This document shows, piece after piece, positions 1-64,000 of a stretch of 64,000 bases of DNA; the stretch's first letter is position 1, and each line of letters begins with the position of its first letter. The translations under genes and the position numbers were made by a program. Source of the stretch: Burkholderiales bacterium (GTDB taxonomy: Bacteria > Pseudomonadota > Gammaproteobacteria > Burkholderiales > SG8-39). Under the pieces are notes generated by a model. It was not told where the DNA came from and did no database searches. It was given only the letters and a program-made list of their open reading frames with translations. The DNA is taken from positions 155,870-219,869 of the forward strand of contig CBDIHI010000007.1 in NCBI GenBank assembly GCA_965279075.1, read 5' to 3'.

Positions 1-18
1 GCAATGACAGATTCTTGC

Positions 19-44
19 AAATCCCGACTGGGCGGGATTTTGTT
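19..44 (+). terminator. Hairpin (aaatcccg / cgggattt) running into a T-rich tail. Probably the intrinsic terminator of a + strand gene lying upstream of the window.
   Basis: The inverted repeat was read directly and is followed by tttTgttg. No partner gene is visible in the window. Confidence 0.4.
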
Positions 45-93
45 GCGTAGCAACGACGCGATCGGACAGCCGGATAAATCTCGAAAACCGATG

Positions 94-1521
94 TCAGGCT
101 GCTGCTGCGCCTTCCGCTGAGCGCAAGTGGACGCCCTGTTTTACGAGCGCCTGCTGCAACTCGCGCACGTCGATAGCGCGCGGCGCGAGTCCGCGGTTCG
201 CGGCAACCGCTGCGGCGGTCCCCGCAGCCTGCCCGGTCACCCAGCACTGCGGGATCTCGCGCAGGAACGAATGCGAAGTCGGGTCGCAGGAGATGTGACG
301 CCCGCAGGCGAGCAGCCCGTCGAGCGATTCCGGGACGAGGCTGCCATAGGGAATCGAGATCGCAGGAAACTTGGGCGACAGGCACGGCGAGACGCCGATT
401 TCGTCAGCGTGGACGCGGCCCGTGGGCCATTGCGTGCGCTCGACGCGGGACACGCCCGCCAGGCGGCGTGCGTGTCGCACGCCGAGTTGCGGTGCGCCGT
501 AGAGCAGGTGAGCCTGCTCGAATCCGGGTGCGTGCGCGCGATAGAAATCGAGGTGCTGCGCCATCAGTTCCCGCGAGCGGACTTCCACTTCGGTCAGGTC
601 GTCGACGTCGAGCGCCGAGAATCCCGACTGGCGCGGGCCCATGTAGAGCGCGATGTCGTTACGCCAGGATACGAAGGGTTTTTCGAAAAAACGCAGCCGC
701 TCGCGGCCGAGCTGCATGAACTGCGCGAACTGTTCCGGCCGGGCGGCCTTGAATTCGATCCAGCGCGTCATGTCGACGCCGCCGAACAGCCAGGATGTGT
801 TCATGCAGTGGTGGATGTCCGACTCCTCGATGTCGGTTTCGCTGCGCGCGCCCGCCATCGCATGCAGGTCGCCGTCGCCGGTGGCGTCCACGACGACCTT
901 CGCCCTGACGGCCTGGCGTCCCGACTTGCTCTCGAAGATCGCGCCGCGGACCGCGCCGTCCTCGACGAGCGGCGCCGCGATCCATGCGTGGTGGACGAGA
1001 TGGACTTTCCTCTCGAGCAGCAATTGCTGGGACAGCAGCTTGAGCCGCTCGGGATCGATGGTCGGCGACCACGTGACCACGCCGTGGAACGCGCTTGTCC
1101 TGTGCGACCAGTAGGCCGCGCGTGCCGGGTCGCGCGAACCCCATTCCTCCCGGCCGGGACCGGCGACCGCGTCCCCGGGCAGCCGCTCGAAGACTTCGTC
1201 CGCGAACCCGCGGATCACGAGGCTCCCGTCCCAGTCGGTCATGCGGTCGATCCAGATCACGAGGCCGCCCGTCGACAGGCCGCCCAGGTGGTTGTAGCGC
1301 TCAAGCAGCACCACGTCGGCTCCCATGCGCGCGGCCGCGGCCGCGGCCGCCGTGCCGGCCGGCCCGCCGCCGGCCACCAGCACGTCGCATTCGCGGTATA
1401 CGGGGATGTCACGTGCGGCCTCGCGCACGGTCCCGAGGTCGGGCCGCCGGCGCGCGCCGCCTTCCCTGCCCCGGAACATGTCCGACACGAAGAACTGCTC
1501 GTCGGGATTCTTCGTTGCCAT
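94..1521 (-). CDS. FAD-dependent oxidoreductase
   Basis: 475-aa ORF with an N-terminal dinucleotide-binding motif (DVLVAGGGPAGTAAA...LLE). A GGAGG sits 5 nt before the ATG. The competing + strand ORFs are Arg/Pro-rich artefacts. Confidence 0.8.
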   Translation of the reverse strand: MATKNPDEQFFVSDMFRGREGGARRRPDLGTVREAARDIPVYRECDVLVAGGGPAGTAAAAAAARMGADVVLLERYNHLGGLSTGGLVIWIDRMTDWDGSLVIRGFADEVFERLPGDAVAGPGREEWGSRDPARAAYWSHRTSAFHGVVTWSPTIDPERLKLLSQQLLLERKVHLVHHAWIAAPLVEDGAVRGAIFESKSGRQAVRAKVVVDATGDGDLHAMAGARSETDIEESDIHHCMNTSWLFGGVDMTRWIEFKAARPEQFAQFMQLGRERLRFFEKPFVSWRNDIALYMGPRQSGFSALDVDDLTEVEVRSRELMAQHLDFYRAHAPGFEQAHLLYGAPQLGVRHARRLAGVSRVERTQWPTGRVHADEIGVSPCLSPKFPAISIPYGSLVPESLDGLLACGRHISCDPTSHSFLREIPQCWVTGQAAGTAAAVAANRGLAPRAIDVRELQQALVKQGVHLRSAEGAAAA

Positions 1522-1666
1522 GCCTGCCTCCGCGCTTGTAGGGTCACTGCTCCGGGGGCTCGCCCCGGCCGACCGATTCTAGACCAGCGACCTTGCGCAC
1601 ACCCGGCCAAACGCGGAACATCCTGCTTTGCGAAACATCCGCGCGATCGCGCCTGTCGGGACCCCC

Positions 1667-3268
1667 ATGATCAATACCAGCTATGCGCGGCGCGGCATCG
1701 CCGTAGCCTCCCATTCGCTCGCCGCACAATCGGCGTCGGGCGTGCTCCGCGAAGGCGGCAATGCGATCGAGGCGATGGTCGCCGCGGCGGCGACCATCGC
1801 GGTGGTGTACCCGCACATGACTGGCATCGGGGGAGACGCGTTCTGGCTCATCGCGACGCCCGGCGCGGACCCCGTGGCGATCGACGCCTGCGGGCCCGCT
1901 GCGGCGGCGGCCTCCATCGCGTACTACGCCGGCCAGGGGCTGAAGGCCATCCCCCCGCGCGGCCCGCTGGCTGCGAACACGGTGGCGGGCACGATCGCTG
2001 GTTGGGACTGCGCGCTGGCCTACTCGAAGGAGAAGTTCGGCGGCCGCTTGCCGCTTTCGCGCCTGCTGGCCGACGCCATCTATTACGCCGGCAGCGGCGT
2101 GCCGGTCACCGTCAGCCAGGAACTCAATACCGCCGGCAAGCGCGCCGAACTCGAAAATCTACCGGGATTCGCCGAGCGCTTCATGCCGGGCGGCAGGGTG
2201 CCGGTGCGGGGTTCGCTGTTCGCCCAGAAGTCGCTGGCGGCGACGATGCAACGGCTGGCGGACGCGGGCCTCGCGGACTTCTACCGCGGCGACGTGGCAC
2301 GCTCGATGGCGAAGGACCTGGCTGCGGCGGGCAGCCCCCTCACGCTCGCCGACCTCGAAGGTTATGCGGCCAGGGTCGTGGTGCCGCTGAAGCTGGCGCA
2401 CTCCACCGGCACGCTGTACAACATGACGCCGCCGACGCAGGGCGTCATCTCGCTCGCGATCCTAGGCATCCTGGACCGGCTGGGCCTGGCGAAGCTCGAG
2501 CCTGACAGCGCCGACCACGTGCACGCCGTGGTGGAGGCGACCAAGCAGGCGTTCCTCGGCATCCGCGACAAGTACGTCACCGATCCCGCGCACATGAAGG
2601 TCGAGCCGCAATCCCTGCTCGATGACGCGGCGCTCAAGGCGCTCGCCGCCGGCATCGACCTCAAGAAGGCGAAGCCGTGGGGCGGCAAGTCCAAGCCCGG
2701 CGGGACGATCTGGATGGGCGTGATCGACGGCGAGGGCCGCGCGGTCAGCTTCATCCAGAGCATCTACCACGAGTTCGGCTCGGGCCTGGTGCTCCCCGGG
2801 ACGCACGTCAACTGGCAGAACCGCGGCTGCAGCTTCTCGCTCGACGAAGCCGCGGTGAACAGCCTGCGCCCGGGAAAGAAGCCGTTCCATACGCTGAATC
2901 CGGCGCTTGCGCGCCTGCGCGACGGCCGGACCATGGTGTACGGGACCATGGGCGGGGACGGCCAGCCGCAGACCCAGGCCGCGGTGTTCACGCGCTACGC
3001 GGTGTTCAACCAGCCGGTACAGCAGGCAGTGAGCGCGCCGCGCTGGCTGCTGGGACGGACGTGGGGCTCGGTGTCCGAAACGCTGAAGCTCGAGGCGCGG
3101 CTCGGGGCCGCGCTGATCCAGGACCTGAAAGCGCGCGGCCATGACGTTGAAGTACTGGGGGATTTCGAGGAGACGATGGGACATGCGGGCGCGCTGGTGC
3201 GCCATCCCAACGGGGCCCTCGAGGGCGGGTTCGACCCTCGCGGGGACGGGGCCGTGGCGGGATTCTGA
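1667..3268 (+). CDS. ggt: Gamma-glutamyltransferase family protein
   Basis: GGT-like blocks are present: NAIEAMVAAAATIAVVYPHMTGIGGD, and PGGTIWMGVIDGEG with the autoprocessing Thr. The start is placed at the ATG (MINTSY), which I prefer to the upstream TTG at 1628. Confidence 0.85.
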   Translation: MINTSYARRGIAVASHSLAAQSASGVLREGGNAIEAMVAAAATIAVVYPHMTGIGGDAFWLIATPGADPVAIDACGPAAAAASIAYYAGQGLKAIPPRGPLAANTVAGTIAGWDCALAYSKEKFGGRLPLSRLLADAIYYAGSGVPVTVSQELNTAGKRAELENLPGFAERFMPGGRVPVRGSLFAQKSLAATMQRLADAGLADFYRGDVARSMAKDLAAAGSPLTLADLEGYAARVVVPLKLAHSTGTLYNMTPPTQGVISLAILGILDRLGLAKLEPDSADHVHAVVEATKQAFLGIRDKYVTDPAHMKVEPQSLLDDAALKALAAGIDLKKAKPWGGKSKPGGTIWMGVIDGEGRAVSFIQSIYHEFGSGLVLPGTHVNWQNRGCSFSLDEAAVNSLRPGKKPFHTLNPALARLRDGRTMVYGTMGGDGQPQTQAAVFTRYAVFNQPVQQAVSAPRWLLGRTWGSVSETLKLEARLGAALIQDLKARGHDVEVLGDFEETMGHAGALVRHPNGALEGGFDPRGDGAVAGF

Positions 3269-3327
3269 CGGGTGGAAACTGCGCGCCACATGGGTTACAG
3301 TTTTGCCCACAAGGCGGGGGAAAAAGA

Positions 3328-3564
3328 ATGTACGCGATAGTCTACAAATCCGATGGTTTTCCGATCTGTCGCCAGGTCGACGGCGTGTCCCCGGACCCGG
3401 TCGTGACCTGGAACACCGAAGCCGAGGCGAAAGCCTTCATCACCTCGAAGGGCGGCGAGGCGGACTTCCAGGCCGTCGCCATCGTCGACGACTCAATGGA
3501 CCAGATTGCGAAGGCGATGGGCTGCCCTGTCGAGTCGCTGACTTTCGATCCCTATCCCGGCTGA
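3328..3564 (+). CDS. Hypothetical 78-aa protein
   Basis: Clean ORF preceded by a purine-rich stretch (GGGGGAAAAAGA). No recognisable family. Its stop lies 6 nt from the panC stop (convergent). Confidence 0.4.
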   Translation: MYAIVYKSDGFPICRQVDGVSPDPVVTWNTEAEAKAFITSKGGEADFQAVAIVDDSMDQIAKAMGCPVESLTFDPYPG

Positions 3565-3570
3565 CGCCGG

Positions 3571-5205
<1,635 letters not shown>

Positions 5206-5841
5206 TCAGCCGCCGCTGTTGAAGAATTCGCGACGGCTGCGCATTGTAGCGATGCGGTGCAGCAGCAGGTCGAGGTCCGCTTCGCGCTCGACGAAATTCA
5301 GGTTCTCGGAATTCACGATCAGCACCGGTGCGGCCGTGTAGTGGTAGAAAAAGCGGGTGTAGGTCTCGGCGAGCAGCGCGAGGTAGTCCTCGCCCACCTC
5401 CCTCTCGTATGCGACCCCGCGCCGGCGGACGCGCTCGACGAGCGTGTCGGGCTGGGCCTGCAGGTAGACCACGAGGTCGGGCAGCGGCGAGCGCGGCTTC
5501 AGGGTCTCGAAGATGCGGTCGTACAGGGCGAGTTCGTCGCCTGACAGCGTGATGCGTGCGAACAGCGGGTCCTTGTCGAGCAGGAAATCCGACACCGTGA
5601 CCCGGCTGAACAGGTCCGTCTGCGCGAGCGGCTCGAGCTGCTTGGCGCGCTGGAACAGGAAGAACAACTGGGTGGGCAGCGCGAAACGCGCCATGTCCTC
5701 GTAGAAGCGCGGCAGGAACGGGTTGTCCATCGGCTGCTCGAGCAACAGCCCCGCCGACAGCCGGCCCGCGAGCTTCCTCGCGAGGCTTGTCTTGCCGACG
5801 CCGATCGGCCCCTCGACGACGATGTACCTGAGGTTATCCAC
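5206..5841 (-). CDS. Deoxynucleoside kinase family protein
   Basis: P-loop [10 protein letters not shown] and dNK-like blocks (FLFQR, DFLLDKD..F). Confidence 0.85.
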
Positions 5842-6181
5842 GGAAGATGAAGTAGACCGCGCCGAGGATGCAGAGGGCCGCCCACAGGTAGTCCCATTTC
5901 AGCGGCTGCTGCATGTAGAAGTAGGCGAAAGGCACGAACACGGCCAGCGTCACGACCTCCTGCAGGATCTTCAGCTGCCCGAGGGACATCGTCGTGTAGC
6001 CCAGTCGGTTGGCCGGCACCTGGATCAGGTACTCGAACAGCGCGATCCCCCACGAGGCGAGCGCCGCGACGTACCAGGGCTTGGCCGACAGGTCCTTGAG
6101 GTGCGCGTACCAGGCGAAGGTCATGAACACGTTCGACGCGGCCAGCATCAGGGCCGTCAGCGCGATGGTCTGGGCCTGCAT
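5834..6181 (-). CDS. Small DMT-superfamily (DUF486-like) membrane protein
   Basis: 115 aa with four hydrophobic segments. It abuts the folK stop and overlaps the dNK start by 8 nt. Confidence 0.7.
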   Translation of the reverse strand: MQAQTIALTALMLAASNVFMTFAWYAHLKDLSAKPWYVAALASWGIALFEYLIQVPANRLGYTTMSLGQLKILQEVVTLAVFVPFAYFYMQQPLKWDYLWAALCILGAVYFIFRG

Positions 6182-6664
6182 TCAGGCGATCCTCTCGCAG
6201 GGCTGGCCGGCGACCGCGGCGAGGAGGTCCACCGCCGCGCCGCGCCCCGGGATCCGGGCGTGGGGATCGATCTCCAGCAGGGGCTTCAGCACGAACGCCC
6301 GCTCGTGCATGCGGGGGTGCGGCAGCGTGAGCCGCGGTGTGTCGCGCACCTCGTCGCCGTACGCGAGCAGGTCGAGGTCGAGCGTACGCGGCGCGTTCGC
6401 GAAACTGCGTGCGCGGCCGTGGGCCGTCTCGACCTTCTGCAGTTCGTCGAGCAGTTCGTCGGCCGTCAGTTCACTCTCCACGCAAGCCACGGCGTTCACG
6501 AATTCGGGCTGGTCCGCGTATCCGACCGGTGCGGAGCGCCACAGGGAAGACCGGGCCACGAGCGCGCTGCGCGGCAGGCGCGCCAGTTCGTCGAACGCAC
6601 GCCGTACCTGCCCGCGCGGGTCGTCCAGGTTGGCGCCGAGGCCGATGAAGGCGCTGACTTTCAA
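6182..6664 (-). CDS. folK: 2-amino-4-hydroxy-6-hydroxymethyldihydropteridine diphosphokinase
   Basis: HPPK blocks are present (AFIGLGANL, PRTLDLDLL, LPHPRMHERAFVL). I infer a TTG start (LKVSAF) 5 nt after the pcnB stop. The longer track ORF would overlap pcnB. Confidence 0.85.
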   Translation of the reverse strand: MKVSAFIGLGANLDDPRGQVRRAFDELARLPRSALVARSSLWRSAPVGYADQPEFVNAVACVESELTADELLDELQKVETAHGRARSFANAPRTLDLDLLAYGDEVRDTPRLTLPHPRMHERAFVLKPLLEIDPHARIPGRGAAVDLLAAVAGQPCERIA

Positions 6665-6671
6665 GCCGGCC

Positions 6672-8018
6672 TCAGCCCGTCGGGTCCGCCGCGCTGTCGC
6701 TTGAAGGACCCTGCGAGCCGTCGGCGGGCTTTTTGCGCCGGCGCCGGCGCCGCGGCTTGGGACCCGCGTCCGCGGTGAGCATGGCCTGGCGGGTCTCGTC
6801 GTCGGCGAACTGGAAAGACCGCCACCAGATCTCCAGTTCCTCCGGCACCTCGCCGCTCGCGGCGCGCAGCGCGAGGAAATCGTAGGCCATGCGAAACCGC
6901 GGGGATTCAATCAGCCTGAAGGGGCGCTGCCCGGAGCGCTGCTCGAACCGCGGCTGCATGGTCCACACTTCGCGCATTGTTGCGGTGAGCTTGCGGGTGA
7001 TGGCCAGCTTCTCGCACTGGGTCTCGAGCACCTCGTCCATCGCCGCTTCGAGGGCGAGGGCGGGCCGCTCGCCCTTCTTCTCGCGCGCCTTGGAAGCCGC
7101 CAGCACTTCGTGCCAGAGCAGCGCGGCGAACAGGAATGCGGGCGACACGGAACGCTCTGTCTTGATCCGCTCGTCGGTCTGGGCGAGGGCCAGCGTGACG
7201 AACCGCTCGCCGAGGGGCTGGTCGAGGATCACGTCGAGCAGCGGCAGCAGGCCCTGCGAGAGCCCTTCGTCGCGCAGCCGCCGCACGCATGCGCTGGCGT
7301 GGCCCGACAGTAGGAGCTTCAGCATTTCGTCGAACAGGCGGGCGGGCGGCACGTTGCCGATCAGCGGAGCCATCTTCTTGATCGGCGCGCGGGAACCCGA
7401 CTCGATGGACAGCCCTAGCTTCGCGGCGAGCCGCACCGCGCGCAGCATCCGGACCGGGTCCTCGCGGTAGCGGACGGCGGGGTCGCCGATCACGCGCATC
7501 GTGCGCTTCTTGAGGTCGGCGAGGCCCTCGTGGTAGTCGATCACTTCCTCGGTGGCGGGGTCGTAGTACAGCGCATTCACCGAGAAGTCGCGGCGCAGCG
7601 CGTCCTCTTCCTGCGTGCCGAACACGTTGTCGCGCAGCACGCGGCCGTGTTCGTCCTTCTGCGCATCGGCCGACTCGGCGGCCCGGAAAGTCGAGACCTC
7701 GACCGTCTCCTGGCCGATGATGACGTGCACGATCCGGAAGCGCCGCCCGATCAGCAGCGCGCGGCGGAACAGCGGCTTCACCTCTTCAGGGCGGGCGTCC
7801 GTCGCCACGTCGTAGTCCTTGGGGGTGGCGCCCAGCAGGAGGTCGCGCACGGCACCCCCGACAACGTAGGCGGAGAACCCCGCCTCCTGCAGGCCGTTGC
7901 ACACCTTGAGCGCGGCCGGGCTGATCCGGTTGCGCTCGATGCCGTGCTTGGCGCGCGGGACGCGCTGCGGGCCGGCGGCCTTGAGCCCCAGCACCTTGCG
8001 AATGAACTTCTTGATCAT
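6672..8018 (-). CDS. pcnB: Poly(A) polymerase I
   Basis: Carries GGAVRDLLLG..PKDYDVAT and RFRIVHV blocks, with a basic C-terminal tail. Confidence 0.95.
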   Translation of the reverse strand: MIKKFIRKVLGLKAAGPQRVPRAKHGIERNRISPAALKVCNGLQEAGFSAYVVGGAVRDLLLGATPKDYDVATDARPEEVKPLFRRALLIGRRFRIVHVIIGQETVEVSTFRAAESADAQKDEHGRVLRDNVFGTQEEDALRRDFSVNALYYDPATEEVIDYHEGLADLKKRTMRVIGDPAVRYREDPVRMLRAVRLAAKLGLSIESGSRAPIKKMAPLIGNVPPARLFDEMLKLLLSGHASACVRRLRDEGLSQGLLPLLDVILDQPLGERFVTLALAQTDERIKTERSVSPAFLFAALLWHEVLAASKAREKKGERPALALEAAMDEVLETQCEKLAITRKLTATMREVWTMQPRFEQRSGQRPFRLIESPRFRMAYDFLALRAASGEVPEELEIWWRSFQFADDETRQAMLTADAGPKPRRRRRRKKPADGSQGPSSDSAADPTG

Positions 8019-8030
8019 GCCTCCAGGATC

Positions 8031-8705
8031 TTATCTCAGCGATATCACCGGCCAGCCGCGGCGGGCCGCCTCGGCGGCCAGCGTCGCGTCGGGGTCGACG
8101 GCCACCGGCTGTTTTACCAGAGAAAGCAGCGGCAGGTCGTTTTGCGAGTCGCTGTAGAACGTGCTACGCGAAAATCCCTCGAGCGGGCTGCCCAGCGACA
8201 CCAGCCAGGCCCGGACCCGCTCGATCTTGCCCTCCCGGAAGCACGGGGTGCCCGCCACCCGCCCGGTGAACCGTCCCCCGGACTGCTCCGGCTCGGTGGC
8301 GACCAGGTGCGGGATGCCGAATTCGCGGGCGATCGGCGCCGTCACGAAGCTGTTCGTCGCCGTGACCACGGCGCACAGGTCGCCCGCATCGAGGTGCCGG
8401 CGGACGAGGTCCACGGCCTGCGCCCCGATCATCGGGCGGATGCGGGCCTGCATGAAGTCGGCGTGCCAGCGCGCGAGGTCCTCGGGCGTGTGCTTCGCCA
8501 GCGGGCCGAGGGCGAACTGCAGGTACTCGTGGATGTCGAGGGTGCCGGCCTTGTACTGCTCGAAGAAGGCGTCGTTCTGCGCCTCGTACTCGTCGCGGTC
8601 GAGCACGCCCCGGTCGATCAGGAATTGGCCCCACTCGTAGTCGCTGTCGCCCGCAAGCAGCGTGTTGTCGAGGTCGAACAGCGCGAGTTGCCCGGCCCCG
8701 CTCAT
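8031..8705 (-). CDS. HAD-IB family hydrolase/phosphatase
   Basis: Motif I is ALFDLDNTL. The sequence has a SerB/HAD-IB-like layout. Confidence 0.85.
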   Translation of the reverse strand: MSGAGQLALFDLDNTLLAGDSDYEWGQFLIDRGVLDRDEYEAQNDAFFEQYKAGTLDIHEYLQFALGPLAKHTPEDLARWHADFMQARIRPMIGAQAVDLVRRHLDAGDLCAVVTATNSFVTAPIAREFGIPHLVATEPEQSGGRFTGRVAGTPCFREGKIERVRAWLVSLGSPLEGFSRSTFYSDSQNDLPLLSLVKQPVAVDPDATLAAEAARRGWPVISLR

Positions 8706-9328
8706 TGCATCGCCCCGAGCGCCTCGCGCACCAGCGGCAGCGTCAGCGGGCGCTGGCGCGAAAGGGAATAGTCGTCCAGGTGGGCGAGGATCGCGACCAG
8801 GGTAGGGAGGTCCCGCCGGACGTGGGTCAGCAGGTAGGCCACGACCTCGTCGTTGATCCGCAGGCCGCGCCGGGCCGCTTCCTCGCGCAGGTAGGTCGCC
8901 TTCTCGAGGTCGGTCAGCGTGTGCACCTGGTAGACGAGGCCCCAGGCGAGCCGGCTCTTCAGGTCCTCGCGCAGCGCGAGTTGCGCGGGCGGCGCGGTGC
9001 CTGACGCGAGCACGGCAGGGCGCGGTACGCGGCCGGGTTCACGCGCTTCGTTGATGCGGTTGAACAGCGCTACCTGGCCCGCCTCGTCCAGCGCGTCGGC
9101 GTCGTCGGCGACAACGAGGCGCCCCGGGTCCGCGGCGGCGCGCAGCGTGGCCTGCAGGAGGTGCGAGCGGCCGGAGCCGCGGCTGCCCCACAGGTAGAAG
9201 ACCGTCTCGGCAAGGTGTCCCGCGGCGAGGTCCTTCAGCCGGGCGACGAGTTCCTCGTTCCGGCCGGTGACGAATCCCTCGAATGCGGGCTCGGGCGGCG
9301 GAGAGATCCCGAGGACCAGCTGGCGCAT
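8702..9328 (-). CDS. hda: DnaA regulatory inactivator Hda
   Basis: The 208-aa C-terminal part of the track ORF starts at MRQLVLG. It has the degenerate Walker A LWGSRGSGRSHLL and a DnaA-domain-III-like layout, and sits in the conserved perM-hda/purM neighbourhood. Confidence 0.85.
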   Translation of the reverse strand: MRQLVLGISPPPEPAFEGFVTGRNEELVARLKDLAAGHLAETVFYLWGSRGSGRSHLLQATLRAAADPGRLVVADDADALDEAGQVALFNRINEAREPGRVPRPAVLASGTAPPAQLALREDLKSRLAWGLVYQVHTLTDLEKATYLREEAARRGLRINDEVVAYLLTHVRRDLPTLVAILAHLDDYSLSRQRPLTLPLVREALGAMQ

Positions 9329-9330
9329 GG

Positions 9331-10425
9331 TCACTGCCTGTCTTCCCCGCGCGAGGGATCGGTGTCGCGCCCGTAGAGCGGGCTGGCGAGGTAGGCCGCG
9401 CCCAGGTGGCGCATGCCGACGAGCAGCGCGGCGCTCGCGGGCAGCGCCAGGAGCACGCCGAAAAAGCCGAACACCTGGCCGAAGGCGAGCAGCGCGAAGA
9501 TCACCGCGACCGGGTGCAGGCCGATGCGCTTGCCCACCAGCATAGGGGTGACCAGCATGCCTTCGAGGGCCTGGCCCGCGCCGAACGCGACCCAGACGAA
9601 CAGCACGCCGGTGAAACTGTCGAACTGCAGGAGCGCGGCGACGGTGCCGAGCACGGTGCCGATGAACGCGCCCACGTAGGGGATGAACACCAGCCCGCCG
9701 GTGATGATGCCGATCGGCAGCGCGAAATCGAGGCCGGCAATCCACAGCGCGCCGGAGTAGAAGGCGACCATGACGACGATGACGAGCAACTGCCCGCGAA
9801 GGAACTCGGCCAGCACCGCGTCGATCTCGCCGGCGATGCCGGCGACCTGCGCGCGGCGCTGCCGCGGGATCATGCGGTCGATGCGCGCGATGAGGTCGTT
9901 CCAGTCGCGCAGCAGGTAGAACAGCACGACCGGCACCAGCAGCAGGTTCACCAGGAACCCGAGCAGGGCCAGCCCGCCGATCTGCAGCGACCCCAGGATC
10001 TGCGACACGAGGCCCTTGTTGGTCTGCAGCAGCTGGGTGAGGAAAAGCTTGGCCGACTCGAGGTCGAAGATGATCGACACGCCCATGTGGGCCTGCATCA
10101 GCGGCGCCACGTTGTTGTTCAGCCAGGTGAGGAAGTCCGGCAGGCGCTCGAACATCATGCGCGCTTCCTTGTAGAAGAGCGGCAGGACCACCAGCAGGAG
10201 CGCGCCGACCACGATGGCCGTGAGCAGGATCGCCGCAACCACCGCGAGCGAACGGCCCAGGGTGGCGGAAAGGCGGTTTACGAGCGGGTTGAGCACATAG
10301 GCGATGATCGCCCCCGCCAGGAAGGGCGCGAGGATGGGCGAGAGCAGCCAGACCAGCCATCCGCCGATCGACGCAATGACAAGCCACGCCCACATGCGCG
10401 GATTCGCGAAGCCAAGCCCATTCAT
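9331..10425 (-). CDS. AI-2E family transporter (PerM-like permease)
   Basis: 364-aa polytopic membrane protein with the typical PerM/YdiK-like pattern. Confidence 0.85.
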
Positions 10426-10514
10426 TTGACGTAAAATTCGGGGAGGAAAAGACGGATTGCCTGTGCCGTCACTTTACCACGCGCCTCGCGGCGCACCTGC
10501 CCCCAGTTTCCACG

Positions 10515-11543
10515 ATGAGCAAAGGCCTTTCCTACCGCGACGCCGGTGTCGACATCGACGCGGGCGACGCCCTTGTAGAGACCATCAAGCCGTACGCGCG
10601 CCGCACGATGCGGCCCGAGGTCCTCGCCGGGATCGGCGGCTTCGGCGCGCTGATGGAGATCCCGAAGAAATACCGCCAGCCGGTGCTCGTCTCGGGCACC
10701 GACGGCGTGGGCACCAAGCTGAAGCTCGCCTTCGCGCTGGGCCGCCACGACACGGTCGGCATCGACCTCGTCGCGATGAGCGTCAACGACGTGCTGGTGC
10801 AGGGTGCGGAGCCGCTCTTCTTCCTCGACTATTTCGCCTGCGGCAAGCTCGACAACGCGGTCGCCGCCGACGTCATCAAGGGCATTGCGCAGGGCTGCGA
10901 ATATGCCGGCTGCGCGCTGATCGGCGGCGAGACGGCCGAAATGCCGGGGATGTACCCGGCTGGTGAGTACGATCTGGCGGGGTTCTGCGTGGGCGTGGTG
11001 GAGAAGGAAAGCATCATCACCGGGAAGACGATCGTGCCGGGTGATGTTGTGCTCGGCCTTGCCTCAAGCGGCGCGCATTCCAATGGTTACTCGCTCGTGC
11101 GCAAGATCCTCGAGCGCGCCAAGCCGGATTTGAAAGCAGACTTCCACGGCCGGCCTTTGGAAGACGTCCTGATCGAACCGACGCGCATCTACGTGAAGTC
11201 CGCATTGGCCCTGATGCATGCGCTGCCGGTCAAGGGTCTCGCGCACATCACGGGCGGCGGCATCACCGGCAACGTGCCGCGCGTGCTGCCCGAGGGTACG
11301 CGCGCGGTGATCGACGGCAAGTCCTGGCCGCGGCCGCCGCTGTTCGACTGGCTGAAGTCCGAGGGCGGCGTGGCCGAGGACGAGATGCACCGCGTCTTCA
11401 ACTGCGGCATCGGCATGGTGATCGTCGTCGCGAAGGAATACGCGGCGCAGGCGATGAAGTTGCTGGCGGACGCGGGCGAGACGGTGTGGGAGATCGGGCG
11501 CATCGAGAAGCACGAGGGCGGCGAGCAGACGGTGGTCGTCTAG
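10515..11543 (+). CDS. purM: Phosphoribosylformylglycinamidine cyclo-ligase
   Basis: Carries [21 protein letters not shown] and DYFA blocks. Confidence 0.97.
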
Positions 11544-11680
11544 CGTAGCGGCGGTCGCCGGTCGGCCCTGTCCATGGGCCAATTCTTGAAGATTCTATTC
11601 GTAAACACAAGTACAGGAGCCGCTCTCCTGCCAGTTGGTGTATTGGTAAAGGTACATTCTCCTCTGAACCGGCCCTTCGC

Positions 11681-12565
11681 CTAAGACCCCCGGCGCGCCA
11701 CGTAGATCCCCACCAGCACCACCGCCCCTCCCGCCACCTGCAGCGCCACCAGCGGCTCCCCCAGCAGCACCCACGCAAAAACGCCCGCCATCACAGGCTG
11801 CAGCAGCAGGCTGACCGACGAGAACGACGCGGGAAGGTGGGCGAGCGCGTACGCGATGAGCCCCTGCCCGCAAGCGTGTGAGATGAGAGCGATGCCGATG
11901 AGTTTCCACCAGCCGGCAGTGCTCACCGGGAGCATCTGCTCCCCGGTCGCAAGCGCAATCGGCAGCAGCATCAGTGCTGTGAGCGTGGTGGTCACCGCCA
12001 TCAGCCTGAGCGCCCCCAGCCCCCGGTCGCGCAGGCTTTTCACGTTGAGCAGGTACCAGGCGTAGAACAGCGCGGTGATGACCCCGAACGCGTCGCCCAG
12101 CAACGCGGTGCGCGAGAAAGCGACGCTGGTGCTGACCAGCATGCCCACGCCGGCCAGCGCCGTAACCAGCCCGGCGAGGAACAAGCGCGTGGGCTTCTGC
12201 CGGAAGAGGATCCAAGCGGCGAGCGTGACGAAGATCGCCGCGAGGTTGGCGAGCAGCGTGGAATTGGCCACCGAAGTCAGCTTGACCGAGAAGTGCCAGA
12301 AGACGAGGTCGCCGGTGAACGCGGCGGCGGCGGAGACGAGCAGCCAGAACGGCGGTTTGGTTGAAGCAGGCGCTTCGCTGCCGCGGCCGAAAGCCGCATA
12401 CATCAGCCACAAGGCCGGCACCGCCAGCGCGACCCGCCAGAACGCCGTCGCCGTAGGCCCGGTCTCGGATACGCGCACGAAAATGGGCGACAGGGCGATG
12501 CAGACCGCGCCCAGCAGCAGCGCGGCCAGGGCGAGCCCCTCGCGAGGGCGGATTGTGGGGCGCAT
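11681..12565 (-). CDS. EamA/DMT family transporter
   Basis: The 294-aa portion beginning MRPTIRP has 10 hydrophobic segments and a duplicated EamA-like pattern. The upstream part of the 609-aa track ORF is antisense to dnaE and was rejected. Confidence 0.85.
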   Translation of the reverse strand: MRPTIRPREGLALAALLLGAVCIALSPIFVRVSETGPTATAFWRVALAVPALWLMYAAFGRGSEAPASTKPPFWLLVSAAAAFTGDLVFWHFSVKLTSVANSTLLANLAAIFVTLAAWILFRQKPTRLFLAGLVTALAGVGMLVSTSVAFSRTALLGDAFGVITALFYAWYLLNVKSLRDRGLGALRLMAVTTTLTALMLLPIALATGEQMLPVSTAGWWKLIGIALISHACGQGLIAYALAHLPASFSSVSLLLQPVMAGVFAWVLLGEPLVALQVAGGAVVLVGIYVARRGS

Positions 12566-12622
12566 TGCGGCAATTATCGCAGCGCCGGCCGGAGGTGCGG
12601 GTGGTAAAATTTTCGCGCCCCC

Positions 12623-15600
12623 ATGAATACGCCCCCGCGCTTCGTCCACCTCCGGCTGCACAGCGAATATTCGGTGACGGACGGCATCGTCCGCATCGAC
12701 GAAGCGGTCGCGCATGCGGCGGCGGACGGCATGCCGGCGCTCGCGATCACGGACGCCGGCAACCTGTTCGGGATGGTGAAGTTCTACAAGGCGGCCCGCG
12801 GCAGCGGCCTGAAGCCGGTGGTCGGCGCCGACTGCTGGGTGCAGAACGGCACCGACCGCGACAAGCCTTCCCGCATCCTCCTGCTGGTGGCCTCCCATGC
12901 CGGCTACCTTAGGCTGTGCGAGCTGCTGTCGCGCGCGTGGCTTTCCAACCAGCATCGCGCGCGCGCCGAGATCGACAAGGCCTGGCTGAAGGAAGGCGGC
13001 ACCGAAGGCCTGATCGCGCTGTCGGGCGCCGGGGGCGGCGACGTGGGGCAGGCGCTCGCGTCGAACAACCTGCCCGCGGCCGAGGCGCTCGCGGCGGAGT
13101 GGGCGGCGCTGTTCCCGAAGCGCTTCTACCTCGAGCTGCAGCGCGCGGCGCTGCCGCAGACCGAGACGCTGGTCGCCCGTACGGTGACGCTCGCGACCCG
13201 GCTGAAGCTGCCCGTGGTGGCGACCCACCCGGTGCAGTTCATCGCGAAGGACGACTACAAGGCGCACGAGGCGCGCGTCTGCATCTCGCAGGGCTACGTG
13301 CTCGGCGACCAGCGTCGCCCGAAGCAGTTCACGCCCGAGCAGTACTTCAAGACCCAGGACGAGATGGCGCAGCTGTTCGCCGACATCCCGCAGGCGCTGG
13401 AGAACTCGGTCGAGATCGCGCGGCGCTGCAGCCTGTCGGTGGAGTTGGGCAAGTCGAAGCTGCCCGTGTTCCCGACGCCGAAGGGCGAGACGATCGAGGA
13501 CTACCTGCACCAGCAGAGCGAGCAGGGCCTGGACACGCGGCTGCAGAAGCTCTTCCCGGACCCGGCCGAGCGCGAAACAAAGGCGCCAATTTACCGCGCG
13601 CGCCTAGAGTTCGAGATCAGGACCATCCTGCAGATGGGCTTTCCGGGCTACTTCCTGATCGTGGCCGACTTCATCAACTGGGCCAAGAACAACGGCGTCC
13701 CGGTCGGTCCGGGCCGCGGCTCGGGCGCTGGGTCGCTGGTCGCGTATTCGCTCGGCATCACCGACCTCGACCCGCTGCGCTACGAGCTGCTGTTCGAGCG
13801 CTTCCTGAACCCGGAGCGCGTGTCGATGCCCGACTTCGACATCGACTTCTGCCAGGACGGCCGCGACAAGGTGATCGGCTACGTGCGCGAGAAATACGGC
13901 GCGGCGAGCGTTTCGCAGATCGCCACTTTCGGGACGATGGCGGCGCGCGCAGTGGTGCGCGACTGCGGCCGGGTGCTCGACCTCGGCTACAACTTCTGCG
14001 ACCAGATCGCCAAGCTCATCCCCTTCCAGCCGGGCAAGACGATCACGCTGCAGATGGCGCGCGAGATGGAGCCGTTGCTGGCCGAGCGGGAGCAGAAGGA
14101 GGACGAGGTCCGGGAGCTCCTCGAGCTCGGCGGGAAGCTCGAGGGCCTCACGCGCAACGTCGGCATGCACGCGGGCGGCGTGCTGATCGCGCCGGGCAAG
14201 CTGACGGACTTCTGCCCGCTGTACGCGGCGGAGGGCACCGAGAACGTGATCTCGCAGCTCGACAAGGACGACGTCGAGGCGGTCGGCCTCGTCAAGTTCG
14301 ACTTCCTCGGGCTGACGACGCTGACCGTGCTCGACTGGGCCGTGCGGTACGTGAAGCTGCTCGGCGAAACGGGCTTCGACCTCGAGAAGGTGCCGCTCGA
14401 CGACCAGGCCAGCTACCAGCTGCTCGCCGCGGGCAACACCGCCGCGGTGTTCCAGCTGGAATCCTCCGGCATGCGCGACATGATCAGGAAGGCGAAGCCC
14501 GACCGCTTCGAGGACATCATCGCGCTGGTCGCGCTGTACCGCCCCGGCCCGATGGACCTGATCCCGGACTTCATCGATCGCAAGCACGGCAAGCGCTTCG
14601 AGTACCTGCACCCCCTGCTCGAGCCCATCCTCGAGCCGACCTACGGGATCATGGTCTACCAGGAGCAGGTGATGCAGGCCGCGCAGGTCTGCGCCGGGTA
14701 CTCGCTGGGCGGCGCGGACCTGCTGCGCCGCGCGATGGGCAAGAAGAATGCCGAGGAGATGGCCCAGCAGCGCGAGATCTTCGTCACCGGCGCGAAGCAG
14801 AAGGAGATCGGCGCGAACAAGGCGAACGAGATCTTCGACTACATGGAGAAGTTCGCCGGCTACGGCTTCAACAAGTCCCACGCAGCCGCCTACGCGCTCG
14901 TCGCGTACCACACGGCCTACCTGAAGGCGCACCACCCGTCGGCGTTCATGGCGGCCAACTTCTCGGCCATCATGGACGACACCGACAAGGTGCGTTCCAT
15001 CCACAAGGACTGCGTGGCCAACGGCCTCGTGATCCTGCCGCCCGACGTGAACGCCTCCGACTACCGCTTCACGCCGGTGGACGCGAAGACCATCAGGTAC
15101 GGCCTGGGCGGGATCCGCGGCACGGGCCGCTCGGCGATCGAGGCGATCCTCGCGACGCGAAAGTCGGATGGCTCCTTCAAGGGCCTGTTCGACTTCTGCC
15201 GCCGCGTGGACAAGCGGGTCGTGAACCGGCGCGCGATCGAGGCGATGGTGCGCGCCGGCGCGTTCGACAACATCGACGCCAACCGCGCGAGCATGCTCGC
15301 CTCGGTCGGCCTCGCCATGGAGGCGGCCGAGCAGGACGAGCGCCAGGCCTCGCAGGAAAGCCTCTTCGGCGACCCCTCCGAGTCGCGGGGCGCGGCGTTC
15401 AAGCTGGTCGAGACGCGGCCCTGGGACATGAAGCAGCGCCTGATCGAGGAAAAGGCCGCGCTCGGGTTCACGCTCTCGGGACACCTCTTCAACGCGTACG
15501 CCAACGACCTGCAGGGATTTTCGCGCACGCCGCTCGCCAAGCTCGCGCCGGTGCAGGGCACCGCGTGGCTGGCCGGCGTGATCGCCGGGGTGCGCGTGCA

Positions 15601-16096
15601 GATGACGCGGCGCGGCAAGATGGTCGTGCTGACGCTGGACGACGGCACTGCGCAGGTCGAGGTCACCGTGTTCAACGAGCTGTACGACCGGCACCGCGAC
15701 AAGCTGAAGGAGGACGCCCTGCTGGTCGCGGTCTGCAAGGTGCAGGTCCCGCGCGACGAATCGTTCGGCGGGCTGAGGATCTCGGCGGAGGACCTGCTCG
15801 ACCTGTCCGCGCTGCGCGCCCGGTACGCGCAGAAGCTGAGGCTCGACATCAACGGCCAGGCCGACGCGAAGAAGCTGAAAAACTACCTTGCGCCTTTCAA
15901 GGTAGGCGGGACGACTGCGGGCGCAGGCGGCGGCTGCCCGGTGGTCGTCCACTACCACAACGGGTCGGCCGAAGTCGACGTGGCCCTCGGTGCGGACTGG
16001 CGGGTGCGGCCGGACGACCAGCTGCTGGCGCAACTGGAGGACTGGCTGTCGCCGGCGGGGGTCAGGGTGGTCTATTCGTTCGCTTCGCCGGGATGA
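12623..16096 (+). CDS. dnaE: DNA polymerase III subunit alpha
   Basis: 1157 aa. The N-terminal PHP domain begins FVHLRLHSEYS, and the palm region has PDFDIDF. Confidence 0.98.
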   Translation: MNTPPRFVHLRLHSEYSVTDGIVRIDEAVAHAAADGMPALAITDAGNLFGMVKFYKAARGSGLKPVVGADCWVQNGTDRDKPSRILLLVASHAGYLRLCELLSRAWLSNQHRARAEIDKAWLKEGGTEGLIALSGAGGGDVGQALASNNLPAAEALAAEWAALFPKRFYLELQRAALPQTETLVARTVTLATRLKLPVVATHPVQFIAKDDYKAHEARVCISQGYVLGDQRRPKQFTPEQYFKTQDEMAQLFADIPQALENSVEIARRCSLSVELGKSKLPVFPTPKGETIEDYLHQQSEQGLDTRLQKLFPDPAERETKAPIYRARLEFEIRTILQMGFPGYFLIVADFINWAKNNGVPVGPGRGSGAGSLVAYSLGITDLDPLRYELLFERFLNPERVSMPDFDIDFCQDGRDKVIGYVREKYGAASVSQIATFGTMAARAVVRDCGRVLDLGYNFCDQIAKLIPFQPGKTITLQMAREMEPLLAEREQKEDEVRELLELGGKLEGLTRNVGMHAGGVLIAPGKLTDFCPLYAAEGTENVISQLDKDDVEAVGLVKFDFLGLTTLTVLDWAVRYVKLLGETGFDLEKVPLDDQASYQLLAAGNTAAVFQLESSGMRDMIRKAKPDRFEDIIALVALYRPGPMDLIPDFIDRKHGKRFEYLHPLLEPILEPTYGIMVYQEQVMQAAQVCAGYSLGGADLLRRAMGKKNAEEMAQQREIFVTGAKQKEIGANKANEIFDYMEKFAGYGFNKSHAAAYALVAYHTAYLKAHHPSAFMAANFSAIMDDTDKVRSIHKDCVANGLVILPPDVNASDYRFTPVDAKTIRYGLGGIRGTGRSAIEAILATRKSDGSFKGLFDFCRRVDKRVVNRRAIEAMVRAGAFDNIDANRASMLASVGLAMEAAEQDERQASQESLFGDPSESRGAAFKLVETRPWDMKQRLIEEKAALGFTLSGHLFNAYANDLQGFSRTPLAKLAPVQGTAWLAGVIAGVRVQMTRRGKMVVLTLDDGTAQVEVTVFNELYDRHRDKLKEDALLVAVCKVQVPRDESFGGLRISAEDLLDLSALRARYAQKLRLDINGQADAKKLKNYLAPFKVGGTTAGAGGGCPVVVHYHNGSAEVDVALGADWRVRPDDQLLAQLEDWLSPAGVRVVYSFASPG

Positions 16097-16198
16097 TTGT
16101 CGCGGTTTGACCTAGGTCAATCCATGGTTCGCGCGGCGTCCCAGAATGGGGAATCGAGCGGCCGGCCTGCGCTCCCGCACCAACCCAAAGGAAACCAC

Positions 16199-16597
16199 AT
16201 GTCCCACCTCCACGCGGTCGTCTGGCTCGACCACAGCGAAGCCCACGTGATGCATATCGGCAAGGACGACGTGGAGAAGTTCACGGCGCACGCTTCCGAC
16301 AAGCACCCGCACCTGCACCACAAGCGGGGAGCGACCGGGTCCGGCCACCGGGGCGAGGACGCGGCCTACTTCGATTCGGTCGTGAAGCTTCTGGGCGATT
16401 CGCAGGAGATCCTGCTCGTCGGCCCGGGCAGCGCCAAGCTCGAGCTCGTCAAGCACCTCAAGCACCTCCACAAGCATCACGCCGGGATGGTAGGCCGGGT
16501 AATGGGCGTGGAGAGCGCCGACCACCCGACCGACGCCCAGGTCGTGGCGCACGCGCGCAAGTACTTCGCGGCCAAGGACCAGATGCTCGGTCGCTAG
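16199..16597 (+). CDS. Hypothetical His-rich 132-aa protein
   Basis: The ATG is preceded by AAGGAAAC. His-rich strings are present (HPHLHHKRG, HLKHLHKHH). No family could be assigned with confidence. Confidence 0.5.
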   Translation: MSHLHAVVWLDHSEAHVMHIGKDDVEKFTAHASDKHPHLHHKRGATGSGHRGEDAAYFDSVVKLLGDSQEILLVGPGSAKLELVKHLKHLHKHHAGMVGRVMGVESADHPTDAQVVAHARKYFAAKDQMLGR

Positions 16598-16616
16598 CCC
16601 CGCCTTCCAAGGACCG

Positions 16617-17600
16617 CTATTCGGTCGCCCGGATGTTGCGGTCCTTCGCGATCTTCGAATAGGTGTCGTACTCGGACTTCAGGAAGGCCGCGAATTCGGT
16701 GGTCGTGTCGCCCACCGGCTCCACGCCCTGCGACAGCAGCTTCTCGCGCATCGCGGGCTCCCGGACGATCTTGCCGATCTCCGCGGCAATCCGGTCGATC
16801 ACGGCCTGCGGCGTCTTCGCGGGCATGTACACGCCCATCCAGTTGGTGAACCGGTAACCCTTCATCCCGGGCAGTTCCGCGACCGTGGCCACGTCGGGCA
16901 TCGCCGAGGAGCGCTTTTCGCTCGTCACCGCGAGGATGCGGAGCTTGCCGCTCTTCGCGTGCGGCACCGTGGGCGGCATGCCGACGATGCCCACGGGGAC
17001 CTGCCCGCCAAGGAGGTCCGTGACCGCCGGCGCCGCGCCGCGATACGGGACGTGCACCAGGGCGATCCCGGCCAGCGCGTTGAGCGACTCGCCCGCAAAC
17101 TGCATCGAGCTGCCCGTGCCTGGCGTACCGTACGAGTACTTGCCCGGCGAGGCTTTCGCGAGCGCGATGAATTCCGCCAGCGTTTTCGCAGGCACCGATG
17201 GGTGCGCCGCAATCACGAGCGGCGTCTCGCCGATCAGCGTCACCGGGGCGAGGTCGCGGGCCGGGTCGTAATTGACCTTCTGCCCGACGATCGGCCCGAC
17301 CAGGACTTCGGCCGGCGAGGCGACGAGGAAGGTGTAGCCGTCAGGTGCGCTCTTGGCGACGATGTCCGCGCCGATCGTCCCGGAAGCGCCGCCGCGGTTG
17401 TCGATGACCATGCTGGTCTTGAGCACTTCGCCCAGGCGCTGCGCGACTGAGCGGGAGACGAAATCCACGCCCCCGCCGGGCGGGTAGGGGACGACAACGC
17501 GAATCGGCTTTTCCGGCCACGCTTGCGCAAAAGCCGGGATGTTGAGCGCGGCGCCGGCCGCGAGCGTCGCGCCTAGCGCGAGTGCCTTGATCGTCTTCAT
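16617..17600 (-). CDS. Bug/TctC-family tripartite tricarboxylate transporter substrate-binding protein
   Basis: Signal peptide MKTIKALALGATLAAGAALNIPAFAQA is followed by WPEKPIRVVVPYPPGGG. Confidence 0.9.
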   Translation of the reverse strand: MKTIKALALGATLAAGAALNIPAFAQAWPEKPIRVVVPYPPGGGVDFVSRSVAQRLGEVLKTSMVIDNRGGASGTIGADIVAKSAPDGYTFLVASPAEVLVGPIVGQKVNYDPARDLAPVTLIGETPLVIAAHPSVPAKTLAEFIALAKASPGKYSYGTPGTGSSMQFAGESLNALAGIALVHVPYRGAAPAVTDLLGGQVPVGIVGMPPTVPHAKSGKLRILAVTSEKRSSAMPDVATVAELPGMKGYRFTNWMGVYMPAKTPQAVIDRIAAEIGKIVREPAMREKLLSQGVEPVGDTTTEFAAFLKSEYDTYSKIAKDRNIRATE

Positions 17601-17634
17601 TGTCCCCTCCTGGGATCGGTCTGTTTTATTGTGG

Positions 17635-19089
17635 TTACTGGAAATCTGCTGCAAAGCCGGGCGCGGGCGTGAAGCCGAGGTCGCCGCGCGCGATGACCGC
17701 CTCGCGTCCGCCGTTGGCCGCGAGCAGCTCGGCCTGGCGCGCCTTGGCCCGCCGGTCGACGTCCTCCGGATCGCAGATCGCGTAGAGTTTTGCGCGGCAC
17801 TCGGCAAGCACGGCCGCGTGCTTCGGGTCGGCGCCGAGGTCGGTGATCTCGTCCGGGTCCGTGTCGAGGTCGAACAACTGCGCCGGGTACTTGGCGTAGT
17901 GCACGTACTTCCAGCGGCCGTTGCGGATCGCGAACGCACCGGTGGTCGTGCCCATGCCGTGGTACTCGGAGAGCACGGTGCGCGCGGGCGTAGCCCCGGC
18001 GGCGATGTCGATGAGGGACACCCCCGGATGCGTGTCCTTCACCGAGTCGAACGGCACGCCGGCCGTCTCGACGATCGTCGGGTAGCAGTCGACGTGGCTG
18101 ACCGGCGTGTCGATGCGCTTGCCGACGGGGATCCCGGGCCCGGCGAGGATCAGCGGCACGCCGGCGATCTCGTCGAACATCGTCGACTTGCCCCACAGTC
18201 CGCGCGAGCCGAGGTTGTCGCCGTGGTCGCTGGTGTACATGACGCGCGTGTTCGCGGCGAGACCCGATTCGTCGAGGGCGCGCAGCACCTTGCCGATGTT
18301 CTCGTCCACGTAGGAAACGAGCCCGAAGTAGCCGGCGATCGCGCGTTTCACGTCCGCCTCGGACTCGAAGTAGTCGTCGTAGCAGAACGAATTGCGGTAG
18401 TCCTCGAGGTAGGGGTGGCGCGGGCGCTGCTCGCGGGCGTAGAGCTTGGGCATCGGCAGGTCGCGGTTCCAGTACTTGTAGTAGTGCTCGGGCGGCGCCG
18501 TGAGGGGGAAGTGGGGCGCGACGAACGACACGAACAGCACCCAGGGCTTGTCCTCGTCCTGCGTCCCCTGCTCACGCAGCCACACCTGCGCACGCGAGCA
18601 GATCTCCTTGTCGTAGAACGTGTAGGGCGATTCGCCGGGGCCCGCCATCTTCGCCATCTTGGTGGCGCCGCCGCGGCGGGGGAGGTCCTCCCGCACGAGT
18701 CCCATGAGGTCGCCCTTGCCGTCGATGATGTGCATGGGGATCTGCTCTTCGGTGAAGCCGTGGTCTTCACCCGGCAGGCGGAAATGCAGCTTGCCGATGG
18801 AGGTCACGCGGTGGCCGCGGCTGCGCAATACGTGGTGCCAGGACGGGGTCGTGCCGTCGTAGGCGTCGGCGTTGTCCCAGAAGCCGATCTGGTGGATGTA
18901 TTTCCCGCAGGCGAATCCCGCGCGTGCCGGGATGCACACCGGGCTGGTCGTGTAGGCGCTGGTGAAGGTCGTGCCGCGTGCCGCGAGCGCATCGAGGTTG
19001 GGCGTCTGCACGACCGGGTGCCCGGCGTACCCCGCAACCTTGGGGTTATGCTCGTCGGACATGATTACGAGAAAATTAGGCGCTTTCAC
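17635..19089 (-). CDS. Sulfatase family protein (Cys-type, no signal peptide)
   Basis: Carries NFLVIMSDEHN and the formylglycine motif SPVCIPARAG (C-x-P-x-R). The GTG start is preceded by GGAGA at a 5-nt spacing. Confidence 0.85.
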   Translation of the reverse strand: MKAPNFLVIMSDEHNPKVAGYAGHPVVQTPNLDALAARGTTFTSAYTTSPVCIPARAGFACGKYIHQIGFWDNADAYDGTTPSWHHVLRSRGHRVTSIGKLHFRLPGEDHGFTEEQIPMHIIDGKGDLMGLVREDLPRRGGATKMAKMAGPGESPYTFYDKEICSRAQVWLREQGTQDEDKPWVLFVSFVAPHFPLTAPPEHYYKYWNRDLPMPKLYAREQRPRHPYLEDYRNSFCYDDYFESEADVKRAIAGYFGLVSYVDENIGKVLRALDESGLAANTRVMYTSDHGDNLGSRGLWGKSTMFDEIAGVPLILAGPGIPVGKRIDTPVSHVDCYPTIVETAGVPFDSVKDTHPGVSLIDIAAGATPARTVLSEYHGMGTTTGAFAIRNGRWKYVHYAKYPAQLFDLDTDPDEITDLGADPKHAAVLAECRAKLYAICDPEDVDRRAKARQAELLAANGGREAVIARGDLGFTPAPGFAADFQ

Positions 19090-19140
19090 TGGGTCTCCTG
19101 GGAAGGTGGCAGGGGAGAAGTCCTGCACCGATTGCTTCAA

Positions 19141-19152
19141 TACTATATAGTA
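19141..19152. promoter_or_regulatory. Perfect 12-bp palindrome TACTATATAGTA. Candidate GntR/HutC-type operator in the sulfatase/gntR divergent region.
   Basis: The palindrome was read directly and ends 8 nt before the gntR ATG (19161). It has an AT core in a GC-rich genome. Confidence 0.4.
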
Positions 19153-19160
19153 ACTCGACC

Positions 19161-19964
19161 ATGCCGCAAGCTGCACTGCACAACCCAGGAGACCTCGTCG
19201 CCCGCCTCGAGCGGCACGCCCGCGCCGGGATGCCGAAGTACGTCGCCCTGCGGGATGCGGTGGTGGAGGCCGTGACCAGCGGCACCTGGCCCGCAGGCAT
19301 GCGGCTGCCCACCGAGTCGGAGTGGGCCGCGCAGCTGCCGATTGCGCTGGGCACCATCCAGCGCGCGCTGCGCATGCTGGTGGAAGAGGGCGTGATCGTT
19401 CGCCGGCAGGGGCAGGGATCGTTCGTCGCGGAGCGTCACGTGGGGCGCATGCACGCGCCGCTGCATTGCCGGTTCGTCGACGACAGCGGCGAAGCCTACC
19501 TGCCGGTGTATCCCGAAGTGGTCGCTCGCGTCACCGACGCGAGCCCGGGCCCGTGGTCCCTGCACCTCGGCACGAGCGGCCCGTTGCGCATAGAACGCGT
19601 ACTGCGCATCGCGGACGAATTCAGGGTGTACAGCCGGTTCTGGGCCGACCCGGAGCGGCTGCCTGCGCTGGCGAGCCTGTCGGAGAAGAAACTCTCGGGC
19701 GAGAACTTCAAGGAGATCATCTGGCGCGAACTGCGCCAGCCGGTCGGGCGCATCTCGCAGTTCCTATCCATGGCGACGATCCCGGCCGAGGTCTGTGCGC
19801 ACGTCGGCGTCAAGCGCGGCACACGCGGGCAGTTCCTCGAAGTGTCCGCCTTTACGGGGCGCGGCAGCCCGATCTACTACCAGGAACTGTGGATCCCGCC
19901 CAACGGCCGGCGGTTGCATCTCGCGGTGGACGACAAGGATCCGGGGCTGGGCGAGGCGGGCTGA
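19161..19964 (+). CDS. GntR family (HutC/UTRA-type) transcriptional regulator
   Basis: The N-terminal wHTH has LPTESEWAAQLPIALGTIQRALRMLVEEGVIVRRQGQGSFV, followed by a UTRA-like C-terminal half. Confidence 0.85.
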   Translation: MPQAALHNPGDLVARLERHARAGMPKYVALRDAVVEAVTSGTWPAGMRLPTESEWAAQLPIALGTIQRALRMLVEEGVIVRRQGQGSFVAERHVGRMHAPLHCRFVDDSGEAYLPVYPEVVARVTDASPGPWSLHLGTSGPLRIERVLRIADEFRVYSRFWADPERLPALASLSEKKLSGENFKEIIWRELRQPVGRISQFLSMATIPAEVCAHVGVKRGTRGQFLEVSAFTGRGSPIYYQELWIPPNGRRLHLAVDDKDPGLGEAG

Positions 19965-20072
19965 GGCCGGGCGCATGTCGCAGTGCGTCAACCGATCCGC
20001 GGCAGGCGCGTTAATGGCGGGGTAGCAAAGGCGAAATTCCTTCGCCTTCATCCACTTGAAAGGTTTCCCCGA

Positions 20073-20396
20073 ATGAACAAGATCATCGCCGCCCTGGTTG
20101 CGGGCCTGTTTGCCACCTCCGTGTTCGCCCAGGCCGCCGCGCCTGCCGCAGCCCCCGCCGCCGCGCCCGCCAAGGCGGAAGCCAAGGCCGAAGTGAAGGC
20201 CGACGACAAGGCGAAGGCCAAGGCCGAAGCGAAAGCCGCGAAAGAGAAAGCCGCCGCCGAGAAGAAAGAAGCCAAGGCCAAGGCCGCCGCGGATAAGAAA
20301 GCCGCCAACGAAAAGGCCAAGGCCGAGAAAGCCGCCGCCAAGCCGCAAGCCAAGGCCGACGCGAAGGTCGAAGCGAAGGTCGAAGCCAAGAAGTAA
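20073..20396 (+). CDS. Secreted Ala/Lys/Glu-rich low-complexity protein
   Basis: Signal peptide MNKIIAALVAGLFATSVFAQA is followed by about 85 aa of (A/K/E/D) repeats. A strong terminator follows. Confidence 0.6.
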   Translation: MNKIIAALVAGLFATSVFAQAAAPAAAPAAAPAKAEAKAEVKADDKAKAKAEAKAAKEKAAAEKKEAKAKAAADKKAANEKAKAEKAAAKPQAKADAKVEAKVEAKK

Positions 20397-20411
20397 TCGC
20401 TCTTCAGGCAG

Positions 20412-20447
20412 TAAAAAAGGGACAGGCTTGCCTGTCCCTTTTTTTTT
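20412..20447 (+). terminator. Rho-independent terminator with a bidirectional shape (A-run, GGGACAGG-cttg-CCTGTCCC, T9)
   Basis: Perfect 8-bp GC-rich stem, 4-nt loop and a 9-T tail, read directly. Confidence 0.75.
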
Positions 20448-20530
20448 GCAGGCATGCGGGCAACCAGTGCCTGGCGGGTCCGGCGGGCCATTGGCCTTTG
20501 TGCCAATATGCCGGGACGGACATACGGCCC

Positions 20531-21166
20531 ATGAACCATCGCATCCTCATCGTCGACGACCATCCGCTGTACCGCGAGGGCATGTTGGGCGCGCTGCGCA
20601 CGCAACTCGGCGGCGTGGAGGTGCTGGCGGCCGGCAGCGCCGAGGAAGGGCTGGAGGTCCTCGCCGGCGACGCGAACATCGACCTCGCGCTGATCGACAT
20701 CCGCCTGCCGGGGATGGACGGGTTTCACGCCCTGGGGGCCTATGGGCAGCGGTTCCCTTCGGTCGCCTGCATGCTCCTGTCCGGCGTGGACGACCCGGAG
20801 CTGGCGCGGCAGGCCATGGAGGCAGGCGCGTCGGGGTTCATCTACAAGTCGATGTCCGTTGCCGAGGTGTGCGCCGCGATCCAGTGCGCGCTCAGCGGCG
20901 GGATATTCACGCCGCGGCCGCCGGCGCAGGACCGTACGGCACCGGAGGCCGGGGTGTCGCTCACGCTGCGCCAACTTGAAGTCCTCGGCCTGCTCGGCGA
21001 AGGTCGTGCCAACCGCGACATCGCCCATGCGCTGGAGATCACCGAGCGCACTGCTAAGGCGCACGTGGCTGCGATCCTCAAGGCGCTTGGTGTCGAGAAC
21101 CGCACGCAGGCCGCTCTCGCGGCCCGGCAAATGGGGGTCACGACGGCGAAGTACGGGCCGGCGTGA
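20531..21166 (+). CDS. NarL/LuxR-family response regulator
   Basis: Receiver (ILIVDDHPL, LALIDIRLPGMDG) plus a LuxR HTH (LTLRQLEVLGLLGEGRANRDIAHALEITERTAKAHV). Confidence 0.9.
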   Translation: MNHRILIVDDHPLYREGMLGALRTQLGGVEVLAAGSAEEGLEVLAGDANIDLALIDIRLPGMDGFHALGAYGQRFPSVACMLLSGVDDPELARQAMEAGASGFIYKSMSVAEVCAAIQCALSGGIFTPRPPAQDRTAPEAGVSLTLRQLEVLGLLGEGRANRDIAHALEITERTAKAHVAAILKALGVENRTQAALAARQMGVTTAKYGPA

Positions 21167-22980
21167 CCCCGACATTCGAAGCGCTCATCGAGCGCGACCG
21201 CGTCTATTCGCTCTACCGGCAGGGCTTGCTCACATCGCTCACCGCGCTGATCATAGGTACGCTCGTATTTTCGTTGCTGTGGCAGTCGTTGCCGCAGGTG
21301 TGGCTCTGGACGTGGTTTGCGGCATTCCTTGCCAACCAGGTCGTGCGCATCCTCCTCTGGCGCGGGTTTCATCTGGAGAAACCCGAGGGCGAGCGCGTGG
21401 CGGTCTGGGCCCGCCGCTATACCCTCTGCGTGGCCGCGTGGGGCGTGCTGCTGGGGGGCACTGCGGCCGTCATGCTCCCTTTCGCGGAGCCGCTGGGCCA
21501 GGTTTTCCTGATGATCCTGATCGCGTCCACCGGGGCGGGCGGCGTGATCGCGTATGTGTCCCACCGCCCGGCGATGTTCGCCTACCTGTTTCCCACGCTG
21601 ATACCGATGGGGGTCTCGCTCATCTACATGGCCGCGATCCGCCAGACGTTCGACTACTGCCTGCTGTCGGTCGCGTATGTACTTGCCGTAGTGGTGTTGA
21701 TCGGGTGGGGCCGGATCCAGGCCGAGGTCCTGCGCAAGTCGATCGAATTCGGCCATCGCAACGCGGAGCTCGTCGTCGAGCTGCGCGAGAAAACCGCCAT
21801 CGCCGAACAGGCGAGCCTTGCGAAGTCGAAGTTCTTCGCCGCGGCCAGCCACGACCTGCGCCAACCGCTCCAGGCGCTCGGACTGTTCGCCGCGTCCATG
21901 CATGGGGCCGGCAAGGATGCCGACGAGGAGAGGCGCACGGGGCGGATCCTCGCCAGCGTGGACGCGCTCGAGTCGCTGTTCGACGAGTTGCTGGACATTT
22001 CCAAGCTCGACGCCGGATACGTGGTGCCGGTGCCCGCGCATTTTTCCGCCCGGGAGATGTTCGCGCGCATGGGCGCCGTCTATGCGCCCCTCGCCGAGGA
22101 GGCCGGGCTGGACCTCAAGTTCGACGCATCCGGCGCCGTGCTGCACAGCGATCCCGTGCTGCTGGAGCGGATCGTCGGCAACCTCGTGTCGAACGCGATC
22201 CGCTACACGCCGGCCGGCACGGTGGCGGTGCGCTGCGTGTCGCGCCGGGACAGGGTTGCGATCGAGGTGTCGGATACCGGGGTGGGGATCCCCCTTTCGG
22301 AGCATGACAAGGTGTTCGACGAGTTCTACCAGCTCGGCAACCCGGAGCGCGACCGCAAGAAGGGCCTGGGCCTGGGCCTGGCGACGGTGAGGCGCATGTC
22401 GGCGCTGCTCGGTTGCCCAGTCACGCTGCGGTCGGAACCGGGGCACGGCTCGGTGTTCACGGTGGACGTCCCGGCCGGCGACCCGGCGAAGGCCGTGCCG
22501 GTCGCGACCGAAGCCGTGATCACGGGCGCCGACCTCCTGCGCGGCAAGGTCGTGGCGGTGCTGGATGACGAGCGCGAGGTGAGGGAAGGACTCGTCGAGT
22601 TCCTCACCCAGTGCCAATGCACGGTCGTGGATGCGGGGTCCGCCGCAGAACTGCTCGGGAAGCTCGAAGCGGCGGGCCTTGCCCCGGACGTCATGCTCTC
22701 GGATTTCAGGCTACGCGACCATGAAACGGGCACGGACGCCATAGCGGCGGTGCGGGCGCGGTACGGCGCCGGGCTGCCCGCGCTCCTCATGTCGGGGGAT
22801 ACCTCCGCCCAGGTCTTCGCCCTGGCGCGCGCGGCGAACCTGGCGCTACTGTCCAAGCCGGTGCGCCCGGTGCGGCTGCGGGCGGGGCTGCAGAATGCGC
22901 TGCGGGAGGGCGGTGGAATTTCCTTAAACGGAAATAAAACTCCCTTGATGACCGCTACAGCGCTGGAGAATTCAATTTAA
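21163..22980 (+). CDS. Hybrid sensor histidine kinase/response regulator with a 6-TM N-terminal sensor
   Basis: H-box FFAAASHDLRQPLQAL, G-boxes DTGVGIP and GLGLGLA, and a C-terminal receiver (VMLSDFRLRD). The GTG start overlaps the regulator stop (GTGA). Confidence 0.9.
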   Translation: MTPTFEALIERDRVYSLYRQGLLTSLTALIIGTLVFSLLWQSLPQVWLWTWFAAFLANQVVRILLWRGFHLEKPEGERVAVWARRYTLCVAAWGVLLGGTAAVMLPFAEPLGQVFLMILIASTGAGGVIAYVSHRPAMFAYLFPTLIPMGVSLIYMAAIRQTFDYCLLSVAYVLAVVVLIGWGRIQAEVLRKSIEFGHRNAELVVELREKTAIAEQASLAKSKFFAAASHDLRQPLQALGLFAASMHGAGKDADEERRTGRILASVDALESLFDELLDISKLDAGYVVPVPAHFSAREMFARMGAVYAPLAEEAGLDLKFDASGAVLHSDPVLLERIVGNLVSNAIRYTPAGTVAVRCVSRRDRVAIEVSDTGVGIPLSEHDKVFDEFYQLGNPERDRKKGLGLGLATVRRMSALLGCPVTLRSEPGHGSVFTVDVPAGDPAKAVPVATEAVITGADLLRGKVVAVLDDEREVREGLVEFLTQCQCTVVDAGSAAELLGKLEAAGLAPDVMLSDFRLRDHETGTDAIAAVRARYGAGLPALLMSGDTSAQVFALARAANLALLSKPVRPVRLRAGLQNALREGGGISLNGNKTPLMTATALENSI

Positions 22981-22984
22981 ATGT

Positions 22985-23752
22985 TCATGAATATTGCGCG
23001 GGGTGCAGGGCCAGCGCCGCCCCCGCCAGCGCGTCCCATCCGGACGTATGCCCGATCGCGTCGATGCGCTCGAGGTCGACTTCTCCACCCCCGAGCAGCG
23101 CCACGATCGCATCGTTCACCGCCTCGCCGCACTCGCCTTCGGCCGCGCACGCTAGGTGCGCGTAGCTGATACGGCTGGTCCCGCCTTTCGCCAGCGGCAG
23201 CAACCAGCCTGCAAGGCGCGCTGCGACCTCCGCGCGGCCCGACGCGTGCAGGGCGCACAGCGCGCCGCCGAAGAGGTCGTCGCCCGAAGGCGTGAGCCCG
23301 GGGCCGAGGCCGACCAGCCCGGCCGCGCCAACGGGTGTCCCTACCGGGTGAGCGATCCAGGCGCACAGGGCGTCAACGGCTAGCGGCCGCTCGCGCGAGG
23401 GGTCGAGCAGGTAACCGAAGCCCTCGGGGGGCATGCGGCGCTGCGCCAGGACGCGCAGGCGCTCCAGCGAATCGAGTACGGCTGCGGCATCCCACGCGGG
23501 CGCCGCGCGTGGAAGCCACGGCGTCGCACCCGAGAGGTCGATGTCGAGCGTGTCCCCGGCGGAGAGTGCTGCCGGAAACGAGGCGCAGCTCGCGTTCAGC
23601 GGCCCGTTGCCGACCACGCCGATGCAGGCGAGGCCTGCGGGCGTCTCGACGTAGCAACTGTGCTCGAATACCGCGATGACGTTCGCCTCGCCGGAGGACA
23701 GGGCGGCATGCGCGAACCGTCCGACCGAGCCGACCCTAACCGGCGACGACAT
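22985..23752 (-). CDS. DUF2877 (YlbF-like) protein
   Basis: 255-aa Ala/Gly-rich protein. The call rests on its position overlapping a carbamate kinase gene and on resemblance to E. coli YlbF-type proteins. Confidence 0.65.
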   Translation of the reverse strand: MSSPVRVGSVGRFAHAALSSGEANVIAVFEHSCYVETPAGLACIGVVGNGPLNASCASFPAALSAGDTLDIDLSGATPWLPRAAPAWDAAAVLDSLERLRVLAQRRMPPEGFGYLLDPSRERPLAVDALCAWIAHPVGTPVGAAGLVGLGPGLTPSGDDLFGGALCALHASGRAEVAARLAGWLLPLAKGGTSRISYAHLACAAEGECGEAVNDAIVALLGGGEVDLERIDAIGHTSGWDALAGAALALHPAQYS

Positions 23753-24713
23753 GGGTGCCGGTCTTGCCTTCCAGCGCCGGCAGCGCTTCCTCGAGGTGGG
23801 CGATGATCGCGCGACGGCCGCCGCCCGCGATGAAGGACAGCGCCGCCTCGATTTTCGGTCCCATGCTGCCCTTGCCGAAATGCCCCTCGGCCTGGTAGTC
23901 GCGCAGCTCGCTCGCCTTCACCACGTCGAGGGCGCGCTGGGTGGGTTTGCCGAAATCGACCGACACTTTCGACACGGCCGTGAGGATCATCAGGGTGTCG
24001 ATGCCGAGCTGGTTGGCGAGCAGCGCCGAGGTCAGGTCCTTGTCGATGACCGCCGGGATGCCCTGGTGCGAGCGGTCGGCGCGCTGCACGACGGGAATGC
24101 CGCCGCCGCCCGCGGCGATGACCGCGATGCCCTGGTCGGCGAGCGAGTCGATGAGGTCGATGTCGAGGATCTTGCGCGGCCGCGGGGAGGGCACGATGTA
24201 GCGCCAGCCGCGGCCCGCGTCCTCCATCATGGTCCAGCCGAGCTGCTTCTCGAGGTCGCGCGCCTCCTGCTCGCTGAAGAAGGGGCCGATCGGCTTCGAC
24301 GGGTTGCGGAAGGCGGGGTCGTCGGCGTCGACCTCGACGCGGGTGAGGATGCACGCGACGCGCCGCTCGTGTTCCACGCGCTCCAGTTCGTCCTCCATGC
24401 CCTGCATCATCAGGTGCGCGATGCCGCCCTGGCTGTGCGCGACGCAGACGTCGAGCCGCATCGGCGGCACGTGCTCGCGGGCGTAGTACTGGCGCAGGAG
24501 GATCTTCCCCACCACCGGGCCGTTGCCGTGCGTGAGGATCAGCTTCCTGTCGAGCGTCAGCAGCGGCAGCAGGGATCGGGCCGCGCGCGCGGCGACGATC
24601 TCCTGCTCCTCGGTGGTGCCGCGGATGTTCTCGGGGTGCGTCGCGTTGCCGCCGATGGCGACGACGAGCGACTCAGGCATTCGATCGTGCATGGGTTCCA
24701 TTCTGGCGATCAT
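23736..24713 (-). CDS. arcC: Carbamate kinase
   Basis: Carries VVAIGGNA, THGNGPVVG and IAAGGGGIPV blocks. The true start may be an internal Met (for example MPESLVV at 24680). Confidence 0.9.
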   Translation of the reverse strand: MIARMEPMHDRMPESLVVAIGGNATHPENIRGTTEEQEIVAARAARSLLPLLTLDRKLILTHGNGPVVGKILLRQYYAREHVPPMRLDVCVAHSQGGIAHLMMQGMEDELERVEHERRVACILTRVEVDADDPAFRNPSKPIGPFFSEQEARDLEKQLGWTMMEDAGRGWRYIVPSPRPRKILDIDLIDSLADQGIAVIAAGGGGIPVVQRADRSHQGIPAVIDKDLTSALLANQLGIDTLMILTAVSKVSVDFGKPTQRALDVVKASELRDYQAEGHFGKGSMGPKIEAALSFIAGGGRRAIIAHLEEALPALEGKTGTHVVAG

Positions 24714-24781
24714 AGCAGCGCAACGGTATAATTTTGCGAACCCCCGGCGCGTGCCCGCACGCGCGGCACCACAAGAAGACC

Positions 24782-26206
24782 ATGTCCATCCAGAAGCTGC
24801 TTTCCGGCGTCCCCCGCGTCGTCAATATCGGCCTGTCCGGGTTCGCCGCGGACCTCGCCGCGCAGGGCACGCCGGTGGTCCAGGTCGACTGGCGGCCGCC
24901 CGCCCAGGGAAAAAGGCACCTCGCGGACCTGCTCGCGAAGCTCGCCGCGTTCGAGGATCGCATCGCCGCGGCCAACGCCGAGGCGCTGAAGCGCATGCTC
25001 GCGGCGAACCCGGTGCTGATCGACGTCCAGCCCGCCGGCAAGGTGATCCAGGGCCTGGGGGAGAAAGTGCTGCTGCACGCCGGCCCGCCGATCACCTGGG
25101 AGCGCATGTGCGGCCCGATGCAGGGGGCGGTGGCTGGCGCGATCGTGTTCGAAGGCTGGGCGAACGACCTCGAGGCCGCGACGGCGATGGCCGCGTCCGG
25201 CGGCGTGAAGTTCCACCCGAACCACCATTTCGATGCAGTCGGCCCGATGACGGGGATCACGACGCGATCGATGCCGGTGATGGTCGTCGAGAACAAGGCC
25301 TTCGGCAATCGCGCCTACTGCATGATCAACGAGGGCCTCGGCAAGGTCATGCGCTTCGGCGCCAACGACGCCGAGGTCATCGGGCGCCTGCACTGGCTCG
25401 CGGACAGCTTCGGCCCGGCGCTCGGCGCCGCGTTGCGGTCCGCCGGCGGCCTCGACCTGGTGCCGCTGATCTCGCGCGGCCTCGCGATGGGCGACGAGAT
25501 GCACCAGAGGAACGTGGCGTGCTCGGCGCTCACGCTGCGCGCGTTGGCCCCGCACCTCGCCAAGGCCGGTGCGGACGGCGCGGAGTTGTCGAGGATCCTC
25601 GCCTTCATCGCCGGCAACGAGCAGTTCTTCCTCAACATCGGCATGGTGATGGGGAAAAGCATCATGGACCCGGTGCGCGGCATCGAAGGTTCCAGCGTCG
25701 TCACCGCGATGTGCAGGAACGGCACGGACTTCGGCGTGCGGGTGTCCGGCACCGGAGAGCAGTGGTTCACCGCGCCCGTCGAGATGCCGCAGGGGCTGTA
25801 TTTCCCCGGGTACTCCGAGAAGGACGCCAACCCCGACATGGGCGACTCGGCCATCATGGAGACGGTCGGCGTGGGGGCGTTCGCAATGGCGACGGCCCCC
25901 TCGGTCGTCGGCTTCGTCGGCGCCGGCAGCGTGAAGGACGCGTTCGCCTTCACCAGCGCGATGTCCGAGATCACGCTCGCGAAGAACCCGCGCTGGACCA
26001 TGCCCTGCCTCGACGGCCAGGGCGTGCCCACCGGCATCGACGTGCGCCGCGTGGTCGAGACGGGAATCCAGCCCGCCATCAACACCGGCATCGCGCACCG
26101 CAAGCCCGGGGTCGGGCAGGTGGGCGCGGGCGTGGCGCGCGCGCCGCTGGCGTGCTTCGAGCAGGGGCTCGTCGCCTTGGCCGCGGCGCTGGGGACCAGG
26201 TCATGA
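24782..26206 (+). CDS. DUF1116 (YlbE-like) protein
   Basis: 474-aa ORF starting at MSIQKLL, ATGA-coupled to fdrA. It resembles the E. coli YlbE family. Confidence 0.75.
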   Translation: MSIQKLLSGVPRVVNIGLSGFAADLAAQGTPVVQVDWRPPAQGKRHLADLLAKLAAFEDRIAAANAEALKRMLAANPVLIDVQPAGKVIQGLGEKVLLHAGPPITWERMCGPMQGAVAGAIVFEGWANDLEAATAMAASGGVKFHPNHHFDAVGPMTGITTRSMPVMVVENKAFGNRAYCMINEGLGKVMRFGANDAEVIGRLHWLADSFGPALGAALRSAGGLDLVPLISRGLAMGDEMHQRNVACSALTLRALAPHLAKAGADGAELSRILAFIAGNEQFFLNIGMVMGKSIMDPVRGIEGSSVVTAMCRNGTDFGVRVSGTGEQWFTAPVEMPQGLYFPGYSEKDANPDMGDSAIMETVGVGAFAMATAPSVVGFVGAGSVKDAFAFTSAMSEITLAKNPRWTMPCLDGQGVPTGIDVRRVVETGIQPAINTGIAHRKPGVGQVGAGVARAPLACFEQGLVALAAALGTRS

Positions 26207-27645
26207 GCGTCACGCTGAACCGCGTGCGCCGGGGGTTCTACGCCGATTCGGTGGCGCTGATGCGCATATCGCGCGCGGTGTCGGCGCTCGCCGGCGTGGA
26301 AGAAGCCTCGATGATGATAGGCACGCCTACCAACCGCGACCTGCTGAAAGGCTCGGGATTGCTGGATGCCGAGGGCGAAAAGGCGCAGGCCGACGACCTC
26401 GTCATGGCCGTGCGGGCGAAGGACCGCGCGGCAGCCGAGGCCGCGATCATGGAGGCGGAAAAGCTGCTCGCCGGGGGCCAGGCGAAGGCGGCGCACGGCG
26501 GCGTGACCACCGTGCGGGGATTCGCGTCGGCGCTCGACGCGATGCCTGATGCGACCCTCGCGCTCATCTCCGTGCCGGGCGAGTTCGCCGCGGCCGAGGC
26601 GCGCAGGGCGCTGGAGCGCGGGCTGCACGTGATGATGTTCTCGGACAACGTGTCGATTGCGGACGAGATCGAACTGAAGACGCTCGCGAATGCCAGGGGC
26701 CTCCTGCTGATGGGCCCGGACTGCGGCACCGCGCTGATCCACGGTGTGCCGGTCGCGTTCGCCAACGTGGTGCCACGGGGCGACGTGGGGCTGATCTCCG
26801 CATCGGGCACCGGCCTGCAGGAGGTGGCCTGCCTGCTCGCGCGCGAAGGGCGCGGGATTTCGCACGGCATCGGCGTTGGCGGCCGCGACCTGTCGGAGGA
26901 GGTGGGCGGCCTGATGACGCTTGCCGCTTTCGATGCCCTTGAGGCGGACCCGGCCACGCGCCACATCGCGATCATCTCCAAGCCGCCGGCGAAGAGCGTT
27001 GCCGACCGCATATCGGCGCGGGTGGCGAAGAGCGCGAAGCCCGTCACGCTGTGCCTGCTCGGCGAAGGCGGGATGACCCTCGCTTCGGCGGCGGAGGCCG
27101 TCCTAGGCCGCCCGCTGTCGGGCGGCGCCCTGCCAGAAGCGGGCAAGCGCAAGGGCTGGCTGCGCGGGCTCTACAGCGGCGGCACGCTGTGCAACGAAGC
27201 GCAGATCGTGCTGATGGCCGGCGGGCTCCAGGTGCAGTCGAACGTGCCGGTCCCCGGCGCCGGCGGGACCTCGCGCCTCGAAGTCGAAGCCCACAGCCTG
27301 ATCGACCTCGGCGACGACGAGTACACGCGCGGGCGCCCGCACCCGATGATCGACCCCGAACTGCGCAATGACCTGCTCGCGAAGACGCTGGCCGACCCGG
27401 GGGTGGCGGTGGTGCTGCTCGACGTGGTGATCGGCTATGGCGCGCACGCCGACCCTGCGGGCCTGATCGCCGCCGTCGTCGAAGCCGCGCCTGAGAGCCG
27501 TCCCACGGTCGTGGCCTCGATCACGGGCACCGACGCGGATCCGCAGGGATATGCCCGGCAGGCGTCCCGCTTGCGGGCCGCCGGGGTGCTGGTGGCTGGC
27601 TCGAACGCGCAGGCCGCGGCCCTGGCAGCGCAGGTCGCGGGCTAG
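26203..27645 (+). CDS. fdrA: FdrA-family protein (acyl-CoA synthetase/succinyl-CoA-ligase alpha-like)
   Basis: Carries LALISVPGEFAAAEARRALERGLHVMMFSDNV, GPDCGT and ISASGTGLQE. This resembles the SucD-like CoA-binding and ligase-CoA pattern. Confidence 0.85.
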   Translation: MSVTLNRVRRGFYADSVALMRISRAVSALAGVEEASMMIGTPTNRDLLKGSGLLDAEGEKAQADDLVMAVRAKDRAAAEAAIMEAEKLLAGGQAKAAHGGVTTVRGFASALDAMPDATLALISVPGEFAAAEARRALERGLHVMMFSDNVSIADEIELKTLANARGLLLMGPDCGTALIHGVPVAFANVVPRGDVGLISASGTGLQEVACLLAREGRGISHGIGVGGRDLSEEVGGLMTLAAFDALEADPATRHIAIISKPPAKSVADRISARVAKSAKPVTLCLLGEGGMTLASAAEAVLGRPLSGGALPEAGKRKGWLRGLYSGGTLCNEAQIVLMAGGLQVQSNVPVPGAGGTSRLEVEAHSLIDLGDDEYTRGRPHPMIDPELRNDLLAKTLADPGVAVVLLDVVIGYGAHADPAGLIAAVVEAAPESRPTVVASITGTDADPQGYARQASRLRAAGVLVAGSNAQAAALAAQVAG

Positions 27646-27747
27646 TCCGCCGGGTGGGTGCGGGTGCGGCCCGCTTCCCCTATGTTAAGCTCGCGAAAAA
27701 CAAGGCAGGGGCGCCGTAGCCGGACGCCATAAAACGGGAGTCATAAA

Positions 27748-28140
27748 ATGCGGATCGGATTGCTGGTAGTTGCTGGTGCGGCGTTGCTCGGGTTCCTCGC
27801 CATCGCGGTGGTCCTGCCGCAGATGGAGGGCGGCGAGAGCAGGGATGCCGCGGCGGTCCTCGTTTCGGGCACCAATGCGGCCAAGACCGAAGTCACGGCC
27901 GCCGCCGAGAAGGCCGGCAACCTGGCCGGCGCGGGCGCCAACGTAAAGCTCGCCCCCAAGACCGACCCGAAGTACGGCGAGCTCAAGTGGATCGTCGAGC
28001 CGGGCGGCGTCATCCGCGGCTGGAACGAGAAGAACGCCATCGAGATCGCGATGACCCCGACGCTGGCCGGCGGCAAGGTCGCGTGGTCGTGCAAGGGGTA
28101 CCCGCAGCAGGCGATGCCGGTGACCTGCGGCGGCAAGTAA
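27748..28140 (+). CDS. Pilin-fold protein lacking a prepilin leader (membrane-anchored)
   Basis: The hydrophobic helix LGFLAIAVVLPQ resembles pilin alpha1-N (GILAAIAIPQ). The C-terminal disulfide loop is VAWSCKGYPQQAMPVTCGGK. There is no G/FTLIE site, and an in-frame TAA lies 18 nt upstream of the ATG. Confidence 0.55.
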   Translation: MRIGLLVVAGAALLGFLAIAVVLPQMEGGESRDAAAVLVSGTNAAKTEVTAAAEKAGNLAGAGANVKLAPKTDPKYGELKWIVEPGGVIRGWNEKNAIEIAMTPTLAGGKVAWSCKGYPQQAMPVTCGGK

Positions 28141-28170
28141 GCGCACGGGGTTCGGGCACCCGGAAAGCAA

Positions 28171-28191
28171 GGCGGCCGAGGCCGCCTTTTT
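28171..28191 (+). terminator. Intrinsic terminator (GGCGGCC-GA-GGCCGCC followed by T5)
   Basis: GC hairpin plus a T-run located between the convergent pilin-like and SulP genes. Confidence 0.6.
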
Positions 28192-29957
28192 CATTGCTGC
28201 GCGATGCGGGGTGCGGTGAATTCCGCGGTGAGTTCCTCGGTGCGGGCGATGGCCGCGGGCAGGTGGGGCTGCAGGTTGCCTTCGCCGAGCTTGGCGAGGA
28301 ACCCGCTGCGCTGCATCAGGGACAGCGGCTGGCGGTTCACGTCGCACAGCACCAGCGTGCTGCCGCGGCGCGCCAGCGTCTTCCTGAGCACGTCCAGCGT
28401 ATCCAGGCCGGTGGTATCCACGTTGATCACCTTGTGCAGGTCGAGCACCATCACCTTCGGCGGTTCCGCCCCGTCGTCGGCCTCGATCAGCGTCTCGAGC
28501 TTGCCCACCGCGCCGAAGAAGAGCGACCCGAAGATCCGGTAGGCGACCGCGCCGCGCGGCACCGAAAGGTCCTCGGGCAGCGATGCATCGGTCACCGGCT
28601 CGATCGTCGTGAGGCTCGAGACGCGGTAGATGAAGAACAGCGCCGCGAGCACCATGCCCATCTCCACGGCGACCGTGAGGTCGATGATCACCGTCAGCAG
28701 GAAAGTCGACAGCATCACCGTGCGGTACTGCGGCGAGAACTGCTTCAGGCGCGGGAACTCGCGCCACTCCCCCATGTTCCACGCGACGAACAGCAGGATC
28801 GCGGCGAGGGCGGCGAGCGGCACGCTGGAGGCGAGCGGCGCGGCCACGAGCACGATCGCGAGCAGCGTCAGCGCGTGCACCACGCCGGCGATCGGCGTCT
28901 TGGCCCCGGCGCGGACGTTGGTCGTGGTGCGGGCGATCGTCCCGGTGGCCGGCATGCCGCCGAAGAAGGGCGAAACGAAATTCGCCACGCCCTGCGCCAT
29001 GAGCTCCTGGTTGGGGTCGTGGCGGTCGTCGATCATGCCGTCGGCCACGCGCGCGCAGAGCAGCGACTCGATCGCGCCGAGGAGGGCGATCGTGATCGTC
29101 GGGGCCACCATGTTGCGCGCGGCGTCCCAGGAGAGCTCGGGCAGCACGAACGTCGGCAGGCCGGTGGGGATCCCGCCGAACCGCGAGCCTATGGTCTCGA
29201 CCGGCAGGTTGAGGAACGCCGTCGCCGCGGTGGCAAGCACCAGCGCGATGATGGTGCCGGGCAGGCGGGTCACCAGCTGCAGGCGCCCGCTGGTCGCCGC
29301 GTCGCGCCGCGTTCCGCTGACGAGGCTGCCGAACCGCGGCCACGCGATGATCATCGCGAGCGATGCGAGGCCGAGCGACACCGTGAAGACGTCCGTGGTG
29401 TCGATCGCGTCGATGATCGCGCGCATCGCGTGGATGAAGTCCGCCGGCATCTTCTCGATCTTCAGGCCGAGGAACTCCTTGACCTGCGACAGCGCGATCA
29501 GCACCGCGATGCCGTTGGTGAAGCCGATGATGATGGCCACCGGGATGAAGCGGATCAGCGAGCCGATGCGCGTGAGGCCCATGACGAACAGCAGCACGCC
29601 CGCCATCACGGTGGAGATCATCAGGTTGGCCAGGCCGTGCTGGGCGATGATGCCGTAGACGATCACGATGAACGCGCCGGCCGGGCCGCCGATCTGCACG
29701 CGCGAGCCGCCGAGCAGCGAGATCAGCATGCCGGCCACGATGGCGGTGAAGATGCCGGCCTCGGGCTTGAGGCCCGAGGCGATCGCGAACGCCATCGCCA
29801 GGGGCAGGGCCACCACGCCGACGGTGATGCCGGCGATCAGGTCGGCGGTGAAGGTGGCGCGGTCGTAACCCTTCAGGCAATCGATGAGGCGGGGGCGGAA
29901 CGGGTGCAGCGGCAGGCCGACCTTGCGGCGCTGCGCTGCGGGTTGTTCCCCGGCCAC
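28191..29957 (-). CDS. SulP family inorganic anion (sulfate) permease with a C-terminal STAS domain
   Basis: Carries DLIAGITVGVVALPLAMAFAIASG and polytopic segments. The STAS-like tail has VMVLDLHKVINVDTTGLDTL. Confidence 0.92.
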   Translation of the reverse strand: MAGEQPAAQRRKVGLPLHPFRPRLIDCLKGYDRATFTADLIAGITVGVVALPLAMAFAIASGLKPEAGIFTAIVAGMLISLLGGSRVQIGGPAGAFIVIVYGIIAQHGLANLMISTVMAGVLLFVMGLTRIGSLIRFIPVAIIIGFTNGIAVLIALSQVKEFLGLKIEKMPADFIHAMRAIIDAIDTTDVFTVSLGLASLAMIIAWPRFGSLVSGTRRDAATSGRLQLVTRLPGTIIALVLATAATAFLNLPVETIGSRFGGIPTGLPTFVLPELSWDAARNMVAPTITIALLGAIESLLCARVADGMIDDRHDPNQELMAQGVANFVSPFFGGMPATGTIARTTTNVRAGAKTPIAGVVHALTLLAIVLVAAPLASSVPLAALAAILLFVAWNMGEWREFPRLKQFSPQYRTVMLSTFLLTVIIDLTVAVEMGMVLAALFFIYRVSSLTTIEPVTDASLPEDLSVPRGAVAYRIFGSLFFGAVGKLETLIEADDGAEPPKVMVLDLHKVINVDTTGLDTLDVLRKTLARRGSTLVLCDVNRQPLSLMQRSGFLAKLGEGNLQPHLPAAIARTEELTAEFTAPRIAQQ

Positions 29958-29958
29958 C

Positions 29959-32034
29959 TTATTTCACCTTCATGCCGGGCTCGGCGCCGGAGTCCGGGGA
30001 AAGCAGGAAGATGCCGGGACCCTCGCCCGAGGCCGCGAGGACCATCCCCTGCGAAACGCCGAAGCGCATCTTGCGCGGGGCGAGGTTCGCCACCATCACC
30101 GTCAGGCGGCCCTTGAGCTGTTCGGGTGCGTAGGCGGACTTGATTCCCGCGAACACCGTGCGGGTCTCGGTGCCGAGGTCGAGGGTCAGCTTCACCAGCT
30201 TGTCTGCGCCTTCCACCGCCTCGGCGTCCGCGATCCTCACTACGCGCAGGTCGACCTTGGCGAAGTCGTCGATGTTGATCGTCGCGTCCCCGGCGGGGGC
30301 GGGAACGGGGGCGGGGGCAGGTGCGGCGGGTGCGGTCACGGGTTTCTTCTCTTTCGGTGCGTCTTGCGGGGGCAGGTCGAACAGCGCGTCGAGCTGCTTT
30401 GCTTCGACGCGGTTCATGAGGTGGGTGTACGCATTCACGCGGTCAAGGGCCGGGGTCCCCGACCACGCCTTGAAATCGATCCCGAGGAACTTGCCGGCCT
30501 GGGCCGCGGTCTCGGGCAGGATGGGTGCGAGATAGCGCGTGATCGAGGCGAAGGCACGGACCAGCGCGCTGCACGACTGGTGCAGCTCCAGGGTTTTCGC
30601 CGGGTCCTTTGCCTGCACCCAGGGCTTTTCATCGTCCGCGAAGGCGTTCGCGATGTCGGCGGCGTGCATGATCTCGCGGATCGCACGGCCGTAGTCCCGG
30701 CCGTCGTAGCAGTCCGCGATCTCGCCGCTCTTTGCCCCGACTTCGCCTAGCATGCGCTGCCCGGCGGGGGACAACTGCGCCACCGGCAGGATCGCGCCCG
30801 CGAACCGCTTGGCCAGGAACCCGGCCGCGCGGCTGGCGATGTTCACGTACTTGCCCACGAGGTCGCTGTTGACCCGCGCGAGGAAATCGTCCGGGTTGAA
30901 GTCGATGTCCTCGACGGCAGCGTTCAGCTTCGCGGCGATGTAGTACCGCAGCCACTCCGGGTTCATGCCCAGCTCGAGGTAGCGCAGCGGCGAGATCCCG
31001 GTGCCGCGGCTCTTCGACATCTTTTCCCCGGACACGTTGATGAAGCCGTGCACGAAGACGTTGGTCGGCACCTTGTAGTAAGGGCCGGCGAATTTCAGCA
31101 TCGCCGGCCAGAACAGGGTGTGGAAATAGATGATGTCCTTGCCGATGAAATGCACCTGCTCGGTGCTTTCGTCGGCGAGGAAGGCCTCGAAGTCGACGCC
31201 GATCTTCGCGCAGTAGGCCTTGAAGCTCGCGAGGTAGCCGATCGGCGCGTCGAGCCAGACGTAGAAATACTTGCCCGGCGCGTCGGGGATCTCGATGCCG
31301 AAGTAGGGCGCGTCGCGGGAGATGTCCCAGTCGCCAAGCGCCTTGTCGCCCTCGCCGTCGAGCCACTCGCGCGCCTTGTTGGCGACCTGCGGCTGCAGGC
31401 GCTGCGGCTGGTCGATCCAGTCGCGCAGGAAGGCCACGCAGGCCTCGTCCGACAGCCTGAAGAAGTAATGCTCGGAGCTCTTGCGCACGGGCGCGGCGCC
31501 GGAGAGTGTCGAGTAGGGATTGATCAGGTCGGTGGGCGAATAGACCGAGCTGCAGTTCTCGCAGGCGTCGCCGTACTGGTCCTTCGCGCCGCATTTCGGG
31601 CACTCGCCCTTGATGTAGCGGTCGGCGAGGAACATGCCCTTCACCGGGTCGTAGAACTGCTCGACCGGCTTCTTGTAGACCAGACCCGCCTTCGAGAGGC
31701 GCCGGTAGATGTCCTGCGAGAGCTGGGTGTTCTCGGCCGAATGCGTCGAGTGCCAGTGGTCGAAGCGGATGTGGAAGCCATCCAGGTACTGCTTGCGACC
31801 CGCGGCGATGCCGGCCACGAAGTCCTCGGGCGTCTTCCCGGCCTTCTCGGCGGCCAGCATGATCGGCGCGCCGTGGGCGTCGTCCGCGCCGACGAAGTGC
31901 ACCTCGTTGCCCCGCATCCTCTGGAACCGCACCCAGATGTCGGCCTGGATGTACTCCATGATGTGGCCCACGTGGAACGGCCCGTTGGCATAGGGCAGCG
32001 CGGTGGTGACGAAGAGCTTGCGGGGGGAGGACAT
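29959..32034 (-). CDS. metG: Methionine--tRNA ligase
   Basis: HIGH motif ([10 protein letters not shown]), KMSKS (EKMSKSRG), a Zn knuckle (CPKCG...CENC) and a C-terminal tRNA-binding domain. Confidence 0.98.
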
Positions 32035-32159
32035 CGGGGAGGCCGGACCAAAGGCGTAATTCTAGCAAAGCGAGCAAGGTCTCTGGGCCGATTCAGTGTT
32101 CCGGCGCAGGGATTTGGGTACACTTGCGCTCCCGAGTTTCAGTGCAAAGCCGCCCCCCA

Positions 32160-33248
32160 ATGTCCCTCAGCGAAGCGCAGGTCCAGTCCGCCCTCAAGGA
32201 ACTGGTCGACCCGAACACCGGCAAGGATTTCGTCACCACCCGCTCGGCGAAGAACATCAAGGTCTCGGGCGGCGACGTGTCGCTCGACATCGAGCTCGGC
32301 TATCCGGGGAAAAGCCAGTTCGACGGCATCCGCAAGCAGGTGCTCGCGAAGCTGCGCGCGCTGCCGGGCGCCGGCAACGTGAGCGTAGGCGTGACCAGCA
32401 AAGTGGTTTCGCACGCCGTGCAGCGCGGCGTGAAGCTGATCCCCGGGATCAAGAACATCATCGCGGTCGCCTCCGGCAAGGGCGGCGTGGGCAAGAGCAC
32501 GACGGCAGTGAACCTCGCTCTGGCGCTGGCCGCCGAAGGCGCGAGCGTCGGCATCCTCGATGCGGACATCTACGGGCCTTCGCAGCCCACCATGCTCGGC
32601 ATCAGCGGCCGGCCGGAATCCAAGGACGGCAAGGGCCTGGAGCCGATGGAAGGCCACGGCATCCAGGCGATCTCCATCGGCTTCCTGATCGACGTGGACA
32701 CGCCCATGGTCTGGCGCGGACCGATGGTCACCCAGGCCCTCGAGCAGCTGCTGAAGGAAACCCGCTGGCGCGACATCGACTACCTGGTGGTCGACCTGCC
32801 GCCGGGCACCGGCGACATCCAGCTGACGCTCGCGCAGAAGGTGCCGGTCACCGGCGCCGTGATCGTCACCACGCCGCAGGAGATCGCGCTGCTCGATGCG
32901 CGCAAGGGCCTCAAGATGTTCGAGAAGGTCGGCATCCCCATCCTCGGCATCGTGGAGAACATGAGCACGCACATCTGCTCGAACTGCGGGCACGAGGAAC
33001 ACATCTTCGGCGCCGGCGGGGCGGCGCGGATGGGCAAGGACTACGGCGTGGACGTGCTCGGCAGCCTGCCGCTCGACATCGCGATCCGCGAGCAGACGGA
33101 CTCCGGCAAGCCCACCGTGGTCGCCGACCCGGACGGGCGCGTGGCGGAGATCTACCGCTCGATCGCGCGGCTCTGCGCGGTGAAGATCGCCGACAGCCAG
33201 AAGGACATGACCGGGAAATTCCCGAACATCGTCGTCCAGAACACCTGA
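32160..33248 (+). CDS. apbC: Iron-sulfur cluster carrier ATPase ApbC/Mrp
   Basis: Deviant Walker A (SGKGGVGKST) and a CxxC (ICSNCGH). It is divergent from metG, as in E. coli. Confidence 0.95.
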   Translation: MSLSEAQVQSALKELVDPNTGKDFVTTRSAKNIKVSGGDVSLDIELGYPGKSQFDGIRKQVLAKLRALPGAGNVSVGVTSKVVSHAVQRGVKLIPGIKNIIAVASGKGGVGKSTTAVNLALALAAEGASVGILDADIYGPSQPTMLGISGRPESKDGKGLEPMEGHGIQAISIGFLIDVDTPMVWRGPMVTQALEQLLKETRWRDIDYLVVDLPPGTGDIQLTLAQKVPVTGAVIVTTPQEIALLDARKGLKMFEKVGIPILGIVENMSTHICSNCGHEEHIFGAGGAARMGKDYGVDVLGSLPLDIAIREQTDSGKPTVVADPDGRVAEIYRSIARLCAVKIADSQKDMTGKFPNIVVQNT

Positions 33249-33252
33249 AGCC

Positions 33253-33852
33253 ATGCTGCGCGTCTACGGCGACGTCTGGTCGGGCAACTGCTACAAGGTC
33301 AAGCTCGTCCTGACCCAGCTGGGGCTGCCTTTCGAGTGGGTCCCTGTCGACATCATGAAGCAGGAGTCGAGGACGCCGGAGTTCCTCGCGAAGAACCCCA
33401 ACGGCCGCGTGCCCGCGCTGGAACTCGACGACGGCACGTGCCTCGCGGAATCCAACGCCATCCTCTGGTACCTCGCCGAGGGCTCGCCCCTGGTGCCGGG
33501 CGACCGCCTCGGGCGGGCGCAGGCGCTGCAGTGGATGTTCTTCGAGCAGTACAGCCACGAGCCCAACATCGCCACCGCCCGGTTCATCGTCCGGTACCTG
33601 GGCAAACCGCCGGAGCGCCGCGAGGCGCTGGCGGCGAAGATGGCGCCGGGCTACGCCGCGCTGGGGGTGATGGAAGGGCACCTGGCCGCCCATGACTGGT
33701 TCGCAGGCGGGAAGCATTCCATAGCTGACATCGCCCTGTACGCCTACACCCACTGCGCGGGCGAGGGCGGGTTCGACCTCGGGCGGTTCCCGGCTATCCG
33801 CTCGTGGCTGGCGCGGGTAGAATCGCGCCCACTTCACGTACCCATGGGTTGA
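33253..33852 (+). CDS. Glutathione S-transferase family protein
   Basis: The N-terminal thioredoxin-like domain has [27 protein letters not shown]. Confidence 0.9.
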
Positions 33853-33862
33853 AGAGTCCCGG

Positions 33863-34429
33863 ATGAGCATCAAGGCCGACAAGTGGATCCGCCGCATGGC
33901 CGAAGGCCAGCGGATGATCGAGCCGTACGAACCCGGGCAGGTGCGCGCCATCGACGGGCGGCGCATCGTGTCCTACGGCACCTCCAGTTACGGCTACGAC
34001 ATCCGCTGCTCGGACGAATTCAAGATCTTCACCAATATCAATTCGACCATCGTCGACCCGAAGGCTTTCGACCCCAGCTCGTTCGTCGATTTCAAGGGCC
34101 CGGTGTGCATCATCCCGCCCAATTCGTTCGCGCTCGCCCGCACGGTGGAGTACTTCCGCATCCCCCGCAACGTGCTGACCATCTGCCTGGGGAAATCCAC
34201 CTACGCGCGCTGCGGAATCATCGTCAACGTCACCCCGCTCGAACCCGAGTGGGAGGGCCACGTGACGCTGGAGTTCTCGAACACCACCCCCCTGCCGGCC
34301 AAGATCTACGCCAACGAGGGCGTGGCGCAGGTTCTGTTCATCGAGTCGGACGAGGTCTGCGAGACCTCCTACAAGGACCGCGGCGGCAAGTACCAGGGTC
34401 AGACAGGCGTGACCCTCCCCCGCATCTGA
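33863..34429 (+). CDS. dcd: dCTP deaminase
   Basis: Carries [18 protein letters not shown] and [15 protein letters not shown] blocks. Confidence 0.97.
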
Positions 34430-34569
34430 GCCAAGCGTGACCCCCGTACGCCCCGGCGCGTGAAACCGCCCGACCGCCCACCCCCGGCCCCACCGCTCGC
34501 CCCACGGCGCAACCTTTTGCGCGCGCCGGCGTATTCCCATTGCCTGCCGTTTCCTTCCCGGAGAACCGC

Positions 34570-36819
34570 ATGAAGTTCCGCTTTCCCATCGTCATCATCG
34601 ACGAAGACTTCCGCTCGGAGAACGCATCGGGCCTCGGCATCCGTGCACTCGCCAAGGCGATCGAGGACGAGGGCATGGAGATCCTCGGCGTGACCGGCTA
34701 CGGCGACCTGTCGCAGTTCGCGCAGCAGCAGAGCCGCGCCTCGGCCTTCATCCTGTCGATAGACGACGAGGAGTTCACGCCCGGCCCGGAGCTCGACCCG
34801 GCGGTGCTGAGCCTGCGCAAGTTCATCGGCGAGATCCGCCGCAAGAACGCGGACATCCCGATCTACCTGTACGGCGAGACGCGCACCTCCCAGCACATCC
34901 CGAACGACATCCTGCGCGAACTGCACGGCTTCATCCACATGTTCGAGGACACGCCGGAGTTCGTCGCGCGCCACATCATCCGCGAGGCGAAGTCGTACCT
35001 CGACGGCCTCGCACCGCCGTTCTTCCGCGCGCTGACCCACTACGCGCAGGACGGCTCGTACTCCTGGCACTGCCCCGGGCACTCCGGCGGCGTCGCCTTC
35101 CTGAAGAGCCCGGTCGGCCAGATGTTCCACCAGTTCTTCGGCGAGAACATGCTGAGGGCCGACGTCTGCAACGCGGTGGACGAACTCGGGCAGCTGCTGG
35201 ACCATGACGGGCCGGTCGGCGCCTCGGAAAAGAACGCCGCCCGCATCTTCGGCGCCGACCATTGCTACTTCGTCACCAACGGCACCTCGACCTCCAACAA
35301 GATGGTCTGGCACGCCAACGTCGCGCCAGACGACATCGTGGTGGTGGACCGCAACTGCCACGTGTCGATCCTGCACGCGATCACGATGACCGGTGCGATC
35401 CCCGTGTTCCTCACGCCCAAGAGGAACCACCTCGGCATCATCGGCCCGATCCCGCTGGAGGAGTTCAGCCCCGAGAACATCGCGCGGAAGATCGAGGCCA
35501 ACCCGTTCGCGCGCGCGGCCAAGCGCAAGAAACCGCGCATCCTCACGATCACGCAGAGCACCTACGACGGCGTGCTCTACAACGTCGAGATGCTGAAGGA
35601 CACGCTCAATTCCTCGATCGAGACGCTGCACTTCGACGAGGCCTGGCTGCCGCACGCGACCTTCCACGACTTCTACAAGAACATGCACGCAATCGGCCGC
35701 GACCGGCCGCGCGCGAAGGACGCGATGATCTTCGCCACGCACTCGACCCACAAGCTGCTGGCCGGCATCTCGCAGGCCTCCCAGATCCTCGTGCAGGAGT
35801 CGCAGACGAGGAAGCTCGACCGCCACTCGTTCAACGAGGCGTACCTGATGCACACTTCGACCTCCCCGCAGTACGCGATCATCGCGTCCTGCGACGTGGC
35901 GGCGGCGATGATGGAGCCGCCGGGCGGCACGGCGCTGGTGGAGGAGTCGATCCTCGAGGCGCTCGATTTCCGCCGCGCGATGAAGAAGGTCGACAACGAG
36001 TGGGGCAAGGACTGGTGGTTCAAGGTCTGGGGCCCGGAGAAGGTCGCCACGGACGGCATCGGTTCGCGCGAGGAGTGGGTGCTGAAGGCCAACGACAAGT
36101 GGCACGGCTTCGGCAACCTTGCGACGGGCTTCAACATGCTCGACCCGATCAAGGCAACCGTGATCACGCCGGGCCTCGACGTCTCGGGCAGGTTCGCCAA
36201 GAGCGGCATCCCCGCGGCGATCGTGACGCGCTACCTCGCCGAGCACGGCGTCATCGTCGAGAAGACCGGGCTCTACTCGTTCTTCATCATGTTCACGATC
36301 GGCATCACCAAGGGCCGCTGGAACACGCTGGTGACGGCGCTGCAGCAGTTCAAGGACGACTACGACAAGAACCAGCCGCTCTGGCGCGTGCTGCCGGAGT
36401 TCTGCCAGGCGCAGCCGCGCTACGAGCGCCTCGGGATCCGCGACCTGTGCGAGCAGATCCACGGCATGTACAAGGCCAATGACGTGGCCCGCGTCACCAC
36501 CGAGATGTACCTGTCGGACATGCAGCCCGCAATGAAGCCCTCCGACGCGTTCGCGGCGATGGCGCACCGCGAGATCGACCGGGTGCCGATCGACAAGCTC
36601 GAAGGCCGTGTCACCAGCGTGCTGCTGACGCCCTACCCGCCGGGGATCCCGCTACTGGTCCCGGGAGAGCGCTTCAACGCGACCATCGTCAGCTACCTGC
36701 AGTTCGCGCGCGAGTTCAACCGCAAGTTCCCCGGGTTCGAGACCGACATCCACGGCCTGGTGGAGGAGAAGGTGGACGGCGTGTCCGAGTACTTCATGGA
36801 CTGCGTCCGGCAGGCGTGA
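34570..36819 (+). CDS. Orn/Lys/Arg decarboxylase (large, wing-domain, PLP-dependent)
   Basis: About 750 aa. The PLP-lysine motif is FATHSTHKLLAG. The N-terminal wing domain begins FPIVIIDEDF. The ATG is preceded by GGAGAA. Confidence 0.92.
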   Translation: MKFRFPIVIIDEDFRSENASGLGIRALAKAIEDEGMEILGVTGYGDLSQFAQQQSRASAFILSIDDEEFTPGPELDPAVLSLRKFIGEIRRKNADIPIYLYGETRTSQHIPNDILRELHGFIHMFEDTPEFVARHIIREAKSYLDGLAPPFFRALTHYAQDGSYSWHCPGHSGGVAFLKSPVGQMFHQFFGENMLRADVCNAVDELGQLLDHDGPVGASEKNAARIFGADHCYFVTNGTSTSNKMVWHANVAPDDIVVVDRNCHVSILHAITMTGAIPVFLTPKRNHLGIIGPIPLEEFSPENIARKIEANPFARAAKRKKPRILTITQSTYDGVLYNVEMLKDTLNSSIETLHFDEAWLPHATFHDFYKNMHAIGRDRPRAKDAMIFATHSTHKLLAGISQASQILVQESQTRKLDRHSFNEAYLMHTSTSPQYAIIASCDVAAAMMEPPGGTALVEESILEALDFRRAMKKVDNEWGKDWWFKVWGPEKVATDGIGSREEWVLKANDKWHGFGNLATGFNMLDPIKATVITPGLDVSGRFAKSGIPAAIVTRYLAEHGVIVEKTGLYSFFIMFTIGITKGRWNTLVTALQQFKDDYDKNQPLWRVLPEFCQAQPRYERLGIRDLCEQIHGMYKANDVARVTTEMYLSDMQPAMKPSDAFAAMAHREIDRVPIDKLEGRVTSVLLTPYPPGIPLLVPGERFNATIVSYLQFAREFNRKFPGFETDIHGLVEEKVDGVSEYFMDCVRQA

Positions 36820-36821
36820 AA

Positions 36822-36873
36822 GTCTGACTTTGGTCCTTTGAACGCAAGGGCTGGAGCCGCTTGCGTGTCAGAC
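36822..36873. terminator. Nested imperfect hairpin (GTCTGAC..ACGCAAG...CTTGCGT-GTCAGAC) between the convergent decarboxylase and folA genes
   Basis: Inverted repeats were read directly. No clear U-tract on either strand. Confidence 0.35.
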
Positions 36874-36892
36874 AGCATGCCTGTTTAGGAAA

Positions 36893-37429
36893 CTACAGGC
36901 GGATCCTCTCATACATCACGAAGTCGTACGGCAGCCCGTCCGCGGACGTGTGGGACTGCCGCTGCGACTCCCTGAAGGCCGCGCGATCCCAGTCCGGGAA
37001 GCGCGTGTCGCCGTCGAAGTCCTTGCCGATCTCGGTCATCACGATCCCGTCCGCCAGCGGCAGCGCGGCCGTGTAGATCTCGCCGCCGCCGATCACGAAG
37101 GCGAGGGGCTCGCCGATGCAAAGCGCCATCGCGCCTTCCACCGATGAGGCGATGCTGACGTCCGGGATCTCCAGCCCGGGCGTGCGGCTCACCACGATGT
37201 TCTCGCGGCCGGGCAGGGGTTTCCCGATCGACTCGTAGGTCTTGCGGCCCATGATCACCGGGTGGCCGAGCGTGAGCGCCTTGAAGTGCTTCAGGTCCTC
37301 GGGCAGGTGCCAGGGCATCCGGTTGCCGGCGCCGATGACGCCGTTGGGGGCCACGGCGGCGACGAGGAAGACGCGCGTCGCGCCGCCTCCCGGTGTGACT
37401 TCTGTCCTGTCTTGTGCTTCGCCCATCAT
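36893..37429 (-). CDS. folA: Dihydrofolate reductase
   Basis: Carries VIGAGNRMPWHLPEDLKHFKALTLGHPVIMGRKTYESIG and VIGGGEIY. It has a roughly 18-aa N-terminal extension. Confidence 0.92.
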   Translation of the reverse strand: MMGEAQDRTEVTPGGGATRVFLVAAVAPNGVIGAGNRMPWHLPEDLKHFKALTLGHPVIMGRKTYESIGKPLPGRENIVVSRTPGLEIPDVSIASSVEGAMALCIGEPLAFVIGGGEIYTAALPLADGIVMTEIGKDFDGDTRFPDWDRAAFRESQRQSHTSADGLPYDFVMYERIRL

Positions 37430-37444
37430 GCAATTATAGGCGGC

Positions 37445-38926
37445 ATGGCACCGTCGATCCCCGCGCATTACACGGCCCAGCCCCCCGACAAGCGCTTCCC
37501 GCGATCCTTCCTGAAGCTGCTGGTGGCGGGCTTCCTGCTGGTCGCCCTGCCGCTCGCGGGGGCGCTGATGTATTCGGCATGGAACACCGAGCGCCTCGCC
37601 GAGCAGGCGCAGTTCGCGGTGTTCAACGCCGCGCAGGCGGCGCGCGCGAGCCGGTCCCTGGTCAACCGCATCAACTCGATCGAGCGCATCGCGCAGCAGT
37701 ACGCGGTGCAGGCCGATGCCGAACTGGTCGCCGATTACGCGCGGGTCAGGCGCAGCTTCGGGCAGGTGTCGGCGGAACTCGCGCGGCTCCCGCTGGATGG
37801 CGAGCAGCTCGCGGCGCTCAACCGCACCATCGAGAAGGAGCGCCGGCTCTACGACCTGCTGGCCGCGGGGTCCGGCGCGAAGCCCGACGCGGCGCAGGCG
37901 AGCCGGTTGGCCGGTGACCTGGCCGAGAGCGCCTACGAGGTGCTTGCGATCAGCTACGTGATCGCCGACCGGGAGGTGGAGCGGCTGAGGATGTCGGCCG
38001 AGGCCGTGCGCGGGCGGATGCTGCTGCTGCTCTTCGCGACGATCGCGATCGCGCTGGCCGCGGCCCTGGTCCTCACGCGCCTTATCGCCCGGCCGATCCG
38101 CGAGCTCGATGCGTCGATCCGGCAGCTGGGCAGCGCCGACTTCACGCGCCCGATCAGGGTGAGCGGCCCGGACGACCTGCAGGACCTCGGCGAGCGGCTC
38201 GACTGGCTGAGGCGCCGGCTGACGGAACTCGAGGCACAGAGGAACCGGTTCCTGCGCCACGTCTCGCACGAGCTCAAGACGCCGCTCACGGCGTTGCGCG
38301 AGGGCGCCGAGCTGCTGCACGACGGGGTGGGCGGCGCGCTCGCCCCGCAGCAGAAGCTGGTGGTGGAGATCCTGCGCGAGAACTGCATGAAGCTGCAGCG
38401 CATGATCGAGGACCTGCTGGATTACCAGCACGCGCTGCACGTGGCGGCGACTCTGGACAGGAAACCCGTCGCCCTCGAGAAGCTGCTGCGCGAAGTCGCC
38501 GATGCCCACCGGCTCGAGGCGCACGCCAAGCGCCAGACCGTGTCCCTCGACGTGCCCCCGGCCAGCATCGAGGCCGACGGCGAGAAGCTGCGCACTGTCT
38601 TCGACAACCTGGTGGGCAACGCGCTCAAGTTCACGCCCGAGGGCGGGCTGATCTCGATCGTGCTGCAGGAGGAGGCGGACGCGGTTCGCGTCGAGGTCGT
38701 CGACACGGGGCCGGGTGTCCCGCCGGAAGAACGGCGCTCGATCTTCGACACGTTCTTCCGCGGCCGGGCCAAGAGCGGGGGCCGGGTCGAGGGCAGCGGC
38801 CTCGGCCTCGCGATCGCGCGGGAGTTCGTGCAGGCGCACGGCGGGACGATCGGCGTCGCTTGCGACGGCAAGGGTTCGCGCTTCAGCGTGGTTTTGCCGC
38901 GGCGCGCGGGCGGGGCGGCGGCATGA
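37445..38926 (+). CDS. glrK: GlrK/QseE-like sensor histidine kinase
   Basis: The N-terminus (RFPRSFLKLLVAGFLLVALPL) resembles E. coli GlrK. It has a HAMP domain, the H-box FLRHVSHELKTPLTAL and the G-box GSGLGLAIA. The start lies 15 nt from the divergent folA start. Confidence 0.85.
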   Translation: MAPSIPAHYTAQPPDKRFPRSFLKLLVAGFLLVALPLAGALMYSAWNTERLAEQAQFAVFNAAQAARASRSLVNRINSIERIAQQYAVQADAELVADYARVRRSFGQVSAELARLPLDGEQLAALNRTIEKERRLYDLLAAGSGAKPDAAQASRLAGDLAESAYEVLAISYVIADREVERLRMSAEAVRGRMLLLLFATIAIALAAALVLTRLIARPIRELDASIRQLGSADFTRPIRVSGPDDLQDLGERLDWLRRRLTELEAQRNRFLRHVSHELKTPLTALREGAELLHDGVGGALAPQQKLVVEILRENCMKLQRMIEDLLDYQHALHVAATLDRKPVALEKLLREVADAHRLEAHAKRQTVSLDVPPASIEADGEKLRTVFDNLVGNALKFTPEGGLISIVLQEEADAVRVEVVDTGPGVPPEERRSIFDTFFRGRAKSGGRVEGSGLGLAIAREFVQAHGGTIGVACDGKGSRFSVVLPRRAGGAAA

Positions 38927-39420
38927 GCGCCCGGGCCCTTGTGCTTTTGCTGGCTGCCGCAGCGGTGTGCGGCTGCGGCAGCCTGCCGTCCGCGCCGCCG
39001 GCCGCCGGCCTGGTGGGCTACTTCGCGGCCGTGTCCCGGCAAGGGCCGTCGGGCCAGAAGCAGGCGCTCGCCCAGGCAGCGCAGTCCTTCGGCCGCGACC
39101 CAACGCCCATCGCGCGCCTCAGGCTGGGCGGGCTGCACGCGCAGCCCGCGCCGGCGCTGCGCGACGACGCGCGCGCGCTGTCCCTGCTCGAGCCGCTGCT
39201 GGCGCCGGCGCGGGACCCCGCCGGCACGGACCCTGCGATCGCCGACCTTGCCGCGCTGCTGCACGCGCAGGTGGCCGAGCGCCAGCGCGCGGCGCGCGAC
39301 GAGGCGAAGAAACTGGACGCCCTGCGGGAGCAGAACGAGGCCATGAAGGAGCGCTTCGGCGCCCTGCGGGCGCTCGATCGCTCGATCCTGCAGCGCGAAG
39401 ACCGCCAACCCCACCGGTGA
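38923..39420 (+). CDS. qseG: QseG/YfhG-like lipoprotein
   Basis: ATGA-coupled to the kinase. It has a signal/lipobox-like N-terminus (LLLAAAAVCGCGS). The C-terminal coiled coil AERQRAARDEAKKLDALREQ...LDRSILQ resembles E. coli QseG (AEERQRYSKL...LDTLRQQ...IERQLS). Confidence 0.6.
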   Translation: MSARALVLLLAAAAVCGCGSLPSAPPAAGLVGYFAAVSRQGPSGQKQALAQAAQSFGRDPTPIARLRLGGLHAQPAPALRDDARALSLLEPLLAPARDPAGTDPAIADLAALLHAQVAERQRAARDEAKKLDALREQNEAMKERFGALRALDRSILQREDRQPHR

Positions 39421-39427
39421 CGACGCC

Positions 39428-40771
39428 ATGAGCAAGGATGTCCCGCACGTTCTCCTCGTCGACGACGACGCCGACCTGCTGCAACTGATCGCGATGCGGC
39501 TCGTCTCGACCGGCTATGCCGTGACCGCGGTCGGGTCCGGCGAGGCGGCGCTGGCGAGCTTCGCGGTGAACCGCCCGGACGCCATCGTGACCGACCTGCG
39601 CATGCGGGGCATGGACGGCATGGCGCTGTTCGACGCGATCCATCGCCAGGCTCCGACGCTCCCGGTGGTGATCCTCACCGCGCACGGGACGATCCCCGAG
39701 GCCGTGGCGGCCACGCGCCGCGGCGTCTTCAGCTTCCTGACCAAGCCCTTCGACAGCAAGGTGCTGACCGAAACCGTGGCCGATGCGCTGCGCCTCGCCC
39801 CGGGCGAGGCGGGGGAGCCCGGCGGATGGCGCTCCGAGATCGTCACGCGTTCCGCCGCCATGGAGCACCTGCTGTCCCAGGCGCAGCTGGTGGCGCAGTC
39901 CGATGCGAGCGTCTGCATCTTCGGGCCGAGCGGGACCGGCAAGGAACTGATCGCGCGCGCACTGCACCGCGCGAGCCGCCGGGCCGGCAAGCCCTTCGTC
40001 GCCGTGAACTGCGGCGCGATCCCCGAGGGGCTGCTCGAGACCGAGCTCTTCGGCCACAAGAAAGGCGCGTTCACCGGCGCCACGCAGGACCGCCGCGGCC
40101 TCTTCCAGGCGGCCGAGGGCGGCACGCTGTTCCTCGACGAGGTCGGCGACATGCCCCCGGCGCTGCAGGTGAAGCTGCTGCGCGCGCTCGAGGACCGCAC
40201 CGTGCGCGCGGTGGGCGCCAACGAGTCCGTCCCGGTCGACGTGCGCATCGTCTCGGCCACGCACAGGAAGCTCGAGGACCGCATCGCGTCCGGCGAATTC
40301 CGCGAGGACCTCTATTACCGGCTCAACGTCGTGAAGCTCGTGGTGCCGCCGCTGGCCGAACGCCGCGAGGACATCCCGCTGCTCGCGGGGCACTTCCTCA
40401 AGCGCCTCGCCGAGCGCTACCAGAAGCGCGCGCAGGGGTTTTCGCCGGAGGCGCTGGAGTTGCTGATCGCCGCGCCCTGGCCGGGCAACGTGCGCCAGCT
40501 GCTGAACGTCGTGGAGCAGTCGGTCGCGCTCGCCACCACCGAGGTCGTGCCGGCGTCGCTGGTGCGGCAGGCGATCGACCATGCCGAGAGTTCGCTCACG
40601 CCGCTGGACGAGGCCCGCCGCGCGTTCGAGCGCGACTACCTCGTGCAGCTGCTGAAGCTCACCGCGGGCAACGTGTCGCAGGCGGCAAAGCTCGCGGGGC
40701 GCAACCGTACGGAGTTCTACCGGCTGCTGGAGCGCCACTCGCTCGAGCCTGCGCAGTTCAAGAACAGCTAG
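39428..40771 (+). CDS. glrR: Sigma54-dependent response regulator GlrR/QseF
   Basis: Colinear with E. coli GlrR: LLVDDD, DLRM..MDGM, GVFSFLTKP, GPSGTGKE, GAFTGA, and the HTH AGRNRTEFYRLL. Confidence 0.92.
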   Translation: MSKDVPHVLLVDDDADLLQLIAMRLVSTGYAVTAVGSGEAALASFAVNRPDAIVTDLRMRGMDGMALFDAIHRQAPTLPVVILTAHGTIPEAVAATRRGVFSFLTKPFDSKVLTETVADALRLAPGEAGEPGGWRSEIVTRSAAMEHLLSQAQLVAQSDASVCIFGPSGTGKELIARALHRASRRAGKPFVAVNCGAIPEGLLETELFGHKKGAFTGATQDRRGLFQAAEGGTLFLDEVGDMPPALQVKLLRALEDRTVRAVGANESVPVDVRIVSATHRKLEDRIASGEFREDLYYRLNVVKLVVPPLAERREDIPLLAGHFLKRLAERYQKRAQGFSPEALELLIAAPWPGNVRQLLNVVEQSVALATTEVVPASLVRQAIDHAESSLTPLDEARRAFERDYLVQLLKLTAGNVSQAAKLAGRNRTEFYRLLERHSLEPAQFKNS

Positions 40772-40826
40772 ACGAGAAGAGGGGCTGCCGCCCCTCCTCA
40801 CGCCTCCCCGCGAACGTCTTTCCTTT

Positions 40827-40844
40827 TGTCGTCAAGCGGCGACA
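40827..40844 (+). promoter_or_regulatory. Candidate GlrR upstream activator box TGTC-N10-GACA (exact)
   Basis: TGTCgtcaagcggcGACA, read directly. Its centre is about 175 nt upstream of the predicted sigma54 start site. Confidence 0.55.
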
Positions 40845-40891
40845 GAAAAAAATCCGTCGTTTCAAGGCGTTCCCCGAAGGCCCCGGAATCC

Positions 40892-40909
40892 TGTCGTGCG
40901 GCCACGACG
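40892..40909 (+). promoter_or_regulatory. Candidate GlrR upstream activator box TGTC-N10-GACG (one mismatch)
   Basis: TGTCgtgcggccacGACG, with its centre 65 nt from box 1. Confidence 0.45.
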
Positions 40910-40986
40910 GTTCACAGTCTTTTACAACCCTGGAACTTATTCACGGATCGCACGCAAGTCGTTGCGGCGATTGCGTATTCCGGCAT

Positions 40987-41002
40987 TGGCACGGGGCTTG
41001 CA
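40987..41002 (+). promoter_or_regulatory. Sigma54 (-24/-12) promoter TGGCAC-N5-TTGCA
   Basis: TGGCACggggcTTGCA matches the consensus exactly. It ends 39 nt before the ATG at 41042, so the predicted TSS is near 41013. Confidence 0.8.
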
Positions 41003-41041
41003 AACAACGGGTGTCGGAACGCAACGGAAAAGGAGAACAAC

Positions 41042-41584
41042 ATGGAACCGAACAAATCCCATCCCCTGGTGTTGGCCGCCTCGGTGGCGGTGATCGCGTG
41101 CTCGGGCCTTGCCGCGGCAGTGCTGACCGGCGTGCTGCCGAGCGCCGTATCGAAGAACGCCGATTCGCAGGCGGTGATCGCACAGGCGGCACGCGTGCCT
41201 GCGCAGGACCGCTACGCGCCGCCCCGCCCCGTCCCGCGCCGTGCGGCCTGCCCGACCTGCGGCGTGGTCGAGGCCATCCAGCCGGTCGAGGTGCGCGGCG
41301 AAGCGAGCGGCCTCGGTGCCGTCGCGGGCGGCGTGACCGGCGCGGTCGTCGGCAACCAGTTCGGCAACGGTGGCGGCAGGACCGCGATGACGATCCTCGG
41401 TGCCGCGGGCGGCGCCTACGCCGGCAACGCGATCGAGAAGAACGTGAAGAAGGCCACCTCGTGGCGCGTCACGGTGCGCCTCGACGACGGCTCGTTCCGC
41501 ACGGTCTCGCTCGCCTCGGCGCCACAGTTCGCCGCGGGTGCGCACGTGCGGGTCGTAAACGGCTCGAACCTCGAACTGATCTGA
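41042..41584 (+). CDS. Glycine-zipper 2TM domain protein (SlyB / 17-kDa surface antigen-like), membrane-anchored
   Basis: AAGGAG RBS. It has an N-terminal anchor helix, CPTCGVVEAI, and the glycine zipper GLGAVAGGVTGAVVGNQFGNGGGRTAMTILGAAGGAYAGN. Confidence 0.8.
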   Translation: MEPNKSHPLVLAASVAVIACSGLAAAVLTGVLPSAVSKNADSQAVIAQAARVPAQDRYAPPRPVPRRAACPTCGVVEAIQPVEVRGEASGLGAVAGGVTGAVVGNQFGNGGGRTAMTILGAAGGAYAGNAIEKNVKKATSWRVTVRLDDGSFRTVSLASAPQFAAGAHVRVVNGSNLELI

Positions 41585-41595
41585 AGGGTGCGCAA

Positions 41596-42117
41596 ATGAG
41601 CATGAACAAGCAGGTGGAAGTCAGTTTCGGCGGCCCGTCGTTCCAGTCGCGCCGGCTGCCGACGCAACGCGAACGCTTCCTGATGGAGATGGAGCAGGCG
41701 CTGCCCTGGGCCAAGCTGCGCGGGCTCGTCGCGCCTGTCTACGCCGACCCGCGGCGCGTGCGCGGCAACCCGCTCGAGCTGGACCGCATGCTGAGGGTGT
41801 ACTTCCTGCAGCGCTGGTTCCACCTGTCGGATGCCGCCGTGCGCGAAGAATTGCTCGACTCGAGGGCCATGCGCGCCTTCGCCTGCGTTGGCCTCGCGCC
41901 GGACCGTGCGCCCGAGGAGATCTCGATCTGCGGGTTCCGCCAGCTGCTGGAGGAGTTCGGGCTCGGCAACGCGATCGTCGATGCGGCCGAGCGCCACCTC
42001 TGGGAGCAGGGCATGGCCGTCTCGCCCGGCGCGATCGTCGACGCCACGCTGTCCCGGGCCCGTTCCGCGCAGGCCCGCGGGCAGGCCGGGGATGTCCCGA
42101 ACCCGGTCAGCCACTGA
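41596..42117 (+). pseudogene. IS5-family (InsH-like) transposase, N-terminal 173 aa only, with the DDE domain missing
   Basis: Aligns by eye to the IS5 InsH N-terminus (RERFLMEMEQALPW; LELDRMLRVYFLQRWFHLSDAAVREELLDSRAMRAF; FRQLLEE; GAIVDATL). It then ends, whereas a full transposase is about 330 aa. Confidence 0.8.
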
Positions 42118-42127
42118 GGAGTCCTTC

Positions 42128-42457
42128 ATGCAGGCAATCAAGCACCGGCACCAGTCGGGCAACCTCCTGCAGGCGACCTGGGGTTTCGCCCTGGTCCTGA
42201 TGGTCATCGTCGGCATCTGCGGCACGATCTACAAACTGCTCGCCCCTTCGGGCTGGATCGCTTCGCTGCTGGGCCGGGGATTCTCCGGCGGGGTGGCCGC
42301 CATCGGCCTGGTGATCGTGTTCGGCGTGGTCGGCTGGGTCGCGCGCACCTGGACCACCACCCGCCAGCAATCGGGCATGGCCGACCTCACGGTTTACGTC
42401 TTCGCCGCGGCCGGCGCGCTGTATTCCTTCCAGTACTGGACGAAAGGGGTCTTCTAG
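42128..42457 (+). CDS. Hypothetical 109-aa membrane protein (3 predicted TM segments)
   Basis: GAGGAG RBS 7 nt upstream, hydrophobic segments, and a terminator downstream. Confidence 0.5.
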   Translation: MQAIKHRHQSGNLLQATWGFALVLMVIVGICGTIYKLLAPSGWIASLLGRGFSGGVAAIGLVIVFGVVGWVARTWTTTRQQSGMADLTVYVFAAAGALYSFQYWTKGVF

Positions 42458-42515
42458 CGCGTACCCGCCACGAATCCGGGAAAGCCCGCAGAGGCGCCCG
42501 CACAGGTTATCCCCA

Positions 42516-42553
42516 GGGCTCGCCGACCCCCCCGAAGGCGGGCCCTTTTTTTT
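42516..42553 (+). terminator. Intrinsic terminator (GGGCTCGCC...GGCGGGCCC followed by T8)
   Basis: 9-bp stem with 1 mismatch and an 8-T tail, read directly. It is oriented for the + strand genes. Confidence 0.6.
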
Positions 42554-42554
42554 G

Positions 42555-43378
<824 letters not shown>

Positions 43379-43382
<4 letters not shown>

Positions 43383-44668
43383 ATCGCGATATAGGCAAAG
43401 AGCTCGCGCGCGGTCTGGAAGCGGTCTGCGGGCTTCTTCGCGAGCATGCGGTTGACGATCGGCTGGTAGCCGGAGAGCTTGCCGGGCAGTTGCGGCACCG
43501 GGCCGTGCACGTGCTGGTAGATGAGTCCCGCGGCATTTTCGGCGTCGAAGACCCGCTGGCCCAGCAGCATCTCGACGAAGATCACCCCGAGGCTGTACAG
43601 GTCCGAGCGCTGGTCCACCGGCAGGCCCATGCACTGTTCCGGGCTCATGTAGCGCGGCGTGGCGAGCAGTTCGCCGTGCATCGTCAGGCTCGACTCGACG
43701 CTGAGGTCCTTGGCGAGGCCGAAGTCCACGATCGCCGGGCGCCCGTTCTCGCGGAACAGGATGTTCTGCGGCTTCAGGTCGCGGTGGATGATGCCGTGCG
43801 CGTGGATCGCGTCGAGCGCCTTCGCGATCTGCGAGGTGAGCCGCAGCGCGCCCAGCGCCGTCATCCTCTCCAGCAGCCGCACCTTCAGGTCGCCCCCCGG
43901 GAAGTATTCCATCGCGATGAACGGGTGCTCGCCCGAGAAGCCCTGGTCGAAGATCTTCGCCACGTGCTCGTTCTCGAACGAGGAGATCAGCTTGTGCTCC
44001 TGGATGAAGCGTTTCCTGAACACTTCGTCGCGGCGCAGGGACGGGTCGAGCACCTTCAGCACCAGCTGCAGCCCGTCGCTCTCCCGCTCGGCGAGGTAGA
44101 CCTTCGCCATGCCGCCTTCGCCGATCTTCCTCAGGACGCGGTAGCCCGGCACGGCGCGGGTCTCGGCCTTGACCGGCATGCCGATCTTGCGCACGTCGAA
44201 CTGCGAGGTGCGCAGGAACGCCGGGTCGAGGCTGGTGATGTCGATCTGCCGGGCCTCGTGTTCGCGCAGCGCGTCCTCCAGCGAACGCACCAGCTGCTCA
44301 CCGGTCAGGCCGTCCTTGCGCAGGAAATCCGCCGCGCCGGACTTCATTGCCTTCACGGCGATGTACTCCCCGCCGTGCTCCGTGAACAGCACGACCGGGG
44401 GCGCCTTGGGGTCCCTGCGGATCTGCGCGACCCAGGCGAGGCCGTCGTCGCCCGCCGGCTCGGTGTCGAGCAGCACCGCGGCGTAGCGGCCCGCGGCGAG
44501 CAGGGGTACCGGGTTGCCCTGTGCACGGGGATCCCATTCCACGACCTCCGCCTCCGGCCAGCGCCAGCGCAGCATGCCCGACAGGGCCGCGCGGAACGGG
44601 CCGGATTCGTCGATGATCAGGAAACGCATTGAGAGGCAGGCGGGCGCGTTGGGGGGCGGTTCGGACAT
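43379..44668 (-). CDS. Receiver-domain / Hanks-type Ser/Thr protein kinase fusion
   Basis: REC-like N-terminus ([38 protein letters not shown]), then a kinase domain ([37 protein letters not shown]). The start is ambiguous: TTG 44692, ATG 44668 or ATG 44629. Confidence 0.85.
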
Positions 44669-44827
44669 CGGTTTGTCATCGATTGTAGCCAAGGTTGCGC
44701 ATTCGCACCCGGGATAGCATCATCCACGGCTTTGGGCCGGCGCCGGAGTGGTTTCAGGACGCGCGGACAAACGGCTTCCCGGCAGCCCGACAAGCGGCGC
44801 GGGGCCGGCAACCGAGGGGAATTCCAC

Positions 44828-46339
44828 ATGCTCAATCTGTTCGGCGGCGGCAAGCCGGACCATCCGATGGCGGATCCGAAAGAGGCCAGGCGCCTGCTCG
44901 ACGACCTGCCAGCGCACGACCCGGTGAAGGCGCTGGAGGAACTGGCGCACTGGCTCGAATCGGTTTCCGCGGTCGAGGGCTTCAAGCTCGAGCAGCGCCT
45001 GCAGTTGCTGCTGCAGATCGACGATGCCGGCCAGCCGAGGATGCGCAAGCTCGCGCGCGACTACTTCGCGACCGCGAGGCCATCGAAGGTCCAGGAGAAC
45101 CGGCTCTGGAAGGGCATGCACGACTACTGGAACCAGGCCGGCCGCTCGTTCGGGCAGGCGGTCGACCAGTTCGTCACCGGCGCCAAGGGCGCCGACGCGG
45201 CCAAGGCGCAGCTGCCGATCCTGCTGGTGCGTACGCTGCGCAGCATCGCGCAGCAGATCAAGTGGATGCACATGCGCTACGGCCCGGTCGACCTGTCCGC
45301 CTGGGGCGTGTTCAACCGCGTCTACGGGTTCGCCGAGTTCCGCGGCCTCGCGGGCGCCAGGTGCAGCGTGTATGCGGGCATCCCCGGCGAGTCCTCGCCG
45401 CAGCAGGAGTTCCTGAAAGCGGTGGTATTCAGCGCCAGCTCGCCGGATGCGCTGCTGCCGCTGGAAGCGGACCTCGCCGAGCGGCTGATCGCCGACTTCA
45501 CCGCCAGGTTCACGCTCGCCGACAAGCCTTCGGCCGAGACGAGCTATTGGACGGACATCAACCAGAACATGGCCCCGCAGCGCCTCGTGCGCCCGCCGCA
45601 GCAGACGCCCACGCTGCGCTGCTTCGGCGCGTCGGCCGCGCTCGAGGAGGTGCGCGGCTGCATCCAGAAGATCGAGTCGTCGCGGCAGGTGCCCTCGACG
45701 CTGGGCCTCGGCGACGCGTACCCGCCGGAGACGGTGCTCGAGGTGCTCGAGCATCTCGCGATGTACTGGTCGCACGAGCCCCCCGAGAGGAAGCACCCGC
45801 GCCATACGGTGAAGTCGCGGCTGTCGGTCGCGCACGGGTACGACGGGCTGCTCGGCGTGCTGGGCGAATCCGAGACGCTCGACTTCGAGGCCAAGGCCGT
45901 GGAAAGCTGGATCGTCGAGAACGTAAGCGCGGGCGGTTTCGGCGCCGTGGTCCAGCAGTTGAAAGGGGACTGGCTGAAGGTCGGCGCGCTGATCGCGATG
46001 CAGCCGGAGGGCGGCAACAACTGGGTCACCGGCATCATCCGCCGGGTCAACAAGGTCGGCGCGACGCAGGCGCGCGTGGGCATCCAGTCGCTGTCCAAGT
46101 CGCCGACGGCATGCAAGTTCTGGACCGGCGTCAAGGACGAGACGGGCGTGCTGCTGAAGACCAGCGAGCCCGACAGCGGCGAGGTGCGGATCGTGCTGAA
46201 GCCCGGCGTGTTCGTGCCGGGACAGAACCTCGAGTCCGAGCGCGGCGGGCGCTTCCACGTCTACATGCCGCAGGCGGTCGAGGACCGGGGCGACGACTAT
46301 GAGATTGCCAGGTTCCGCGAAATGATCCGCGAGACCTGA
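44828..46339 (+). CDS. 503-aa protein with a C-terminal PilZ-like signature (putative c-di-GMP receptor)
   Basis: RKHPR (RxxxR) at aa 321-325 and NVSAGG (D/NxSxxG) at aa 365-370. The N-terminal 300 aa are unrecognised. The ATG is preceded by GAGGGGA. Confidence 0.65.
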   Translation: MLNLFGGGKPDHPMADPKEARRLLDDLPAHDPVKALEELAHWLESVSAVEGFKLEQRLQLLLQIDDAGQPRMRKLARDYFATARPSKVQENRLWKGMHDYWNQAGRSFGQAVDQFVTGAKGADAAKAQLPILLVRTLRSIAQQIKWMHMRYGPVDLSAWGVFNRVYGFAEFRGLAGARCSVYAGIPGESSPQQEFLKAVVFSASSPDALLPLEADLAERLIADFTARFTLADKPSAETSYWTDINQNMAPQRLVRPPQQTPTLRCFGASAALEEVRGCIQKIESSRQVPSTLGLGDAYPPETVLEVLEHLAMYWSHEPPERKHPRHTVKSRLSVAHGYDGLLGVLGESETLDFEAKAVESWIVENVSAGGFGAVVQQLKGDWLKVGALIAMQPEGGNNWVTGIIRRVNKVGATQARVGIQSLSKSPTACKFWTGVKDETGVLLKTSEPDSGEVRIVLKPGVFVPGQNLESERGGRFHVYMPQAVEDRGDDYEIARFREMIRET

Positions 46340-46343
46340 GTCC

Positions 46344-47012
46344 CTAGGCCAGGACTTTCTGCAGCCAGGCGGAGAGGTCGTCGATCTCCTGGGGGCAGAC
46401 GGAATGGGGCATGGGGTACTCGTGCCACTCCAGCGGGTAGCCCAGCGCCTCGAGCATCTTCCTCGACTGCTGCGCGCGGCCGATCGAGATCATCGGGTCG
46501 ACGCTGCCGTGCGCCATGAAGATCGGCAGGTCGCGGTTGGGCTTCGCGCGTTCGGCTTCGACCGTGCCGGCGAGCGGCAGGTAGGTCGACAGCGCCATGA
46601 TCCCCGCGAGCCGCCCGGAATGGCGCAGCCCCGCCTGGAAGGCGATCGCGCCGCCCTGGGAAAAGCCCGCCAGCACGATCCTCGCCGCGGGGATCCCGCG
46701 GGCCTTCTCCTCCCCGATCAGCGACTCGATCGCCGCCTGGGACGCCCGCAGCCCCTCGCCGTCCTCCCGGCCGCCGCCGATCTCGATGATGTCGTACCAG
46801 GCGCGCATTTCCATGCCCATGTTGAGCGTGACGGGCCGCACCGGCGCGTGGGGGAAGATGAAGCGAACCTGAAGCGCGGCCGGCAGCCGCAGTTCCGGGA
46901 CGATGGGCTCGAAATCGTGCCCGTCGGCGCCCAGGCCGTGCATCCAGATCACCGAGGCCGTGGGCGCGGGGCCGGTCTCGATCTCGATCCGTTCAAGGGG
47001 TGTGGTGTCCAT
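46344..47012 (-). CDS. Alpha/beta hydrolase (carboxylesterase/phospholipase family)
   Basis: Carries VIWMHGLGADG, the nucleophile elbow GFSQGG and FMAHGSVDP. The start is placed at MDTTPLE. Confidence 0.88.
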   Translation of the reverse strand: MDTTPLERIEIETGPAPTASVIWMHGLGADGHDFEPIVPELRLPAALQVRFIFPHAPVRPVTLNMGMEMRAWYDIIEIGGGREDGEGLRASQAAIESLIGEEKARGIPAARIVLAGFSQGGAIAFQAGLRHSGRLAGIMALSTYLPLAGTVEAERAKPNRDLPIFMAHGSVDPMISIGRAQQSRKMLEALGYPLEWHEYPMPHSVCPQEIDDLSAWLQKVLA

Positions 47013-47045
47013 GGGCGGGATTCTAGCCGAACCCGGCTTGACTGC

Positions 47046-47089
47046 TGACCGGCGGTCATTTAATCTCCGAAATAACTGACCCGTAGTCA
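47046..47089. promoter_or_regulatory. Two related dyads, TGACC-GGC-GGTCA (47046-47058) and TGAC-CCGTA-GTCA (47077-47089). Candidate TetR operators.
   Basis: Both dyads are followed by TT(T)AA and are spaced 31 bp apart. They lie in the esterase/tetR divergent region. Confidence 0.4.
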
Positions 47090-47131
47090 TTAAGCCCTCG
47101 TCAAGCCGTCCTCAACCCGCCTCCGAGCCCC

Positions 47132-47815
47132 GTGCCCGCCACCCGCCCCGCCGCCCGCTCCCGCACCCGCGCGGTCCTCCCCGAGGACAAGTCCGAGCGC
47201 AGGGCCGCGATCCTGCGCGCCGCGACCGACCTCCTGAAGCAGGCGCCCCAGGGCGCCTTCTCGGTCGAGGCGCTGGCGCGCAGGGCGGGCCTCGCGAAGG
47301 GCACGGTCTACCTCTACTTCGGCACGCGCGAGGAAGTCCTGCTCGCGGTCCACGCCGAGCGCCAGCAGACCATGTTCGACGCGCTGGAGAAGGCGCTCGC
47401 CGGCCCCAAGGCCGACATCCGCCTGCTGACCCGGACGGTGACGCGCTTCGTGCGCGCCCACCCCGAGTTCCTGCCGCTCGCGGCCAACTGCCGCGGCATG
47501 CTCGAGACCAACATCGGCGCCGGGGCCGCGCTCGAATACAAGCAGCGCATCGGCGTGCGGCTTGCGCAGATCGGCGCGCGGCTGGAAGCCCTGTTCCCCG
47601 TGCTCGCCCGCGGGCAGGGCGTGGCGCTGCTGATGGCGAGTTACGCGCTGATGATCGGCCTGTGGCAGATCTCCGACCCGCCCGCGTGCCTCGCGGCGGC
47701 GATGGAGCGGCCCGACATGCGCATGTTCAGGGTGGACCTCGAAAAGCAGCTGGGCGCGGTCCTCGTCAACCTTTGGGAAGGCGCCACCATGCGGCGCAAC
47801 GGGAGCGGCACATGA
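47132..47815 (+). CDS. TetR/AcrR family transcriptional regulator
   Basis: The HTH is FSVEALARRAGLAKGTVYLYFGTREEVL. GTG start. Confidence 0.88.
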   Translation: MPATRPAARSRTRAVLPEDKSERRAAILRAATDLLKQAPQGAFSVEALARRAGLAKGTVYLYFGTREEVLLAVHAERQQTMFDALEKALAGPKADIRLLTRTVTRFVRAHPEFLPLAANCRGMLETNIGAGAALEYKQRIGVRLAQIGARLEALFPVLARGQGVALLMASYALMIGLWQISDPPACLAAAMERPDMRMFRVDLEKQLGAVLVNLWEGATMRRNGSGT

Positions 47816-48912
47816 GAGCAGGGACGTTGGCGGCGGCGCTCGCGCTGGCCGTGCTGGCCGGGGGGTGCGGCAAGGCCCCGGAGGCGAAACCGGAGGAGGT
47901 CAGGCCGGTGCGCGTGATGAAGGTGGACGCCGCGGCGGCGGCCCGCACGATCGAGTTTGCCGGCGAGGTGAGGCCGCGCTACGAGACGCGGCTGGGGTTC
48001 CGGGTCGGCGGCAAGATGACCGAGCGCCTGGTCGAGGTCGGCTCCACGGTGCGCGCCGGCCAGCCGATCGCGCGGCTTGACCCGCGGGACCTCGAACTCG
48101 CCGCGGCGAGCGCGAGGACGCAGATCGCGCAGATCGAGGCGGAACGCAAGTTCGCCGAGGGCGACCTGCGCCGCTACACGGAGCTGCGGACGAAGAACTT
48201 CATCAGCCAGGCCGAGCTCGACCGCCGCACCAGCACATTGGACTCGCTCGACGCGAGGCTGGAGGCGGCGCGCGCGCAATACCGGCAGTCCGCCAACCAG
48301 GCTGCGTACGCGGTGCTCGTCGCCGACAGCGCCGGCGTGATCACGGCGATCGAGGCCGAGGCCGGGCAGGTGGTCGCCGCCGGGCAGACCGTCGCGAGGC
48401 TTGCGCGTTCGGGCGAGACGGAGGTCGTGGTCGCGGTGCCAGAGACCCAGCGCGAAGCGTTCGCGCGGGCGGGCGCGTTCGCGGTGTCGCTCAACGCTTT
48501 TCCCGCACGAACCTGGAAGGGAAAGCTGCGCGAGCTGTCCCCCGCGGCGGATCCCGTGACCCGGACGTATGCGGCGAAGGTCACGGTGCTGTCCCCGGGC
48601 GACGAGGTCGAGCTCGGCATGAGCGCGCGGGTCGCGGCGGTGGTCGGCAGCGAGGAGCGGCGCATCGAGCTCCCGGTGGCGGCGCTGCACGGCAAGGGCG
48701 ACGCCATGCAGGTCTGGCTGGTCGACGCGCTGAAGGACGGCATCGGCGCCGTGCGCCTGCAGCAGGTGAAGACGCGCGGACTCGCGGGCGACCGCGTGCT
48801 CGTGGACTCCGGCCTCTCGTCCGGGGACATCGTCGTGGTCGCGGGCGCGCAGCTGCTGCGCGCCGGCCAGCGCGTGCGCGTGGCCGGGCCGCGCGCGAAA
48901 GACCCGGGCTAG
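47812..48912 (+). CDS. Efflux RND periplasmic adaptor (MFP) lipoprotein
   Basis: ATGA-coupled to tetR. Lipobox LAVLAGGCG, plus HlyD-like hairpin and barrel blocks. Confidence 0.9.
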   Translation: MRAGTLAAALALAVLAGGCGKAPEAKPEEVRPVRVMKVDAAAAARTIEFAGEVRPRYETRLGFRVGGKMTERLVEVGSTVRAGQPIARLDPRDLELAAASARTQIAQIEAERKFAEGDLRRYTELRTKNFISQAELDRRTSTLDSLDARLEAARAQYRQSANQAAYAVLVADSAGVITAIEAEAGQVVAAGQTVARLARSGETEVVVAVPETQREAFARAGAFAVSLNAFPARTWKGKLRELSPAADPVTRTYAAKVTVLSPGDEVELGMSARVAAVVGSEERRIELPVAALHGKGDAMQVWLVDALKDGIGAVRLQQVKTRGLAGDRVLVDSGLSSGDIVVVAGAQLLRAGQRVRVAGPRAKDPG

Positions 48913-48918
48913 GATCCC

Positions 48919-51900
48919 ATGAGCCAGGACCGGTTCAACCTTTCCGCCGCGGCCCTGCGCTACCGCGAGCTGACGCTGTTCTTCATCCTCGCGATCGCGA
49001 TCGGCGGCGTGGCCGCCTACTTCAACCTCGGCCAGCGCGAGGACCCGGACTTCGCCTTCCGCGCGATGGTGATCCGCACCATGTGGCCCGGCGCCACCAC
49101 CGAGCAGGTCGACCGGCAGATCACGGACCGGATCGAGAAGAAGCTGCAGGAGACGCCCTACTTCAAGTGGACGCGCAGCTACTCCAAGCCCGGCGAGTCG
49201 CTGATCATCCTCGAGCTGCTCGACACCTCCGCGCCGAAGGACGTGCCCGCCATCTGGTACCAGGTGAGGAAGAAGGTCGGCGACATCCACCAGGCCCTGC
49301 CCGCCGAGGCGATCGGCCCGTTCTTCAACGACGAGTTCGGCGACGTGTTCGGCTCGATCTACGCGTTCACCGCCGACGGCTACTCGCATTCGGAGCTGCG
49401 CGACCACGTCGAGCGCGTGCGCCAGGAACTGCTGCGCCTGCCCAACGTCGCCAAGATCGAGCTGGTCGGCGTGCAGGACGACAAGATCTTCGTGGAGCTC
49501 TCGACCAAGAAGCTGGCGAGCCTCGGCATCGACCCATCCGCCATCGGCCAGGCGCTGCAGGTGCAGAACGCGGTCGTCAGCCCCGGGACGGTAGAGACGA
49601 AGGAGAGCTCGGTGTCGCTGCGCGTCAGCGGCCAGCTCGATTCGGTGAAGGCCGTGTCCGACCTGCTGCTGCGGGCCGGCGGGCAGACGATCCGGCTGGG
49701 CGACATCGCCACCGTCACCCGCGGCTACGCCGACCCGCCGGTATCCTACATGCGCTCGCGCGGCAAGCCGGCCATCGGACTCGCGGTCTCCATGGTCGCG
49801 ACCGGCGACGTGCTGCAGCTCGGCACCGACCTGCGCGCCACGATGGCGCGCCTGAAGGCCGACCTGCCCGTGGGCATCGAGTTCGAGCAGGTGTCCGACC
49901 AGCCCGCGGTGGTGGCGAATTCGGTGGGCGAGTTCATGCGCTCGCTGCTCGAGGCGGTCGCGATCGTGCTGGTGGTGTCGTTCCTGTCGCTCGGCGCGCG
50001 CACGGGGCTGGTGGTCGCGCTGACGATCCCGCTGGTGCTCGCGGCGACCTTCCTCGCGATGCGCTTCTTCTCGATCGACCTGCACCGCATCTCGACCGGC
50101 GCGCTGATCATCGCGCTGGGCCTCCTGGTGGACGACGCGATGATCGCGGTCGAGATGATGGCGAGGAAGCTCGAGGAAGGCTACGACAAGGTGAGCGCGG
50201 CCACTTACGCCTACACTTCCACGGCGTTCCCGATGCTTTCCGGCACCATCATCACGGCGGCGGGGTTCCTTCCGATCGCCACGGCCAAGTCGACCACGGG
50301 CGAGTACACGTTCGCGATCTTCGCGGTGACGACGATCGCGCTGATCATCTCCTGGTTCGCGGCCGTGACCGTGACGCCGTTCCTCGGCGCCTGGCTGCTG
50401 AAGGAGCACAAGGCCGCGGACGGCGAGCCGCACGACGTGTTCACGACGCCCTTCTATACCCGGCTGCGCGGCCTGATCGACTGGTGCATCGGGCACCGCA
50501 AGACGGTGCTAGCCGCGACCGCGGCCACCTTCCTGCTCGGCATCGCCGGCATGGGCCTGACCGAGAAGCAGTTCTTCCCTTCCTCCAACCGGGTGGAGCT
50601 GATGATCGAGCTGTGGCTGCCCGAGGGCGCCTCGATCACGGCCACGGGACGGGAGGCGGCGCGCATGGAGGCGAAGCTCGCCAGCGACCCGGACGTCGCG
50701 AGCTACGTGACCTACGTCGGCAACGGCTCTCCGCGGTTCTTCCTGTCGCTCGAGCAGCAGCTGTTCCGCTCGAACTACGCGCACCTCATCGTGCTGACCA
50801 AGGACATTCCCGGGCGCGAGCGGGTGGTCGACCGGGTGCGCAAGGTACTCGACGCCGACTTCCCGGGCATCCGCGGGCGCATCAACCGCGTGCCGCTCGG
50901 ACCACCGGTGAACTACCCGATCCAGTTCCGCGTGATCGGGCCCGACGCGAAGGTCCTCAAGCCCCTGGCCGAGCAGGTGGCCGAAAAGATGCGCGCCAAC
51001 CCCAGCACGCTGGACGTGAACTTCGACTGGGGCGACCGCGTGCTCGCGCTGAAGGTCGAGGTCGACCAGGAGAAGGCGCGGGCGCTGGGGGCGACCTCGC
51101 AGGGCGTGGCCCGGGCGACCGCGGCGGTGGTGTCGGGCGTGCCGCTCGGCACCTACCGCGAGAACGACCGCATCATCGACGTGATGCTGCGCGCCCCGGC
51201 CGGCGAGCGCGGCACGCTCGAGTCGCTAGCGGAGCTGTCGGTGCCGACCGCAAACGGGCGCACGGTGCCGCTTGCGCAGGTCGCGACGATCTCGGAGGCG
51301 CTCGAGGAGCCCATCATCTGGCGCCGCAGCCGGGAACTCACGCTGACCGTGCGCGCCGACATCGTGGACGGCGTGCAGGCGCCGGACGTGAGCATGGCGA
51401 TCCAGAAGACCCTGGGCGCGATCGAGGCGAAGCTCCCTCCCGGGTACCGCGTGGAGGCGGGCGGCGCCTACGAGGAGAACTTCAAGGCGCAGAACTCGAT
51501 CGCCGCCGGCATGCCCATGGTGGTGGCCGTGATCCTTGCGATGCTGATGATCCAGCTGAAGAGTTTCTCGCGCACCTTCATGGTGGTGCTGACCGCGCCG
51601 CTCGGGGTGGTGGGCATCGCGCTCGCGCTGCTCCTGTTCGGCCAGCCGTTCGGCTTCGTCGCGCTGCTCGGCGTGATCGCGCTGGCCGGCATGATCATGC
51701 GCAACTCCGTGATCCTGGTGGACCAGATCGAGCAGGATGTGCAGGCCGGCCACCCGGTGTGGACCGCGATCAGGGAGTCGGCCGTGCGGCGCTTCCGTCC
51801 CATCGTGCTGACGGCCGCGGCCGCGGTGCTGGCCATGATCCCGCTCACGCGCAGCGTGCTGTGGGGGCCGATGGCCTACGCGATCATGGGCGGTCTGATC

Positions 51901-51981
51901 GTCGCCACGGTGCTGACATTGCTGTTCGTGCCGGCGCTCTACGCCACCTGGTTCAAGGTGAAGCGCCCGGCGATGGGCTGA
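48919..51981 (+). CDS. RND efflux permease (AcrB/AcrD/AcrF family)
   Basis: 1020 aa with a 12-TM pattern and two large periplasmic loops. Confidence 0.95.
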   Translation: MSQDRFNLSAAALRYRELTLFFILAIAIGGVAAYFNLGQREDPDFAFRAMVIRTMWPGATTEQVDRQITDRIEKKLQETPYFKWTRSYSKPGESLIILELLDTSAPKDVPAIWYQVRKKVGDIHQALPAEAIGPFFNDEFGDVFGSIYAFTADGYSHSELRDHVERVRQELLRLPNVAKIELVGVQDDKIFVELSTKKLASLGIDPSAIGQALQVQNAVVSPGTVETKESSVSLRVSGQLDSVKAVSDLLLRAGGQTIRLGDIATVTRGYADPPVSYMRSRGKPAIGLAVSMVATGDVLQLGTDLRATMARLKADLPVGIEFEQVSDQPAVVANSVGEFMRSLLEAVAIVLVVSFLSLGARTGLVVALTIPLVLAATFLAMRFFSIDLHRISTGALIIALGLLVDDAMIAVEMMARKLEEGYDKVSAATYAYTSTAFPMLSGTIITAAGFLPIATAKSTTGEYTFAIFAVTTIALIISWFAAVTVTPFLGAWLLKEHKAADGEPHDVFTTPFYTRLRGLIDWCIGHRKTVLAATAATFLLGIAGMGLTEKQFFPSSNRVELMIELWLPEGASITATGREAARMEAKLASDPDVASYVTYVGNGSPRFFLSLEQQLFRSNYAHLIVLTKDIPGRERVVDRVRKVLDADFPGIRGRINRVPLGPPVNYPIQFRVIGPDAKVLKPLAEQVAEKMRANPSTLDVNFDWGDRVLALKVEVDQEKARALGATSQGVARATAAVVSGVPLGTYRENDRIIDVMLRAPAGERGTLESLAELSVPTANGRTVPLAQVATISEALEEPIIWRRSRELTLTVRADIVDGVQAPDVSMAIQKTLGAIEAKLPPGYRVEAGGAYEENFKAQNSIAAGMPMVVAVILAMLMIQLKSFSRTFMVVLTAPLGVVGIALALLLFGQPFGFVALLGVIALAGMIMRNSVILVDQIEQDVQAGHPVWTAIRESAVRRFRPIVLTAAAAVLAMIPLTRSVLWGPMAYAIMGGLIVATVLTLLFVPALYATWFKVKRPAMG

Positions 51982-51993
51982 CCCGGGGCCCGG

Positions 51994-52968
51994 TCATTCG
52001 GCCGTGATGCCCGCCGCCTTGATGATCTTCGCGTATTTCGGCACGCCGTCGCGGATCATCGCGGCGAGGTCGGCGGGGGTGCCGGTCAGCGGCTCCGCGC
52101 CGGCCTTGTCCAGGGCCGCCTTCATGTCCGGCGTGGCGATCAGCGAAACCAGTTCCCTGTTCACCCGGTCGACCACGGGCTGGGGCGTGCCGGCCGGCGC
52201 CATCAGCGCGAGCCACAGCGAGGCGTCGAACCCCGCGTAGCCCGACTCCGCCACCGTGGGGACGTCCGGCAGCGAGGGCGAGCGCTTGGGCGTGCCCACG
52301 GCGAGGGCGCGCACGCGCCCGGACCGGGCCTGCGACAGCAGCGCAGGCAGGCTGCCGAACAGGATCTCCACCTGGCCGCTGACGACCGCGACACCCGCGG
52401 GCCCGTTGCCGTTGTAGGGGATGTGCAGCATGTAGGTGCCCGAGACCGACTTCAGCATCTCCATCGCGAGGTGCGTGGTCGAGCCGACGCCGGCGGACGC
52501 GTAGTTGAGCTTGCCCGGCTTCGACCGGGCGAACTCGACGAGTTCCTTCAGGGTCTTCGCGGGGAGCGCCGGGTTGACCACCAGCAGGTAGGGCGACACC
52601 GCCATCAGCCCGATCGGCGCGAAATCCTTCACCGGGTCGTATTCGAGCTTCGCATAGACCCCCGGTGCCACGACGTGCGTGCTGGTGGAGGCGACCGTGA
52701 GGTTGTAGCCGTCCGGCGCCATCCGCGCGACCGCCGCGGTGCCCAGCGTGCCGCCGCCACCGCCGCGGTTCTCGATGACGATAGCCTGGCCGAGGCGCTC
52801 GGAGAGCTTCTGCGCGACGATCCGCGCGACGATATCGGTCGACCCGCCCGGCGGGAAGGGCACCATCAGCCGGATCGGTTTCGACGGCCAGGCCTGCGCG
52901 GCGGCGTGCGGGGCGAACAGGACGGCGGCCGCGCAGAAGGCAGCGGCGAAAAATGTTCTTATGGTCAT
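51994..52968 (-). CDS. Bug/TctC-family substrate-binding protein
   Basis: A signal peptide is followed by AQAWPSKPIRLMVPFPPGGSTD. Confidence 0.9.
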   Translation of the reverse strand: MTIRTFFAAAFCAAAVLFAPHAAAQAWPSKPIRLMVPFPPGGSTDIVARIVAQKLSERLGQAIVIENRGGGGGTLGTAAVARMAPDGYNLTVASTSTHVVAPGVYAKLEYDPVKDFAPIGLMAVSPYLLVVNPALPAKTLKELVEFARSKPGKLNYASAGVGSTTHLAMEMLKSVSGTYMLHIPYNGNGPAGVAVVSGQVEILFGSLPALLSQARSGRVRALAVGTPKRSPSLPDVPTVAESGYAGFDASLWLALMAPAGTPQPVVDRVNRELVSLIATPDMKAALDKAGAEPLTGTPADLAAMIRDGVPKYAKIIKAAGITAE

Positions 52969-53028
52969 TGTCTTCCTCCTCGCGCAATCTTACCGGGGTT
53001 CGCTCCCGGCCTGCGAATACAATCGGGC

Positions 53029-53577
53029 ATGCGAAACCGCCTGCTCATGCTTTTTGCGCTGGTCGCGTTCCAGGCCCATGCCGCCGGCCCCGCCCGCGCC
53101 CCAGACATCCACTACGACCCGACGCCGCCGAATGTCGTCGCGAGCATGCTCGGACTGGCGAAGGTGGGCCGCGATGACGTGGTCTACGACCTGGGGTGCG
53201 GCGACGGCCGGGTCGTCATCGCCGCGGCGAGGGAGGCGGGCGCGCGCAGCGTGTGCGTAGACATCGACCCCGTGCGCATCCGCGAAAGCCGCGGCAACGC
53301 GGCCGCGGCCGGCGTGCAGTCGAGGATCGCCTTCCGCGGCGAGGACCTGTTCACGACCGAGATCGCCGGCGCCAGTGTGGTGGTGGTCTTCCTCTGGCCG
53401 GACCTGAACCTGAAGCTGCGCGAGCGCTTGTGGAAGGAACTCAGGCCCGGCACGCGGGTGATCTCCTACGTGCACGACATGGGCGACTGGAAGCCGGACG
53501 AGGTGGTCCGCGTGCAGGGCGCCTTCGGCGAGAGGAACCTCTACCTCTGGAGGATCGCCCCGGCCGGCGGCAGGTAG
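53029..53577 (+). CDS. Class I SAM-dependent methyltransferase-fold protein with an N-terminal signal peptide
   Basis: Signal peptide MRNRLLMLFALVAFQAHAAG, then motif I VVYDLGCGDGRVVIAAA and an acidic post-I residue (VCVDID). Confidence 0.75.
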   Translation: MRNRLLMLFALVAFQAHAAGPARAPDIHYDPTPPNVVASMLGLAKVGRDDVVYDLGCGDGRVVIAAAREAGARSVCVDIDPVRIRESRGNAAAAGVQSRIAFRGEDLFTTEIAGASVVVVFLWPDLNLKLRERLWKELRPGTRVISYVHDMGDWKPDEVVRVQGAFGERNLYLWRIAPAGGR

Positions 53578-53587
53578 CCCGGCGCCT

Positions 53588-54133
53588 TCACGCCTCCAGC
53601 GCGATCTGCCTGCGCAGTTCCTTGTAGTGCTCCTGCGCGCCGCCGGCCGCGAGCGGGTCCTGCTTCGGCGGGACGGCGTTGCGCACGTCTTCCCAGTCCC
53701 CGCGGGTGAGCGAGGCGGCCGCCCGGGAGAGGACGTCCTCCTCTTCCTTGGCGATGTGGTTGCCGTAGTAGACGAGGTAGGTGGCCGCGGCGACCTCCAC
53801 CTCGGCGCGCGAGACGACCGCGCCGTCTACGACGCCCTGCAGCAGGTCGCGCAGCGTCTCCCCGGCGAGCGCGATGACGCGGTGCTCCTGCGCGAGCCGC
53901 GCCAGCATCAGGGCGAGGTCCGGGCAATGGCGTCCCAGGCGCAGGAAGGCGACGTCCTCGCGCGGGTGGTGCGAGGCGTCCGAGTAGTCGCGCAGGTAGG
54001 AGACGATGTCGAGCATCAGCTCGTAGTTCGGGCGCTCGCCCGTGTGGAACACGTCCAGCTGCCGCTGGAGCATGGCCAGCAAGCGGCCGAAGTACTCGTG
54101 TTCGGCGTGCCAGGCGGCGACGGGGTCGGCCAT
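53588..54133 (-). CDS. Hemerythrin (HHE cation-binding) domain protein
   Basis: His/Glu ligand pattern (WHAEHEYF, HHPREDV, QEHRV, HIAKEEED). The start is placed at MADPVAAW. Confidence 0.8.
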   Translation of the reverse strand: MADPVAAWHAEHEYFGRLLAMLQRQLDVFHTGERPNYELMLDIVSYLRDYSDASHHPREDVAFLRLGRHCPDLALMLARLAQEHRVIALAGETLRDLLQGVVDGAVVSRAEVEVAAATYLVYYGNHIAKEEEDVLSRAAASLTRGDWEDVRNAVPPKQDPLAAGGAQEHYKELRRQIALEA

Positions 54134-54137
54134 GGGG

Positions 54138-55127
54138 CTACTCCTCGCCTTCCCTGCCGGCACTGGCATGCTGGGCGGAAGCGTTGCTCGCAGCCGTCTT
54201 CTGCAGCGGCGCGCATTCCTGGGCAATGCCCATCCCGGATACGACCAGCAGCGCGGACATCCAGCTCGCCGGCCCGAGGTAGCGCAAGGGTGAGGCAGCG
54301 CGGCGGCTGCCGGCCATTGCGCCGGGAGCAGTCCCGTCCCGGCTGTCCCCGGTCCCGACGGCGGGGCCATGCACCTTCATGGTCTCGACCAGGCCCAGCG
54401 CGCAGGTCGAGACGACCCAGGTGTCCATGGAGGACTTCAGGCCGCGCGCCTGAAGGTTGAGCAGCACGGTGGCCCATGGGTCCGCCGTGCTGGTCTCGAG
54501 GTCGGCCGAGAGCAGTCGCGTGTGCCCCGCGTCGTCCTCGCCGAGCACGACGATGATGTCGGGCACGCGGCCCGGCCCTTCCGCGCGGCCCTCGACTTCG
54601 AAGGCCCAGATCCGTGCCCACTGGCGCACGTCCAGCGCGTCGCTGCGCAGCCGCTCGCACTGCCTTGCCCAGTTCTTGCGCGTCGCTTCGGGGACCGACA
54701 TGGCCGCGTGCGAGCCGTTCTGCTCCATCAGCGCGGCCAGGGCGCCGTGGATATCGCAGTGGATGAGGGCATTGAGGTAGAGCCACGCGGCGCCGGGCCG
54801 GGCTTCGGCCGCGGTGCGCGCGAAGCGCGGCACGATCATCGAGCGGAATTCCACGTGCGCGCCGGTGCGGCTCCTGAACTTCGGCAGGCGCACGCGCACG
54901 GGCCCGATGCCGGTGCGGATGGTGCGCTCGGGTTGCAGCCCGTTCCTCACGAGCGAATGGCGCCCGTGTTCGTCGCGCTGGTCCCCGGAATGCGCGAGGA
55001 ATCGCGCGCACTCGTTTTCGACGAGCAGCGCCACCAGGTGTTCCGCGTGTTGCAGAAGGACGCCTCGCAGCACTTCTGCGCCGTTGCGAAGCGGTGAGGG
55101 AGCAACCAAGCCTGCGTCCGGGCCCAT
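54138..55127 (-). pseudogene. IS256/Mutator-family transposase-like ORF, degenerate (catalytic Asp positions substituted, C-terminal third absent)
   Basis: RNGLQPERTIRTGIGPVRVRLPKFR and FRSMIVPRFAR match the IS256-family N-terminal core. The expected FLDA.Y and VxDG sites read WAFEVEG and VVSTCALG. Confidence 0.55.
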
Positions 55128-55324
55128 CGTAGCGTCTCCAGCAGTCGTTGTAATAGACAGCCGGTTGTCGTCCTTGGGCGCGGCCCGCTGCCTTGTCCCG
55201 GGCAGGATGCGCCGGGCGGGCGGGGCCCGATTTGACCCAGCGCAAATGCGAAGCGGTTATGCGGCGGGGGTTTGCAGGGTCTTGGCGAAGGTCAGGCCCT
55301 GAAACGTGCCGTCGGGCACGGGTT

Positions 55325-56293
55325 TCAGGCGAGTTTTTCGAGCTTCTGCAGCGAGCGCATGCGCCACGGGACGGGGTTGTCCGGGAAGAGGCGCGGGTAC
55401 TCGGTGTAGCTGACCTCGCCCACGTAGATGTCGCCGCGAGAATCGACCGCGAGGCCGTGCGGCGCGACGAACTTGCCGGTTTCCAGCCCCGGCCCGGCCT
55501 CGCCGCCGAGGCGCGCGACCTTCTCGCCCTTCGCGTCGACGATGGTCAGGCGCGGCCCGATGTTGGGCAGGTTGCGGTTCACGCTCATGTTGGGGCCCAG
55601 CTCGCCGATGATGAATTCGAGCTTCTTCTTCCCGCGGCAGCAGTACAGGCCGCAGGGCCGGTGCATGTTGGTCCACTGCGTCTCGTACCTGCCGTTGGCG
55701 TCGAATACCTGCACGCGGTGGTTCTCGCGGTCGGCGACGTAGACCCAGCCTTCGGCGTCGGTGGCGATGTTGTGCGCGATGTTGAACTGGCCGCGGTCGG
55801 TGCCGGGCTCGCCCCACGACAAGAGTAGCTTCCCGTCGGGCGAGTACTTGTGCACCCGGGCGTTGCCGTAGCCGTCGCTCACGTAGATCTCGCCCTTGGG
55901 CGAGAGCGCGGTGTGCGTGCAGCGGTGGAAGGGCTCGCCGCTCATGTAGGGCGCGGGCTTGCCGGGGACGCCGAGCTGCAGCAGCACCTTGCCGTCGGTC
56001 GTGCACTTGGTCACCGTGTGGCCGCCGTCGTCGGTCAGGTAGAGGAGGTCGTCATCGTCGATGTGCAGGCCGTGCGCGTGGGGAAAGAGCCCGCCTTCGC
56101 CCCAGGACTTGATGAAGGTGCCGTCCCGGTCGAACACGATCATCGGGTGCTCGCCGCGGTTGAAGACGTAGACCCGGTCCTTGCTGTCCACGGCCACCGC
56201 GGCGGCGTCCTTGAACTCCCAGCCGTCCGGGAGCTTCGCCCAGTCCTCGACGACCCTGTAGCGGTGATCGCCGCTGCCAAGAATGACCGACAT
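55325..56293 (-). CDS. NHL-repeat six-bladed beta-propeller protein (peptidyl-alpha-hydroxyglycine lyase-like)
   Basis: Repeated blade motifs (AVAVDSKDRVYVFNRG, HGLHIDDDDLLYLTD, ALSPKGEIYVSDGYGN, IATDAEGWVYVADREN, GLAVDSRGDIYVGE). Strong RBS (GGAGAAGGAAG). Confidence 0.8.
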   Translation of the reverse strand: MSVILGSGDHRYRVVEDWAKLPDGWEFKDAAAVAVDSKDRVYVFNRGEHPMIVFDRDGTFIKSWGEGGLFPHAHGLHIDDDDLLYLTDDGGHTVTKCTTDGKVLLQLGVPGKPAPYMSGEPFHRCTHTALSPKGEIYVSDGYGNARVHKYSPDGKLLLSWGEPGTDRGQFNIAHNIATDAEGWVYVADRENHRVQVFDANGRYETQWTNMHRPCGLYCCRGKKKLEFIIGELGPNMSVNRNLPNIGPRLTIVDAKGEKVARLGGEAGPGLETGKFVAPHGLAVDSRGDIYVGEVSYTEYPRLFPDNPVPWRMRSLQKLEKLA

Positions 56294-56382
56294 CGCTTCC
56301 TTCTCCTTCGGCTCTGTTGTCAGAAATAGTACCTGGACTGGCTTGGAGGTAACGCCAGGCCTCGGGTTTCAGTGGTGGAAGT

Positions 56383-56940
56383 TCAACTTTTCTGCCGGAT
56401 TGCGCTCTTCGGCCGGAAGGCTTTCAGCACCGCCTCGTTGGTCTCGATGTACGGCCCGCCGATCAGGTCGATGCAGTAGGGCACCGCGGCGAACACGCCG
56501 TCGAGCGTCTCCTTGATCGCCTTGGGCTGGCCGGGCAGGTTGATGATCAGCGCGCCCTTCCTGATCACGGCCACCTGCCGCGACAGGATCGCCGTCGGCA
56601 CGTACCGCAGGCTCACGGCCCGCATCTGCTCGCCGAACCCGGGCATCACCTTGTCGGCGACCGCGAGCGTCGCCTCGGGCGTCATGTCGCGCGGCGCCGG
56701 GCCGGTGCCGCCGGTGGTGAGGACGAGGTGGCATTTCGCCGTGTCGACGAGGTCCTTCAGCGTGGCCTCGATCAGCGGCTGCTCGTCGGGGATCAGGCGC
56801 GTCTCCATGCGCCAGGGCGAAGCCAGCGTCGCGCCGAACCAGTCCCTGAGGGCGGGGATGCCGGCGTCCTCGTAGACGCCGGAGGAGGCGCGGTCGCTGA
56901 TCGACACGAGCCCGATGAGGAGCGTTTCGTCCATGTTCAT
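56383..56940 (-). CDS. mog: Molybdopterin adenylyltransferase
   Basis: Near-colinear with E. coli MogA (GLVSISDRASSGVYEDAGIPAL, LVLTTGGTGPAPRD, INLPGQPKAIKETL). Confidence 0.9.
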   Translation of the reverse strand: MNMDETLLIGLVSISDRASSGVYEDAGIPALRDWFGATLASPWRMETRLIPDEQPLIEATLKDLVDTAKCHLVLTTGGTGPAPRDMTPEATLAVADKVMPGFGEQMRAVSLRYVPTAILSRQVAVIRKGALIINLPGQPKAIKETLDGVFAAVPYCIDLIGGPYIETNEAVLKAFRPKSAIRQKS

Positions 56941-57413
56941 TCTGCGTCGCGGATGACCTTGAAGATTTCGCGGAAGGACTTCGGCGGCCGGCCCTCGGCG
57001 GCTTCCTTCCTTGCGTTGCGGATGAGGTTCCGGAGCAGCTGGAGGTCGACCTCCGGGTGCTTCGCGGCGTACTCGGTGAGCGCCGCGTCGTCGGCGATGA
57101 GCTTTTCCCGCAGGCGCTCCATGCCGTGCTGGCGCGCGACCTCGGCCTTGGACTGGCCGTTCCAGGCGTCGAGCCTTGCCTGGATCGGCGCGGGGTCGAT
57201 GTCGCGCATAAGCTTGCCGATGTACTGCATCTGGCGGCGGCGGCCCTCGTGGGCGGTGATGCGCTGCGCGTCGCGGAGCGCCTCGCGCAGCGGTTCGGGC
57301 AGGTCCATCGACGCAAGGCGCTCCTTCGACAGGCCGACCAGCTCGACGCCGAGCTTCTGCAGCGCGTGCGACTGGGCCTTTTTCTTCGTCTTGCTGAGGA
57401 TTTCGTCTTCCAT
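56937..57413 (-). CDS. yjgA: Ribosome-associated protein YjgA (DUF615)
   Basis: 158-aa Arg/Lys/Glu-rich protein with EGRRRQMQYIGKLMR. It is divergent from pmbA, as in E. coli. Confidence 0.88.
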   Translation of the reverse strand: MEDEILSKTKKKAQSHALQKLGVELVGLSKERLASMDLPEPLREALRDAQRITAHEGRRRQMQYIGKLMRDIDPAPIQARLDAWNGQSKAEVARQHGMERLREKLIADDAALTEYAAKHPEVDLQLLRNLIRNARKEAAEGRPPKSFREIFKVIRDAE

Positions 57414-57422
57414 CGGGCTGCT

Positions 57423-58790
57423 ATGATAACCGCTATGAAAATCGACCGCCGTTTCACGTACTCGGATGAGCAGTTGCGTGGGTTCGCGCAGGACGTCCTC
57501 GACCACGCGCTCGCGCTCGGCGCCTCCGGGTGCGAGTGCGACGTCTCGGAGGGGTTCGGCCTCTCGGTGACCGTGCGCAAGGGGGAGATCGACACGCTCG
57601 AGCACAACCGCGACAAGGGGATCGGCGTGTCGGTCCACTTCGGCTCCCGGCCCCACGTGAAGCGCGGCCACGCCAGCACCTCGGATTTTTCCCCGGCGGC
57701 GCTGCGCCAGACGGTGGAGGCCGCGGTCGCGATCGCCCGTCACACGGCCGAGGACGACTGCGCGGGGCTGCCCGACGCGGACCAGATGGCGCGCGACCTG
57801 CCCGACCTCGACCTCTACCACCCGTGGCACGTGTCGCCCGAGGATGCGATCGACATCGCGAAGCGCTGCGAGGCGGCGGCGTTCGGGCTGTCCCCCAAAC
57901 TGAAGAACACCGAGGGCACCTCGGTCTCGGCCCAACACTCGCAGTTCGTCTTCGCCAACAGCCTGGGGTTCATGGCCGGGTTCCCGACCTCGAGGCATTC
58001 GCTCGGCTGCTCGATGATCGCCGGGGAGAAAGGCCAGATGCAGCGCGACGACTGGTACAGCTCGACGCGGGTGCCTTCGAAAATCGCCGATCCCGAGGCG
58101 CTGGGCCGCTACGCGGGCGAACGCGCGCTGGCCCGCCTGCGCGCGAAGAAGATTTCCACCTGCCAGGCGCCGGTGCTGTTCGAGGCGCCGCTGGCCGGCG
58201 GACTGATCGGCCATTTCGTCTCGGCCGTGAGCGGCGGCAGCCTGTACCGCAAGTCGACCTTCCTCCTCGACAGCCTCGGCAAGCAGGTGTTCCCGAAGCA
58301 TGTGTCGATCGAAGAGAGGCCGCACGAGCGCCAGGCCATGGCGAGTTCGCCGTTCGACGAGGAGGGCGTGGCCACGCAGTCCCGCAGCATCGTGAAGGAC
58401 GGCGTGGTGGAGGGCTACTTCCTCGGGACGTACTCCGCGCGCAAGCTCGGCATGCAGAGCACCGGCAGCTCCGGCGGCAACCACAACCTGGTGATCCGGC
58501 CCGGGGACCTCGACTTTCGCGCGATGCTCAGGAAGATGCACCGCGGCCTGCTGGTGACCGAGCTGCTCGGCCAGGGCATGAACCTGATCACCGGGGACTA
58601 CTCCCGCGGCGCGGCCGGCTACTGGGTCGAGAACGGCGAGATCCAGTACCCGGTGGAGGAGATCACCATCGCGGGCAACCTCGCCGAGATGTTCAAGTCC
58701 ATCGTCGCGGTGGGCAATGACGTCCTGGTGCGCGGCTCCCGCGCGACCGGCTCCATCCTCGTCGGCAACATGACGATCGCCGGGAACTGA
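57423..58790 (+). CDS. pmbA: Metalloprotease PmbA (TldE)
   Basis: PmbA/TldD family blocks throughout. The C-terminus has GDYSRGAAGYWVENGEI. The start is either 57423 or 57435. Confidence 0.93.
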   Translation: MITAMKIDRRFTYSDEQLRGFAQDVLDHALALGASGCECDVSEGFGLSVTVRKGEIDTLEHNRDKGIGVSVHFGSRPHVKRGHASTSDFSPAALRQTVEAAVAIARHTAEDDCAGLPDADQMARDLPDLDLYHPWHVSPEDAIDIAKRCEAAAFGLSPKLKNTEGTSVSAQHSQFVFANSLGFMAGFPTSRHSLGCSMIAGEKGQMQRDDWYSSTRVPSKIADPEALGRYAGERALARLRAKKISTCQAPVLFEAPLAGGLIGHFVSAVSGGSLYRKSTFLLDSLGKQVFPKHVSIEERPHERQAMASSPFDEEGVATQSRSIVKDGVVEGYFLGTYSARKLGMQSTGSSGGNHNLVIRPGDLDFRAMLRKMHRGLLVTELLGQGMNLITGDYSRGAAGYWVENGEIQYPVEEITIAGNLAEMFKSIVAVGNDVLVRGSRATGSILVGNMTIAGN

Positions 58791-58797
58791 GGCCGGC

Positions 58798-59418
58798 CTA
58801 GAACAGCGCGAACAGCGCGACCACGAAGACCACGAGGCTGCCGCCCGCCAGCCAGATCAGGCTCGCGTTGTCGACCTTGGGCTTGTCGGGGTCGTCCGCC
58901 ACCGGCTCGGGATGGTGCTCGTCGTGGTGCTCTTCCTCGTGGTGCGCCTCCGCGCCCCCGGCGTGGTGCCCCGGATTCTGGCTCGCGACCTTGGCATTGA
59001 AGGCGTTGAAGAACTCTTCCGAGAGCTTCTTGGCCGCCGCGTCCACGAGGCGCGAGCCGATCTGCGCGAGCTTGCCGCCGACGTTGGCCTTGACCTGGTA
59101 GGTGAGCTTCGTGCCGCCGTCCCCGGGCGCGAGCTGCACCTGGGCGCCGCCCTTGCCGAAGCCCGCCACGCCGCCCTGGCCTTCGAAGGCGATTGAGTAG
59201 GAGTTCGGCGGGTTCAGGTCGGACAGCGCGAGCTTGCCCTTGAACTTGGCCGAAACGGGGCCGATCCGCGCCGTCATCAGCACCTGGTACTCGTTCTCCG
59301 CGGTCAGCGTGATCGACTCGCAGCCGGGCACGCAGGCCTTGAGGATCTCGGGGTCGTTGAGCGCAGCCCAGGTGGCGGCCTGCGAGGCCGGGATGAGCTG
59401 TTCGCCGGACATTTCCAT
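58798..59418 (-). CDS. coxG: CoxG-family SRPBCC protein with a His/Glu-rich linker and a C-terminal TM anchor
   Basis: The CoxG-like core begins MSGEQLIPASQAATWAALNDPEILKACVPGCES. The tail is HHAGGAEAHHEEEHHDEHHPEP followed by the hydrophobic stretch LIWLAGGSLVVFVVALFALF. Confidence 0.85.
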   Translation of the reverse strand: MEMSGEQLIPASQAATWAALNDPEILKACVPGCESITLTAENEYQVLMTARIGPVSAKFKGKLALSDLNPPNSYSIAFEGQGGVAGFGKGGAQVQLAPGDGGTKLTYQVKANVGGKLAQIGSRLVDAAAKKLSEEFFNAFNAKVASQNPGHHAGGAEAHHEEEHHDEHHPEPVADDPDKPKVDNASLIWLAGGSLVVFVVALFALF

Positions 59419-59431
59419 GCGGGTCTTCCTT

Positions 59432-60673
59432 TCAGTGTGTGCGTTGCGCGGCGTGACCCGGAACACGGCCGGGGCGGACCACGCGCTCGGCGGGCTCGCC
59501 CATGATGCGGGCCAGGTCGATCAGGCTTTTAAGATTATGCACCGGCAGGAAGCGGTCCACGTAAGGCAGCATCGCGCGCACGCCGGCGGGCTTGGCCTCG
59601 AACTTGTCGTACCTGAGCAGCGGGTTCATCCAGATCAGGTGCTTGCAGGCCATGTGCAGGCGCTCCATTTCCTCGGACAGCCCATCGCCCGCCTCGCGGT
59701 CGAGGCCGTCGGTCACCAGCAGCAGGCACGCATTCTGGCCCAGCACGCGCCGCGCCCAGCGCCAGTTGAAGTCGTGCAGGCAGGTGCCGATCCGCGTGCC
59801 GCCCGACCAGTCCTTGATCGCGTCGGCCACGCGCGTCATCGCCACGTCCACGTCGCGGTGCTTCAGCTGGCGCGTCACGTTGGTCAGGCGCGTGCCGAAC
59901 ACGAACACGCTCACGCGGTCGCGGTCGTTGGTGATCGCGTGCAGGAAGTGCAGGAACATGCGCGCATAGGGATTCATCGAGCCCGAGATGTCGCAGAGGA
60001 CCACCAGCGGGGGATGCAGGGTCTTGGGCGCGGTGCGCACCAGCGGGATCAGCGCGCCGCCTTCCCTGAGGCTCGCGCGCATCGTGGCGCGCAGGTTGAT
60101 GCGCTGGCCGCGCGCGTCCGGCGCGTAGCGGCGCGTGCGGATCTCGGGCAGCGGCAGGCGCAATTGCGAGAGCATCTTCTTCGCCTCGGCGAGCTCGGCC
60201 GCGGTCATCGTGTCGAAGTCCATGCGCTGCAGGACTTCCTTGGAGGAGAAGGTGAGCTTGGCGTCGAGCTCGACCTTCTGCTCGGGCTCGTCTTCCGGCT
60301 GGTCGCGCTTGGGCTGGTTGTAGAGCGCGTCCGTCAGGCGCTGGCTCTGTTCCTGCTCCTCGCGGCCGGTCTTGCCGTAGGTCGCGGGCAGCATCGCCTG
60401 CATCATCTTCTCCAGCAGCTTCGGGTCGCGCCAGAAGATCTGGAAGGCCTGGTCGAAGATCGGGCGCTGCTCCTCCCGCGACAGGAAGATCGCCGACATC
60501 GTCCAGTAGAAGTCGTCGCGCCGGTCGGTGCCCGCCAGTTCGATCGCCTTCATGCAGTCGATCACCCGGTCCGGGCCCACGCGCAGCCCGGCGCCGCGCA
60601 GGATGCGCGCGAAGTGCATCACGTTCTCGGCGAGCTTGCCGCGGCCGGGCGCGGATTCCGGCAGGATGAGCAT
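59432..60673 (-). CDS. coxE: VWA domain-containing CoxE-like protein
   Basis: MIDAS-like motif VVLCDISGSM and CoxE-type N-terminal blocks. Confidence 0.88.
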   Translation of the reverse strand: MLILPESAPGRGKLAENVMHFARILRGAGLRVGPDRVIDCMKAIELAGTDRRDDFYWTMSAIFLSREEQRPIFDQAFQIFWRDPKLLEKMMQAMLPATYGKTGREEQEQSQRLTDALYNQPKRDQPEDEPEQKVELDAKLTFSSKEVLQRMDFDTMTAAELAEAKKMLSQLRLPLPEIRTRRYAPDARGQRINLRATMRASLREGGALIPLVRTAPKTLHPPLVVLCDISGSMNPYARMFLHFLHAITNDRDRVSVFVFGTRLTNVTRQLKHRDVDVAMTRVADAIKDWSGGTRIGTCLHDFNWRWARRVLGQNACLLLVTDGLDREAGDGLSEEMERLHMACKHLIWMNPLLRYDKFEAKPAGVRAMLPYVDRFLPVHNLKSLIDLARIMGEPAERVVRPGRVPGHAAQRTH

Positions 60674-60710
60674 GGTGCGCGAAGCGGGAGGGGCGGGCGG
60701 CCGGGCGCGG

Positions 60711-61637
60711 TCAGGCCGCGGCGGCCGACTGTGCCTCGGCGGTCAGGCGTTTGGCTTCCTCGCCGGCGATGCGCTCGATGTCGTCCTGGTACTTGAGCAG
60801 CACGCCGAGGGTGTCGTTGACCGTTTGCGGGTCGAGCGCGATCTTGTCGAGGGCCACGAGCGCGTTGGCCCAGTCGATGGTCTCGGCCACGCCGGGCAGC
60901 TTGAAGAGGTCCACGGTGCGCAGGCGCTGCACGAAAGCCACGATCTCGCGCGACAGGTTTTCCGCGGCCTTCGGCGCCTTGCGGCGCAGGATGTCCAGCT
61001 CGCGCACGGCATCGGGGTAGTCGACCCAGTGGTAGAGGCAGCGGCGCTTGACCGCGTCGTGGATCTCCCTGGTGCGGTTGGAGGTGATCACGACGATCGG
61101 CGGCTCGGCCGCCTTGATCGTGCCGGTCTCGGGAATCGTGATCTGGAAGTCGGACAGCACTTCGAGCAGGTAGGCCTCGAACGGCTCGTCGGTGCGGTCG
61201 AGTTCGTCGATCAGGAGCACCGGCGCCTTGCCCGGCTTGCCTTCGAGCGCGCGGGCCAGCGCGCGCTTGATGAGGAAGCGCTCGGAGAAGATGTCCGCGG
61301 AGAGCTTTTCCTTGGATTTCTCGCCCGAGGCTTCGGCCAGCCGGATCTCGATCATCTGGCGCGAGTAGTTCCACTCGTAGGCCGCCTGTGCGATGTCGAG
61401 GCCCTCGTAGCACTGCAGCCGGATCAGCTCGCGGCCCAGCGAAGCCGCCATGACCTTGGCGATCTCGGTCTTGCCGACGCCGGCCTCGCCCTCCAGGAAG
61501 AGCGGGCGTTTCATCGCCAGCGCGAGGAACACCGAGGTCGCCAGGCTGCGGTCGGCGACGTAGTCGGCCGAGGTCAGGAGCTTGAGCGTGTCGTCGATGG
61601 ACGCCGGGACGGCGGGGCTTGCAGAGGCAGCGTTCAT
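60711..61637 (-). CDS. coxD: MoxR-type AAA+ ATPase (CoxD-like)
   Basis: Walker A GEAGVGKT, Walker B LLIDELDR, and SNRTREIHDAVKRRC. The start is placed at MNAASAS. Confidence 0.9.
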   Translation of the reverse strand: MNAASASPAVPASIDDTLKLLTSADYVADRSLATSVFLALAMKRPLFLEGEAGVGKTEIAKVMAASLGRELIRLQCYEGLDIAQAAYEWNYSRQMIEIRLAEASGEKSKEKLSADIFSERFLIKRALARALEGKPGKAPVLLIDELDRTDEPFEAYLLEVLSDFQITIPETGTIKAAEPPIVVITSNRTREIHDAVKRRCLYHWVDYPDAVRELDILRRKAPKAAENLSREIVAFVQRLRTVDLFKLPGVAETIDWANALVALDKIALDPQTVNDTLGVLLKYQDDIERIAGEEAKRLTAEAQSAAAA

Positions 61638-61678
61638 TTCGGGAGCCGGTACGGGGGAGGAACCCCATTTTCCGGCAT

Positions 61679-62530
61679 TTAGCCGAAGAGTTCCACCCGG
61701 CGGCGGTATTCGGAGGGCGGGATGCCGAGGTTTTGGCGGAAAAAGCGCGTGAAATGCTGCGGCTCGGAAAACCCGAGCGAATCCGACAGCGTCGAGATCG
61801 ACGCATCGCTCCCGGTCAGCCGGCCGAACGCGGACTCCATGCGCAGCGTGTTGAGGTAGAGGGCCGGGGACACCGAGGTACACCCCCGGAAAAGGTGGAA
61901 GAAGTGCGGCCGTGACAGGCCGCAGACCTTCGCGAGCTCGTCGATCGAGAGTCCGGTGTCGAGGTGCTCCTTCATGAACCGAATCGCGCGGTTGATGCGC
62001 GGGTCGGCGAGGCGCCCGAGGCTCGCGCGATAGATTTCCATGCGGTCGCGCCATGCGGAGAACTCGTAGATCACCGACATCATCAGCTCGAAGAGCTCGA
62101 TTTCCCAGCGCGCCTGGTCACGCTCATCGAGGGAGGACCCGAGCATCTCGTCGACGAGCCGGTCGGCAAGCGCGCGCACGTACGCCGGGATGCGTGCGCA
62201 AGGCTCGGGGAAAAAGCCGCCCAGACCGCTGACCGAGAGGTTCGCGTCCAGCCCGGCAAGCCATTCGGGTTCGATGTAGAGCGCGAGCACCGTGGAGCGC
62301 TCGTGCGTCGCCCGGTGCACTTTGGAGTGGGGCTCCCAGGCGTTCACCAGCACCAGCGTCTCGGCGGTCAGCGGGTGCAGGCGGTCGCGCACATGGAACG
62401 AGGTGTCGGCGCCGCTCGCCTTGATGAGCACGTGGCACTGCGGGTGGGTGTGCGGCACGAGATCCTGGTCGGAATCGAGCAGCGCGACCCGGCCGAAACG
62501 GCCCTGTAAGAGCTTCAAAGCACTGGTCAT
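61679..62530 (-). CDS. AraC family transcriptional regulator
   Basis: The C-terminal double HTH has LSIDELAKVCGLSRPHFFHLFR...GFSEPQHFTRFFR. Confidence 0.88.
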   Translation of the reverse strand: MTSALKLLQGRFGRVALLDSDQDLVPHTHPQCHVLIKASGADTSFHVRDRLHPLTAETLVLVNAWEPHSKVHRATHERSTVLALYIEPEWLAGLDANLSVSGLGGFFPEPCARIPAYVRALADRLVDEMLGSSLDERDQARWEIELFELMMSVIYEFSAWRDRMEIYRASLGRLADPRINRAIRFMKEHLDTGLSIDELAKVCGLSRPHFFHLFRGCTSVSPALYLNTLRMESAFGRLTGSDASISTLSDSLGFSEPQHFTRFFRQNLGIPPSEYRRRVELFG

Positions 62531-62646
62531 GAAGGGGATTTTAGGCCCGGGGGTGGGTCGCGGCAACGCAGTTTCGCCGGGGGGGCGGCTGAATAATCAG
62601 ACTCCCCGGTAGCCATGCCGGGCAGGTGCCGGTGCATCATGCGGGG

Positions 62647-63525
62647 ATGAAATCCGCCCCTTTCGAATACACCCGCGTCGCCACGCTGGACGAGGCCTGC
62701 GCGCTCCTCGCCGAGCACGGCCCGGACGCCAAGCTGATCGCCGGCGGCCAGAGCCTCGTGCCGATGATGGCCATGCGCCTCGCCCGGCCCGCCTGGCTGG
62801 TCGACATCAACCGCCTGGACGAACTCAAGCACGTCGCGCTGCAGGACGATGCGCTGGTCGTCGGCTCCGCCGTGCGCCAGTGCGTGATCGAACGGGATGC
62901 GCTCGCCCACGCGCAGCTGCCCCTGCTCCTCAAGGCGCTGAAGTGGGTCGGCCACGTGCAGACGCGCAACCGCGGCACGGTCGGCGGATCCATCGTGCAT
63001 GCCGACCCTTCGGCCGAGATTCCCCTGGTGGCCTGCGTGCTGGACGCCACGCTCGTGCTGCAGGACGCCGGCGGCCGGAGCGAGGTGCCGGCACGCGAGT
63101 TCTTCTTCGCCCCGATGGTGACCGCAATCGCCCCCGAGCAGTGCCTGGCGGAGATCCGCTTCCCGGTCTGGGGCCATGCGCGGCCCGGCTCGGCCTTCGA
63201 GGAGGTCAGCATCCGGCACGGCGACTTCGCGCTCGTGTCGGCCTGTGCGCAGGTCGCTCTGGACGCGGACGGGCGATGCCTGAAGGCGGAGCTCGGCATC
63301 GGCGGGGCCTCGCCCTTCCCGCACGCGCTGCCGGAGATAGGCGAGATGCTTGCGGGCAAGGTGCTGGACGACATGCTGGTCGAGGACGCGTCCGTCGTGG
63401 CGGCCGGCCTCATCGACCCCGACGGCGACCTGCATGCGACGGCCGACTACCGGCGCTTCCTCGCGCGGGTCATGGCCGGGCGCGTGCTCAAGGCGGCGCG
63501 CGACGACGCGAAGGAAAGGGCATGA
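62647..63525 (+). CDS. Molybdenum hydroxylase FAD-binding medium subunit (CoxM/CutM-like)
   Basis: Carries FEY..ATLDEA, KLIAGGQSLVPMM and RNRGTVGGSI blocks. Confidence 0.88.
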   Translation: MKSAPFEYTRVATLDEACALLAEHGPDAKLIAGGQSLVPMMAMRLARPAWLVDINRLDELKHVALQDDALVVGSAVRQCVIERDALAHAQLPLLLKALKWVGHVQTRNRGTVGGSIVHADPSAEIPLVACVLDATLVLQDAGGRSEVPAREFFFAPMVTAIAPEQCLAEIRFPVWGHARPGSAFEEVSIRHGDFALVSACAQVALDADGRCLKAELGIGGASPFPHALPEIGEMLAGKVLDDMLVEDASVVAAGLIDPDGDLHATADYRRFLARVMAGRVLKAARDDAKERA

Positions 63526-64000
63526 ACGAGAAACTTTATCCGGTGACGATCACGGTCAATGGCGTTCTGCGCACGGCCGAGGTGCCCTCCCGCCTCACGC
63601 TGGTCGATTTCCTGCGCGATACGCTGCGCCTCACCGGCACGCACGTGGGCTGCGAGCACGGCATCTGCGGCGCGTGCTCGATCCTGCTCGACAACGAGCC
63701 GGTGCGCTCCTGCCTGATGTACGCGGTGCAGGTTGACGGATGCTCGGTCACGACTGTCGAGGGACTCACGCGTCCCGACGGCACGGCAAGCCCCCTGCAG
63801 GACGCCTTCTGCGAGGCGCACGGCCTGCAGTGCGGCTACTGCACGCCCGGCATGATCGTGGCCTCCCATGCACTGCTCGAGGCGAACCCGTCCCCGAGCG
63901 AGGCCGAGATCCGCGACGCGATCGGCGGCAACCTGTGCCGCTGCACGGGCTACCGGCAGATCGTGGATGCGGTCCAGCTCGCGGCCAGGAACCTTGCCAA
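63522..64000 (+). CDS. (2Fe-2S)-binding small subunit (CoxS/CutS-like), truncated by the window end
   Basis: My own translation gives [14 protein letters not shown]...[11 protein letters not shown]...CGYCTPGM...NLCRCTGY. It is ATGA-coupled to the FAD subunit and is not in the ORF track because no stop falls within the window. Confidence 0.88.

Follow-up and report, generated by a model that had tools for sequence, protein, structure and literature searches.

In enterobacteria, GlrR binds to TGTCN10GACA sites that lie over 100 bp upstream of the sigma-54 promoter of the sRNA gene glmY, and IHF is needed in addition (PMC3045617). The same regulator, as QseF, also activates rpoE, and the activity of the kinase QseE requires QseG (PMC6075780). 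The locus described here raises the question of what such a system controls when the gene adjoining its putative binding sites codes for a protein. We consider it likely that a GlrK/GlrR (QseE/QseF)-type system, which has a periplasmic lipoprotein as an accessory, is connected in cis to the sigma-54 promoter of a small envelope operon. This DNA comes from an uncultured MAG lineage of soil Burkholderiales, i.e. from a betaproteobacterium, and no cultured-species name was encountered among the matches or cluster members that were looked up. Features are listed in Table 1; the window is the complete stretch of 64 kb that was analysed.

Table 1. Features of the locus, with positions counted from the first letter of the window.
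Feature	Position	Strand	Remarks
GlrK/QseE-like kinase ORF	37445-38926	+	493 aa
Lipoprotein ORF, QseG position	38923-39420	+	165 aa; ATGA overlap onto kinase stop
GlrR/QseF-type regulator	39428-40771	+	447 aa; 7-nt gap after lipoprotein ORF
Intergenic region, regulator to glycine-zipper gene	40772-41041		270 nt
Distal GlrR-type box TGTCG-N8-CGACA (UAS 1)	40827-40844	.	TGTCgtcaagcggcGACA; exact match; centre about -177
Proximal GlrR-type box TGTCG-N8-CGACG (UAS 2)	40892-40909	.	TGTCgtgcggccacGACG; centre about -112
Weak IHF-like element	40955-40967	.	CAAgtcgTTGcgg (reverse complement of WATCAANNNNTTR); between box 2 and promoter
Sigma-54 promoter TGGCAC-N5-TTGCA (-24/-12)	40987-41002	+	TGGCACggggcTTGCA; exact; predicted start about 41013
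RBS AAGGAG	41030-41035		ATG at 41042
Glycine-zipper 2TM protein	41042-41584	+	180 aa; PF05433, E 2.6e-8
IS5-family transposase N-terminal half (DUF772) ORF	41596-42117	+	173 aa; PF05598 at 2e-11
109-aa protein	42128-42457	+	three hydrophobic segments (hydropathy)

An earlier note had described the first three genes as tightly packed and had assigned the outer two to GlrK and GlrR. The packing and all coordinates were verified, and both assignments are supported. The kinase has the domain order TM, periplasmic domain, TM, HAMP, HisKA, HATPase_c (the last three as Pfam domains) and is colinear with E. coli GlrK (35% identity, E 6e-69) over residues 18-485, which includes the periplasmic part. 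NCBIfam has no GlrK-specific model, and E. coli GlrK itself does not match any. The regulator carries the landmarks of its class (Walker A motif GPSGTGKE, GAFTGA, D56, and a terminal HTH_8) and shows 57% identity to E. coli GlrR along the whole protein (445 aa, E 1e-179). The sequence AGRNRTEFY in the C-terminal HTH region is the same in both proteins. Among 112 NCBIfam models, that for GlrR is the best by far (618 bits, compared to 412 for NtrC, the next model), with a score below the 763-bit equivalog cut-off, and the members of the regulator's cluster carry the JGI name GlrR. Because of the full-length identity, the shared HTH motif and the best model, we consider the regulator, as judged from its sequence, to be a clear GlrR orthologue. 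The locus thus shares with the enterobacterial system an orthologous regulator, a colinear kinase and a lipoprotein gene between the two.

The lipoprotein is less readily assigned. The ORF codes for a small periplasmic lipoprotein with the lipobox VCGC and the cysteine at position 18, which is invariant in alignments A1 and A2 and kept in at least 90% of A5. Its AF2 model (pLDDT 91.5) predicts a helical TPR-like bundle followed by a long C-terminal helix. What had been claimed previously was a resemblance of its C-terminal coiled coil to QseG. The C-terminal helix motif does align to an enterobacterial QseG profile (hhalign, 93% probability), restricted to the C-terminal 54 columns, but this match was not reproduced in a profile-profile comparison with a Burkholderiales-only profile, and neither PF13942 nor QseG HMMs matched the protein, so that QseG identity is not established. 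Likeness to QseG is limited to gene position, lipobox and C-terminal helix motif, and homology is unproven.

Two TGTC-N10-GAC(A/G) boxes and an exact sigma-54 promoter had been reported downstream of the regulator gene, and all three were verified at their positions. The centres of the boxes are exactly 65 nt apart, a spacing which is kept in each of the eight loci measured. Start of transcription is predicted from the position of the promoter. Single motifs are not over-represented in the window, with 3 box matches (4.3 expected) and 1 promoter match (1.4 expected when up to one mismatch is allowed). However, all of these matches fall in one intergenic region, and an exact promoter preceded by two boxes at a distance of 60-250 nt occurred in none of 2000 Markov-simulated windows. 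By chance, this cluster is jointly improbable. Conservation of boxes and promoter at orthologous loci was found in 12 orthologous intergenic regions. GTCG and GACA of the distal box, as well as TGGCA and TTGC of the promoter, are invariant there, the promoter in spite of flanking sequence that cannot be aligned; the invariant columns represent mainly box half-sites and TGGCA/TTGC, with a few more behind box 1, in an A-tract and a TCA element.

The arrangement closely parallels that of E. coli glmY, where sites of the same type precede a sigma-54 promoter by more than 100 bp and where the ABS sites have the extended consensus that is found identically in the distal box. Spacing is similar (63 nt between ABS2 and ABS3 in E. 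coli), while there are two boxes here and three there. In both cases the target adjoins the system, and a likely IHF-type element is shared. This element is tentative in the locus studied here: a block tAA.cc.tTga.tt is kept at the corresponding position of 78 sites from metagenomes, but the copy in the window agrees at only 6 of the 9 specified positions. An overlapping sigma-70 promoter, as in glmY, was not found. No rpoN gene was noticed in the window. A scan of the stretch 40700-42600, which includes the intergenic region, revealed neither a sigma-70-like promoter nor a terminator, and for this reason the genes following the promoter are assigned to a common operon.

The output is thus predicted to be an operon of three genes (glycine-zipper protein, IS5 N-terminal ORF, 3-TM protein) and not a single gene. 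This modifies the claim that the output is a membrane-anchored glycine-zipper protein of the SlyB/17-kDa type: the nature of the first gene product is confirmed by PF05433, the SlyB fold and the TM anchor, but it is not the sole output gene. The protein consists of an N-terminal TM anchor, a low-complexity linker, a CxxCG that is invariant in the family alignment, a Gly-zipper hairpin and a C-terminal beta domain. Its only clear NCBIfam match is PRK11280, presumably the family of YcfJ, at 52 bits, which is below the 99-bit cut-off. E. coli YcfJ (PF05433, function unknown) is of nearly the same size (179 aa) and has a TM segment at the N-terminus as well; identity in the glycine-zipper core is 35% over 84 aa, while the BLASTP alignment does not include the C-terminal domain. 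Inspection by eye of the sequence upstream of ycfJ revealed neither a sigma-54 motif nor a GlrR box.

With the PhoPQ-induced SlyB and YfgH of E. coli and Salmonella, the protein shares the fold of a glycine-zipper 2TM hairpin plus beta domain. A phmmer comparison to SlyB gave E 5.9e-9, and SlyB (7OJF) is the only significant PDB match in a Foldseek search (E 3.5e-9) with the AF2 model, which is of moderate confidence (pLDDT 68). We regard the protein as a predicted TM-anchored, YcfJ-like protein of SlyB fold and not as a lipoprotein. The N-terminal TM helix takes the place of the N-terminal lipid of SlyB and YfgH, so compartment and mode of action may differ, and linker and CxxCG are extra. 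Like SlyB, the protein is predicted to be under the control of an envelope-sensing two-component system, but this control would be exerted by sigma-54 and an enhancer-binding protein (EBP) here, compared to PhoP and sigma-70 for SlyB.

The second ORF, which is conserved within the operon, covers positions 1-134 of the 285 positions of the NCBIfam IS5 model and lacks a DDE domain. Counterparts in the same slot are 47% (L084) and 61% (L145) identical. The third gene codes for a protein without a Pfam or NCBIfam family, which has only 63 cluster representatives among 1.84 billion proteins. Directly behind the promoter, homologues of it are present in L002, L003 and L004 as well as in many metagenomic loci. 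The glycine-zipper gene is absent from the 97%-identical relative L145 and from L002-L004 (76-78%), while the small 3-TM gene is kept. Being missing from the closest relatives, the glycine-zipper gene is a variable rather than a core member, and the 109-aa 3-TM gene is the most widely retained one.

GlmY and GlmZ were looked for and not found, as the earlier note had anticipated. Its claim that the adjacent output is an envelope protein rather than a glmY-type sRNA can be upheld in the extended form of a three-gene operon. While the enterobacterial system controls glmY/glmZ and rpoE, with the sRNA gene upstream of glrK, the operon is downstream of glrR in this genome. In the relative L006, a sRNA-like transcript of about 133 nt, unrelated to GlmY, occupies the output slot.

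Metagenomes were scanned by DNA architecture alone, with 21 gap lengths allowed, which gave at least 120 matches, and 81 sites were analysed. Site lengths cluster tightly at 159-164 nt and at 170-174 nt, two classes that are about one helical turn apart. Upstream sequence was sufficient at 75 sites, and at 44 of these a GlrR-like gene (at least 55% identity) ends upstream at a distance of no more than 400 nt. A glycine-zipper and/or small-TM gene is found downstream at 46 of the 81 sites. Conversely, all seven glycine-zipper homologues looked up are located downstream of a kinase-lipoprotein-EBP module, five of them directly and two (P0112 in L089 and its twin in L090) behind a 712-aa gene. 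Gammaproteobacterial loci L007-L011 have GlrR orthologues without such adjacent sites. Other genes behind the same architecture in related metagenomic DNA code for EF-hand/BON proteins, MlaC, and OpgG (MdoG), all of which are periplasmic or envelope proteins.

This set of genes bears on the nature of the signal. With the same wiring, the regulon might answer divalent-cation, metal or periplasmic redox status and not generic envelope damage, the outputs binding or buffering cations or thiol-reactive agents. This rather unlikely version would refine the preferred explanation, and the system would be a functional counterpart of PhoPQ acting on SlyB. PhoPQ responds to low Mg2+/Ca2+. A preprint describes SlyB as central to the PhoPQ pathway (bioRxiv 10.64898/2026.06.08.730324). 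The recurrence of EF-hand Ca-binding periplasmic proteins as first genes and the invariant periplasmic CxxCG are consistent with such a signal, as are 85-aa ORFs that weakly resemble an HMA domain, with a match below the threshold. However, targets such as MlaC, MdoG and BON-domain proteins suggest homeostasis of lipids and glucans and not ion handling, and the periplasmic domain of the kinase, as far as examined, does not show a metal-binding motif.

We consider it very improbable that another EBP serves the boxes and the promoter, with the adjacent regulator acting elsewhere and its position reflecting inherited synteny. Several EBPs are usual in such genomes, and at seven architecture sites a glycine-zipper or small-TM gene is present downstream while an adjacent glrR is lacking. 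On the other hand, the box sequence is the same as that of the GlrR site defined by experiment (PMC3045617), the HTH motif is that of E. coli GlrR, and GlrR-like genes directly precede most of the assessable sites. Least credible of all is that the palindromes are structural elements (a glrR terminator or REP-like repeats), that the promoter match is due to chance and that transcription of the operon comes from a sigma-70 promoter that was not recognised or from read-through out of glrR. The boxes are indeed inverted repeats, the glrR stop is followed by a GC-rich hairpin (40780-40795) and single motifs occur at chance level. However, conservation is confined to the half-sites, with free variation of the 8-10 nt between them and no compensatory pattern, and fixed spacing, helical phasing to the promoter, promoter invariance, the simulations and the lack of a sigma-70-like site in the scanned stretch all argue against it.

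For the preferred GlrK/GlrR-type control, we propose that a cue from the periplasm or envelope is sensed by the kinase, which is probably modulated by the lipoprotein as QseE is by QseG and would phosphorylate D56 of the GlrR orthologue. The regulator would bind to the two inverted repeats, and the DNA would be bent, possibly at the IHF-like site, so that the AAA+ ring could contact closed E-sigma54 and open the promoter. The resulting mRNA would code for an inner-membrane-anchored periplasmic protein of SlyB/YcfJ fold, a domesticated IS5 N-terminal-domain protein and the 3-TM protein. As in the sigma-54-dependent envelope stress responses ZraP-ZraSR and PspF-pspABCDE, an EBP is encoded beside its putative target, a sigma-54 promoter would be used and small periplasmic or membrane proteins would protect the envelope; EBP subfamilies, binding sites and effector folds differ, so that this is a functional analogy only.

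In summary, the locus is a real and previously undescribed rewiring of the known GlrK/GlrR system, with cell-envelope homeostasis as a common theme and with a function that we infer by analogy. SlyB and YfgH are induced by stress and stabilise membranes (bioRxiv 10.64898/2025.12.22.696046), and the glycine-zipper product is likewise expected to oligomerise in or at a membrane and to stabilise this membrane or its proteins under envelope stress.

Judged by sequence, the region encodes a known sensor-regulator pair that is conserved together with its cis-grammar but has a new output, and the system is not categorically new. The regulator has the Pfam domains REC, Sigma54_activat, AAA_lid and HTH_8, and its translation and alignment to E. 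coli GlrR reveal the phospho-acceptor Asp56, GAFTGA and Walker A. The two proteins share 57% identity across 445 residues, D56 and GAFTGA being kept, and their HTH regions have the motif AGRNRTEFY in common without a change. When 112 NCBIfam models were compared, GlrR (NF011695) was best with 618 bits, covering positions 2-445 of 445, followed by NtrC (412 bits), ZraR (399 bits) and AtoC (396 bits). The 618 bits are less than the curated equivalog cut-off of 763. BLASTP and the top-ranking model support the earlier note, which had described the regulator as colinear with E. coli GlrR from the sequence alone. Members of its 90% cluster are called GlrR by the JGI pipeline. The kinase, which is encoded with glrR, has HAMP, HisKA and HATPase_c domains (Pfam) and is a two-TM protein with a periplasmic domain. 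It is colinear with E. coli GlrK (35% identity, residues 18-485, periplasmic domain included), and so its description as GlrK-like also stands. NCBIfam has no GlrK-specific model, and E. coli GlrK itself matches none. PehSR of Ralstonia was considered as a known equivalent and rejected, as PehR has about 550 residues and the paper on it uses GlrR only for comparison in an alignment.

Features of the kinase-lipoprotein-regulator module, its promoter region and the output operon (window coordinates)
Feature	Position	Strand	Remark
Sensor kinase	37445-38926	+	first of three tightly packed genes
165-aa lipoprotein ORF	38923-39420	+	ATGA overlap with the kinase stop
Regulator	39428-40771	+	7-nt gap after the lipoprotein ORF
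Box 1, TGTCgtcaagcggcGACA	40827-40844		exact; 270-nt intergenic region after the regulator
Box 2, TGTCgtgcggccacGACG	40892-40909		270-nt intergenic region after the regulator
Sigma-54 promoter, TGGCACggggcTTGCA	40987-41002		270-nt intergenic region after the regulator
AAGGAG	41030-41035		
ATG	41042		
Glycine-zipper protein, 180 aa	41042-41584	+	first ORF after the promoter
173-aa ORF	41596-42117	+	second ORF, DUF772 only
109-aa protein, three hydrophobic segments	42128-42457	+	third ORF

The three genes and the output operon are flanked by folA (- strand, start 37426) and thyA (- strand). Adjoining thyA is a gene for a 437-aa fusion of a receiver domain and a Ser/Thr protein kinase (43379-44692, - strand); this Response_reg + Pkinase fusion gene is syntenic in four of the compared loci (L082, L084, L088, L091), where it is followed by a FimW_N-domain gene. 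Three of these loci have an extra TGTC-N10-GACA box between folA and glrK (L082 2439-2456, L088 2634-2651, L091 2630-2647), which may point to autoregulation of the kinase operon. In the window the folA-glrK gap is 18 nt and has no such box.

For the middle gene, the earlier note had pointed to a C-terminal coiled coil resembling that of E. coli QseG. The product shares with QseG its position, a lipobox and a C-terminal motif, and neither the family HMMs nor BLASTP give a significant match. A signal peptide is present, and the Cys of the lipobox is invariant in two alignments derived from the loci (A1, A2) and kept in at least 90% of a third one with 41 sequences (A5). Manual alignment reveals a C-terminal motif common to both proteins (LEALKxIERxI versus LENLTDIERQL in QseG; LExLxxIERxL). 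Identification as QseG through Pfam or NCBIfam was rejected, since neither PF13942 (YfhG lipoprotein) nor the NCBIfam QseG model NF007997 matches even at E≤1; the BLASTP match to E. coli QseG is non-significant (E 1.6). In hhalign, a profile built from 13 such ORFs of beta- and gammaproteobacteria matches an enterobacterial QseG profile with 93% probability (E 3e-7), the match being confined to 54 C-terminal columns. With a deeper, Burkholderiales-only profile of 41 sequences, the signal peptide alone aligns to QseG. The AF2 model (pLDDT 91.5) is a TPR-like helical bundle with one long helix, and its Foldseek matches in the PDB are TPR-like but none is significant. Because there is no HMM match, the profile match is C-terminal only and no significant PDB neighbour was found, we treat the ORF as a positional counterpart of QseG, which may or may not be homologous to it.

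Both boxes, the promoter, AAGGAG and the ATG were found exactly where the earlier note had placed them. Nowhere else in the 64 kb of the window do the box and promoter patterns match. Taken singly, the motifs occur at chance level (3 box matches with 4.3 expected, 1 promoter match with 1.4 expected); it is their clustering inside one intergenic region that is improbable, and among 2000 Markov-simulated windows there was not one in which an exact promoter had two boxes at 60-250 nt upstream. A GC-rich hairpin without T-tract (AGGGGC-TGCC-GCCCCT, 40780-40795) lies 9 nt past the glrR stop and may be a transcript-end or stabiliser element between glrR and the sigma-54 unit. Neither a sigma-70-like promoter nor an intrinsic terminator was detected across 40700-42600.

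The best matches in a species-representative genome collection are Burkholderiales MAGs, none above 78% identity; the window is itself part of a 290-kb MAG contig. In all five loci L002-L006 (GlrR 63-78% identical), glrR is directly followed by a pair of boxes and a sigma-54 promoter. What follows the promoter varies. In L002, L003 and L004 it is a small 3-TM gene and then thyA, and the glycine-zipper gene is absent. L005 has two promoters, the first preceding a gene for a 717-aa lipoprotein-like protein, whose counterpart in L089 has fn3 and cytochrome-c domains, and the second a glycine-zipper/3-TM pair. Homologues of the glycine-zipper protein (52-58% identity) were also looked up, and all seven are encoded downstream of a kinase/small-ORF/EBP module, five of them directly; their loci carry the same motifs, and several keep the folA...thyA frame. 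An alignment of 12 promoters has invariant columns in box 1 (GTCG...GACA), box 2 (GTCG...AC) and the promoter (TGGCA...TTGC), with a few further invariant positions in an A-tract/TCA element after box 1. Conservation of boxes and promoter at orthologous loci, on which the earlier reading depended, is thus borne out. In each of the 8 loci measured, the boxes are exactly 65 nt apart. Those of E. coli glmY read TGTCG-N8-(C/A)GACA, and the activator sites ABS2 and ABS3 are spaced by 63 nt; ABS3 starts 107 nt before the promoter, its counterpart in the window 95 nt. In the gammaproteobacterial GlrR loci L007-L011 no adjacent boxes or promoter were found, and hence the target does not always lie next to its regulator.

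We also scanned a metagenome collection for the DNA architecture, without any protein information, using the pattern GTCG-N9-GACA-N48-GTCG-N10-AC-N62..82-TGGCA-N6-TTGC. At least 120 stretches matched, and 80 loci with 81 sites were analysed. A GlrR-like gene (at least 55% identity) ends not more than 400 nt upstream at 44 of the 81 sites, and at 46 a glycine-zipper and/or 3-TM gene is found within 1.5 kb downstream; 7 of these 46 have no adjacent glrR. The first gene behind the architecture codes for MlaC in L099, L101, L106 and L118 (Pfam 5.7e-50) and for MdoG/OpgG in L098 (6e-167). Ten loci have secreted EF-hand proteins (L095, L104, L114, L128, L129, L136, L146, L169, L170, L173), some with a BON domain, which was confirmed in one of them. 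Further first genes code for 85-aa ORFs, which are weakly HMA-like, or for large secreted proteins. Some of the sites with MlaC, OpgG or EF-hand (/BON) genes have no glrR anywhere near. The regulon behind the architecture may thus be a wider one of envelope genes. Despite 21 permitted gap lengths, the site length is bimodal among L094-L173, with 60 sites of 159-164 nt and 21 of 170-174 nt, the class to which the window belongs. The difference in length is about one helical turn and implies face-of-helix phasing between boxes and promoter. About 19-32 nt upstream of TGGCA, a block similar to YAAnnnnTTGA is kept, which corresponds to the IHF consensus in reverse complement; the copy in the window is weak.

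The output downstream of the promoter is a three-gene operon. Its first product matches PF05433 with 34.1 bits (cut-off 24.2) and NCBIfam PRK11280 below threshold, is 35% identical to E. coli YcfJ over 84 residues, and matches SlyB (PDB 7OJF) by sequence over residues 72-175 (E 5.9e-9), with no other significant sequence match in the PDB. AF2 modelling from an alignment of 40 sequences gave a pLDDT of 68, with the beta domain being more confident, and in a Foldseek comparison to the PDB SlyB is the sole significant neighbour of the model (E 3.5e-9, 113 columns). The family has a conserved hydrophobic N-terminal helix of 22 residues, followed by a variable linker, an invariant CxxCG, the glycine zipper, the Gly/Ala pattern of which is invariant, and a DDGSxRT beta domain. 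The domain match, the sequence and fold match to SlyB and the N-terminal helix support the view that this gene encodes a membrane-anchored, SlyB-type glycine-zipper protein, as had been proposed. It was considered whether the protein is a lipoprotein, but Cys20 in VIAC is absent in nearly all of the 39 homologues; as the N-terminal helix is conserved, we take the protein to be signal-anchored. The CxxCG (residues 70-73, 41249-41260), which is predicted to be periplasmic, lies directly before the first beta strand in the family alignment (A4). SlyB and YcfJ, in contrast, are without CxxCG, which may have a disulfide, metal or redox role.

What the second gene of the operon encodes corresponds to a transposase of the IS5 family in its N-terminal half only (DUF772, positions 1-134 in a model of 285), and the DDE domain is absent. 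A recent IS scar is ruled out by intact ORFs in the same operon slot of L084 (6549-7055, 47% identity) and of the relative L145 (871-1338 in the oriented sequence, 61%). Being intact in three lineages, the ORF looks, by sequence, like a domesticated transposase DNA-binding domain. In L082 it is replaced by a second glycine-zipper ORF of 75 aa (6530-6757; Gly-zipper_Omp, 3.4e-11). The third product, the 109-aa 3-TM protein, matches no Pfam or NCBIfam family and has 63 cluster representatives among 1.84 billion proteins.

A GlmY-type sRNA had been said to be absent, and covariance models agree: neither GlmY/GlmZ nor any other Rfam family was found in the 64-kb window at gathering thresholds, nothing relevant was found at E≤10 over 36800-42600, and 11 orthologous loci have no GlmY/GlmZ, Rfam finding tRNA only. 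By these searches, the glmY/glmZ genes that GlrR activates in Enterobacteriaceae are absent from the window. In L006, where GlrR is 63% identical, the region 6370-6684 has two boxes 65 nt apart and TGGCAC-N5-TTGCA with no ORF after them. The promoter is followed by a stretch of 133 nt (-56 kcal/mol, z -4.8) that ends in a strong canonical intrinsic terminator; no Rfam family matches the stretch, and the 80 metagenomic loci contain no homologue of it. We consider it a candidate GlrR/sigma-54-dependent sRNA of this betaproteobacterial MAG. GlrR-type systems outside the enterics may have sRNA outputs, although the L006 candidate is not GlmY.

At glmY, the TGTCN10GACA sites to which GlrR binds lie more than 100 bp ahead of the sigma-54 promoter, and there is a requirement for IHF (PMC3045617). 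A further target activated by QseF is rpoE, and phosphorylation of QseF by QseE needs QseG (PMC6075780). In the window, the phosphorylated regulator would bind the two boxes and activate E-sigma54 at 40987-41002, as suggested by the conservation of the HTH region and by sites that are both conserved and phased; the mRNA would start near 41013 and cover all three genes. With AGRNRTEFY being identical, E. coli GlrR may recognise this promoter. The glycine-zipper lipoproteins SlyB and YfgH are induced by stress and have been proposed to assemble into ring-like oligomers that surround lipids and outer-membrane proteins; Mla mutations suppress the phenotypes of slyB (bioRxiv 10.64898/2025.12.22.696046). 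In the simplest reading, the SlyB-fold product would be a component of an envelope-stabilising response, for which both the stress role of SlyB and YfgH and the finding of MlaC, BON and OpgG genes after this box and promoter arrangement speak. Given its TM anchor and its CxxCG, the product may reside elsewhere than SlyB and have a different chemistry. Much more tentatively, and with the odds in our estimate rather against it, GlrK/GlrR might ancestrally be a sigma-54-dependent envelope-integrity system with a regulon of SlyB/YcfJ-type glycine-zipper proteins, the 3-TM protein, MlaC, BON/EF-hand proteins and OpgG; the enterobacterial link to GlmY/GlmZ would be a later rewiring, and sRNA outputs would have been recruited repeatedly. 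The repeated recruitment is suggested by the unrelated transcript of about 133 nt predicted in L006 behind the same promoter architecture.

The literature describes conservation of QseEF/GlrKR among Enterobacteriaceae (PMC6075780). KEGG-based surveys already include beta- and deltaproteobacterial orthologues of GlrK/GlrR (PMC8895600), and a paper of 2011 mentions a group of QseF-like EBPs (PMC3162934). In the literature, searched for betaproteobacteria, no precedent was found for GlrR/QseF targets outside the enterics, and no report of sigma-54 control of SlyB/YcfJ-type genes was found. The system in the window shares with the enteric one the box sequence, the spacing of about 65 bp, the helical phasing and the sigma-54 promoter. 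Unlike enteric GlrKR, which acts on the glmY/glmZ sRNAs, it precedes genes for proteins predicted to be membrane-protective. Sigma-54 would thereby control members of the SlyB/YcfJ glycine-zipper family, which would be a new regulatory link. Two protein families that have so far gone unstudied also come up: that of the 3-TM protein, and that of a protein which consists of the IS5 N-terminal domain only and is kept inside an operon. QseEF/GlrKR has been studied almost only in enterics, where its signal and physiological role are poorly defined; an orthologous system outside this group would provide an independent view of the purpose of the system, namely envelope integrity.
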